Shown here one piece after another: positions 1 through 64,000 of a stretch of 64,000 bases of DNA. Numbering within the stretch: position 1 is the first letter of the stretch; every line of letters begins with the position of its first letter. The position numbers and the translations under genes were made by a program. The notes below the pieces were generated by a model. It saw only the letters and a list, made by a program, of their open reading frames with translations. It was not told the origin of the DNA and did not search any database. Source of the DNA: Octopus vulgaris (taxonomy: Eukaryota); contig OX597833.1 in assembly GCA_951406725.2 (NCBI GenBank), positions 61,256,001 to 61,320,000 of the forward strand, in the 5' to 3' direction.

Positions 1-868
1 ATAATTTTAGCAATTAAAAAAAAAAAAAAGAAAAATTGATAATATATCTTTGTAAAAGATTAATTTCTATAAAGGTTTATTATGTAATTTTAGAAATAAT
101 CATGTTTATTGCTAGTGAAACAGTTGTTGAGCACAAATTATGAACTACTAATTGTTACCTGTCGCTACATTGCCGGGTAACCTGGTCAAGATGAAATATA
201 TCCTTCAGCAGAAGCCTACTACAACGATCACATTGATATGCTCAACAACAACCTGCTTTTTTTGGTTCTTGAAACAAATTTTAATTCTTTCACACACACT
301 CTCTTAACAACTTGTCATTATAGTAAAAGCTTTTTTTAAAGTTTGATGTGTTGCCTATATATTGAAAGCCATACAAACAACAACAAAAATACGTACTACA
401 CATGTACATATAGTTATATTTTGAAGTCTGTTGCATTGTGTTGACAGGCTTGCACTTAAAATTACCCCATTTTTTAATCAAAGCTTGTTAGTTACTATGG
501 TTACAACACTATCTTACACATTCTCTCTTTCGCTATTTCCCTCTCAATTTTTTTGCCTCCCTTTTGTAAATATGTTGTGACATGGGTTATCTCCCCCTCT
601 AGATAGATCTTTTAACAAACAGATGACCAACTTCTCTTTTATAATTATAAGATTAGTGAAATTTATACTTTTCATTCTTCATATGTTGCTCTAAAAGATC
701 ACTTTAACCAATTCTGTATATACACACAAGTTGGATCCACCTGGATTGACTAGAATGTTACATGTTGGAGTTTAATGACCTATTATTGAGCTCTTTGTAT
801 ATATTTTTGGTGTTTATGCATCAATTTTCTCTATGTAGATATTATTTTTGTTTTGTTTTGTTTTGCAG

Positions 869-1009
869 GTACCACTGGCAGTGATTGTGGATTCTCGTAA
901 TTATGGTAAATATGGAAACATGGCAGTATGGCTATCACTAATTCTTGGACAGCCTATAGCTATTCTAGCCTATATGCACGACTATTACATTTTGTCCAAG
1001 ACTGAATGA
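869..1009 (+). CDS. DGAT1: Diacylglycerol O-acyltransferase 1, last coding exon (upstream exons lie outside the window)
   Basis: Pyrimidine tract plus cag acceptor at 866-868. Frame [46 protein letters not shown] matches the DGAT1 C-terminal signature GNxxVWLSLIxGQP...YxHDYY. Confidence 0.93.
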
Positions 1010-3585
1010 TCCTAATACCAATTACTTCTACAAATTCCTACAATTAGTAAAAGACATCTCTTGAACCATTTTACAAATTTAAAAAAAAAAATCATTCAAA
1101 TAATTCTTCAGATCAATTGCTGGATATTTTAGAATTTGTGTTTAATTCTTTATTTCAGAATTTAAAACTAGCCAAACATTTTTTCGTTTTCCTTAACAGT
1201 ACAGCATTTATTTTCTAAATAGTTCTGTGGTGGTCTGACCTTTGAGTAAAAATCCTCCGCAGAACAAACATTACTCTCACCTTTTTACCTTCCAATCCAA
1301 CTTGATGCATCGTTGCGCTATTTGTAGAGACCCTGAACAAATTTATGCCCACCACATTTTAGCATCATTAAGAAATAGACTTCCTCACATATGCATAGAA
1401 ATATTTTTTTCTTTTAACATTTACCTCTTACATTAGGAATTTTGGATGTGTGGGGGGTTTCACAATTGCTTTTAATACAGGGACCCTTTAATGCTGCTGA
1501 CTATTAAATTGTCCTCTGTCAATCCAAAGATCAAAAATATATTTATTGATTCAAAACTGATGCTTCTAGATTTGTCACTCAGTTTTTTTCCTTTCTGAGA
1601 AATTCTTAGTTACAACAGAATCCTCAACTTTGAATGAATAAACTTTGTGTAATAAGTTCTCTTCCTATCGTTTCTGCATTCAGACATACTTGTGTGTGTA
1701 TGTATATGCATATACATATAATATCTGTATATGCATGTGTGTGTATGTATATATAATGAATGTGTATTAGAAACAGGTTTATAAAGTTAACCTGTGACTG
1801 AAATTGTATATTTTTTCTAATATATTCCTCTTGTTAATGTTAATGAAAATATTACCAAATTTCTTTCAATAAGAACTGCAATATCTTTGAAGCTTTTGCC
1901 AGAAGTAAAGATTCTAAGTGTGTGAGCGTAAGATGTATGTCTTTCTGATAAAATTCTTCCCAGTTTTTTAAATCTATCCATTGTCAGCAAGAGTACATTC
2001 TTCATATTCACCCTAAATGAAAAATACTGGGTTTAAAACGATTTTATCATTTGGTTTGGGTTCCAATGCATTGTTTTTAAAAAAAAAAATTGATTATTTT
2101 TTTAAATCCATTGAAAATAAAGTCCAATATATATAAACGTTTTATAAAAAAAAATAAAAATATAAAAAAGATATGCTGCCTTTGTCAGTAGTTCCATTAT
2201 TTCACCAGAATTCTGTGCCAAGTTAAATGGCAATCCTGAATTCAGTTTTTGACCAAATAAAATTTTCTGATTAGCACTTTACCATTTTTCTCCTAGTATC
2301 AAGGAATAATTTGTACCAGAATATGCCAAAAACCTAAATAGTGAAATTTATTCAGTACTGGGTAGACTGATCAAGAAATTGGTAGTTCTTTTCGTCACCA
2401 CCTTGTCTTGTACCCAGCTCTCTTCATATAGATGTAAGCAGGTAACACAAAGCAGTGTTTATTCAATAGTGTATTTATGTTCCTTTGAAATATTACATTT
2501 AACTGCTGTTATCCCAAAAGGATGTAAATGGGGCCTCCTTTCAATGTATTTTCCCATGAAGTTGTGATTAAGGCAACACTGAAATGACTCAGGCAGTTTG
2601 GGAAGTGACAGTTGATCGACACCACAGATTGTGGCTACAGCGCACAGCTGGCTCTATTAGCAACACACTGAACCCCCATGACTCATTTGCCCTTGTTTAT
2701 TAATAGGGACCACAGAGTATATTCACCCCTATTTGAAGCAGTCTATATTTGATGGCTGCTTTATTAGCTTGCAGTGTTTGAGTCTGATCTCTTCAGTGTA
2801 GGACACTGGAGAAAGGGACAGATTCTGTCAAATTACATGGAAACAATTTTCAAGGGTTTATAAAAGGGGACAGATCCTGCTGAACAGACTATATGAAGAC
2901 AGTCATCAACAGTTTTAGAATTTACAGTGACAATGATCCTCAAGTTACCTACTGCACATCAACACACTTGGCTATGGTTCAGAACTCAATCCTTAGGGGT
3001 TTTGCTATTTACACATTAACTTTTAATGATTGTGCACAAACCAGTTTTTGGCTTTAAAAAACTGTTGAAAAGCCGTCACCAATGTTTGCCTCTTGTAAAC
3101 CTCATCAAATCAACAGAATTGTTTCTAGTTGCTGTTTTCAAATTTTATTCAAAATATTCATATTAAAATTGTTTTTTTTTAAAATTAAATTTTAATGTTG
3201 TTTTTTTTTAAATTTCAAACAGTGTTATGTTATTGCCAAGTTTTCTGTTGTGGAAAATAAAATTATTTACCTCCTTTACAGGTATCAGCTCTTTGATGTG
3301 TCTAAATTGCTGCATGTGATAGTTACCTCCATGTGATCTGCATGTAATGAATATGTATTAAAACCTTTGTGTAGCATGTCCCCTCTTCCATGCTTGCATG
3401 GATTGAGTGGAATTTGTTGAGGCACATATTCTATGGCTAGATGTCCTTCCTGTTGCCAACTCACACCTGTTTCCAAGTAAGGTAATATTTTCCCATGATC
3501 AAACTCGTTTCCCACAAAAGATTTGAAATGATGGCTATTGCTTGCTTGACAGTGACAATCATTTACAACTATCACAAGAAATTAA

Positions 3586-3800
3586 GGCGGTGAGCTAGCA
3601 GAAATATTAGCACGCCAGGTGAAAAGCTTAGCAGTATTTCGTCTGCCATTACGTTCTGAGTTCAAATTCCGCCGAGGTCGACTTTACCTTTCATCCTTCC
3701 AAGGTCGATAAATTAAGTACCAGTTACACACTGGACTTAATCCTTTTGTCTGTCCTTGTTTGTCCCCTCTATGTTTAGCCCCTTGTGGGCAATAAAGAAA
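3586..3800 (+). mobile_element. SINE family A monomer (tRNA-derived head; central GCCTTTCATCCTTTCGGGGTCGATAAATTAAGTACC domain)
   Basis: A-box-like GAGCTAGCAGAA, B box GAGTTCAAATTCC, tail taaagaaa. More than 10 related loci in the window. Confidence 0.85.
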
Positions 3801-4217
3801 TTAGAAATCAAGACAAGAGTAAAACACACATACACGACAGGTTTCTTTCAGTTTCTGTCCACCACAACCAGACATTTGCCCAAGATACCACAGTGGGATT
3901 GAACCCCAAACCTATGTGGTTGAGAAGTAAATTTCTTACCACAGCCACACCTGTAACTATATAGTAAATATGTATTATTACTTCCATGTGTAATAAACTT
4001 CATGTGATATGATTATTTCCCGATCTAAATCACTCCATGTTCGATTATCAATTCAAAGCTATCCCACTTTACAGCAATAACCAGAGAAATTTCTTTGAAA
4101 TTTTAAAAACACTCAAATTTCTGTAGCAAATGAAAGTTGGGGCTAGAAATAAAATATCTAAAATATTCATTTCAGTTGTAAACATATTAGACCTGCACTA
4201 AATTGAAAAAAAAAATA

Positions 4218-4428
4218 TGTTTCTTTACTACCCACAAGGGGCTAAACAGAGGGGACAAACGGATTAAGTCGGTTACATCGACCCCAGTGCGTAACTGGTA
4301 CTTAATTTATCGACCCCGAAAGGATGAAAGGCAAAGTCGACCTCGGAGAAATTTGAACTCAGAACGTAGCAGTAGACGAAATATGGCTACGCATTTTGCC
4401 CGGCATACTAACGGTTCTGCCAGCTTGC
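4218..4428 (-). mobile_element. SINE family A monomer
   Basis: Reverse-complement match to 3586-3800. Confidence 0.8.
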
Positions 4429-4647
4429 TAGTAATATTGAAGGCTCTGAATTAACCTTGATTCTCTCATTGCTAATAGCGTTGATGGTGGTGGTGATTAA
4501 TTCGATTCGTGGTAGTTCTGTGTAGAACCTTCTATTCCACATGATTCAGCCACTGGAGTAAGCAAATGTAGACTGTTATCTGAAATTGCCTGACGTCCAA
4601 GACTTGATTTACTTCTGTTTCACTTCATAAATCAGAGCGAAACAACA

Positions 4648-4871
4648 GCAGTTGTTAGTTGTCAGAGCACCGCATCCTTCAAAACTTCCATGGTTTCTGA
4701 GATTCGTCAACACTACACCTGATTTTCTCCCCTCCATACACACACAAGCATGTGTCTGACTCATACACTGTTCGCTTTCCAGACATTTGTACATTACTGC
4801 ATATGCTTTATACGCACTTTCTGACAAGTTGTGGTGCACCTGAGCACTGTACACAATAATTTCATTATTAT
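4648..4871 (+). mobile_element. CR1/L2-type LINE 3' end fragment
   Basis: Shares the 3' end GGTGCACCTGAGCACTGTACACAAT plus (ATT)n with the LINE at 7992-8698. Confidence 0.75.
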
Positions 4872-4882
4872 TTTATATATTA

Positions 4883-5396
4883 CTAGCAGTATCGCCCGGC
4901 GTTGCTCGGGTTTGTAAGGGAAATAACTATATAAGCACTTTTAGAGAGTTACTTCCCTTATAGATGCTAATTCGGGCTTTCTTAGCCATTTCTGTTTTGG
5001 TGTCTTCAAGCCATGAAGTTGTTGTTCTAAAAGAACGCTGGTCTCCTTGACAACGCTTTACGACGTTGATTTCCTTACACTCCCTTCCCCACAGCTTCAC
5101 GAGGGAGGGAAGAAGGGGGAGAAGCAAACAGGTGCAGGTGTGACCATGGACGCCAACTCCGCCGCCATCGACACTCGAAAAATTATGCATTAAAATGGAA
5201 TAAAAAAATGATGTTAAATTATTTTTAAAATCGTAGACTCATCGTAGACGCACGCTAATACTCAGACGGGCTCGATATGAATCACGACTATAAGATACCC
5301 GAATTTGGTTAAACTGCACCGCAAAATGTGGGAGGAGTTAGGAATCTAAATCGAAGGGGACAGACACTCACACAACTACAGTTTTATATATATAGA
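4883..5396 (-). mobile_element. Non-autonomous Helitron
   Basis: On the minus strand: A|TC 5' end, subterminal hairpin CCCGAGCAACGCCGGG, CTAG|T 3' end, no TSD. Inserted into the LINE (ATT)n tail. Confidence 0.85.
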
Positions 5397-6159
5397 TTAT
5401 TATAACAGCTCCCCATGTGATCTCTCAAGTCACTCATAATTATGCAACAGGTGCATGTGTGGCTGTATGGTAAAAAGTTTGCTGCTTCCTAACCACATGG
5501 TTTTGGGTTCAGTCCCACTGCATGGCACCCTAAGCAAAGCTTTTTTTGTGGTTTTGGTAGATGGAAACTGAAAGAAGCCCACCATATGTGTATGTAGTTT
5601 TGCTTTGAATTCAAGTGATAGATGAATATGAATGTCACCATTGTTCAAGGGGTGACCTTTGTTACCAATCTTCCATCAAAACATGTCTGGTCATGGAGGA
5701 ATATTACCTTATATAGAAACAAGTGCGGGTTGGCAACGAGAAGGGCATCCAGCTGTAGAAAATTTACCTCAGCAAACTCCATCTGAGCATGGGAAAGTGG
5801 ACATTAAACAATGATGATGTTGATGAATCGACCTCAGAACATCAAATGCTTCCTTTAAAGTCAATTTAGATCAGAACATCAAACAGATTTAACAGTAAAC
5901 TCCATTTGTTAAACATGGCAACTAAAGAGGCCTAATCCTGATTTCCCTTTTGTGAACAAGTCAATAGTATAAACCACTTAGAAAGTAAAGTCAAAACAGC
6001 TCTGACGCCTGCAGTTGCTGAGCTGTAAACCGAGATTGAGTGCTGTTTACAAAGTGGTTGTCATTTGAATTTCTATTGGTGGGTGTCCAGTAACAAACTA
6101 AACTGTTGCTAAGCTACAAAACAATGTGACGACATGTATATCTCTCTCCCCATATATGT

Positions 6160-6650
6160 ATCTATCTATCTATATATAAAACACACACACACACACAAAT
6201 ATATATATATACATACATACACACACATAAATATATATATATATACATACACACACACACACACACACAAATATATATATACATACACACACACACAAAT
6301 ATATATTTATATACATACACACACACATATATATTTATATACATACACACACACAAATATATATATACATACACACACACATAAATATATATACATACAC
6401 ACACACACAAATATATATATACACACACAAATATATATATACACACACACACACACACATAAATATATACATACACACATAATATATATATATATATTTC
6501 TTTACTACCCATAAGGGGCTAAACACAGAGAGGACAAACAAGGACAGACAAAGATTATTATATATATATATACACACAAATATTCACATACAAAAAGACA
6601 CATACATAAATACACACACAATATATATTATATACATACATATATATACA
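6160..6650. repeat. (CA)n/(TA)n compound microsatellite
   Basis: Direct inspection. Confidence 0.9.
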
Positions 6651-7011
6651 ACCATATCAGTAGGAAACTATACTTTCCAAACAGATTAGAACAAAATTAG
6701 AATGAAAAAAAAAAAAGAAAAGGAAAAGGAAAAATAGTAATTCAAGTGCGTGCAGCTTGTGTATGAGAGATAACGGTGTTTGCTTAGCATGGGTCGAGTA
6801 TCCCACGGCTATAACTCCATGTTTAATAGATGAACTATTTCAAGTGTTAACAATTTTGGTATTTAATTGAGGAAGGACAGCTTGTCACAATGTCATTGAA
6901 AACTCCTTCTGGTGTTACCTTTCATCCTTTAGGGATTGATATAAAATAGGCACTGGGGTTAATGCAATCGACTAGCACTCCCTTTGCCAAATTTCGGGCC
7001 TTGTGAATAGA

Positions 7012-7575
7012 CTCTCTTTACTTGTTTCAGTCATTTGACTGTGGCCGAGCAAATTGACTCCAGGACTTATTCTTTGTAAGCCTAGTACTGAGGAATTACA
7101 ACCGTGTTTCGTGGTCTGCTACCACAACAGCTCCTTTACAGGATCCAGTTAGATCAAGACATCATCAGGAGGAACCACGTCCGGTTTCAGCCCCTACTCC
7201 TCTACCGTTTTGACGTGGCAGGGCCCATCCTTTTGGAGGTGTCTTCAGCTCTGGTGTTGAGTGCATGTCTTCTTTCTTCTGTTCCCTGGCCTCTTCAATG
7301 TATCTATCGGTCTCTTTTGCCGAACCGCTAAGTTACGGGGGATGTAAACACACCAGCATCAGTTGTCAAGCGATGTTGGGGGGGGGGGATAAACACAAAC
7401 ACACATATATATATATATGATGGGCTTCTTTCAGTTTCCGTCTACCAAATCCACTCGCAAGGCTTTGGTTGGCCCGAGGCTATAGTTGAAGACACTTGCC
7501 CAAAGTGCCACGCAGTGGGACTGAACCCGGAACTGTGTGGTTGGTAAGCAAGCTACATACCACACAGCCACTCCT
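7012..7575 (-). mobile_element. SINE family B interrupted by a ~213-bp foreign insert (7090-7302)
   Basis: Matches 26938-27336 on both sides of the insert. Confidence 0.8.
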
Positions 7576-7991
7576 GTGCCTGGCCATAATAATAATAATA
7601 AAAATGGTTCCAAATTTTGCCACAAGGGCAGCAGTTTTGGGGAAGAGGATAAGTCAATTACATCACCCCCCCCTCCAATGTTTCATTGCTACTTAATTTA
7701 TTGACTCTGAAAGGTGAAGCTGGCCTTAGCAGAATTTGAACTCAGAACATAAAGACGGACGAAATGCAGCTAAGTATTTTGCTTGGTGTACTAACGACCC
7801 TGCCAGGTTGCCACCTTAATAATAATCCTTTCTACTATGGGCATAAGGCCTGAAATTTGGGAGGCCGAGAGGTAGTTGATTACATCGCCCCCTCCACCCA
7901 GAGGGAAAGTTAAAATCCCACTGATAGAAGTGAGAGGTCAACTTCCCCTTTCACCACCCACCAAGGGACCAACATAAAAAGCACTAGGTAT

Positions 7992-8698
7992 AATAATAAT
8001 AATAAAAACATTGTGTACAGTGCTCAGGTGCACTACAACTCATCTAAAGTGTATGTATAATCAGGTGTAGTTTCGGCGGATTTCGGAAAGCATGAGGGCC
8101 TTAAAGGATGCAGTGTCATGGCAGTCAACAACTGACGCAGGCAGTTTGTTCCATGCTTCAACAACTCTGAGCATGAAAATATGTTTCCGAAAGTCATGGG
8201 AGCTGTGTTGTTTTCTGACTTTGTAGGCATGTCCACATGTGTTAGACACATGAAGATCAAAAAGGTGTTCAGTGTTGTTGTTGGTGAGGTGGTTGATAAC
8301 TTTGTGGGTGTTTACCAAGTCCATCGCCAGACGCCGGAGCTTCAGTGAATCCATGCCCAGGGAAACAAGGCGCTCAGAGTATGGTAGGTGTCTGATGGAG
8401 GGTATGCGTTTGGTTGGACGTCTCTGAACAAATTCCAGGAGGTCAATGTTCTGAGCAAGATAGGGGTTCCAAACTGATGATGCGAATTCCAAGTGTGGTC
8501 GTACCATAGCTGTATACAGTTTTAAATAGATGGCTGGAGAGCGGCTAACAAAAGTCTTGCTGAGTGATGCCAAGACACCCTTGGCCTTCTTGACAATTCT
8601 AGAGATATGCTTTGTCCAACGCAAATCACTGCTGACAGTGATGCCTAGGTCACGCTCGCAAGAGGATTTCTTGATATCAGTGTTGTGGAGGAAGTGCA
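7992..8698 (-). mobile_element. 5'-truncated CR1/L2-type LINE (C-terminal ORF2 region and 3' UTR)
   Basis: ERDLGI..., LYTAMVRPHLEFASSVWNPY, LEFVQRRPTK, RVVEAWNKLP; (ATT)n tail. Empty-site paralog at ~41158. Confidence 0.92.
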
Positions 8699-9302
8699 AT
8701 GCATCTATATACTTTGAAGCATTCAGCATACATCCTTTGTCCACCTATTTGTTTTATAAGCATTTTAGGAAGTTCCTATCCCCTCTGAATCAATGTACTT
8801 ACAGAGTGTTGAGCTGTTTAGATCAGTGGTTCTCAAGCATTTTTCACTTATGAACCCCTCTGATCCCTATTTTACTTGGGTGGACCCTTATAAGCAGTTG
8901 ATGCTTAAAAATTCCTATTATATCTTTATAATTAAATATTACTTTCAAATTTTGGTACCAGGCCAGCAATTTTGTGGGCGGGAATAAGTTGATTGCATTG
9001 ACCCCCAATGTTCAACTGGGACTTATTTTATTGACCCTGAAAGGATGAAAGGCAAAGTTGACTTTGAACTCAGAATGTAAGATCAGATGAAATGCTTCTA
9101 AGCATTTTTCCTGGCATGCTAACAATTCTGCCAGCTCGCTGCCTTAATAATAAGGGTTTCAAGTTTTGCCACAAGGGCAGCCATTTTGGAGGAGGGGATG
9201 AAATGATTACATTGACCCCCAACTGTTCAAATGGTACTTAATTTATTGACCTGAAAGATGAAAGGGTAAGTTGACCTTGGCAGAATTTGAACTCAGAATG
9301 TA

Positions 9303-9720
9303 GCGACAGCCGAAATACCTATTTCTTTACTACCCACAAGGGGCTAAACACTGAAAGGACAAAGAAGGACAGACAGATGGATTAAGTCGATTATAACGAC
9401 CCCAGTGTGTAACTGGTACTTATTTAATCGACCTTTTGTTTTTAATGGCAATTTTTTAATGACATTCTCTACAAATACCTACATCTTTACTACCAACAAG
9501 GGGCTAAACACAGAAAGGACAAACAAACGGATTAAGTCGATTATATCGACCCCAGTGCGTAACTGGTACTTAATTTATCAACTCCAAAAGGATGAAAAGC
9601 AAAGTCAACCTCAGCGGAATTTGAACTCAGAACATAATGGCAGACGAAATATTATTTCTTTACTGCACACAAGGGGCTACACACAGAGGGGACAAACAAG
9701 GACAGACAAACGGATTTTGT
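9303..9720 (-). mobile_element. SINE family A, degenerate tandem array
   Basis: Repeated gaaatacc|tatttctttactac units. Confidence 0.7.
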
Positions 9721-10835
9721 CAAGAAGCAAGCATAGCCACGCCTGCACACACACACACACACACGTGTGCATGTGTGTGTGTAAATGTATATATATGTAA
9801 ACACCAGTATTGAGTTATTTCCCTTCATCTTGTTGGGCTGACTGAGCTGCGGTTGCAATTGCATAGAAGAAAATGTTGATATTGCCTTACAATACTCCTA
9901 GATTGAGTGGAGACTTTGGTAATGTTATAACGAAATGTACTGTGGAATGAATTGTTATGGAACCAGCAGATAATGGATCATCATCAGCAGCAAGAGAGTA
10001 TAACAGTGGTACCCCACAAATTGGGAAATATATCTGAGAAGTCTCCAGTATTGCTTGTGATCAATACAGGCACAACACTAACTCTCCAGACACTGATGGT
10101 CCAGAACTTTGTATAATTCATACTAATTTACAAGCAGGCACTTCAAATTCTCATGGCCACCAGACTGGTTTACTGGTCAACCCAGTTCCAGAATACCTTG
10201 CACAGTACAGTATTAGTAAACTTATATTATCATCATTTAACGTCCGTTGTCCATATATATTTATCTATCTATCTCTATATATATCTAGCCGTAGAAACAC
10301 TGCCAGATCTGACTGGACCTGATGAAGCCTTGCGGCTTCACAGACCCCAGTTGAACCGTCCAACCCATGCTAGCATGGAAAACGGACGCTAAATGATGAT
10401 GATGATGATATAACTATATATAAGGGGAGAGTTCACAAAAAAACACCCAAAAGACGAAGACAGCTGGCGTACAAAACAAACATTTGTACAGCACATACAT
10501 CTGATCACTGTAAACAACTCATTTGTACAGGTCATTCAGCAAAAACTGAACATTCATACATCTTTGATGGAGGAGTCCATCATATATATATATATATATA
10601 TATACGTTTTATTTATTATTTTGCACATTACTTAATCATTGCTATATGTTTTATCTTATATTTGAATTTCCTATATTTAATTTTTCTAAATGGTATAATT
10701 TAATTTTTCATTAATGAATTGATAAAAGGTGGGGTTTTTTCTAATTTATATGTATATATTATATTTTGTGAAATTTGATTTAGTATTTCTAAATTGAATT
10801 TTTCTATGTAAGTTTGGAATAATATTCCCTCATAT

Positions 10836-10874
<39 letters not shown>

Positions 10875-11110
10875 TGTATGTATGGATATAGGTGCATGCA
10901 GGCACACACATCTATATATGTATGCATATACATATATACACACATGTATATAAATGTTACAAAAAGAACAAACACTTACTGACGAAGTGACTTTACAGAG
11001 AGAGCAGAGTCAGCTTGATCTTCACTATATATATATACATACACACACACACATATATATATACACACACACACATATATATATACACACACACACACAT
11101 ATATATATAT

Positions 11111-11142
<32 letters not shown>

Positions 11143-11216
11143 GCACATCTCTGTATATACATATCGCGTGTGTCCATCTGTATATCAATGCATATATATA
11201 TATGCATATATGCACA

Positions 11217-11253
<37 letters not shown>

Positions 11254-11571
11254 GTGCATTGATATAATTAATACATATAATTAAAAGAGTGTGGTTGTTT
11301 GCCGGTCCTCAGTTATGTCCCTTGATGTGAAATCTCTAATGCAGCCACTTCAAAAACTACACATTTCATAAAAGAAACACTGAAAGTGATTACATAGAAG
11401 CAGGTGTGGCTGTGTGGGAAGAAGCTTGCTTCCCAACTATATGGTTCTGAGTTCAGTCCCACAGTGTGGCACCTTGAGCAAGTGACTTCTATTACAATTT
11501 CAGGCCGATTAAAACCTTAGGAATGGATTTGGTAGATGGAAACTGAAAGAAATCCAGTGTTTGTGTGTGTG

Positions 11572-11617
<46 letters not shown>

Positions 11618-11619
<2 letters not shown>

Positions 11620-11905
11620 GAGGTGCAATGGCCTAGTGGTCAGGGCAGCGGACTCGCGGTTTCGATTCCCAGACCAGGCGTTGTGAGTGTTTATTGAGCG
11701 AAAACACCTAAAGCTCCACGAGGCTCTGGCAGGGGGTGGTGTCAATCCCTGCTGTACTCTTTCGCCACAACTTTCTCTCACTCTTTCTTCTGTTGGCCTG
11801 CTTGCTTAGCCAGCGGGGTGGCGTCATTTGAAGGCTAAAACAATGCGAAGCGCATTGTGACCAGCGATGTGTAGCAACATCTGATGGCCTGGTCGGTCAC
11901 GGTGA
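11618..11905 (+). mobile_element. SINE family D (tRNA-Arg(TCG)-like head, resembling octopus OR-type SINEs)
   Basis: TGGCCTAGTGG A box, gactcgc anticodon loop, TTCGATTCCC B box. Body CTCTTTCGCCACAACTTTCTCTCACTC shared with other copies. Confidence 0.75.
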
Positions 11906-12230
11906 TATTTATATATGTTCTAGGTAAAAGCAATAAAGATCTAACTTATAGTGATACTAGTTGTTTATCCACAGGTTGGCCCCCATCCAGAAGACCTATG
12001 ACCAAGGGATTTTAATTGTATCATCGTAAACACTGTATATCATATATTTGTGTGTGTGTATATATAGATAGATAGATACATAGATTAGTAGAGTTTTAAA
12101 CCATTCCACAGTTTCTCTGCAGATATCTATATCTCAGATTTAGAAAGGCATTTCCAGGGTCTGAACCTAATGTAGTAAGTTATCTCTCCCTTTCTTCTGT
12201 TCCCCACCACACACACACACACACACCTTT

Positions 12231-12640
12231 AATAAATAATGAAAATATTGTGTATAGTGCTCAGGTGCACTACAACTCGTCAAAGGTGCATATACAGTAC
12301 AGAGAATTATGTATCAAAGCCAGGAAAGTGAACAGTGGTATGAGTCATGATATACATGTGTGCATGCGTATGGAGGGAAGGACATCAGTTGTAGTGTTGG
12401 CAAATTTCACGAAGCATGGAGGTTTTAAAGGATGCAACGTCTCGGCAGCTAACAACAGATGCAGGTAGTTTGTTCCATGCTTCAGCAACTCTGTGAAAAA
12501 ATGTTTCCAAAATCATGGGAGGGGGCTGTGCTGTTTTCTGACTTTGTAGGCATACCCACATGGAGCTCAAAAAGCCATGATGGTTAATAATTTTGTATGT
12601 GCTTACTAAGTCACTTGCTGGACATTGGAGCTTCAGAATA
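12231..12640 (-). mobile_element. CR1/L2-type LINE 3' fragment
   Basis: RVAEAWNKLPASVV and the shared 3' end. Confidence 0.8.
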
Positions 12641-12761
12641 ATTTAATATTCTAGAATGTTTGTGTATGCATGCACACACCTAATAATGTTCAGCAGATCT
12701 GAGGTTTTGAACGACAATAAAGAAATGATATTGTGTGAGATTCTAACATTTTTAAAGAATG

Positions 12762-13268
12762 TGCCAGTGGCACGTAAAAAGCACCAACCAATCGTGGCCA
12801 TTGCCAGCCTCCCATGGCACCTGTGCCAGTGGCATGTAAAAAGCACCCACTACACTCATGGAGTGGTTGGCGTTAGGAAGGGCATCCAGCTGTAGAAATT
12901 CTGCCAGATCAGACTGGTGCCTGGTGCAGCCTCCTGGCTTCCCAGACCCCGGTCAAACCATCCAACCCATGCTAGCATGGAAAACGGACATAATCGACTT
13001 AATCTGTGTGTCTGTCCTTGTTTGTCCCCTCTGTGTTTAGCCCCTTGTGGGTAGTAAAGAAACAGGTATTGTTGAAGGCGGCGAGCTGGCAGAAACGTTA
13101 GCATGCCAGGCGAAATGCTTAGCGGTATTTCGTCTGCCGCTACGTTCTGAGTTCAAATTCCGCCGAGGTCAACTTTGCCTTTCATCCTTTCGGGGTCGAT
13201 TTAATAAGTACCAGTTACGCACTGGGGTCGATCTAATCGACTTAATCCGTTTGTCCTCTCTGTGTTTA
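12762..13268 (+). mobile_element. SINE family C with SINE family A copies inserted near its tail
   Basis: GGAGTGGTTGGCGTTAGGAAGGGCATCC body, then family A sequence, then the (GAT)n tail resumes at ~13269. Confidence 0.7.
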
Positions 13269-13886
13269 TGATGATGATATTTGTAACGGAATTAACCGAC
13301 AAGGTAATGACTAACCATAATTAGTTCCCATAAATACGAAAACAAATCGTGCCCGTGTTTGTGTTTGTCATTTATCTTGATAAAACAAAACTAGTTTCAT
13401 ACATTTATCTAGAACCTTTTATCTTCAGTTGTTACTATCCAGAAAATGGCTTATATTATCAATTAGGTACAGAAATCCTAAATATCTGAATGTCCAAGAT
13501 GACTTGCTATTAATGAGATGACCTCGCGTGTCAGTGATTCTACTCTTAGTTTTGAAACAAAGGAACCCAGTTCAAATCCAGTCTGGTACTAATATGAGTT
13601 CAGAAATAAGACTTCTGATGAGGAAAGCTGATCAAATAGATTAAAATACAATGGCTGTGTGGTAAGAAGTTTGCTTCCCAACTACATGGTTTTGGGTTCA
13701 GTTCCACTGTATGGCACTTTCAGCATGTGTCTTCTACTGTGGATTTGGGCCAACCAAAGCTTGTTGTATATGTGTGTGCATTACTATTTCCTTGCCTTGA
13801 CATTGCGTCACAGTTACCATGATGCAAGCAATGTCATATTTTCCAATCTTCCATGAAAACATGTCTGGTCATGGAGAAATATTACC

Positions 13887-14459
13887 TATTTCTTTACTAC
13901 CCACAAGGCGCTAAACACAGAGAGGACAAACAAGGACAGACAAACGGATCAAGTCAATTATATTGACCCCAGTGCGTAACTGGTACTTATTTAATCAACC
14001 CCAAAAGGATGAAAGGCAAAGTCGACCTTGTCGGAATCTGAACTCAGAATGTAGCGGCAGACGAAATACCTATTTCTTTACTACCCACAAGGGGCTAAAC
14101 ACAGAGAGGACAAACAAGGACAGACAAACAGTTTAAGTCGATTATATCGACCCCAGTGCGTAATTGGTACTTATTTAATCGACCCCAAAAGGATGAAAGG
14201 CAAAGTCGACCTTGGTGGAATTTGAACTCAGAACGTAGTGGCAGACGAAATACCTATTTCTTTACTACCCACAAGGAGAGACAAATGGATTAAGTCAATT
14301 ATATCGATTCCAGTGTGTAACTGGTACTTATTTAAACGACCCTGAAAGGATGAAAGGCAAAGTCAACCTCGGTGGAATTTGAACTCTGAATGTAGCGGCA
14401 GACGAAATACCACTAAGCATTTCGCCTGGCGTGCTAACATTTCTGCCAGCTCGCCGCCA
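13887..14459 (-). mobile_element. SINE family A trimer with an 18-bp TSD
   Basis: Units start at 13887, 14071 and 14255 (period 184). TSD tcatggagaaatattacc at 13869-13886 and 14462-14479. Confidence 0.9.
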
Positions 14460-14967
14460 TTTCATGGAGAAATATTACCTTACTTGGAATCAAATGAGGG
14501 TTGGCATCAGGAAGAACGTCCGGCTGTGGAAAGTCTGCTTCTACAAATTTCATCCAACTCATGTAAGCATGGAAAAGTGGACGTTAAAAATGACGATGTA
14601 CATGCAAATATCAAACAACAACAACAACAACAACAGAATAATCATTTTTAAAGACAATTTTAATTATTGGAAAAAAACAAAATTATCATCTTATATATCA
14701 TAACCAACTGTTGGATAACAGTAGTTCAAATTTCAAAAGCAGTGCTCGAAAAAGTGGCATAATATCCTGTGGTCAATGGAATGGGGGGAGGGAGGTATTT
14801 GTCTCCCTGTATTTTTAAGGTTAATATACTTCCTTATATATTTGTGAGGTAAACAATAGTCTTCCTATATTCTTAAGATAAAGCAAATGTTTACCTTAAA
14901 AACTATATGGAAACATGTTTAAGTTAAATCAGCATAGAAAGTGGCTGTAAAATGTTGATGATATGCA

Positions 14968-15556
14968 TGGGAGAGGGAGAGGGGAGAGAGAGAGAGGGAG
15001 AGAGAGAGAAAGAGAAAGGGAGAGAGAAAGGAAGACAGAGAGAGAAAGGGGAGAGAAAGAGAAAGGGAGAGAGAGAAAAAGGGAGAGAGGGAGAAAGGGA
15101 GAGAGGGAGAAAGGGGGAGAGAGAGGAAGAAAGGGAGAGAGAGAGGGAGAAAGGGAGAGAGAGAGAAAGAGAAAGGGAGAGAGAGAAAGAGAAAGGGAGA
15201 GAGAGAAAAAGGGAGAGAGAGAAAGGGAGAGAGGGAGAAAGGAGAGGGAGAGAGAGAGAGGGAGAAAGGGAGAGAGGGAGGGAGAAAGGGAGAGAGAGAG
15301 GGAGAAAGGGAGAGAGAGAAAAAGGGAGAGAGGGAGAAAGAGAGGGAGAGAGAGAGGGAGAAAGGGGGAGAGAGAGGAAGAAAGGGAGAGAGAGAGGGAG
15401 AAAGGGAGAGAGAGAGGGAGAGGGAGAGAGAGAGGGAGAAAGGGAGAGAGAGAGGGAGAGGGAGAGGGAGAAAGGGAGAGAGAGAGGGAGAGGGAGAGAG
15501 AGAGGGAGAAAGGGAGAGAGAGAGGGAGAGGGAGAAAGGGAGAGAGAGAGAGAGGG
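14968..15556. repeat. ~590-bp pure-purine (GA-rich) satellite
   Basis: Almost exclusively G/A, with a gggagagagagagggagaaa motif. Source of the spurious RE/SL ORFs. Confidence 0.95.
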
Positions 15557-16474
15557 AAAACAAACACTGCAAGTGAGTACCCCAAGAAAATATTTTAACC
15601 CTTTGCCTGTTCTGTGTGTTGCATGTAATACACAGGGAACATTTCCCCTGATGTTGATGTATCATATATGGTACATATTCCCAATTGTCCTTTTTTTTTT
15701 CTCAACCAGCAGATATTACTCAAAACGTATGAGAGAAGGGCAAATTAAAAGCATAAGAACAAACAAGAATGTTAAGAACAAACCTATGAAAAATGCTTTG
15801 GACAAGCAAAAGGGTCAAGATATAATTTAGTCTTTGTGTTTGTCATGTCTGCCAATCCAATAACATTATTATGAGAGAAAGAGGAGCAGAGGTGTTTAAA
15901 ACAAAACCTTTTGCTTCCCGAAAGGAAAAATTGATGAACTCTGGTGTAAATAATGTCACAGGAAATGAAAAGAAAAAATCTTCAAAATTTTGTTTAGATG
16001 TAAGAATATTTGAGTGGAATGGGTTAAAAAATTGCAAGTTGAAAAATAAAATCATCACTGATTTGATGTATTGTATTCTTAGTAAAATCATCAAGAAAAT
16101 AACAAATCGGTGATGGTTGTGGTGTGAGTGTGTGTGTGTGTGTGGTATTTATGAAACAATTAATGACAAAAGAGAACAATCAGAAATAGTAAACGATAAG
16201 ATAAGAAAATTCTTGGAGTGAATGTACTGACTCACCAAGTCAATATTTTAAAGGAAAATATGAGAACAAGGAGAGAAAAATACATACAAAAACAAAAAAA
16301 AAATTATAATAAAAGACAATGAGAAACAGAAAAGAAAACCATTGTGTATGATCTTAAATTGGTATTTGACCAATTTAAGATTCATACAGGAATGGTTTTC
16401 TTTACAAAATATTTTAGTAGAAAATACAAAAAAAAATAGTAAATAAAAAATGAAAAAAATTGTGGAATTTTTAG

Positions 16475-16740
16475 TTAGTTTGATGATGGACCTTGAACTT
16501 CACGTGCAGCGAGTATGAGTGGTTTGAGTGAGGAGAGAGGCTTACAATTTGAGAGAAATTCATGACGGAGAAGATCCTGTGCAGATGCTCGGTTTTCAAC
16601 CTCAACTTCAAGACATTTGTAAATAAACTCTCGTAAAAGCGGGGGCAACGAATCCTCCTTTTTGATTTCAGGTTTACCACATTTAGCAATCATGAAGATT
16701 GCCTTGAGAGGCCTTTCTGCGAGGTAAGGGGGTTCTCCTT
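16475..16740 (-). pseudogene. Partial duplicate of the PAK terminal exon (GEPPYL to stop) without an acceptor
   Basis: Near-identical to 17172-17437. Part of tandem unit ~16064-16740 versus ~16741-17438. No polypyrimidine tract upstream. Confidence 0.85.
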
Positions 16741-17171
16741 TGATGTTTTGTATTCTTAGTGAACCATCAAGAAAATAACAAATTGATGGTGGTGGTGGTG
16801 GTGTGTGTGGTATTTATGAAACAGTTAATTAATGACAAAAGAGAACAACCAGAAATAGTAAATGACAAGATAAGAAAAGTCTTGGAGTGAGTGTACTGAC
16901 TCACCAAGTCAATATTTTAAAGGAAAATATGAGAACAAGGAGAGAAAAATACATACAAAAACCAAAATAATAATAATAATTATAATAATAAAAGACAATG
17001 AGAAAGAGGAAAGAAAACCAATGTGTTTGATCTTAAATTGGTATTTGACCAATTTAAGATTCATACAGAATGGCTTCCTTTATAAAATATTTTAGTAGAA
17101 AATACAAAAAAAAAATGAAAAAGGTAAAAAAAATAGTAAATAAAAATGAAAAAAAATTGTGGAATTTTTAG

Positions 17172-17499
17172 TTAGTTTGATGATAGACCTCGGACTTCAC
17201 GTGCAGCGAGTATGAGTGGTTTGAGTGAGGAGAGAGGCTTGCAATTTGCGAGAAATTTATGACGGAGAAGATCCTGTGCAGATGCCCGGCTTTCCACCTC
17301 CACTTCAAGACATTTGTAAATAAACTCTTTTAAAAGTGGGGACAACGAATCCTCCTTTTTGATTTCAGGTTTACCATATTTAGCAATCATGAAGATTGCT
17401 TTGAGAGGCCTTTCTGAGAGGTAAGGGGGTTCTCCTTCCAGCATTTCAATAATCATGATTCCAAGACTCCAGATATCCACTTTGTTTCCGTATGGTTTC
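17172..17499 (-). CDS. PAK3: PAK terminal coding exon (kinase IX-XI and C-terminal SSLxPLI motif)
   Basis: tgttttag acceptor. [27 protein letters not shown]...[19 protein letters not shown]. The six exons sum to 1356 nt, i.e. 451 aa plus stop. Confidence 0.94.
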
Positions 17500-18119
17500 C
17501 TAAAACAATTACAAATAACAATAAATGAACTGAATATACATATACATATGTGTGCAGGTGTGAGAGAGAGAGAGAGATGTGTATATAATGTGTGTATGTG
17601 TGTGTGGATGCAACAAATATTTAACAGGTCAAAGGTAACATTACAGGTGATAGATGGAAAATCTGGACAAAGGCTGAAAAGCAATGAAGTTCAAATCCTG
17701 ATGGCTTCCAATCACCCAAATTATTTCTCTTCACAGGTATGGGATGCAACACAGGTGTGATATAACACAGAACAGACCCCAACAGGAAAATGTGTGAAGC
17801 ATACGTGGATACGTGTCTGTATCATCATCATTCAATGTCTTCTCTCCATGCTGGCATGGATTAGACAGTTTGATTGGGGCTGAGGAGACGGAAAGCTGCA
17901 CCAGGTTCCAGTTTGATTTGTTATGGTTTCTACAACTGGATGCCCTTCCTAATGCCAACCACTCCATCTGGAAGTATGCTGTGCGTGAGAAGACCCGGCA
18001 GGACAAGTGAGACCATAACCCGTGGCCTTCTACACGAGATGTAGCCAGTCCACTTATGCATACTTTCCCTTCTTGGGACACAAAACTCTACTTGTGAAGA
18101 CCTGTTGAGGCAAGTCAGA

Positions 18120-18502
18120 ATCAGAATTGAAATCGATCAATGGAAATTGCAGCTGAAATACCAGTGCCGGTGGCACGTAAGAGAACCATCCGAACGTGGC
18201 CGTTGCCAGCGCCGCCCCGACTGGCCTCGTGCTGGTGGCACGTAAAAAACACCATCCGTTCGTGGCCGTTGCCAGCCTCGCCTGGCCCTTGTGCCGGTGG
18301 CACATAAAAAGCACAATCCGATCATGGCCGTTTGCCAGACTCGTCTGGCACCTGTGCCGGTGGCACATAAAAAGCACCCACTACACTCATGGAGTGGTTG
18401 GCGTTAGGAAGGGCATCCAGCCTTCTGGCTTCACAGACCCCAGTTGAATCGTCCAACCCATGCTAGCATGGAAAGCGGACGCTAAACGATGATGATGATG
18501 AT
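18120..18502 (+). mobile_element. SINE family C with internal ~62-bp repeats
   Basis: Repeated GGTGGCACGTAAAAAGCACC, family C body, (GAT)n tail. Confidence 0.8.
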
Positions 18503-18519
18503 ATATATATATATATAAT

Positions 18520-18878
18520 ATGAGGGAATATTATTCCAAACTTACAGGGAAAAATTCAATTTAGAAATACTAAATCAAATTTCACAAAATATAATATATA
18601 TATATAAATTAGAAAAAAACCCCACCTTTTATCAATTCAATAATGAAAAATTAAATTATACCATTTAGAAAAATTACATATAGAAAGATTAAATATAAGA
18701 TAAAACATATAACGATGATTAAGTAATTTGCAAAATAATAAATAAAATGTATATATTTATTATTTTGCAAATTACTTAATCATTGCTATATGTTTTATCT
18801 TATATTTAATCTTTCTATAAGATGTAATTTTTCTGAATGGTATAATTTAATTTTTCATTATTGAATTGGTAAAAGGTG
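18520..18878. mobile_element. AT-rich dispersed repeat in fold-back form (single-arm copies at ~10606-10840 and ~21385-21622)
   Basis: Three recognisable copies; inverted arms at 18623-18744 and 18754-18878. Confidence 0.75.
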
Positions 18879-18881
18879 TTT

Positions 18882-18925
<44 letters not shown>

Positions 18926-19371
18926 TGTTGATAACATGGTTTAAAAAAGTTGAAGGCTGCTCATGGACTCGAATGCACATCTGTAAATATGGTAAGGCTT
19001 CTACCATTGGGCCAAAGCATTCCTTTGAAAATTTCTATCCATTTTAGAAGCTTCTACTTATTCCATCCAAGAGTTTGAATCTAATGTGGAATGCTCCAGT
19101 TCTCGTCCAATCACTGAAGTTAAGCAACTGGATCACAGCTAAACTGCAGTGAAGAAAACCAGTGCCACTCGTACAGAAAGTGGAGGCAAACAGCAGCTCA
19201 GTAGACTGAGGATATCCATGCAGGGATAAAGAAGAAATAAGAGAGGGAGAAATGGAGAGATATAGTGAGATAGGAAAGAGAAAAGAGAAAAGGGAGAGGG
19301 AGAAAGGAGAGAGAGAGAAGAGAAAAGGAGAAATAAAGAGGAGAGAGACAGGCAAAGAAGACAGAGGGGAG

Positions 19372-19690
19372 ATCATCATCATCATCATTTAACGTTTTCC
19401 GTGCTAGCACGGGTTGGACGGTTCGACCAGGGTCTGGGAAACCAGGGGGCTGCACCAGGCTCCAGTCTGATCTGGCAGTGTTTCTACAGCTGGATGCCCT
19501 TCCTAACGCCAACCACTCCGTGAGTGTAGTGGGTGCTTTTTACATGCAACTGGCACAAGTGTGAGGGGAGGCTGGCAACAGCCATGATCGGTTGGTGCTT
19601 TTTACGAGCCACCGGCACAGAAGCCAGTCAAGGCGGCGCTGGCATCGGCCACATTCGGATGGTGCTTTTTACGTGCCTCCGGCACAGGTA
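19372..19690 (-). mobile_element. SINE family C
   Basis: Reverse-complement match with (ATC)n tail. Confidence 0.8.
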
Positions 19691-19788
19691 TGGAAGAGAA
19701 AATGGAATAGAAAGGAGAGATAGAGAAAAAGGTAGAAAGAATGTGGAGAGAGAGAGAGAGATGAAATTAAATGTAAAAAAATAGTTAC

Positions 19789-20265
19789 CGTGAAACGACT
19801 TCTGGTGCCATCCAATAAGGGGTGCCGACCATAGTGTGCCGTTGGCTACTATTTTCAGCTAATTGAGCACAAAACCCAAAATCAGTGAGTTTTACTTGGC
19901 CGTCCAAACCGAGCAGGACATTGTCGCTTTTAATGTCTCTGTGAATAATATTTCGTTGATGAAGATAATCAAGTCCTCGTAGACTTTCCCGACACACAGC
20001 AGCAATTTGACCTTCGTTCATAACTGTTTCCATTACGACATCAGTGAGGGCTCCACCATCCAGATATTCCATGACAACCCACAGGTTTTCTCCAACAAGA
20101 TAACAATCCAGAAAGTTTACAAGATTTGGGTGACTGACTTCTTTCAGAACTTCAATTTCAGTAATAATTAATTCTTTCTTCGGCTGATTATGCAAATTCA
20201 TCTTCTTTATAGCAACTATGTTGCCTGTATTTTTATCAGTTGCCTTAGAAACTGCTCCGGATGCC
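19789..20265 (-). CDS. PAK3: PAK coding exon 5 (kinase subdomains I-VIII)
   Basis: ttcattag/GTAACT, phase 2 to 2. Contains [28 protein letters not shown] and [12 protein letters not shown]. Confidence 0.96.
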
Positions 20266-21523
20266 CTAATGAACAAAGAGAAAGAGAGTGAAAAACAACA
20301 ACTATATTTTTTTCAAATTACGGCACAAGGCCAGCAATTTTTAATGGGAGGGGGATGGTTGAGTTCATCAAACCCAGTACATGACTGGTACTTACTTTGT
20401 CAACCTAGAAAAAAAAAATGACAGGCAAAATTGACCAGATGGGATTTTAACTCAGAGAATAAAGAAGCAGTAAAAAATGCTAAGCCAGATCAGACTGGGC
20501 CTGATGCAGCCTTCTGGCTTCACAGACCCCAGTTGAACCGTCCAACCCATGCTAGCATGGAAAGCAGATGCTAAATGATGATGATGATGATGTAATCAAA
20601 ACAAAATCCATCAAAAGATATTATCTTAAATCTTATCAGTTTTACTACACCATCACTGATAAACAGCAAAAAGCTAATGGCATGTAAGGCGTGCTTTATC
20701 AAATGTTTCCTGATATTTTAACTCGTTCTATTACTCCTCATAATATTTGCCAGTCATGCATAAGCAAAGTGCAAGTGTGGCTGATGGGTTAAGAAGCTTG
20801 CTTTTCAACCACATGGTTCCGGGTTCAGTACCACTGCATGGCACCTTGGGAAAGTATCTTCTACAATAGCTCCAGGACAACCAAAGCCATGCAAGTGGAT
20901 TTGGCAGACAGAAACTGATAGAAGCTTACGTTATAATGCATAAATCTCTTGGCATTTGAGTCACTCTGTAAATTATGTTGATTCATCATCATCATCATCA
21001 TCATCGTTTAATGTCCGTCTTCCATGCTGGCATGGGTGGGATGGTTAGACAAGAGCTGACCAGGCAGAAGCCTGCACCAGACTTCTGTAACTGTTTTGGA
21101 AGGATTTTTATAGCTGGATGCCCTTCCTAACACCAGCCACTCACCAGAGTGGACTAATACTAATATTATTGATAACAAAAAAATATATGTACTTGTGTTT
21201 TGAGGTCTATTTTCAACCACATATGTGCTTTGCGTATTTGTTGGTAGGCTGCGATGTGGCATGGTGGAGAATACTGTCTCAAAGCGCTCGATGTTAACAC
21301 TCAATCGCAGCCTATCAGCAAATACAGTGAGAGTATATGCGGTTGATAATGTTTATTATTACACTAGTGCTGCTTCTAATTCCATATTTATTATTTTGCA
21401 ATTTACTTAATCATTGGTATATTATTGTTATTTTATTTTTAATATTTCTATTATATGTAATTTTCTAGATGGTGTAATTTAATTGTTCATTTTGAATTGA
21501 TAAAAGGTGGGTTTTTTTCTAAT

Positions 21524-21570
<47 letters not shown>

Positions 21571-22300
21571 TTTGTGAAATTTGATTTAGTTTTTCTAAAC
21601 TGAATTTTTCCCTGTAAGTTAGGTCAACTGCCTTTCTTCCTTTCGGGATCAATAAATTAAGTACCAGGGTTGAGGAGATCGACTTTCCCCATCCCCCAAA
21701 ATTTCAGGCCTTGTGCTTATAGTAGAAAGGATTATTATTATTATTACTACTACCATTCTGCTGCTCTTCACCCCTTTCTGTACTGTCAGTCACTACCTGC
21801 TCTTCCTTACCTGCCCCCCGAAATCATATGCATTATCAATGAGTCTTCCACTCCCTAACCCTACTCAATCTCTACAGTTATCACCTACTCTTCCCTGCTT
21901 TCCCCAAAGCGTATTTTTCACTGACCACCCTTCAAACCTTGCTCTTCTCTCATTATATTCACAACCACACCCATCCCCATCTCCAACCATCCTGCACTCC
22001 CCCATACACTTCTGAAACCCCTACACACCCACACTCCCAATTCCTCTGTCTCCAGGCCTTTTCGCCTTCTTGTACCTTGAGGGTCACTCTGTAGATTTAA
22101 TTGATCAGAGCTAAACAACAACAAACATACAGAAAGAAAGAAACTTAAGAGAGAGACAGAGAGTGAGAACTAATTGCATCACATTGCAAGCAGCTGTTGC
22201 AAGTCAGACTGTGCAATATAATCCACAACTGGATTGTGGAGATAAGGCATTATCTAAGTTATGGATTTTATATGGGCTCATATTTATTTATTTTTTCTTT

Positions 22301-22598
22301 TGTTCCTTCTCGAGCCATGCCTGGCTCATAAGGGCCGGTTTCCCGGTTTCCTTGGCATATAAGTTCCCCACCTAGACGGGACGCCGGTCTGTCGCAGGTG
22401 AGCTGCTTGATGCAGGAGGAAAGAGTAAGAGAAAGTTGTGGCGAAAAAGTCAGCAGAGGTTCATCATTACCTTCTGCCGGAGCCGCGTGGCGCTTAGGTG
22501 TTTCGCTCATAAACACACACATCGCCCAGTCTGAGATTTGAACTCGCGATCCCTCGACCGCGACTCCGCTGCTCTAACCACTAGGCCACGTGCCTCCA
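22301..22598 (-). mobile_element. SINE family D with an alternative 3' tail (other copies ~33033-33302, 45744-46040, 47156-47356)
   Basis: Same head and body as 11618 but ends ...GGCATGGCTCGAGAAGGAACAA. Confidence 0.8.
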
Positions 22599-22998
22599 CA
22601 TATGGGTTCATACATCATCATCATCGTCATCATTTACCATCTGTCTTCTATGCTGCTATGGTTTGGAGATGGCTGGACAGGAGCTGGAAAGCCAGAGGGC
22701 TGCATCAAATGCCAGTGTCTGCTTTGGCATGGTTTCTGCAGCTGGATGCCCTCCCTGACACCAACCATCTTAAAGAGTATATTGTATGCTTTTTACATGG
22801 TGCCAGCATCAGTAAGTAATCACCAAGTAATTCACAAGACGAGACTCCCTTAACTGATGGAATGGGGAGCGAGCTTGAGGAAGGAGGCTTTATGTCCAGA
22901 TCGGGGACAGGTGTCTTGCCGTAGAGAAGATGCATGGTTACTCACTTAATCCATAAATCTATTGCCTACAATCTATTGATCTTATACAGTCAGGATTG

Positions 22999-23175
22999 GC
23001 GGTGGCTGCTGCTGCCACCACTACTGCTGCTGCCAATACTACTGCTACTACTACTACTACTACTACTACTGCTGCTACTACTGCTACTACTACTACTACT
23101 ACTACTTCTGCTGCTGCTACTGCTGCTGCTGCTGCTACTACTACTGCTGCTGCTACTGCTACTACTACTACTGCA
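22999..23175. repeat. (CTA)n/(CTG)n trinucleotide repeat ~30 bp from the PAK exon 4 donor
   Basis: Direct inspection. Confidence 0.95.
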
Positions 23176-23204
23176 AGTAATAAAGTAAATCAATGTTTAC
23201 ATAC

Positions 23205-23268
23205 CCGGCACCCAAGTCAACTCCAAGGGTATATTTTTCCTCAGGATTATCCGAGTTCACTAAAGCTT
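23205..23268 (-). CDS. PAK3: PAK coding exon 4 (64 nt, start of kinase domain)
   Basis: ttgcag/GTATGT, phase 1 to 2. EALVNSDNPEEKYTLGVDLGAG aligns with PAK1 [21 protein letters not shown]. Confidence 0.87.
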
Positions 23269-23640
23269 CTGCAATGAAAATATTCAAAATAATTATAAAA
23301 ATTTGTCATGCACCCGGGCTCTGCATATTATAAGCTCATTATTATTATTATTTTACTTTTTACCTTTATTGTTATTTTATTTATATATGTTATTAAAGAC
23401 GACTCTGAACAGGAAGAGAAACAAATATTTCAGTAAGGCTTAGTGTTAATTCTATAAACAAGCTATCATGTCAGTTAATAAATTTATCACAGTGCAACAC
23501 ACACAGTCAGAAAGTTAGACACAGAAACTCCTACACATGTAGTCACACAAACACACACACACAATACATTTGCTAGATTCAATCTGTTGCTAGTTTAACA
23601 GCTTTACATGTGGCAGAGATAAAAGTTCTATCAACAAGAC

Positions 23641-23802
23641 GCAGGAGTGGCTGTGTGGTAAGTAGCTTGTTTAGCAACCACATGGTTCCAGGTTCAGTGC
23701 CATTGCGTGGCACCTTGGGCAAGTGTCTTCTACTATAGCCTCGGGCCGACCAAAGCCTTGTGAGTGGATTTGGTAGACGGAAACTGAAAGAAGCCCGCCG
23801 TA

Positions 23803-23846
<44 letters not shown>

Positions 23847-24221
23847 AGTGTATGTTTGTGTGTCTGTTTGTCCCCCTAGCATTGCTTGACAACCGATGCT
23901 GGTGTGTTTATGTCCCCGTTACTTAGCGGTTCGGCAAAAGAGACCGATAGAATAAGTACTGGGCTTACAAAAGAATAAGTCCCGGGGTCGAGTTGCTCGA
24001 TTAACCCCTTACCCAACAATTATTTTGAAAATAAATGTAATTTTTCAGAAATATTTTTTAATTGTCGATTTTGGCGAGTCTATCTTTTGACGAGTTAACT
24101 CGCCAGAGATAGAAAAAAACGATTTAGGTCAAAACGCATATATTCGTTTCTGCCGGGTAAGGGGTTAAAGGCGGTGCTCTAGCATGGCCGCAGTCAAATG
24201 ACTGAAACAAGTAAAGGAGGA
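23641..24221 (+). mobile_element. SINE family B (CORE-like CCTTGGGCAAGTG) carrying a piggyBac-type MITE
   Basis: TGGCTGTGTGG A box, GGTTCAGT B-box-like, internal microsatellite. Near-identical to 24405-24806. Confidence 0.85.
24005..24164. mobile_element. piggyBac-type MITE (160 bp)
   Basis: Perfect 10-bp TIRs CCCCTTACCC/GGGTAAGGGG, TTAA on both sides. Confidence 0.9.
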
Positions 24222-24404
24222 GTAAGACACTTATGCAAAATAACATACAATGGAACTGAATCAGACCAAATCATTGATAAGCAGTAAAACAAAGAACATT
24301 TTGAAAAGTTGGCTGTCATTTCTAGAATTATTCTTCGAGCGTGAATCGTTACTGCGTCGCTTTACTAGCATTTGTGCTGGTGGCACGTGAAAAAAAACAT
24401 GTTC

Positions 24405-24806
24405 AGGAGTGGCTGTGTGGTAAGTAGTTTGCTAACCAACCACATGGTTCCGGGTTCAGTCCCACTGCGTGGCACCTTGGGCAAGTGTCTTCTACTATAG
24501 CCTCGGGCCGACCAAAGCCTTGTGAGTGGATTTGGCAGACGGAAACTGAAAGAAGCCCGTCGTATATATGTATATATATATATGTGTGTGTGTGTGTGTT
24601 TGTGTCTGTGTTTGTCCCCCTAGCATTGCTTGACAACCGATGCTGGTGTGTTTATGTCCCCGTTACTTAGCGGTTCGGCAAAAGAGACCGATAGAATAAG
24701 TACTGGGCTTACAAAAGAATAAGTCCCGGGGTCGAGTTGCTCGATTAAAGGTGGTGCTCCAGCACGGCCGCAGTCAAATGACTGAAACAAGTAAAAGAGT
24801 AAAGAG
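24405..24806 (+). mobile_element. SINE family B, full length (other copies ~26938-27336, 38512-38909 minus, 48165-48597, 58068-58434)
   Basis: Multi-copy; tail GACTGAAACAAGTAAAAGAGTAAAG. Confidence 0.88.
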
Positions 24807-25069
24807 TATTTGAGCGAGGTTGTCACCAGTGCTGCTGGACTGGCTCCTGTACTTGTGGCACATAAAAAAAGCACCATTTGAGCGTGGCCGTTGCCAGTAC
24901 CACCAAACTGTTCCTCGTGCTGACTATGCAGCTGAGAAGCTTGCTTCCCAATCAAGTAGTTTCAAGTTCAGTCCCACTGTGTGGCATCATGTGAAAGTGT
25001 CTTCTACTGTAGCTCCAGGCTGACCACAGCATTGTAGGTGGATTTGGTAGATGGAAACTGAAGCCTACC

Positions 25070-25198
25070 ATGTGTGCTTGAGTGTTTGTGTGTGAGCGTG
25101 TGTGCATGTGTGTGTATGTATGTGTGTGTGTGTGTGTATGTATGTGTGTATGTATGTTTGTGTATGTATGTGTGTGTATGTGTGTGTATGTATGTATG

Positions 25199-25229
<31 letters not shown>

Positions 25230-25429
25230 GTGTGTATGTGTGTGTGTATGTATGTGTGTGTATGTATATGTGTGTGTATGTATGTGTGTATATGTGTGTA
25301 TGTATGTGTGTATGTGTGTGTATGTATGTATATGTGTATATGTGTATGTATGTTTGTGTGTATGTATGTTTGTGCGCATGTATGTTTGTGTGTGTATGTG
25401 TGTATGTATATGTGTGTATGTATGTTTGT

Positions 25430-25469
<40 letters not shown>

Positions 25470-25548
25470 GTGTATGTATGTATGTGTGTATGTATATGTG
25501 TGTATGTGTGTATGTATGTGTGTGTGTGTGTGTATGTATATGTGTGTA

Positions 25549-25589
<41 letters not shown>

Positions 25590-25822
25590 GTGTGTATGTA
25601 TGTGTGTATGTGTGTGTATGTATATGTGTGTATGTATATGTGTGTATGTATGTGTGTGTGTATGTGTGTGTGTATGTATGTGTGTGTGTATGTGTGTGTG
25701 TATGTGTGTGTGTATGTATATGTGTGTATGTGTGTGTATGTATATGTGTGTATGTATGTGTTTGTGTGTGTGTATGTATGTGTGTGTGTATGTATATGTG
25801 TGTGTGTATATATGTGTGTGTG
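25070..25822. repeat. (TG)n/(TATG)n microsatellite, ~750 bp
   Basis: Direct inspection. Confidence 0.95.
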
Positions 25823-26121
25823 TTCTTGGCTTGACATCACATAACTGTAAAAACCACCATCACTGTCACAAATGATGTTTGCAGTCTTCTGTGACAAGCA
25901 TGTCTGGCCAAGGGGAAAACATCAACTTGCATTGAAACCGGTGAGGGTTGGCAACAGGAATGGAATTTGGGGCTGTTGAAAATCTGTCTTAACAAATTCC
26001 ATCAGACCCATGCAAGGAGAGAAAAGTGAACATTAAAATGATGAAGACACACACATACACACACACACCCAAAAAAGAGAAGTGGGGACCATTGATACAA
26101 CGTCCTTTAAAGATTATTTAC

Positions 26122-26269
26122 CAAGTGCTTTCCGGACTTCTTCATCAGACATGGTCTTTGTACGATCCTCTTTCTTCCGTCGGGTTATGACATCTTCCTC
26201 ATTGCTATCTTTGACCCTTTCTTCAACGACCCCATCAAAAACATCATTACCCTTTTGTGCCTGTGCGTC
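26122..26269 (-). CDS. PAK3: PAK coding exon 3 (acidic linker; not in the ORF track)
   Basis: ttccag/GTAAAT, phase 0 to 1. DAQAQKG...RRKKEDRTKTMSDEEVRKAL aligns with PAK1 KMSDEEILEKL. Confidence 0.87.
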
Positions 26270-26391
26270 CTGGAATCAAAAATGGTACAATGAAAGCTAT
26301 ACCAGAATAATCATTAAACACAAAATTCCACAAGCAGATATGGTCGAATCATAGTGTTGGGTTTAGAACCATTATTAGATGGATGTCAGTG

Positions 26392-26429
<38 letters not shown>

Positions 26430-26665
26430 AGGGTTGTAGATATAAATAGGGCAGCAATAGATATCAATAGAATAGAAATCAAAATCAAATTCGATGACTG
26501 GCATCCGTGCTAGTGGGGTGCAAAGAGCACCATACGAGTGTGATCATTGACAGAGCGGCTGACCGGCTTCCATGCCAGTGGCACTTAAAAGGGACCATTC
26601 AAGTGTGATCTTTGCCAGTGTCGCCTTGCTGGCACTCGGGCCCCGTGCTAGTGGGGTTTGGTAAA

Positions 26666-26700
<35 letters not shown>

Positions 26701-27438
26701 CATTATAGATACAGGGTAAAAAATTATTAATTTAATAAATTAACAAATTTTACCAAGTAGTTTTCGGTATGGAAAAGAACCATATTCGGTAAAAACTTAT
26801 ACAAAAAGTTTTTTTAATATATAATTATAACAATAATTAAGGGTTTAGCAACGAGTTGCTTCACCACATACCGAAAATATTAGAAATAGCAGCCAAAAAA
26901 CCACTATTTCTTTTTCCAACAAAATATGTTATCTGTGGCGTAGGAGTGGCTGTGTGGTAAGTAGCTTGCTTACCAACCACATGGTTCCGGGTTCAGTCCC
27001 ACTGCGTGGCACCTTGGGCAGGTGTCTTCTACTATAGCCTCGGGCCGACCAAAGCCTTGTGAGTGGATTTGGTAGACGGAAACTGAAAGAAGCCTGTCGT
27101 ATATATGTATATATATATGTTTGTGTGTCTGTGTTTGTCCCCCCAACATCGCTTGACAACCGATGCTGGTGTGTTTACGTCCCTGTAACTTAGCGGCTCG
27201 GCAAAAGAGACCGATAGAATAAGTACTAGGCTTACAAAGAATAAGTCCTGGGGTCGATTTTCTCGACTAAAGGCGGTGCTCCAGCATGGCCACAGTCAAA
27301 TGACTGAAACAAATAAAAGTGTAAAAGAGTAAAGAGTGTGGAGACATATTTTGTAGGAAAAAGAAATAGCGGTCTTTTGGCTGCTATTTCTAATATTTTC
27401 GGTATGGGGTGAAGCAACTCGTTGCTAAACCCTTAAGT

Positions 27439-27469
<31 letters not shown>

Positions 27470-27663
27470 GGTTGTTATGTTGCTTTGATAACATATTAGG
27501 TTAGCTAGGATGATGTCAATATTACAATAAACAATAATATGTTGTGCATGTATAGTAACATTACTATCATGAAATTAGCATTAGCTTATTTCACTCTTTC
27601 TTGTGGAACCCCTAGGAACCTTTTGCGGAACCCGGGTTGAGAAACACTGGTTTATATATTTAC

Positions 27664-27832
27664 CTCTTTACTACATTCGTCCGGTGAAATATTATCAATC
27701 TCATCATCTGACTGTCTGATGTTTGACGCCACCACCATAATCTTTATATCTGAAGGTTTCCGCTTAATAGATTTCTGGAACGTTTTTAGTGCTGTTATTA
27801 CAGTTTCTGGATTTTCTTCCTGTTCTTTGGTC
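27664..27832 (-). CDS. PAK3: PAK coding exon 2 (autoinhibitory segment)
   Basis: ttcttcag/GTAAAT boundaries, phase 2 to 0. TKEQEENPETVITALKTF aligns with PAK1 KSEQKKNPQAVLDVLEFY. Confidence 0.88.
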
Positions 27833-28309
27833 CTGAAGAAAGACAAAAAAAAAAAAAAAGCAAATTAAGTCATTTGGTTTCCACCCAAATAAATTGCAAG
27901 TGACATTACCAAAAATCAATATTACAAATTTTTCCGCGTCTATTTGATTCAATGACTCACTTCTGAGCTGCAGAGAGACCCTCTCTATGTGGTCACTTGA
28001 TTCACTAAAAACAGCAGCCAAATCTCCAACAAATAACACTTTAATATAATAAAAAGGGAAGGTTTCAGTGGCGTAAAAATTCCCCACCTGGATGGGACGC
28101 TGGTCCGTCGCAGGATTACTCATTTTTGCCAGCTGAGTGGAACTGGAGCAATGTGAAAATGAAGTGTTTTGCCCAAGAACACAATGCATCGCCCGATCCA
28201 GGAATCGAAACCACAACCTTACGATCATGGGTTCAACACCCTAACCACTAAGCTATGTGCCTCCACTGAGTAGTATTGTGCTTGTTGATGAGAGATTAAA
28301 GGTATAGAG

Positions 28310-28528
28310 CAGTGCTTTTCAAACTTTTTGCCGGAGCAGAACCCCAAGGAAACATTCCACTAGCTCGAGGAACCCCTGTGCAATAATTTAATAGCCTTAT
28401 GCACACATATCTGCACAGGAGAATTAAAAATTACTGCCGATTTTAGCAGTTTTGTAACTTCTTGCGGAACCCCTGGACTGTACTGGCAGAACCCTAAGGT
28501 TCCGCGGAACCCTGGTTGAAAACCACTG
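28310..28528. mobile_element. hAT (Charlie-like) MITE, 219 bp
   Basis: TIRs CAGTGCTTTTCAA/TTGAAAACCACTG; perfect 8-bp TSD GTATAGAG at 28302-28309 and 28529-28536. Confidence 0.92.
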
Positions 28529-28644
28529 GTATAGAGGGACAGGGAAAGGTGCCTTACATGGATAGCCCCAGTCAGAAAAGAAAGGAAGGCGATACAGAAC
28601 CAGGAAGAACGTAATGAGAATGTTAAAGAGGAAGAAAAACTTAC

Positions 28645-28814
28645 GTGATTTCAGATTTGTTGAGAAGAGCCTGCCATGTTGGTGGCATTCCCACAAACAT
28701 TTTGGTGTCATTATCAAACCCAACATGGAAATTTTGTTTGACATTATACGGAGATGAAATCGCCATTGGTTTTTCAACCTCAACGATTGATGGCTTCTTG
28801 AATCGGGCAAACAT
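28645..28814 (-). CDS. PAK3: Group I PAK kinase, first recognisable coding exon (CRIB/PBD and start of autoinhibitory domain)
   Basis: Exon 28840-28645, bounded by ttttcag and GTAAG; ATG at 28814. MFARFKKP...ISSPYNVKQNFHVGFD...GMPPTWQALL resembles the PAK PBD. The frame is open upstream of the ATG, so an earlier coding exon is possible. Exact paralog (PAK1/2/3) uncertain. Confidence 0.88.
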
Positions 28815-29027
28815 TTTTGCAGCAACGTGTACCAAGAACTCTGAAAATAAATAAATAAAATAAAATAAAATAAAATAAAATAAAGAACAATGAAAACCAG
28901 CTGAAAGTGCAAAAAATAATCTTACTGAAAAAAGTAAAATAACATGAGCAGATAACTATGTTTGACTCAATCTGCCTTGTGGATAAATAGGTAGCAACAG
29001 CAAAGTGAAGAGAGACCCAAATATACC

Positions 29028-29442
29028 TATTTCTTTACTACCCACAAGGGGCTAAACACAGAGAGGACAAACAAGGACAGACAAACGGATTAAGTCGATT
29101 ATATCGACCCCAGTGCGTAACTGGTACTTATTTAATTGACCCCGAAAGGATGAAAGGCAAAGTCGACCTCAGCGGAATTTGAACTCAGAATGTAAAGATA
29201 GGCGAAATACCTATTTCTTTACTACCCACAAGGGGCTAAACACAGAGAGGACAAACAAGGACAGACAAACGGATTAAGTCAATTATATCGACCCCAGTGC
29301 GTAACTGGTACTTATTTAATCGACTCTGAAAGGATGAAAGGCAAAATCGACCTCGGCAGAATTTGAACTCAGAATGTAGCAGCAGACGAAATACTGCTTA
29401 GCATTTCGCCCGGCATGCTAACGTTTCTGCCAGCTCACCGCC

Positions 29443-29443
<1 letters not shown>
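29028..29443 (-). mobile_element. SINE family A dimer
   Basis: Units start at 29028 and 29212 (period 184). Confidence 0.88.
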
Positions 29444-29509
<66 letters not shown>

Positions 29510-29590
29510 TATATAAAATGTGACCACGAATGTACCGTTGGCGATTTTCTTTCCTCCATCTTCCCTTCTCTGGATCTTTCCTTCTCCTAT

Positions 29591-29625
29591 GTTTCCGACG
29601 AAGAGCTCCACTCAAAACGTTAAAC
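29591..29625 (+). ncRNA. Degenerate minimal type I hammerhead-ribozyme motif
   Basis: GTTT-CCGACGA-A-GAG(ctcca)CTC-AAAA-CG-TT-AAAC: helix I GTTT/AAAC, palindromic ACGT helix III. Core deviations U4C and G12A. Confidence 0.45.
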
Positions 29626-30604
29626 CCTCCTTCTTTCCTGAGCGTCCAATAATACTATAGTTGTCCCACGTCCTCGCGTTATTGTTTTTTTTTGTGCTTT
29701 CATGTTTGGATTAACTTTATTTATATATATATATATACACACACACACAATCATACATCCATATGTACATATGACAGGCTTCTTTCAGTTTCCATCTACC
29801 AAATCCACTCACAAGGCTTTGGTCAGCCCAGGACTGTGCTGCGCTGTTGAGTGAACCCACATTGTTGGGATGCAAGCTTCCTAACCACAACACAAGTTTA
29901 GAAATGGTTTAGAGTAAAGGGTGGGGGGTAGGAGTAGTACTGGTAGCAGGGAGATATAAAAGGGGTTGTCTTCAACACCAATAATGTCCCCTACTAATTT
30001 CAAAGACTCTCACAGACATGATGTCAGGACAATAAATATTGTTAAAAGTCCAATTTAAACAACATAACTATTGTTTTTGCTATTTAGCCCCAGGTCAGTC
30101 CTGATCAGACAGGATTTTTTTTTATCAGATATGTTAGACTTTCAACGATCCCATCTTAATTCTTAGTGTAGTTCAACTATGACATAACACAATATGTCCC
30201 CCCTCCACACCATTTTTCACTGTTATTTCTAGCAAAGTTAAGCTTCTTTCTTAGGCAGCCAGAACTTAATTTTTAAGGAAAAAAAAAAAAAAGTTGGGAC
30301 TGTAGGCTGAGCTAAATGGGTGTCAAGTACAGCATGAGTGTATATATAAATATATATATAAATATATATATATATATTTAATTATTTATATATATATAAG
30401 TAGTTAGAAATGAGGAGGAGGAATAGAGAACGGAAGCAAGATTTTGATTGGATGATAAATATAATAATTAAAAAAATAACTGCAAACTGTCTCACTGATC
30501 AAGTGTTACACACACACACACAGTAGAACTATGTTACAGTAAGATCATTTTTCCTTTTGAAAAGCTGATCAAATAGCAGAGACAATAGACTTATGTCCCT
30601 TTAA

Positions 30605-30782
30605 CCCTTTAGCATTCAGATTACTATGTCAAATGTAATTTGACAGAGTAATTATTCGTTCACATTGTTTTGAAATGGTCATGCACTATCTCATAGCTTT
30701 GAGAGGCTGGATCTGGCTGGTTTGAACACAAAACAGGTAGAATATTTTTTCGTAGAATACAGCTGGTTTAAATGCTAAAGGG
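30605..30782. mobile_element. piggyBac-type MITE (related copy ~36981-37190)
   Basis: TIRs CCCTTTAGCATT/AATGCTAAAGGG; left TTAA, right site degenerate (tcga). Confidence 0.75.
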
Positions 30783-31593
30783 TCGAGTTCTTAATCCCCA
30801 TCTTGTTGATCAACTTCACCAGAGTCGTTTTACAGTATTAGAAAGTCAGCATAGTTTTAGCACTTGAAAAATGACCTACTCAATATCTTTGCATACTCAC
30901 CACTTGTACTAAATCATCCTCATATATTAATCTTTCTATCAGATTTATATTTAAATGTTAAATGATTAATAATTTATAAACCTCCGTGTAGCCACATCTA
31001 CTGTGCAACCGAGACATTAAAAAACAAAGGCCTCAATTGTTTTGAATAAGTGGTAATATAAAACTTGGAATAAAAAAAACAACAACATTGAAAATCCCAA
31101 TTCTTCCATTATTTATTACTAAGGTGGCAAGCTGGTGGACTCATTAGCATGCTGGACAAAACGCATTTCTTCAGGATCCTTATATCCTGAGTTCAAACCC
31201 AGCTGAGGTCAACTTTGCCTTTTTTTACTTTCAGGCTTGGTGGACTAAAGTACCAGTCAAATACTGGGATTCATATAACTGACTTGGCCCTGCCCTTGAA
31301 ATTTCAGACCTTGTGCCTATAGCAGAAAGAGTTAATATTATTAAATCACCATCATCGACAACCCTTAGGTTTGTATACACAGTCACAGAAGACATTTTCA
31401 AAAAATCGATATACATTATAGATGTAAACATGGCTGTGTGGTAAGAAGTTTGCTTTCAAACCACAGGTCTCCAGGTTCAGTCCTACTGCATGGCACATTG
31501 GGTAAGTGTCATGTGTAGCCTTAGGCCAACCAAAGCCTTGTGAGTGAATTTGTAAGATAAAAACTGAGAGAAGCCTGATGTGTGTGTGTGTGC

Positions 31594-31637
<44 letters not shown>

Positions 31638-31639
31638 AA

Positions 31640-31996
31640 TGGAAATAAAAATCAAATGGAAATTGTAGTTAAGATACCTAAACTGGTGGCATGTAAAAAG
31701 CACTGTCCGAATGTGGCAGATGCCAGCGCCGCCTGACAGGCGTCCGTGTTGGTGACAGGTAAAAGCACCAACCAATCATGGCTGTTTGCCAACCTTGTCT
31801 AGCCCCAGTGCTGGTGGCACGTAAAAAACACCCACTACACTCACGGAGTGGTTGGCGTTAGGAAGGGCATCCAGCTGTAGAAACACTGCCAGATCAAACT
31901 GGAGCCTGGTGCAGCCTCCATGGCTTACCAGACCCTGGTCGGACCATCCAACCCATGCTAGCATGGAAAACGGATGTTAAATGATGATGATGATGA
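31640..31996 (+). mobile_element. SINE family C (others ~32510-32756, 34410-34687, 53623-53950, 55232-55650, 60981-61310)
   Basis: Multi-copy body and (GAT)n tail. Confidence 0.8.
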
Positions 31997-32030
31997 TATA
32001 TATATACTTTATTTAAAAGCAGCAGAAATA

Positions 32031-32085
32031 TAACAAAAGCTGTTACTCAGAGTTTCACGTTCCAGTTCATCGGACAGTTTTGTTA
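32031..32085 (-). ncRNA. Type I hammerhead-ribozyme motif
   Basis: TAACAAAACTGT-CCGATGA-AC(tggaac)GT-GAAA-CTC-T-GAG-TA-ACAG(C)TTTTGTTA: 12-bp helix I with one bulge, GUA cleavage triplet, U4C core variant. Confidence 0.6.
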
Positions 32086-32477
32086 AAATAGAACAGAAAT
32101 GACGATATGATCAAAACTAGTTAAAGGATACACCTTTGAAAATGGATTTGTTTCATTGGTCCTTTCCTGATCAGGCAGGATTTTTTTTATCAGATATGTT
32201 ATACTTTTAACAATCCTATCTTAATTCTTAGTATAACATACCATACAGCCCCCACCGCCATACACACACTGTACATATTCGTTTCTGTTCTACTTGATTG
32301 GCCATTGTCTGGTGGCTTTTTGGCTAGCTTGTAGACTACTTGTTTACTTCCTGCGACAATATAAACTTGGCCTGCAGACTAGCAATCCTGAGGAGTTACA
32401 TAACTTACACAATGAACATCAGCAAATTATGAAATAATTGTAGCCAATATTCTATCTATATTCCACTCATGCATATA

Positions 32478-33014
32478 TTGGGTTAGCAAGAAAAGAATTT
32501 CGTTTTTCATGGTACATAAAAAACACCATTTGAGCGTGGCCGTTGCCAGTACTGCTTGACGGACCCTCGTGCCAGTGGCACGTAAAAGCACCCACTACAC
32601 TCTCGGAGTGGTTGGTGTTAGGAAGGGCATCCAGCTGTAGAAACTCTGCCAGATCAGATTGAAGTCTTGTGCAGCCATCTGGTTTGCCAGACCTCAGTCA
32701 AATCGTCCAACCCATGCTAGCATGGAAAGCGGACATTAAACGATGATGATGATGATGCAAATAATTACAATTTGAATGACTTTTGTCAATGTTATGATTT
32801 TTTTTCCTTTTGACAGTCCATTACTTTTAGCTTACTTCAGAAGCAAATTGCGCAAAATTTTGTTTACAGCTGTTACTTCAGTGTCATTTTTAACATGGAG
32901 TATAAAAACGAGCATTTTCACCTTATTTTGCTTTATTTCTGTAAAGGCAAGAAAGCTGCTGAGGCTCACAAAGAGATATGTGAAGTTTATGGTGTTGATT
33001 GCTTAACCGAATGC
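32478..33014 (+). mobile_element. Mariner transposon 5' remnant (TIR plus transposase N-terminus), interrupted by SINE C
   Basis: TA followed by TTGGGTTAGCAAGAAAAG TIR-like end. 32895-33014 encodes MEYKNEHFHLILLYFCKGKKAAEAHKEICEVYGVDCLTE, a mariner-type N-terminal HTH. Confidence 0.82.
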
Positions 33015-33748
33015 CACCACCACCACCACTTTTGTTCCTTCTTGAGCCATGCCTAGCTCATAAGGGCTGGTTTCTGGGTTTCCTTGGTGTATAGGTTCCC
33101 CACCTGGACAGGACGCCAGTCCGTCGCAGGTGAGCTGCAAGATGCAGGAGGAAAGAGTGAGAGAAAGTTGTGGCGAAAGAGTCAGCAGAAGTTCGCCATT
33201 ACCTTCTGCCGGAGCCGCGTGGAGCTTAGGTGTTTCGCTCAGATTCGAACCCGCAATCCCTCGACCACGAGTCTGCTCTAACCACTAGGCCATGTGCCTC
33301 CACCCCACCACCACTTGACAATCGGTGTTGGTTTATTTACATCCTTATAACATAGTGGCTTGGCAAAAGTTCCTAATAGAATAAGTACCAGACTTGGGGG
33401 AGAAAAAAAAAAAAAAACTGGTTGATTGTTCAATTAAACATTCTTTGAAGCAGTGCTCCAGTATGGTTGCTGACTAACGACCAAAACAAAATAAAAAAAA
33501 AAATATCTATCCTGAGAGAGTATCCGTTGATCAGGACACTATTTACTAGGATGCACTTGAAAAACATCGTCAGATGGAGGTGGGGAGTGAGATAACGAGA
33601 AGACAATGACGTCACAAACTTTGTTATGTATCCTTATTCTTCCTCCTCTATCTCACTCCTCTTGTTTCAATCCACTACTTGCTTTCCCCATCCCAACTTT
33701 TCTAATGTTTACCTCTCACATAGAATGCATGTCCCTCTTCACAATCCA

Positions 33749-33843
<95 letters not shown>

Positions 33844-34189
33844 TTTTCTTTTCTCGTTAAAAATGCTCCCGCTCCCAGTCTTTCTGCCTACCAATCAATT
33901 CCATCCTTTATTCTCTCTCTCTCTAGCAGAACTCTTCCTCTGTTAAGATATACTTCATCCTGCTCCCTTTCCATGCCAACTCAATTTTCTCAGCAAACAA
34001 ACAGAATATACACAACAATAACAACACTGCATGGCACCTAGGGCATGTGCCTTCTGCTATAGACTCGGTCTGACCAAAGCCTTGTGAGTGGATTTGGTAG
34101 ATGGAAACTAAAAGAAGCCCATCGTGTGTGTGTGTGTATGTATGTATTTGTATCTATCCCTCCCCACTATCACTTGACAACTGATGTTA

Positions 34190-34330
34190 TAAGGTTGTCC
34201 CAAAAGTTCGTAGAAAGTCTTGGAAAATAATGGTCTTTATTTTGAGGAATAATTTTTGTTGTTTTTGTTAGTACTTGGCGAGTAAAAATTCAATTTTCGC
34301 AAGTGTTTACGAACTTTTGGGACAACCTAA
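34190..34330. mobile_element. Tc1/mariner-type MITE (141 bp) within a SINE B relic
   Basis: 23-bp TIRs with 1 mismatch (TAAGGTTGTCCCAAAAGTTCGTA); TA on both sides. Confidence 0.88.
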
Positions 34331-36512
34331 TAGTGTGTTTATGTCCCTGTAACTTAGAGGTTTGGCAAAAGAGACCGATAGAATAAGTACAATGTATGTT
34401 TTTTTAAAGCACGGCCTTGACTAGCTTCTGTGCCGGTAGCACAAAAAAAAAAAAAAAAAAAAGCACCAACTGATCGTGGCCGATGCCAGACCCCTCTGGC
34501 ACCTGTGCAGGTGGCACGTAAAAAGCACCCACTACACTCGTGGAGTGGTTGGCGTTAGGAAGGGCATCCAGCTGTAGAAACACTGCCAGATCAGACTGGA
34601 GCCTGGGGCAGCCCCTGGCTCCCCAGACCCCGGTCGAACCGTCCAACCCGTGCTAGCGCGGAAAACGGACGTTAAACGATGATGATGAATTTCCCACACT
34701 TGTATACTACTCAAGATAATTCTCAATAATTATGAACGTTGATGTTACCCCCCACCACACACACACACACACACAATTTCACTCACAAAGCATTGGTCGG
34801 CCCAAATCAAAAGTAGATGACATTTGCCCATCAGCATCATTATTTAGCATCCATTTTTCAATGATGGCATGGGTTGGACAGTTCAACCCATGTTCAAAGC
34901 AAAAGAATGTGCCTCCCGTGCCTGCTTTGGCATGGTTTCTATGGCTCGATGCCCTTCCTAATGCCAACTACTTTACAGAGTGTTGTAGGCACTTTGCTCT
35001 TTACATGGCATCTGTATTAATAAGGTCAGCAAGTAACCCACAAGACAAGACCTTTCAAATCTGTATTAATAAGGTCAGCAAGTAACCCACAAGACAAGAC
35101 CTTTCAAATGAGGGGAAATGTAGCACTGAGTAAAGTGGTTTTGTGCCTCAGTGGTTAGTCCTCAGTCTAACCGTCCAACCCATGCCAGCATGGAAAGCAG
35201 CCATTAAACAACGACAAATGATGAGAGGTTAAAGTGTGATAGAGGGACAGGAATGGGTGTCTTGCTGTAGAGGAGATACATGGGTACCCCAGTCGGAAAG
35301 GCAGAAGATCATCATCATCATTTAATGTCCATTTCCGTGCTGGCATGGGTTGAGCAGTTTGACAGGAGGTGGAAAGCCAGAGAACTGTACCAGACTCCAG
35401 TTGTCTGTTTGGCAGGATTTCTACAGTTGGCCGTCCTTTCTAATGCCAACCACTTTATAGAATGTAGTGGGTGCTTTTTATGTAGCACTGGCACAAAGAT
35501 ATGTCAAGAAATACCCTCAAATTACAGGAAGGTGAATACAAGAGAAGTGATACAGAGAATCCGGACAGGGTGAATGGGTAAGCTCTTGAGAGTGGGGAAG
35601 GAGAATGACAAGGTGAGGTGGGTGTACAAGGGAAAAGTGTTCAGTGGAAAATAAGATGGTATGGGATGATACTGAAAATGTGAGACAAAGGAGGTGATCC
35701 CAGGGAGGGTAAAAGTAGGGGGTTGAATGTGTGTAGTTCTATTCTCATAACACTGTGTAACACCATTTTTGTCCTTGGGCAGCAACTGTTATTTCCTATT
35801 TGTTTACCTCTAAAAGTATTAAAAATGGCTAATATTTCCTTCAAACTTTGCTTTTCTTACATTGATTCAAACCCCCAAAAATCCCTCTCAGCACATGGCT
35901 ATGATGCTTCCTGCACTACCTCTGTTCATAATCAGAAATGAATGTATTGTCAAGCAATTGACAAGCAAATCTGTGATATTGAGCAGAATATTTGCTATAA
36001 AGATAGTTCTGCTTCAGCAACTCAGGGCTGAATCTGTTTGAAATGTAATGGAGAATAGGTCAGTTTCAAAACATTGGTGTCCAGGTCACAAAAGCAAAGT
36101 TTGAAGTGATTAGCAGTTTTCTTTTGATTTCTAGATAGAAGCAAATAGGAAATAACACTTACTGACAACAACAGAAAAAAAAAATCTGTTCCAAAGAGAA
36201 TTAACATGGTAACTACCACAAGTACCATCGATGGTTAATCACAAACTTCACACAACTGTCATGTGCACCACTGGTGGTACCATTTCACAATTTGAAAAAA
36301 TAATTTATTCTGTATCTTTGATATGGTTTCAAGGCCATTTAAATAACACAAAAGCTACATATTAAAATTTAGTTATAAAATAAATTGAAATAAATTGAAC
36401 ACACATTCACCTCCTTCTGTCACAGCTGTCACTGCACAGAGAGCAATAGCACATGAGTTACGTGGCTACACAGGTAAGTTCCAGTAACAGGCCATGGCAG
36501 GTAACATATTAA

Positions 36513-37718
36513 CCCTTTTGATACCAACCTGCCTGAAACCGCCTCTGGCTCTGTAGTACAAATGTCTTATTTTCAAAAATTCTGCATTAAAATCTTCCAC
36601 CAAACTTTAGTCACATTTTATGTTCCTAACACTAAGCCTAATGATAACTAAGTTATTTTACTAAATTCTTTGTTATATTTAAAATTAATTGAAAGAAACA
36701 CAGAACATCTCAAAATAAATACAGTAACGAAAGGGTTAAAATATATAATAGAGAAACAATTCTTAACCCTTTCGATACCAACCCGGCTGAAACCTCCTCT
36801 GGATCTGTAGTACAAATGTCTTGTTTTCATAAGTGCTGAATTAAAATCTTCCACCAAACTTTAGTCACAATTTATGTTCCTAACACTAGCTTAATGATAA
36901 CTAAGTTATTTTACTAAACTCTTTGTAATATTTAAAATTAATTGAAAGAAACACAGAGCATCTGAGCGACAGGCTTATTCAACCTTTTAACTTTTAGTAT
37001 TCAGATTATTCTGCCAAATGTAATGTTAATTTATTCACATAGCTTTGAATTAATCCATTATCTCATAGCTTTGAGATTTTGATGTGATTGTTTATTATTA
37101 GCAGGACATTGCAGGGTAGGAGCGAGAGGCCAGATCTGGCCGGTTTGAGCATAAAACAGGAGGATATACGGGCCAGATATGGCTGGATTAACTCTTGATA
37201 CCAACCCGGCTGAAACCACCTCCGACTCTGTAGTACAAATGTCTTGTTTTCAAAAGTTCTGAATGAAAATCTTCCACCAAACCTTAGTCACAATTTATGT
37301 TCCTAACACTAGCTTAATGATAACTAAGTTATTTTACTAAATTCTTTGTTATAAATCCTTAAAAATGTTTTAGCCCGAAGGCCGCGGCCATGCTGGGGCA
37401 CCACCGCTGTGTATATGTTATATTTAAAATTGATTGAAAGAAACACAGAGCATCTCAAAAAAGGGTTAAAATATATAATAGAGAAACAATTCTTGACCCT
37501 TTCGATACCAACCCGCCTGAAACTGCCTCTAACTCTGTAGTACAAATGTCTTGTTTTCAAAAGTTCTGAATTAAAATCTGCCACTTAACCTTAGTCATGA
37601 TTTATGTTCCTAACACCAGCTTAATGATAACTAAGTTATTTTACTAAATTCTTTGTTATATTTAAAATTAATTGAAAGAACTACAGAGCACCTCAAAATA
37701 AAAACGGTAACGAAAGGG
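36513..37718. mobile_element. Cluster of four ~220-bp piggyBac-type MITE copies
   Basis: TTAA-CCCTTTyGATACC ... GTAACGAAAGGG-TTAA. Copies at 36513-36735, 36767-~36963, ~37192-37464 and 37497-37718. Confidence 0.85.
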
Positions 37719-38711
37719 TTAAAAGGGTTAAGGCAGTACCCCAGTATAGCTGTAATTCAAAAAGAGACAGTGCATGGTAACAAAAGAGTTAAAGCACTAA
37801 CCTGGTTATTTCACAAAGTACTTGTATCTAATATCTTGTGTCTAATCTAATGCAACAATGACTTGGTGAAATGAAGCCTACTAACTACAAACTAGTCTAA
37901 ATACTATAATAATCTTGAGAAGGTCACTTAGCAGCTGAAATCCTAAATCATTACATTAATGGAATGTTACCGATAGTACAGAGTAACTACTTTGAAAGTA
38001 GTTTAGTATCAAAACGTAATGGTGTGAATTGCTTTCTAAATAATTAAGCACAATAATAGGCACGGATGAGGCGGTGCGGTTAATAAGTTTGCTTCCCAAA
38101 TAATGTAATTTGGGGTTCAGTCTCACTGCACAGCACTGTTGGCAAGTGTCTTCTACTGTGACCCTGGGCTCACTAAACCCTTGTGCACCATCATCATCGT
38201 TTAATGTCCGTTTTCCATTCTAGCATGGGTTGGACAGTTCGGCCAGGGTCTGGGAAGCCAGGAGGCTGCACCAGGCTCCAGTCTGATCTGGCAGTGTTTC
38301 TACAACTGGATGCCCTTCCTAATGCCAACTACCCCTTGTTCTATGTTTAAACTGGTCAGATCTAGCCTTTCACACCTAACCTACAATGTCATTCTTTGAA
38401 ATATATAGTCACATCATCGAAATCTCAAAGCTACAAGATAACACATAATTCAAAACAATTTGAATAAATAAGCCTTACACATGATACTAACCTGTCATGT
38501 GTAATGTTTATTTACTCTTACTCTTTTACTTGTTTCAGTCATTTGACTGCGGCCATGCTGGAGCACCGCCTTTAGTCGAGCAAATTGACCCTGGGACTTA
38601 TTCTTTGTAAGCCCAGTACTTATTCTATCGGTCTCTTTTTGCCGAACCGCTAAGTGACGGGGACGTAAACACACCAGCATCGGTGTCAAGCAATGCTAGA
38701 GGGACAAACAC

Positions 38712-38744
<33 letters not shown>

Positions 38745-39526
38745 CATATATACGACAGGCTTCTTTCAGTTTCCGTCTACCAAATGCACTCACAAGGCAT
38801 TGGTCGGCCCGGGGCTATAGCAGAAGACACTTGCCCAAGATGCCAGGCAGTGGGACTGAACCCGGAACCATGTGGTTGGTAAGCAAGCTACTTTCCACAC
38901 AGCTACTCCTTAAAAAATCCTTAAAAATGTTTTAGCCCGAAGGCCGTGGCCATGATGGGGCACCACCGCTGAAATATCAGTGCCTTCGTGTCTATTTTTG
39001 TTCACTAAAGGGTTAAATCTTGGCCTATTTTCACAGTCTGTTCTTTTTCTTGTCCAGTTTCCTTCCGCTATATTCATTTATCAAATCCTCTTTCTTCTTT
39101 GCTAAAAAACCCCGCACTGCACCTCAAAACTATTTAATGCCTCACTGGAATGACTTAAATAAATATATAAAAAAGCCAGCTGTTAGTCACTTGACCTCGA
39201 ATGTCTTATCACATTGGAGCCAAATACACTGGAGTTATTTATTTATTTATTTATTTAGAAGGAAATAAATAGTAAAGAAACAAAATCAACAATATTCTCT
39301 CCTCTTCCTCCTCCTCTTTATCTCTCATCTCCCCCCCCCCTCTTCCTTAGTAAGCCTTCATGGCCATCCATTGAAAACTAAACAAAATTAATTAGGTTTT
39401 TAGAAAAAAAATTTAAAAAGAAAACGAAAAAAAAAAAAAATAAAAGCACAGGCATTGCTATGCGGTTAGGAAGTTTGCTTTGCAACCGCAATGTTGGCGG
39501 GGACAAACACAGACACACAAATGTAT

Positions 39527-39557
<31 letters not shown>

Positions 39558-39782
39558 TACGACGAGCTTCTTTCAGTTTCTGTCTACCAAATCCACTCTC
39601 AAGCTATAGTAGAAGGCACTTGCCCAAGGTGCCATGCAGTGGGACTGAACCCGGAACCATGTGGTTCGTAAGCAAGCTACTTACCACACAGCCACTCCTC
39701 CGCCTAACAGCTATATAAAATGTTTTTATGATCAGGTAGGATATATTTACCCCTGGCCAACAGCCACAGACTTCACAATACC

Positions 39783-40242
39783 TATTTCTTTACTACCCAC
39801 AAGAGGCTAAACACAGAGGAGACAAACAAGGACAGACAAACGGATTAAGTCGATTATGTCGACCCCAGTGCATAACTGGTACTTAATTTATCGACCCCAA
39901 AAGGATGAAAGGCAAAGTCAACCTCGTCGGAATTTGAACTCGGAACATAACGGCAGACAAAATAGTGCTAAGCATTTCGCCCGGCGTGCTAATGATTCTG
40001 CCAGCTCGCCGCCTTTACTATACCTATTTCTTTACAACCCACAAGGGGCTAAACACAGAGGAGACAAACAGATTAAGTCGATTATGTCGACCCCAGTGCA
40101 TAACTGGTCCTTAATTTATCGACCCCAAAAGGATGAAAGGCAAAGTCGACCTCGGCGGAATTTGAACTCAGAATGTAACGGCAGACGAAATACCGCTAAG
40201 CATTTCACCCGGCATGCTAACGTTTCTGCCAGCTCGCCGCCT
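39783..40242 (-). mobile_element. Two adjacent full-head SINE family A monomers
   Basis: Both have complete heads and both 3' ends abut GGTAT. Confidence 0.85.
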
Positions 40243-40609
40243 TTCACAGCCTTCACTATACCATGGGCCACACTGCTCTATGGATGTTTTTGTTCCATGG
40301 ATCAGACTATGTTCCATAGCTATCGCTCCCTACCACTAGCTACCAATGCCCAAAATTCCCTCAGTACATGCATTATGACATTGAAAATACCAAAATTGGA
40401 ACGAGACAGAGCGACTACGAAACTAAGTGACATCTCAAGAACTGCATCTAAGCAGTTGTCCAGTACACACACACGATTTCCACTTAAAATGCTACTGCAG
40501 GAGTTGTTTTGATGGTCATGAAGTTTCGCAGTGCACAAATCCTAAAGCTGATAAGTGTTCAAGCTAAGTGTATTGACAAGAGTGGCCGTTGTAAAGAGGA
40601 ATGGAAATA

Positions 40610-40670
40610 GATATATATATATATACACGCACATATACATACATGTTCTTGTCCCAGTTTGCATTTTTTT

Positions 40671-40707
<37 letters not shown>

Positions 40708-40910
40708 CACACACACATATATATACACACATATATATACACACACATATATATACACACACACATATATACACACACACATATACACACACACACATAT
40801 ACACACACACACATATATACACACACATATATATACACACACACACACATATATATACACACACACATACACACACACATATACACACACACATACACAC
40901 ACACACACAC

Positions 40911-40991
<81 letters not shown>

Positions 40992-41025
40992 CACATACAC
41001 ACACATGTATACATATACACACACG
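40610..41025. repeat. (CA)n/(TA)n microsatellite
   Basis: Direct inspection. Confidence 0.93.
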
Positions 41026-41065
41026 TGAGAGAGAAAATTAATGACATTTCTGATAATTTTTTTAT

Positions 41066-41610
41066 CAGAGGGAAAGTTAAAATCCCACTGATAGAAGTGA
41101 GAGGTCAACTTTCCCTTTCACCACCCACCAAGGGACCAACATAAAAAGCACTAGGTATGCATGCATCTATATACTTTGAAGCATTTAGCATACATCCTTT
41201 GTCCACCTATTTGTTTTATAAGTATTTTAGGAAGTTCCTATCCCCTATGAATCAATGTACTTACAGGGTGTTGAGCTGTTTAGATCAGTGGTTCTCAAGC
41301 ATTTTTCACTTATGAACCCCTCTGATCCCTATTTTACTTGGGTGGACCCTTATAAGCAGTTGATGCTTAAAAATTCCTATTTTATCTTTATAATTAAATA
41401 TTACTTTCAAATTTTGGTACAAGGCCAGCAATTTTGTGGGCGGGAATAAGTTGATTGCATTGACCCCCAATGTTCAACTGGGACTTATTTTATTGACCTA
41501 GAAAGGATGAAAGGCAAAGGTGACCTCAGAACGTAAAGTCAGACGAACTACTGCTATTTATTTTGTCCAGTGTGGCAAAAATTCTGCCAGCTTGCTGCCT
41601 TAATAATAAT
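41066..41610 (+). repeat. Direct duplicate of 7899-7991 plus 8699-9155; includes the left part of a hAT-like MITE (41286-~41759)
   Basis: Near-identical sequence; the ORFs at 8793 and 41255 translate almost identically. Confidence 0.9.
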
Positions 41611-42232
41611 AATTAAATATTATTAAGAATTGTATAAAAAAATTGTTAAAATATTTTGTGTATTGTAAAAGTATAACTAATTTTATTGCACATAAATTTT
41701 AACTACAAAATCTTATATGGGCCCCCAAGGGCTATATGAACCCTAGCTGAAAACCACTAATGAAGACATATATGTGTGTGTGTGTTGAAACATTCCTGTC
41801 ACAACATGGGACCTTGAAGACTGCTTAAATGCAAGAAAGTATACTAGTCCCTTAATATTTCATCCATTCAATAAGACAATCAATACTTCATCTCATTTTA
41901 CTATATATACTATTTACACTATATATTTATATATTCTATATTCTACATGAATATTATAAAGAATACAAATAAAACATAAAAAACAGAGTTGGAATTCCTT
42001 TGAATAATATATATCCCTCTATACACAATCATACAACCCCCTTTATATATAATTATATTATATTTATCTTTTTATACGTTTTGGTTAATAAAAAAATTTT
42101 TTTTTCATTAAAAAATTTGAATTTTATATTTTATATATATATTATATTAATTATATTTATGTATTGGTTTATGTCTATCACTGAGTTGCTTAATAGTGGT
42201 TTTATCTCTAATTTAATTTAATTTAATTTATG

Positions 42233-42272
<40 letters not shown>

Positions 42273-43117
42273 ATGGAGCGTAGGTGAGCCCCAGACAAAC
42301 TCCTTGGTGCTATTGGATTGATGTCTTTTGCGTGCATGAACTGAAATTGATAGTCTTGCTGTGATCCCTGACCCCAAGAAGGGCAGAGTTCAGTTCATGC
42401 TTTAATCAAGCTATCCTACAATAACAAAGTCTAGTAGAAAACAGCCGACAAGTTTAGACTGAAGAACCAGAGAAAACAAGTCCACACACTCACTCACACA
42501 CACCAATTAATAACATGAAACCGTGTGAGCATGGAGTGGGGGGGGTTGTCGGCAGGAAGACATTAAGCTGTTGCCGCAATTTTCTTAATAGTATCATTGG
42601 CATAATTGGTACAACTAACTTTAATAGTGCTTTTATTTTGCTTCTTTTCGAACCAATTTACTCTTTGAGAAGAAGTCGACAACAACGACAACTATTTCTG
42701 TCAGACATAAACTAAGACGTGACTTTATGACAACTCATAAAGGCTGGTAACTTGTAGCGTAATAGATCTCCTCTGTTGGTTTCATTGGTGGATATTCCGG
42801 TTGATCGGTCAATCATTACTACTTATGGAATTAACATGCAAGTGGTAGAGTATTCCACAGACAAAAGGGCAAAATAGGGTACAAGAGGTATCAGATGTTG
42901 TATACAAGTGGAAAAGCTGATTGTACTGAAGACAGGATATATATGAAGGATGATATGTTTGGTAGAAATCATTATCGTCATCATCTAACATCTGTTGTCC
43001 ATGCTGGCATGGGTTGGACGGTTTGACCAGGGTTGGTAAGCTGAGGGGCTTACCAACTTTGGTATGGTTTCTATGGTTGGATGCCCTTCCTAATGCCAAC
43101 CACTCTAACAGTGTAAT

Positions 43118-44030
43118 GGGTGCTTTTATGTTCCACCAGCATGGGTGCCAGTTACGTGATACCAGCATCATCCACATTGCCTCCATGAGGCCCAATGCTT
43201 GAATGGTGCCTTTTATGTGCCACCAGCATGGGTTCCAGTTACGTGACACCGGTCTCAGCCACATTGCCTCCATGGTGCCTTTTATGTCCCACCAGCATGG
43301 GTGCCAGTTACGTGACACCAGCATCAGCCACATTGCCTCCATGAGGCCCAATGCTTGAATGGTGCCTTTTATGTGCCACCAGCATGGGTTCCAGTTATGT
43401 GACACCAGCATCAGCCACATTGCCTCCATGAGGCCCAATGCTTGAATGGTGCCTTTTATGTGCCACCAGCATGGATGCCAGTTATGTGACACCAGCATCA
43501 GCCACATTGCCTCCATGAGGCCCAATGCTTGAATGGTGCCTTTTATGTGCCACCAGCATGGGTGCCAGTTACGTGACACCAGCATCAGCCACATTGCCTC
43601 CATGAGGCCCAATGCTTGAATGGTGCCTTTTATGTGCCACCAGCATGGGTTCCAGTTATGTGACACCAGCATCAGGCCACATTGCCTCCATGAGGCCCAA
43701 TGCTTGAATGGTGCCTTTTATGTGCCACCAGCATGGGTGCCAGTTACGTGACACCCTCATCAGCCACATTGCCTCCATGAGGCCATGGTGCCTTTTATGT
43801 CCCACCAGCATGGGTGCCAGTTACGTGACACCAGCATCAGCCACATTGCCTCCATGAGGCCCAATGCTTGAATGGTGCCTTTTATGTGCCACCAGCATGG
43901 GTTCCAGTTATGTGACACCAGCATCATCCACATTGCCTCCATGAGGCCCAATGCTTGAATGGTGCCTCTTATGTGCCACCAGCATGGGTGCCAGTTATGT
44001 GCCACCAGCATCAGCACATTGCCTCCATGA
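43118..44030. repeat. 87-bp minisatellite (~10-11 units) at the 5' end of a minus-strand family C SINE
   Basis: Unit ggtgccttttatgtgccaccagcatggg...ggcccaatgcttgaat; gives 29-aa periodicity in ORF 42809-43672. Confidence 0.92.
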
Positions 44031-44696
44031 GATGTATCTGGAAAGAACCTGTGGAAAAGGAAAATAAGATGAAGTGTTGAAAGCTGATCTAAATTGTTGA
44101 ATCCCATGAAATGACAAGAGATCACAGAGGGGGTGGAGAGGAAGCGAGACCCCCCCACACACACACACACTATCCTGGGAAGGACATTCTTCTCACGTAA
44201 TCCTGGGAAAATGAGTAATAATATTGATGAAGATGATAATATTTTGTAATGGAAATTTAGCTGCTATTTTTAGCAGGATGAGTGATGACACTAAGGCTCC
44301 TTTATTGGTGCTCTTACGGTGTTCTTTAAATTCTAGTGGTTTAATAACATCCGGTGCTGCCAATACCACACCAGGATTCACCAAACACGATCTCATTGAA
44401 ATGGTTGGCTCTTGTTTTTTAGGTTTTATTCTTGTTTTTTTGTTGTTTTTGTTTTTTTGTTGTTGATAAAATCTGACCTTTAACCGCAGAGTTTCTGCAC
44501 AATAAAATCCATCTGTAGACCCACAAGCAAATACAAGATTAGATTTCCATCAGTGAATTAATTACCATAAATGGTTCGTGTTGGACCATTCGAGACCAGA
44601 ATCATGACAGCTGCCTAACAAGAAAACATGCAGTCACATGCTTGGCTGTGTAGTAAGAAGGTTGCCTCCAAGCCACATGGTTCCAAGTTCAATACC

Positions 44697-45113
44697 TATT
44701 TCTTTACTACCCACAAGGGGCTAAACACAGAGAGGACAAACAAGGACAGACAAACGGATTAAGTCGATTATATCGACCCCAGTGCATAACTGGTACTTTA
44801 TTTAATCGACCCCGAAAGGATGACAGGCAAAGTCGACCTCGGTGGAATTTGAACTCAGAAAGTAGCGGCAGGCGAAATACCTATTTCTTTACTACCCACA
44901 AGGGGCTAAACACAGAGGGGACAAACAAGGACAGACATAGGATTAAGTCGATTATATCGACCCCAGTGCGTAACTGGTACTTAATTTAATCGACCCCGAA
45001 AGGATGAAAGGCAAAGTCGACCTTGGTGGAATTTGAACTCAGAACATAATGGCAGACAAAATACTGCTAAGCATTTTGCACCGGCATGCTAACGTTTCAG
45101 CCAGCTCACCGCC
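44697..45113 (-). mobile_element. SINE family A dimer with TSD aagttcaata
   Basis: Units at 44697 and 44882; inserted into an older SINE B relic. Confidence 0.88.
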
Positions 45114-46211
45114 CAAAGTTCAATATCATTGTGTAGCTCCTTGGGCAAGTGTATCTACTATAGCCTTGGGGCAACAAAGCCCATGTGAGAGGATTTGGTA
45201 GATAGAAACTTAAAGAAGCCTGTTGTATGTGTGTATGTCTTTGTCCTCAATGACCACTTGACAACTGGTGTTGGTGTGTTTATGTCCCTATAACTTAGCA
45301 GTTCAGTAAAAAGAGACCAACAGAACAAGTACGAGGCTTAGAAACAAAAGTACTGGGGTCGATTCGTTTGACTAAAATTCTTGAAGGCAGTGCCGCAGCA
45401 TGGCCACTAATGAATGAAACAAGTAAGATAAGAAAAAAACAAAACAAAACAAAACAAATATATTTCAGCTCAGGAATGGTTGTGTGGTAAGAAAGTTAAA
45501 GATAAAAGACTGTGTGTGTGTGTGTGTGTGTGTGTATTTTTGGGTGGCCCAAAAGAACAAGTTTTAGAAATGTTGAACTCTCATCCCATCAATTTGTGAG
45601 GCTTGACATATAAACAAACACTGCCTGAAATTTGAAGAAGATTTCATAGTATTTAGTGTTGCCACTAAGCTATTCAATATTTAATTTTCAGCACGAAATA
45701 GAACTTAAAGTAATAAATAGTTTGTAATTGAGATATAGTTGTTTTGTTCCTTCTCGAGCCATGCCTGGTTCATAAGGTCTGGTTTCCTTGGCGTATAGGT
45801 TCCCCACCTGGACTGGACGCCGGTCCGTCGTAGGTGAGCTGCAAGATGCAGGAGGAAAGAGTGAGAGAAAGTTGTGGCGAAAGAGTCAGCAGAAGTTTGC
45901 CACTACCTTCTGCCGGAGCTGCGTGGAGCTTATGTGATTCACTCATAAACACACACACACACATCGCCCGGTCTGAGATTCGAACCGGTGATCTCTCGAC
46001 CGCGAGTCCGCTGCTCTAACCATTAGGCCATGTGCCTCCACACATTGAGATATAGCAAAAGTATTCTATTTATCAATGTATGAAATAGTTCAGTGCAGTG
46101 ACCAAATCATCCGAACAATGTGGCAGACACAGACACACACACACACATTTCATGTGTTGGCCAAACAAGCTCTGGCTCTCCCTGCTTGTGTGAGGCTGTA
46201 CTTCACTCTAC

Positions 46212-46668
46212 GATCAACGAAGCCTGGAAGTCTTCGACAATGACTGCCTCCGGTGCATTCTTCGCTGCCGTCGGGTGGATCGAGTTCCCACCGCCAATCT
46301 CCGACTTCGCCTGTCTCTGCGGCCCCTTCCATCTGTCCTTCTGCAACGGCGCTTGCAGTGGTTTAGCCATGCATGTAAGCGTCCGGTGGGTGAACTGAGC
46401 CGTGATGTCCTTCTCCCAACTCCACTTCTCAACTGGCGGAAATGCGTGGGCGGGCAGCTGAAGACCTGGGCTACGACGATCAAGGAGGACTTCTCCATGC
46501 TCACGGGACTGCAGGTGGTCGGCCTGCGCTGATGGAACCGTGACTGGCTCGCTATTTCCAGTGAACTGGCGCAGGACCGTCGTGCGTGGGCTACCATGGT
46601 TCGAGATGCCTCGAGGGTGGTAGAAGCCGACTCAACCCGCCCTGGGTGAATGTCGCCACAAGTAAGTA
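46212..46668 (+). mobile_element. RTE-clade LINE 3' fragment
   Basis: RRLEVFDNDCLRCIL...RRLQWFSHA...GGQLKTW...LAQDRRAW with one internal stop; caagtaagta tail. Confidence 0.85.
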
Positions 46669-46849
46669 CGCTGTAGGCTGTATTACCCAATGGGTATTGT
46701 TATAGCTTTTGTCATGTGTAGATGTGTCAGGGCTCCACTACCATAGTGCTTTAAATAAACAATTCTGTTTTAATGAAAAGTGAAAAACGGATTTGGCTTA
46801 TTTGATATATGATTGAAAAGATTAGCAGTAAAAGACTCCCATCAATTGG

Positions 46850-47148
46850 AGATGTATTACGATGCATTTTTTTTTTATCTCACACACAAGAAAACAGTGA
46901 AGGAAGCATCAGATGTTTTGCATTCAGAAATAGACGAGATCTGGGACAACACTAAGATACCAATCAGGGAGAAACAACATGTGCTTAGCAAGATTCGAAA
47001 AGTGTATGAACAATACAGATCACTTTAAAACTCAGAATCAAGGAGAAGTCAAAATCAAATTGCAAATGAAGCCAAATTTAAGGATCGCTGGGACAAATTA
47101 TTTGACATTGCTCATGCGGATGCAATAAAAATAATGTCAAATGAAGAA
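46850..47148 (+). pseudogene. DNA-transposase N-terminal relic (hAT-like), truncated by SINE D
   Basis: IWDNTKIP...KIRKVYEQYRSL*...NEAKFKDRWDKLFDIAHADAIKIMSNEE resembles invertebrate transposase N-termini. Superfamily uncertain. Confidence 0.55.
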
Positions 47149-47367
47149 GGTTTGTCTGTTCCTTCTTGAGCCATGCTTGGCTCATAAGGGCCGATTTCCT
47201 TGGCGTATAGGTTCCCCAACTGGACGGGACGCCAGTCCGTCGCAGGTGAGCTGCAAGATGCAGGAGGAAAGAGTGAGAGAAAGTTGTGGCGAAAGAGTCA
47301 GCAGAAGTTCCCCATTACTTTCTGCCGGGTGGAGCTTAGGTATTTCGATCATAAACACATACATATA

Positions 47368-47570
47368 TCTATTATATAAAATCCGTTCTATCTGTCTGTG
47401 TGTCTTCTAGGATCTCGAGCATCCTCCATCTGATTGCGCTCAAATTTGATATGTAGATACTGATGGTATCAGGGTGTGTAGAAGTCTTGAAAAGATTACG
47501 AAGATCGATTCCAGGTGAGAATGTGATCGATAAAGCCGTGGGAAATCGTTTTTCTTTGGAATAGAAAAAA
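47368..47570 (+). mobile_element. Helitron-like 5' fragment (longer relative at ~62590-63345)
   Basis: A|TC start, tatataaa, ctgtctgtgtgt motif; homologous to the 62590 copy. Confidence 0.55.
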
Positions 47571-49624
47571 AGAAGGGAGTCTTTACATACATATATATAA
47601 AATAAATTTACACTTCATATTCAAGGCTCTGACGAAGCTATAAGGTGTTACTCAGGCACTCAACTATGAAGATTCTGGGTCATGGACTCAAATTGTGGAT
47701 GTAGATTTTTACTTTATTATAACCCAAGTGTGCATGCACACAGATGCAAATGTGCATGCACACAGATGCAAATGTGCATGCACAAACACACTCTTTTCCA
47801 AGCTGGGGCAGTCATATATCTCCTCTACTGCAAGACACAGGTCTTGTCCCTTTAGCATACTGTAGCCTTTCATCACCCGGCACAAAGCCACCTCCCACAA
47901 TACTACTCTACACTTAGCTGAGAGACCCTCCTGTCTTGCAAGTCACTTGGAGACCTTGCCATTGCTGGTACCCTTATAAAAAGCATGCTGTACAGCCTGT
48001 AAAGTGGTTGGTGTAAGGAAGGGCGTCCAGCCATGCAAACCATGCCAAAGCAGATATTGGAGCTTGGCACAGACTTCTTGCTTGCCAGCCCCTATCAAAT
48101 CATTCAACCCATGCCAGCATGGAAAAGTAAATATTAAATGATCACACACACACCACACACATAGGTGCAGGAGTGGCTGTGTGGTAAGTAGCTTGCTAAC
48201 CAACCACATGGTTCTGGGTTCAGTCCCAGTGCGTGGCATCTTGGGCAACTGTCTTCTTCTATAGCCCCAGGCCGACCAATGCCTTGTGAGTGGATTTGGT
48301 AGACGGAAACTGAAAGAAGCCTGTCGTATATATGTATATATATATATAAGTGTGTGTGTATATGTTTGTGTGTATATGTTTGTGTGTCTGTGTTTGTCCC
48401 CTTAGCATTGCTTGACAACCAATGCTGGTGAGTTTATGTCCCTGTCACTTAGCGGTTCGGCAAAAGAGACCGATAGAATAAGTACTGGGCTTACAAAGAA
48501 TAAGTCCCGGGGTCGATTTGCTCGACTAAAGGCGGTGCTCCAGCATGGCCGCAGTCAAATGACTGAAACAAGTAAAAGAGTAAAGAGAGTAAAGAGTACA
48601 CACACACGCATGTGTGTGCATATGCAGTTGTGCATGTATGTTGAAATAAATGTCCCTTTTCCCACCAATAACAGGTTAGACAAAATCATTAAAACCATAT
48701 CTATAATAACTCTTAATTTATGCACAGTCTACGACTGGTTATGACTAACAACAACATTTACAATACTCATTCACATATATATTGATTATTAGTGAATAAT
48801 TAATTAGCTAGCTCCAATCAAGGTCAACAGAGACAGATGTTCATTAGTACACCATTAACCACCATGCCTTGCATAACAACAGCTGTGTGTTGGGGGGAGA
48901 TTTGGTTGCTATTTCTAGTAAGGCAACCAGCTACAGACTCCCTTTGCTAGCTCAGAGCTTCAAAAACAAAGTTGTTACATAGGGTTTTAGAAACCACAAC
49001 TAGAGTGTCTGCTAAGGAGAGAAATGCTAAATGGTTGTCAAAGTGTATCTCGGTTTTAGAACAGAACCTGTCTTCACATGTTGTGCAATCTTTGTAAACA
49101 AAGGGTTCATTCATTCAGTTTGTTTGTTTGTTTCCAGTTCCCCAACAGTAAACACGTCTGGGCTGTTTTGTTGTTTTTGATAGAATGGAAAATTGTTTTC
49201 TCAGAGCCGAGTGTGGGTTGGCATTAGGAAGGGCATCCAGTCGTTGAAAACTGCTCCAACGTACGCGTAGTTGAACAGTGTAAGCTTAGAAAAGTTGGAG
49301 GTTAAAAATGATGAGGGTGATGAAAGGAGGAGGAGGAGAGACAGTACGAAGTTTTGAATGGCAGGAAAGTAATGTGGACGAGCAATAGAGAGAACAAAAA
49401 AATGTGGAACAGGATCTGGTCTTTACATGAAGTGTTTCCAGCTGTGACAATGGCAACACATCGACTCATTTCAGAGTGTTCAGTTGGTGTTGAGTCAACG
49501 GAGCAATATCAGCTCTTTTGAAATACCAAAAATAATAGCTACAATGATGCGGGACAAGAGAATCGAATGAATTTTCTTACTAGAGATGGGTACAGGGTCA
49601 ATGAAATAAACTCAGGTTTATTGC

Positions 49625-50456
49625 CTTTCATCCTTTTGGGGGGGTCGATAAATAAAGTACCAGTTTCGCACTGGGGTCGATGTAATCGACTCAATCTGTT
49701 TGTCTGTTCTTGTATCCTTTCGGGGTTGATTAAATAAGTACCAGTTACGCACTGGGGCCGATGTAATCGACTTAATCCGTTTGTCCGCTCTGGGTTTAGC
49801 CCCTTGTGGGCAGTTAAGAAATTGGTATTTCGTCTGCCGCTACGTTCCGAGTTCAAATTCCGCCAAGGTCGACTTTGCCTTTCATCCTTTCGGGGTTGAT
49901 TAAATAAGTACCAGTTTCGCACTGGGGTCGATGTAATCGACTCAATCCGTTTGTCTGTTCTTGTATCCTTTCGGGGTTGATTAAATAAGTACCAGTTACG
50001 CACTGGGGCCGATGTAATCAACTTAATCCGTTTATCTGTCCTTGTTTGTCCGCTCTGTGTTTAGCCCCTTGTGGGCAGTTAAGAAATTGGTATTTCGTCT
50101 GCCGTTACGTTCTGAGTTCAAATTCCACCATGGTCGACTTTGCCTTTCATCCTTTCGGGGTTGATTAAATAAGTACCAGTTTCGCACTGGGGTCGATGTA
50201 ATCGACTTAATCCATTTGTCTGTCCTTGTTTGTCCGCTCTGTGTTTAGCCCCTTGTGGGCAGTTAAGAAATTGGTATTTCGTCTGCCGCTACGTTCTGAG
50301 TTCAAATTCCGCCGTGGTCGACTTTGCCTTTCATCCTTTCGGGGTCGATTAAATAAGTACCAGTTACGCACTGGGGTCAATGTAATCGACTTAATCCGTT
50401 TGTCTGTCCTTGTTTGTCCCCTCTGTGTGTAGCCCCTTGTGGGCAGTAAAGAAAAA
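49625..50456 (+). mobile_element. 5'-truncated SINE family A multimer (~5 units, some internally deleted)
   Basis: Repeated units with gaaatt|ggtatttcg junctions; flanking direct repeat accaaaaa(a)taatagcta. Confidence 0.85.
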
Positions 50457-50876
50457 ACCAAAAAATAATAGCTAAATGGTGATGGTCATGATGATGATGA
50501 TGATGACATCTGCAATAAACCTGAGTTGATTTCATTGACCCTGGACCCATCTCTCGTAAGAAAACTCATTAGATTCCCTTGTACCACATCATTGTAGCAA
50601 CAATCATGTCATGACGCTGATCTGGAAAAAAAGGAGTGACCTTTATTTTTATTGACACTTGGTGATTAGTGACCAAGACCGTTATTCCCAGAATCTCAAA
50701 CAAGGAAGAAAAATAAAATTAAAAAAAAAAAACTCAGGCTGGAAGTAAATTCCAGAGAGTTGATACTAAGAGGAGAAAACACTGGGTAAAAGTGGCATTT
50801 GTTGCAGGACTTCTGGGACATAGCCTGGGTGATCAGAGGTAGTTAGACCTGGCTAATGGCTGTATACAACTATTAA

Positions 50877-51389
50877 CCCTTTCGTTACCGTATTTCTTAT
50901 TTCGGTTAGTGGCTTATTCAGAGGTATACCAACACTAGCGTAGCTGAGGGTAATATTCTCTGGGAACACACAAAAGTCCTTTTCAGAGTTATTTACTTTG
51001 AATTGTTATTATCTCATATCTGATTAGCCTGTTATTACGTAACATGCTTCACGATTTTAGTATACATACTTTATTAGTATTTCCTCCTAGGTTCTATATA
51101 CTCTGGGAATGCATTAAAGCCCTTTATGGGGCTACTTTATTTGAATTCTTACTACTACGGGTAACTAATTTCATGTTATTACATAACTGATTTCACAATT
51201 TGGGTATTCATAACTTATTGGGGATTTCCTAAAAACAAGGTCCTGTGTAAGACAGTTCGGTATTCTCTGTAAATGCACAAAACCGTTTTAAGGGCTACAT
51301 ACTTTGTATTGTTGTTATTGGATTAGCAAAGCAATTGTGTGAACGGAACCAAGGGATAATCCTTGCTTTCTCGGGAACATCAGCCAGGG
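50877..51389. mobile_element. Possible piggyBac-type non-autonomous element
   Basis: TTAA-CCCTTTCGTTACC left end as in the 36.5-kb MITEs; AGGG-TTAA right end, only 4 bp of TIR match. Part recurs at ~54851-54945. Confidence 0.45.
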
Positions 51390-51812
51390 TTAACATGGCC
51401 TGGAAATCAGGCAGTATTGGATTGGTTCACAAACCACATCATGCTCCATTGTTTTGGTATAGTTTTGCTGGTTGGATACCCTTCCTAACACCAACCAGTT
51501 TACAGAAGGTACTGAGGGTGCGGGTTTTTTTTTTGCATTGCACCAGCATTAGTGAGGTTGCCTTTTGACTTGCAAGAGTAAAGAGGCCCCTCAGCAGAGG
51601 AGGAGTAAAGAAGAAGAGTGCGTGCTTAATGCAAAGTGTTGAAAGGATAAATTATGAAAGGAAGAGCAGGAACTTGTTTACAGTGGAAGAGATTCCTGGC
51701 TACTTTGCATTCTACATCTATGTGGGTGAAGGGGACTGGTGTGGAGCCAGAAAGAGAGGTAAATACAGTGATGAGGTACCAGAATGTATCCTTAAGATGA
51801 CAAGTCCAAGAA

Positions 51813-52018
51813 GGTAAACAGAAACATTTTTTCACGCTCAGAGTTGCTGAAGCATGGAATAAACTGCCTGCGTCAGTTGTTGACTGCCATGACACTGCAT
51901 CCTTTAAGGCCCTCATGCTTTCCGAAATCCGCCGAAACAACACCTGATTATATATACACTTTAGATGAGTTGTAGTGCACCTGAGCACTGTACACAATTA
52001 TTATTATTATTATTATTA
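51813..52018 (+). mobile_element. CR1/L2-type LINE 3' end
   Basis: Near-identical to the 3' end of 7992-8698; (ATT)n tail. Confidence 0.88.
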
Positions 52019-55000
52019 AGAGAGTGTGGAGGCAGAAATCATAAAAGATGGGTAACATAGCAACAGTGGATGAGAGAGACACAATAAAAACATGGGGTAT
52101 AGGTGGTCAGATGTATGTGAGGTGTGGGGGTGAGGTGACCCTAAATATATAAATAGCACACTGTAGTCAAGTGGTGCCCAGGGGACAAGCTAATTCTTTA
52201 TACACCATGATTGTTTGGAAGATTTCTGCAATACCAAAATGGGTTGACAGTCTCCAGTCCTTGTTTCATCTTATCAATGGCCCTTCTCACCTCTCACGTA
52301 CCTAGTAAAGACAGAATTTGAAAATTAAATTTGTGCTACCTACTTCTTAATCTTGCCTTCGTTGCACATATAGCCTCCATTCATCCACTTGCCTATTGTG
52401 TATGTGTTAATGTGTGCATGAGAGAGAGGGAGAGAGAGAGAGAGAAACAGATAGAGAAAGAGTGAATTCCTTTAATCAGCAGTATTAAACATTTCTCAGA
52501 AATTTACATTACATACCTTGCCAGCAGAGAGAAATAATGAAAAAGAAAAAAAAAAAAAGAAAAAAAAGAAACCCACACACAAAAGATATGTAAAAATTTG
52601 AAACAGGAAGCACAGAGATAAAGTAATATTATCAAGTCTGAAGAAGACCATCTGGACAAAAGGTTTGAAGTTGTTCAGCTCCCAACCAGATCACATAAGT
52701 TTTCTTGAAAAGGTGGCACTAGAGATAATGGTTGTGGCTGTTGTTGGTCTAGCCCTGTTAGTGAGAGGGCCAGATAGTTTAACCTCTTAGGTCAGAATGT
52801 CAGTTTATTTCCTTTGACCAGAAGGCCAGAAAGTTTATCCCCTTTTGTCAGAGGGCTGGTTAGTTTAGCCTCGTAAGGCAGAGGGCTAATTTAGTTTGGT
52901 TAATTATGAAACAATGGCTCTGAGGAAGTAACAACACAGTATCAGAAAGCGTGAACAAAAATACTCATCAATTACTAAGGAAGTATGTGAGATCATTGAA
53001 GCTTCTAAAAAATAGGGACATTACTTCTAAGATAAACATTTACAACCTCAACTATTTAGTCTACAGTTCTACTATAATTAATTCTAAGTGAAAGAGTGTG
53101 GCTTAGTAATTAGAGCATTCAGCTCACAATTGTAAGGCTGTGAGTTCAATTCCCAACAGCAAGTCGTGTCCTTGAGCAAGACACTTTATTTCACACAACT
53201 CCAGTTCACTCAGCTGGCAAAACTGAGAAGTACCTCAGAAGATAATCCTAAAGGGTTATCCCTGAAAAGGGTGGATAGTTTTTATCAAATGGTTTTTTGC
53301 CCAAGGTGCCATGCAGTGGGACTGAACCCAGAGCCATGTGGTTGGTAAGCAAGATACTTACCACACAGCCACTCCTGCATCTAGTATGTTGACCATTACT
53401 GACAAATGTGGTGGATTTCCTTGTTTTCTTGTAACACCATCCCACTCAAAACCTTTATAGTTTAAGCCTTTTTAGGGCACTCAAGTACATTCATTGAAAA
53501 TGAGTGGTAACTTTCATGTCTCAAGAATTAGCCACCTTCTGTTACATGAATAAGGAATGGGCACTAGTTGTTCCATTTCCTAAAAACCTCATGAAAGTGG
53601 TCAGGCATAAACATATAGCAACATCATCATCGTTTAACGTCCATTTTCCATGCTAGCATGGGTTAGACGGTTCGACCGGGGTCTGGGAAGCCAGGAGGCT
53701 GCACCAGGCTCCAGTCTCATCTGGCAGTGTTTCTACAGCTGGATGCCCTTCCTAATGCCAACCACTCCATGAGTGTAGTGGGTGCTTTTTACGTGCCACC
53801 AGCACAGGTGCCAGGGGAGGCTGACAGCGGCCACGATCGGTTGGTGCTTTTTACGTGCCAGGGGAGGCTGGCATCGTCCACGTTCAGATGGTGCATTTTA
53901 CGTGCCACCGGCACAGGTATCACAACTACAATTTCCATATTTATTTTGATGTTGATTTTCTGGAAAACCATACTACTGTCTGCTTTGGCATGGTTTCTAC
54001 AGCTGGATGCCCTTCCTAATGCCAACCACTTTGCAGAGTGGACTGGGAGCTTTTCACATGGCACCAGCACTGGCAAGGTTTGCTCTGGTAGGTTTTTAGA
54101 ATGGAACTATCAAATACATGTTGACAGCAGGATATAGAACCGTCTATCACATGAACACATTAGTGTAGAGAACTACCCAAAACATGTAGGCAATAGGTCT
54201 ATATAAGACTAAATACTACATCTATTAGACACATGGAGGCAACAGGGTGTATGTTAGACTAAATCATCATCATCATCATTTAACGTCTGTTTTCCATGCT
54301 AGCATGGGTTGGATGGAAGATATACTTATCTAATTCATGTATGCATATACTACACTAAATAGTTTTGAATTGTATAGAGGAAGGAAGGAAGGAAAGAAGG
54401 AAGTCATGTTGTTTCAAACTTTACATTGGACCTTGAAAATGAATATTAAATTACAATGATGACTTTAGATGATGATGATGGTGATGATAATATGGAAATT
54501 CTGTTTCTTAAGTGGAATCATGTTTACATCGTACACAGGCAACCTTCAACCCTCCTTTCTGCCACTAAAACTATTGAAACAAGATTTAAGAATGAGGAAG
54601 GTGGGGAAGAGAGAGATGAGAGGGGAGAGGAAACTTTAGAGAAAGATTATTCGAAATAACATTCTTGTTACATCAGTAAAAGAGTAGACGGAACGGCGGG
54701 TGGGGGTGTAGGGAGATATTTATTTAATTCATCATCAGCATAATCATTTAATACCTGTTTTTCTATGCTGGCATGGGTTGTTTGTTTGTTCCTTCTTGAG
54801 CCACGCCTGGCTCATAAGGGCCGGTTTCCCCGGTTTCCTTGGCGTATAGGTTCTCTGTAAATGCACAAAAACCATTTTAAGGACTATATGCTTTGTATTG
54901 TTGTTATTGGATTAGCAAAACGATTGTGTGAACGGAACCAAGGAATAAACATCAATGCATAGTGGTATTTTGTCAGTCTTTATGTTCCGAGTTCAAATTC

Positions 55001-56099
55001 CGCCGAGGTCGACTTTGCCTTTCATCCTTTCAGGGGTGCTAAATTAAGTACCAGCTGAGTACTGGGGTCGATCTAATTGACTGGCTTCCTCCCCCAAATT
55101 TTCGGGCCTTGTGTCTAGAGTAGAAAAGAATATACATTTTGTTATACACCAGTGCAATATGCATCTTTTTAAACATACATGCAATATATATTTTGTTATA
55201 CATCCATGTAATATATATCTTGTTCATTTGCTCATCCGATCGTGGCCGTTGCCAGCCTCGCCTGGCCTCCGTGCCGGTGGCACGTAAAAAGCACCATCCG
55301 ATCGTGGCCGTTTGCCAGCCTCGGCTGGCCTCCGTTGCCGGTGGCACGTAAAAAGTACCATCCGATCGTGGCCGTCTGCCAGCCTCGCCTGGCCTCCATA
55401 CCGGTGGCACGTAAAAAGCACCATCCGAACATGGCTGTTTGCCAGCCTCGCCTGGCCTCCGTGCCGGTGGCACGTAAAAATCACCCACTACACTCATGGA
55501 GTGGTTGGCGTTAGGAAGGGCATCCAGCCGTAGAAACATTGCCAGATCAGACTGGAGCCTGGTGCAGCCTCCTGGCTTCCCAGACCCCAGTTGCACCGTC
55601 CAACCCATGCCAGCATGGAAAGCGGACGCTAAACGATGATGATGATGATGAGTGTGACTTAAACAGAGGAGGTATCTGAAGCAGAATTTTTATAATTGAA
55701 TGCCCTTCATTTCAGTAACCCTTAGTTGTTTTCCAAGTAATAGACTCCTTTTTATTTTATTTTATTCCAGATAAATGTGAAAGAGCACAGCTAGTGGATA
55801 ATTTGTTGATAGGATATGCCAATTAAGTCACTAGTCACAGTCTAGCTACAAATGGCAACACCCCTATCAGTAGGCATAGCTCTGTAATCATTCATACAGC
55901 CCAAGCACGTGAACATACACACACAGACACACACACAGCATTTCTGTACAGCTTCAGTCTACAAAAAAACAACAGTTACAATGTTTCAAAAGTATATTGT
56001 ATATTCTCATTCCCAGCTCACAACATAGTTTTCGAAAATTTCCTTGTGAAACTCGTAACATCATACCAATATTTCAGTACTTTTCACTAACAGCATGGC

Positions 56100-56130
56100 A
56101 TATATATATATGTATGTATGTATGTATATG

Positions 56131-56161
<31 letters not shown>

Positions 56162-56237
56162 GTATGTATGTATATATGTATGTATGTATATATATATGTA
56201 TGTATGTATGTATATATGCATGTATGTATATATGTAT

Positions 56238-56277
<40 letters not shown>

Positions 56278-56445
56278 ATATATATGTATGTATGTATATA
56301 AATATGTATGTATATATATATATATATATGTATGTATATATATATATGTATGTATGTATGAGCACTATACAATAATTTCATTATTATATATTGTATATAT
56401 ATTATATATATATATATATATTTGTATGTATGTATGTGTTGTGTG
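56100..56445. repeat. (TA)n/(TATG)n microsatellite
   Basis: Direct inspection. Confidence 0.93.
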
Positions 56446-57165
56446 TGAGTGAGTGAGAGACTGTGTGTGAATATATACACATACTTACACACACACAAAC
56501 AATGCATGTATTTTAAATCAGTAATTGGAGCCCAGAAACCCTGGGGACACATGTGTTGCATTCATTTAGAGAGGAAAGGAGGGAGGGAGGGAGGAAAGAG
56601 AAGGATGTTGGGGGTGGGCGGGTGGGATGGAAGAGAGGAATGTAAGGGGAAGGTGGGTGGTAAACGAGAAGACAAAAGCTGGGGTTACGACAGACAACAG
56701 AAACTTCATTGTGTTAATGTTGTTGTTGTAAGGAACAAAGAGGTATTGAACTGCTGATCTCTCTGCATCCTGTTTTACATTGCTATCACATAACTCAATT
56801 GATATTTTTGGAGGAAGGTAGAATGTGATGCACTGTAAGAGAGTCACCAAACCACCATTACTACTACTACTACTACTATTACTACCACCACCACCATCAC
56901 CCCAATTACCCCCAGTACCACCAGTCAGCATACTACTGTCACCACCACCACCATCATTACCTACCACACCCCACGGGCTTCTACTACCGCTGTATGCATA
57001 TCATCTCACTACCACACATGCCACCACCATTATTGTTTGAAGCCAGCCAGTTGAACAGGTTTTTAAATAATCAAAATGTTATTGACGTCTGATATAACTG
57101 ATATTATGAAAACCAATGTATGGAAACCTCTACATGGGCACTAGGAATGACCCAAATAAAAGCTG

Positions 57166-57741
57166 AAGGCGGCGAGCTGGCAGAAACGTTAGCACGCCGG
57201 GCGAAATGCTTAGCGGTATTTCGTCTGCCGCTATGTTCTGAGTTCAAACTCCGCCGTGGTCGACTTTGCCTTTCATCCTTTCGGGGTTGATTAAATAAGT
57301 ACCAGTTACGCACTGGGGCCAATGTAATCGACATAATCCCTTTGTCTGTCCTTGTTTGTCCCTTCTGTGTTTAGCCCCTTGTGGGTAGTAAAGAAATAGG
57401 TATTTCGTCTGCCGTTACGTTCTGAGTTCAAATTCCACCGAGGTCAACTTTGCCTTTCATCCTTTCGGGGTCGATAAATTAAGTACCAGTTACGCACTGG
57501 GGTCGATGTAATCAACTTAATCCATTTGTCTGTCGTTGTTTGTCCGCTCTGTGTTTAGCCCCTTGTGGATAGTAAAGAAATAGGTATTTCGTCTGCCGTT
57601 ACGTTCTGAGTTCAAATTCCACCGAGGTCGACTTTGCCTTTCATCCTTTCGGGGTCGATAAATTAAGCACCAGTTACACAATGTCTGTCCTTGTTTGTCC
57701 CCTCTATGTTTAGCCCCTTGTGGGCAATAAAGAAATAAGAA
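57166..57741 (+). mobile_element. SINE family A trimer with TSD aataaaagctg
   Basis: ggtatt unit starts at 57215, 57399 and 57583 (period 184). Confidence 0.9.
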
Positions 57742-58818
57742 ATAAAAGCTGAATCTCCCCGCCCCCAAAGCACATTCTAGTGCCTTGGAAATAAAAACAA
57801 AAAAATGAAGGTTACATTGGGTAATGTTGCCCTTGACAACATTTCAAGAAAGGCTGGATGTTCACACTTGGACCACTATTGATGATAAGTCTACTGTATA
57901 TAAAGGCTGACCCAACAACAAGGGTGATTGGAAAGTAACTCCCTATTTTAAAATGCTTATAATTTATTTATTAACTATAATTTTTTTCTCAAATTTGTTG
58001 TGTACGTTCATTAATGTATGGGAATTGATTCCATGTTTTTTTCTTTTCAGATTGATTATTTTGTTTTGCTAACCAATCACATGGTTCCGGGTTCAGTCCC
58101 ACTGCGTGGCACCTTGGGCAAGTATCTTCTACTAAAGCCTCGGTCCGGCCAAAGCCTTGTGAGTGGATTTGGTAGACGGAAACTGAAAGAAGCCCATTGT
58201 ATATATGTACATATATATATGTGTGTGAGTTTGTGTGTCTGTGTTTGTCCTTCCAACATCGCTTGACAACCGATGGTGGTGTGTTTACGTCCCTGTAACT
58301 TAGCGGTTCAGCAAAAGAGACTGATAAAATAAGTACTAGGCTTACAAAGAATAAGTCCTGGGGTCGATTTGCTCGACTGAAAGGTGGTGCTCCAGCATGG
58401 CCGTAGTCAAATGACTGAAACAAGTAAAAGAGTAAGCCCTACACACATGGCTGGATGTCTTACTGTGCAGGAGCTTGTGCAGCTAGCTGCACATTACAAA
58501 GTTTGGAGATCAGCTGTTCAAGCGCAAAGATGGTGGAGGACCATTAGAGGAAGACATGCCCAAGTTGATGCAAAAAGATAATCAAGAATTGCCATGCAAA
58601 ATTTATGACTACAGGATTTGTAGCTGGTACTTGAACTGTTCGTCCTTCCAATTCATCAAGATCCGCATATATACACAAACACAAACACACACACACATAT
58701 GCACAATAGAATGAATAGCATGATTAGGTCTATGGGTGTGAATACATATATATATATATATATATATGCATATAAATATATATATATATATGCATATAAA
58801 TATATATATATATATATA

Positions 58819-59189
58819 TCTCTCTATATAAACGGCAGTTTGTCTGTGCGTTTTCTGTGTGTCTGTTTTCTCGTACCCTCACCCTGACCACGGCTTTCAA
58901 CCGATTCTGATGAAACTTGACACACACATAGCCCAATGTCATAATTCAAAACTAACGCAGCGAAAATTTTGAAAAGTTCCCCCAGTTCTGAAAAAAATCG
59001 ATAAATTCGACATGGGGTCGAGAATCAGAAACCCAAACCACAGACCGTCTAGGGGACGCAACTCCACCTTTTTTAACTCTGAAAAAAAATTTACCATCAT
59101 TTTTTTTCTATTTTTTGGCTATAACTCTCTAAAAATGCTTTATAGTTATTTCCCTTACAAACCTGAGCAACGCCGGGCGATACTGCTAG
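58819..59189 (+). mobile_element. Non-autonomous Helitron within a (TA)n tract
   Basis: A|TC start, hairpin CCTGAGCAACGCCGGG, CTAG|T end. Second copy begins at 63850. Confidence 0.87.
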
Positions 59190-59377
59190 TATGCATATAA
59201 ATATATATATATATGCATATAAATATTTATATATATATATGCATATAAATATATATATATATATATATGCATATAAATATTTATATATATATATATGCAT
59301 ATAAATATTTATATATATATATGCATGTAAATATATATATATATATATGCATGTAAATATATATATATATATTTATA

Positions 59378-59417
<40 letters not shown>

Positions 59418-59730
59418 TATAAATATTTATATATATATGCATGTAAATATATATATATATATATATATGCATATAAATATATATATATATATATGCATAT
59501 AAATATATATTTATATAAATATATGCATATAAATATTTATATATATATATATGCATGTAAATATATATATATATATATATGCATATAAATATATATATAT
59601 ATATATGCATATAAATATATATTTATATATATATATGCATATAAATATATATTTATATAAATATATGCATATAAATATATATTTATATAAATATATATAT
59701 ATATATATTTATATATGCATATAAATGCAT
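59190..59730. repeat. (TA)n/ATGCATATAAAT satellite
   Basis: Direct inspection. Confidence 0.93.
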
Positions 59731-60139
59731 ACACATGTGTGTGTGTGTGTTAGTATGAATAGGACAGTGACCACATGGGGTAAAATTCAATACCTCCAAT
59801 TTCATTTATGTATCACCATTGATAAAACCAAGAAGGAATAATTAAGTGCAAGAGAAAACCAGGATCTCTACAGTGTTGTAATGCTAACACCACCACCACC
59901 ACCACCACCTTCTCTGCTATGAAAGAGTAGTCACTTTTGCCTCCCCAACTAAACGAAACTAGAGCAAAATTTAGAGTGTTTTAACTGATTTTTGTTTGTA
60001 AACCAGCAAAGAATGACATTAGCGAGTGTATTAGGGAAGGGTGGGGCGAACAGCAGGGTAGAGAGACTGGAACTGAAGCAGAAGATATAGCAGATAACAG
60101 AAAAAACAAAAAAAAAAACAGACACTAGTTCTTCATAAT

Positions 60140-60297
60140 GTCGTACATATCATACATATGAAAGGAAGAGGTCAGCATATGTTCTGCAACATGAAGAACC
60201 AGATGGGTGAAGTATGCTACATCACAAAGCAGTCTACTAGAGAGAACCAGGACATCCTTGGAGGAGAGAGCAGTGCACTTGCTCTCACTGATACTGA

Positions 60298-60342
<45 letters not shown>

Positions 60343-60530
60343 TGGAAATTTTGTTACTGAGACCTTACTGAATGAGGACAGTGAATGGAAGAGATACCCA
60401 CACTTTAGGCAGCTGTCGGTCGGCTTCAGTGATTGGTTTAGCCGTCCATTCTCATACATACGAGTCAAAAGCAGGATTGCGGATATGAGGGCAGAAAAGG
60501 CAGCTGGATGACCTAGGGATAGTCATTAAC
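60140..60530 (+). mobile_element. Decayed RTE-like LINE ORF fragment
   Basis: KQSTRENQDI...ALALTD...LLNEDSEW...MRAEKAAG resembles the linker preceding LINE RT domains. Confidence 0.45.
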
Positions 60531-61694
60531 AGTAGTAGCTATGGAATGAACTGTTGCCTTTTCATAAATTACACACACATATACACACACACATGCAACA
60601 TGTGTGGTTGTTTGGTAAGAAGTTTGTTTCTGAATCAGGGTTTCGGGTTCAAGCCCACTGCATGGCACCATGTCTTCTATTATAGTCCTAGGCTGACCAA
60701 AGCCAGGAGTGGATCTGGTAGATGAAAACTGGAAAAAACCCATTGTGAGTGTACATGATAGATAGATGTGGCAGCACGTGAACTAGTAGTTAAGCTGTTG
60801 CACTCATGATCGCTAGATTATGGTTTCGATTCCCAGACTAGGTGGCGTGTTGCATTCTTGGGTAAAAACACTTCATTTCATGTTGCTCCTGTCCTCCTTT
60901 TGATCAGGGAGGAATGTTGGCCTGCTCACCTAGCTAGTGGAATGGCATCATTCAAAGGCTAAAAGGATGCAAAGCACATTCATCATCATCGTTTAACGTC
61001 CGCTTTCCATGCTAGCATGGGTTGGACGGTTCGACTGGGGTCTGGGGAGCCAGTAGGCTGCACCAGGCTCCAGTCTGATCTGGCAGTGTTTCTACAGCTG
61101 GATGCCCTTCCTAACGCCAACCACTCCGTGAGTGTAGTGGGTGATTTTTACGTGCCAGGCAAGTCTGGCAACGGCCACGATTGGTTGGTGATTTTTACGT
61201 GCCACCAGCACAGAAGCCAGTCAAGGTGGCGCTGGCAACAGCCACATTCGGATGGTTCTTTTACATGCCACCGGCACTGGTATCACAACTGCAATTTCCA
61301 TTGATTTTTGATCGAACATTGTGACCAGCAATTTTGTTGTAGCAACTTATGATAGTCCAGCTGGTCACGTGATCATGTGCGACAGATATACGTATGTGTT
61401 ACTCCCTCCTTGCCTTGACACCATGAGATAGTTATAAGCAAATATCACTGTCATGTAAGCAATATCCTCCATTTTGCAATCTTCTGTGAAAACATATCTG
61501 TTCATGTGGAAACATTAGCTTACTAGGAAACAGATGAGGGGTGGTGACGAGGCTATCTGGCTGTAGAAGATTCGCCTCAACAAATTCCACCCAACCCATG
61601 CAAGCATGAAAAAGTGGACATTAAATGATGATGATACAGTTACACATCTACACACACACAAAAATAGAGGTTGGAATGTAGAAGAGTATCTACA

Positions 61695-62101
61695 TTTCTT
61701 ATTTCTTTATTGTCCACAAAGGGCTAAACAAGGACAGACAAAGGGTTTAAGTCGATTACATCAACCCCAGTGCGTAACCAGTACTTAATTTATCGACCCT
61801 GAAAAGATGAAAGGCAAAGTTGACCTCGGTGGAATTTGAACTCAGAACGTAACGGCAGACGAAATACCTATTTCTTTACTACCCATATGGGGCTAAACAC
61901 AAAGGGGACAAACAAGGACAGACAAACGGATTAGGTCGATTACATCGACCCCAGTGCATAACTGGTACTGAATTTATCGACCCCGAAAGGATGAAAGGCA
62001 AAGTCGACCTCGGCGGAATTTGAACTCAGAACGTAATGGCAGACGAAATACCGCCAGGCATTTTGCCTGCCGTACTAATGTTTCTGCCAGCTAGCCGCCT
62101 T
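61695..62101 (-). mobile_element. SINE family A dimer
   Basis: gaaatacc|tatttc junction at ~61868. Confidence 0.85.
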
Positions 62102-62399
62102 CAATTGAAGAAATAAATATTTCAGTTTTTTAATTAACAGTTAAGTGCCTCTAATTTTGGCTTTTCCCTGCATTTACTACATTTCTATAAGGTGGTTGGT
62201 GTTAGGAAGGGCACCCAGCTGTAAAAACCCTGCCAAAACAGATGGTGAAGCCTGATGCAGTCTTCTGCTTAACCAGCCCCTGTCAAACCATCCAACCTAT
62301 GCCAGCACAGGAAACGGATGTTAAATGATAATGATTAAAATCTGGCCTATTTTAAAAGAATTTTAATTAGGTGTCATCTGCTCTCAGGAGGTTGAATAT

Positions 62400-62570
62400 C
62401 AGATCTTTTCTCAGCCATTTTTACACATTCACCAGATAATGGTTTTGTCCAGTCCTTGATATCATTAAACCAGTTTGTCCTGGGTTTTTCCTCGAGTCCA
62501 GAACCCTTTATCTTTCCTTCTGGTAATAGTCACTGCATATCTTGTGCTTATAATAATTAGCTTCCTTTTT
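62400..62570 (-). mobile_element. RTE-like LINE C-terminal relic
   Basis: EGKIKG...KPRTNWFNDIKDWT. Confidence 0.55.
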
Positions 62571-62693
62571 TAATAACAAAGAGTAATAATCTCTTTTATA
62601 AAATCAGTTCTGTCTGTGTGTGTGTCTTTTCGGATCTCGGGCATCCTCCATCCAATTGCACCCAAATTTGAAATGTAGATACCGATGGTATCA

Positions 62694-63052
62694 AGGCAGT
62701 GAGCTGGCAGAAAAGTTAGCACGCTGGGCGAAATGCATAGCCATATTTCGTCTGCCGTTACGTTTTGAGTTCAAATTCCGCCAAAGTCGACTTTGCCTTT
62801 CATCCTTCGGGGTCGATAAATTAAGTACCAGTTACGTACTGGGGGTCGATGTAATCGACTTAATCCGTCTCTCTGTCCTTGTTTATCTCTTCTGTATTTA
62901 GCCCCTTGTGGGTAGTAAAGAAATAGGTATTCCGTCTGCCACTATGTTCTGAGTTCAAATTCCGCATTGGGGTCGATGTAATCGACTTAATCCGTTTGTC
63001 TGTCCTTGTTTGTCTCTTCTGTATTTAGCCCCTTGTGGGTAGTAAAGAAATA
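62694..63052 (+). mobile_element. SINE family A dimer (second unit internally deleted) inserted in a Helitron-like element
   Basis: Duplicated ggtatcaaggc at 62687 and 63053; empty-site paralog at ~47465. Confidence 0.85.
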
Positions 63053-63849
63053 GGTATCAAGGCGTGTATAAGACTTGAAAAAATTACACAAATCGATTCC
63101 AGGTGAGAATGCGATCGATAAAGCCGTTTTTGTCCTGCTTTTCTTCTGTCAACCTGTACATAACTGCACCCTCCATTTTATTTTTTGTTGTTTTTGTACT
63201 GCTTAAAGGCACGTTTCTTTCCTTCCAAGCTTACTGTTTAAACCATGTTTGTGTTCTCCCAGTCAACAGCCTTATCATTGCTGGTACTTTAAACTCTTCG
63301 GTTGCATATTTGTGTGAACAAAATCGTTTTTCTTTGGAATAGAAAAAAGTCTATCTTTATTTCTTCTTTTGCTGGTGTCTCAAATTTAGGTTAAATCACG
63401 GCATGACACCTTGGGTAAGTGTTTTCTACTAAAGCCCCAGGATGATCAAACCTTTGTTGTGGATATAAGAGAGAAACTGAAAGAATCCCATCACGTGTGT
63501 GTGTGTGCATTTATGTGCATGTGTGTATCTGAATTTGCCCCAGTGCTTCAAGACCAGTGTAGGTTCATTTATGTCCCCATAACTTAGCAGTCTCAGCATA
63601 AGAGACCAATAGAGTAAGTATCACATTAAAAAAAAAAAAAAAGTGCAGGATAATTTTCAAGGTGGTGCTCCAACATAGCCGCAATCATATGACTGAAACA
63701 AGTAAAAGTTGAATCTTTTCATTAAACTCTTCAAGGTGGTGCCCCAGCATGGCAAGTCCAATGACAGAAACAAGTAAAAGATAAAAAAAAAAAAGAATGC
63801 CATCCAAACCATTATGATGCTATTTCAGTACATTGTATTTCTGTGTTAA

Positions 63850-64000
63850 TCTCTCTATATATAAACGGCAGTTTGTCTGTGCGTATTTCTGTGTGTCTGT
63901 TTTCTCGTACCCTCACCCTGACCACGGCTTTCAACCGATTCTGATGAAACTTGACACACACATAGCCCAATGTCATAATTCAAAACTAACGCAGCGAAAA
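63850..64000 (+). mobile_element. Helitron 5' part (runs off the window)
   Basis: Near-identical to 58819-58965. Confidence 0.85.

Follow-up and report, generated by a model that had tools for sequence, protein, structure and literature searches.

A probable homing site within a SINE group and the origin of head-less 184-bp arrays in Octopus vulgaris

How does a SINE come to have one head, several bodies and a single TSD? The question is raised by the element at positions 13869-14480 of a 64,000-nucleotide stretch of the Octopus vulgaris genome (contig OX597833.1, positions 61,256,001 to 61,320,000; hereafter the window), one of several loci at which a 184-bp unit of a family that we call A is repeated in tandem without its head. 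Both the head-less arrays of the window and the junction between their units, as reported in a preliminary description of the sequence, are real. That description took each array for the product of one insertion, copied from a concatemeric transcript or from a 184-nt circle by analogy with animal retrozymes, and set self-insertion aside on the grounds that it would leave extra heads.

The focal trimer and its relatives in the window

Read on its own (minus) strand, the focal element opens with a TSD copy of 19 bp, AGGTAATATTTCTCCATGA (14462-14480), and a 47-nt head with an A-box-like motif (14412-14458), the 3' part of which pairs with the start of the unit to form a hairpin. Three family-A units follow: one with a TAG tail and a 27-nt internal deletion (157 nt; 14255-14411) and two of 184 bp (14071-14254 and 13887-14070), the last of which ends in about 35 nt similar to the tail of a LINE. 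The 3' TSD copy (13869-13887) starts with AGGTA, the letters with which a further unit would open. The enclosure of the whole multimer in one TSD was borne out, although the duplication is an exact 19 bp and not 18 bp as first given. The units are 89-93% identical to one another, and the two full ones carry a common subfamily haplotype, a match seen in 3% of random pairs; no private non-CpG variant common to these two units was found. A single subfamily haplotype together with a perfect TSD fits block insertion and counts against growth in place. The focal trimer is compatible both with insertion as a block, copied from a read-through RNA of three units, and with the later growth of a monomer.

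Arrays with one head and the expected junction were confirmed at 29028, 44697, 57166, 61695 and 62694, with two to three units each, and no array reaches the five units that had been given as the upper end of the range in the window. On the minus strand these are a head with two A units at 29023-29442, ending in GGTAT and flanked by a TA microsatellite; a head with two A units at 44692-45113, with the TSD G(A/G)TATTGAACTT; and a head with a TAG unit and a CAA-type unit last at 61695-62099. The plus strand carries a head with two TAG units and a CAA-type unit last at 57154-57753, and a head with two A units, the second one deleted, at 62687-63063 (TSD GGTATCAAGGC, 11 bp). The single TSD described for the 57166 array exists, but it is 14 bp long instead of 11 bp and begins within an AAGAAAT tail repeat. 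A TSD does not surround every array: it was not found at 29028 or 61695, and at 49625 no TSD can be seen. The two degenerate arrays placed at 9303 and 49625 are both present. The former (9140-9723, minus strand) is a composite in which GGTATTTCG marks the join between A tails and units and a non-A unit with a D-like tail, which comes last (B, C and D are our labels for SINEs that have the head and core of A with different tails). The latter (49621-50456, plus strand) has about four A units and no head; its units have in common a junction variant of their own and an internal duplication that recurs, which makes local duplication its likely origin. The window also holds a monomer with one head and one CAA-type A unit (3586-3856, plus strand). 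Other tandem repeats lie at 43119-44031 (87-bp repeat, about nine copies) and at 18164-18378 and 55233-55485 (63-bp repeats that are part of another dispersed repeat).

Family A has the traits of a SINE, being short, dispersed and of high copy number (94 A tails in a 1.2-Mb genome sample) with TSDs, which were identified in 15 of 40 A monomers. Its 3' tail is common with an RT-bearing LINE, 29 of the last 35 letters of a window A unit being identical to the LINE tail. Motifs resembling A and B boxes are visible in the head, and the core may be Nin/Inv-like. Neither ARAGORN nor Rfam gave a tRNA match. The only Rfam matches were two chance ones, with no ribozyme at E<=10, and the fold of head plus unit is not significant (z = -1.64). 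The unit contains no T4 terminator. The preliminary description had found no hammerhead in the unit, and this holds: the CTGANGA core is absent from both strands of a unit dimer and of head plus unit.

Chimeric arrays and the nature of the template

Across the 2.8-Gb genome, a 20-mer spanning the family-A junction has 34,752 exact matches and its reversed control none, and 791 overlapping genomic windows hold four junctions each at exact 184-bp spacing. The junction is not unique, as had been supposed, since a second one, at which the tail meets AGAAACGTTAGC (head position 16), gives 1,718 exact genome matches. In a sample of 120 stretches of 10 kb (1.2 Mb) from 30 large contigs, 42 of 64 family-A chains had a single unit and 22 had several. 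The last unit of the multi-unit chains was not of family A in 15 of the 22 cases, belonging to B or C in 10 and remaining unclassified in 5; in the other 7 it was A. Genome-wide, A-to-B junctions have 1,884 exact matches, as compared with 1,631 for the head-to-B junction of B monomers, and A-to-D junctions have 182, while the reverse direction, B followed by a unit, has only 4 against the 1,884. Among the 94 A tails of the sample, 36 are followed by a full unit, 3 by a partial one and 4 by head position 16. Of 1,708 GGTAT sites, 149 are SINE head-unit sites, yet 39 of the 94 tails enter a unit start. On the other hand, about half of the A tails lie at non-SINE sites, which counts against a homing reading. 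TSD starts track the tail type, being mostly GGTA with TAG or TAA tails and AGAA with CAA tails. This agrees with the 3' overlap of template and target that the consulted text of one study gives for several LINE clades (PMC6007223).

A few loci stand apart. At L074 an array of A units has a last unit that runs, past the shared core, into an unrelated body, which represents a further SINE subfamily serving as host. Head-less B units were found in tandem at one place only (L282-L284, G000:C24:32.71 Mb), with a period of about 170 bp. A tail of weak similarity occurs in another repeat family (L031:7313-7362, L098, L112, L113, L167 and L179), where it ends in CCAATAAAGAAA followed by (CTAT)n.

It has been suggested that the arrays are copies of a 184-nt circular or self-processed RNA made by rolling-circle reverse transcription, as with retrozymes. 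Such an RNA would account for the invariant junction, the tail sequence GAAAUA could pair with the UAUUUC of the unit start, and arrays of at least five units are indeed homogeneous: their adjacent units differ by 0.020 and have at least two private variants in common in 34 of 50 pairs, in a set of loci selected for exact spacing from which units beyond 170-195 bp were dropped. Short arrays show the opposite. Neighbours in 37 two-unit arrays differ by 0.058, compared with 0.060 for random pairs, and at least two private variants are common in only 5 of the 37, so that the units of a dimer are unrelated. In addition, most sampled arrays are terminated by another subfamily, and neither a hammerhead core nor an Rfam ribozyme is present. 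In some of the long arrays, still within the set picked for exact spacing, variants alternate (L058), a sign of local DNA duplication. With arrays that are chimeric across subfamilies and dimers of unrelated units, we consider a circular template to be very improbable.

The other half of the earlier proposal, a multimeric RNA template, fared better. Copies with a flanking TSD at L025 and L028 end 26-29 nt inside the next unit, indicating that read-through RNAs served as templates, many TAG-type copies end in GGTA, and the lack of T4 agrees with transcription past the unit end. A small number of fixed master arrays was considered as a source and rejected, as first, middle and last A units are equal in allele frequencies except for tail type and junction letter.

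Insertions at the junction site and a candidate partner LINE

The case against self-insertion rested on the absence of extra heads, but such heads exist. In the window, an element at 39777-40241 (minus strand) has the order head-unit-GGTATAGTAAA-head-unit, and at position 12987 a tail is followed by a head. In the genome, the pattern of a head, GGTATTT, a gap and a second head has 92 exact matches, whereas a control site gives 16. The first 30 of these 92 to be fetched represent 29 distinct loci, and 24 of the loci are true nests, in which the host head is followed by 9-20 duplicated bases starting from GGTATTT, a full A copy and the host body. The nested insertions therefore duplicate GGTATTTCG and lie at exactly the junction site. 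If arrays grow within a host copy, a single outer TSD is what one would expect. Tandem repeats of a head plus 18-29 nt, with a period of 65-76 bp and up to five matches running, were also seen (L190, L205 and G000:C14:84691111-84691416), possibly as a result of repeated abortive 5' joins.

A search with the 3' end of a LINE copy in L263 gave 390 candidates and 40 scored matches, of which 20 were fetched. In all 20 fetched copies the tail is joined to (T)GGTATT, behind which lie bodies of varied kinds (A, B, C or D); one of them enters an N gap and in one the host body is cut short. Site specificity is less clear from exact matches of LINE-type tails, since only 8 of 28 enter the SINE site. The remaining 20 of 28 lie outside it and possibly belong to a sister LINE with another target. 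One LINE copy (L377) has matches to RVT_1 and zf-RVT, and close relatives of about 1,150 aa have an APE domain (PF03372) in addition. The closest named RT relative is in Argonauta hians, and the best PDB match of one LINE relative (P0007) is L1 ORF2p. At L376:4735-6720 a copy sits at the junction of A and the following unit in a composite SINE, with a 13-bp TSD, GGTATTTCGTCTG; this copy has an ORF1-like CCHC knuckle and an internal deletion. Based on the similar 35-nt tail and the shared site, the RT-bearing LINE is the putative partner of the SINE, with an endonuclease that would choose the site.

We think that the arrays probably arise when a SINE, driven by a LINE, homes into related SINEs and is joined to their heads by homology, such that arrays grow in place. 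The route would begin at the join of the tail to GGTATTTCG, which is seen with A, B, C and D hosts and almost never in reverse. Nested copies with a 9-20 nt duplication from the site bear the mark of target-primed insertion, and the LINE with the similar tail enters the same site. Transcripts of A would extend into GGUAUUUCG and so pair with the nicked target. The end of the cDNA might then anneal to the host head, leaving one mosaic head and the old TSD of the host, while a direct join instead would give the rare two-head form. Beside site-directed self-insertion, contributions from read-through multimers, which appear to transpose as a block as well, and from local DNA duplication, which may expand long arrays, are supported. 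The chances are about even that the system forms a self-reinforcing loop, in which a site-specific LINE hits the head of its passenger SINE, the read-through RNA is homologous to both sides of the cut, and a seamless 184-bp unit has spread to tens of thousands of copies.

Host age, competing routes and known systems

Evidence on growth in place comes from composites of A and D. Loci around 91 of the 182 A-to-D matches were read, leaving out L181-L220; 65 composites pass the head filter across all loci, and 57 of these lack an outer head. In 56 of the 57, divergence is higher in the D core than in the first A core (0.127 vs 0.051). The outer TSDs of these composites, found in 23 of 57 loci, have 39 mismatches in 359 positions (10.9%), whereas monomers have 22/173 for D (12.7%; TSDs in 11/38) and 12/239 for A (5.0%; 15/40). 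The composites differ from A (p=0.016) and not from D (p=0.56), in a comparison from which simple-repeat TSDs were dropped and in which the anchored version separates the groups while the first, unanchored one did not. The outer TSD thus looks as old as the host. The heads are mosaics of host and invader: their 5' part diverges by 0.081 and their 3' parts by about 0.05, the references being 0.13 for D and 0.05 for A. At head position 19 the ratio of T to A is 29:23 in the composites, 17:41 in A and 34:2 in D, and the A-only marker G43 occurs in 12 of 57 composite heads and 0 of 38 D heads. The position-19 ratio implies only about 40% host origin, and a mixture with block moves is possible; the TSD rate, with a TSD in only 23 of 57 loci, would likewise be compatible with some block moves. 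Two heads are retained in 8 of 65 D hosts, as compared with 1 of 74 A or B hosts (p=0.013), and two-head products increase with host divergence. D-unit position 3 is T in 53 of 57 composites and C in 29 of 38 D monomers, a bias that may reflect target choice and not overwriting.

Composites of A and B are less decisive. The divergence of terminal B units is on a par with that of B monomers and exceeds that of their own A partners (p=1e-7, n=45). TSD mismatch does not discriminate here (7.5% vs 7.2% for B and 5.0% for A). CpG loss is 0.24-0.30 in terminal B units and 0.44-0.47 in B monomers; the lower loss is expected of transcribed masters and counts against growth in place. No allele of L232 from before the insertion was seen among contigs of four runs (organisms B-E), each with >450,000 paralogous records, and none of the listed contig pieces spanned the composite. 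Ectopic gene conversion from dimers was also considered and is disfavoured, as the switch to host sequence occurs within about 13 nt of the junction and not over the 118-bp shared region.

The lower CpG loss belongs to an account in which nests are rare and give rise to read-through masters, consisting of head, A and host body, that are copied as a block, with unit number set by repeated nesting and subsequent unequal exchange. The TSD-flanked copies with 26-29 nt of the next unit, the 5'-truncated A tails joined to units within non-SINE flanks, the unit without T4 and the A-like 3' two-thirds of the A+D heads all speak for it. Against it are the TSDs of the A+D composites, degraded like those of D, and the host letters in their heads, as well as the rarity of two-head loci (92 exact matches vs 34,752 junctions, for patterns of different stringency). 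Terminal B units also gave no clonal pair in 1,225 comparisons, a weak test that excludes a few masters and not hundreds. As the main route we find block-copied masters unlikely, while regarding some contribution from them as certain. Targeted insertion might alternatively leave two heads, one of which is lost afterwards when the two repeats of about 60 bp recombine. This would give mosaic heads, more two-head survivors in diverged hosts and an identical end product, but it would require a near-complete collapse of the 60-bp repeats while adjacent repeats of 118-184 bp survive in tens of thousands of arrays, and we judge it to be a poor prospect. No more credible than the circle is a switch of the reverse transcriptase between SINE RNAs at GGUAUUUCG within one insertion. 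Template switching has been proposed for module exchange among SINEs in the portions consulted of two studies (PMC4824008, PMC5804259) and would yield precise heteromeric joins within one TSD. However, the A units are much younger than the terminal D units and the TSDs of these, the TSD age having already weakened this idea, and nests with a TSD at the same site exist at the DNA level.

Homing with growth in place has several partial precedents, each cited here from part of its source. The family-A system would be a variant of target-specific SINE/LINE systems, the tests based on TSD age, mosaic heads and dependence on host divergence coming from the present analysis. In the excerpts on crocodilians (PMC4494074), SINEU-3 and Tx1-Mar likewise share a target within a repeat, and sequential insertions likewise produce tandem SINEs. 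Their target is a third element, Mariner-N4_AMi, whereas here it is the SINE's own head region, and their tandem copies are full and separated by TSDs, whereas those of family A are seamless and head-less. From the same excerpts, Tx1L in Tx1D of Xenopus and Keno in U2 genes show that site-specific LINEs of the L1/Tx1 type enter multicopy sequences, as would the octopus LINE, putatively of this type; in octopus it lands in a SINE group of high abundance, with its own likely passenger among the members. In the account of R2 and PRINT (PMC11371274), as far as consulted, the template's 3' end pairs with the nicked target, and the 5' ends of transgenes are either annealed, giving a seamless upstream end, or joined directly with a duplication, outcomes that match the one-head and two-head forms seen here. 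That system is an engineered R2 at rDNA, in contrast to a natural SINE with a putative APE-type LINE, and in octopus the homology is supplied by the family itself.

Arrays of the form TSD1-(SINE)n-TSD1 in Scapharca broughtonii (PMC11481361) resemble ours in having one complete head, head-truncated repeats and one outer TSD. Their internal units are truncated in the tail too, the authors suggest unequal recombination, and the sections consulted describe no fixed homing site or partner LINE. SINE satellites and Dip multimers of squamates (PMC10702118) also consist of tandem partial units and are also more homogeneous when long; the consulted text mainly invokes duplication and recombination and does not show targeted insertion. 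Non-LTR retrozymes, as presented in the extracts of PMC7229834, occur like family A in animal genomes as tandem units that are short (150-450 bp), and are defined by hammerheads and circRNAs. Family A differs in that no hammerhead was found and the arrays are chimeric, not copies of one monomer. Related literature, likewise consulted in part, includes PMC2881922, PMC4758252 and PMC3747384. We found no account of a system of the octopus type in the literature covered, mostly non-subscription papers in their main texts.

If this reading is correct, a SINE-LINE pair uses the SINE family itself as its landing pad and, by a homology-guided join, adds no new TSD. If the self-reinforcing loop holds as well, this would be a natural case of precise RNA-templated insertion by which old heads are converted and tandem repeats seeded. 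A single TSD would then not prove a single insertion, which affects the dating and counting of SINE insertions. Dispersed repeats would also pass directly into tandem ones, a transition that the papers on reptiles and clams ascribed to recombination. How the 5' end is joined in target-primed insertion is poorly understood, and the genome would offer tens of thousands of natural cases of this step, with the divergence of the host as an inherent variable.

Three further observations concern copies and subfamilies. An identical A+D composite with its flanks occurs twice, 13 kb apart (L311 and L312, G000:C2:76.56-76.57 Mb), and is a local segmental duplication. In a variant of family A, GCGTAGC/CGTATT, head positions 43 and 48 change jointly; it was found in 20 of 62 A monomers and was absent from B, C and D monomers of the same set. 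Finally, the ratio of A tail to core depth is about 0.17 in organism E (run X15) and 0.54-0.62 in organisms B-D, so family A may be less amplified in organism E.
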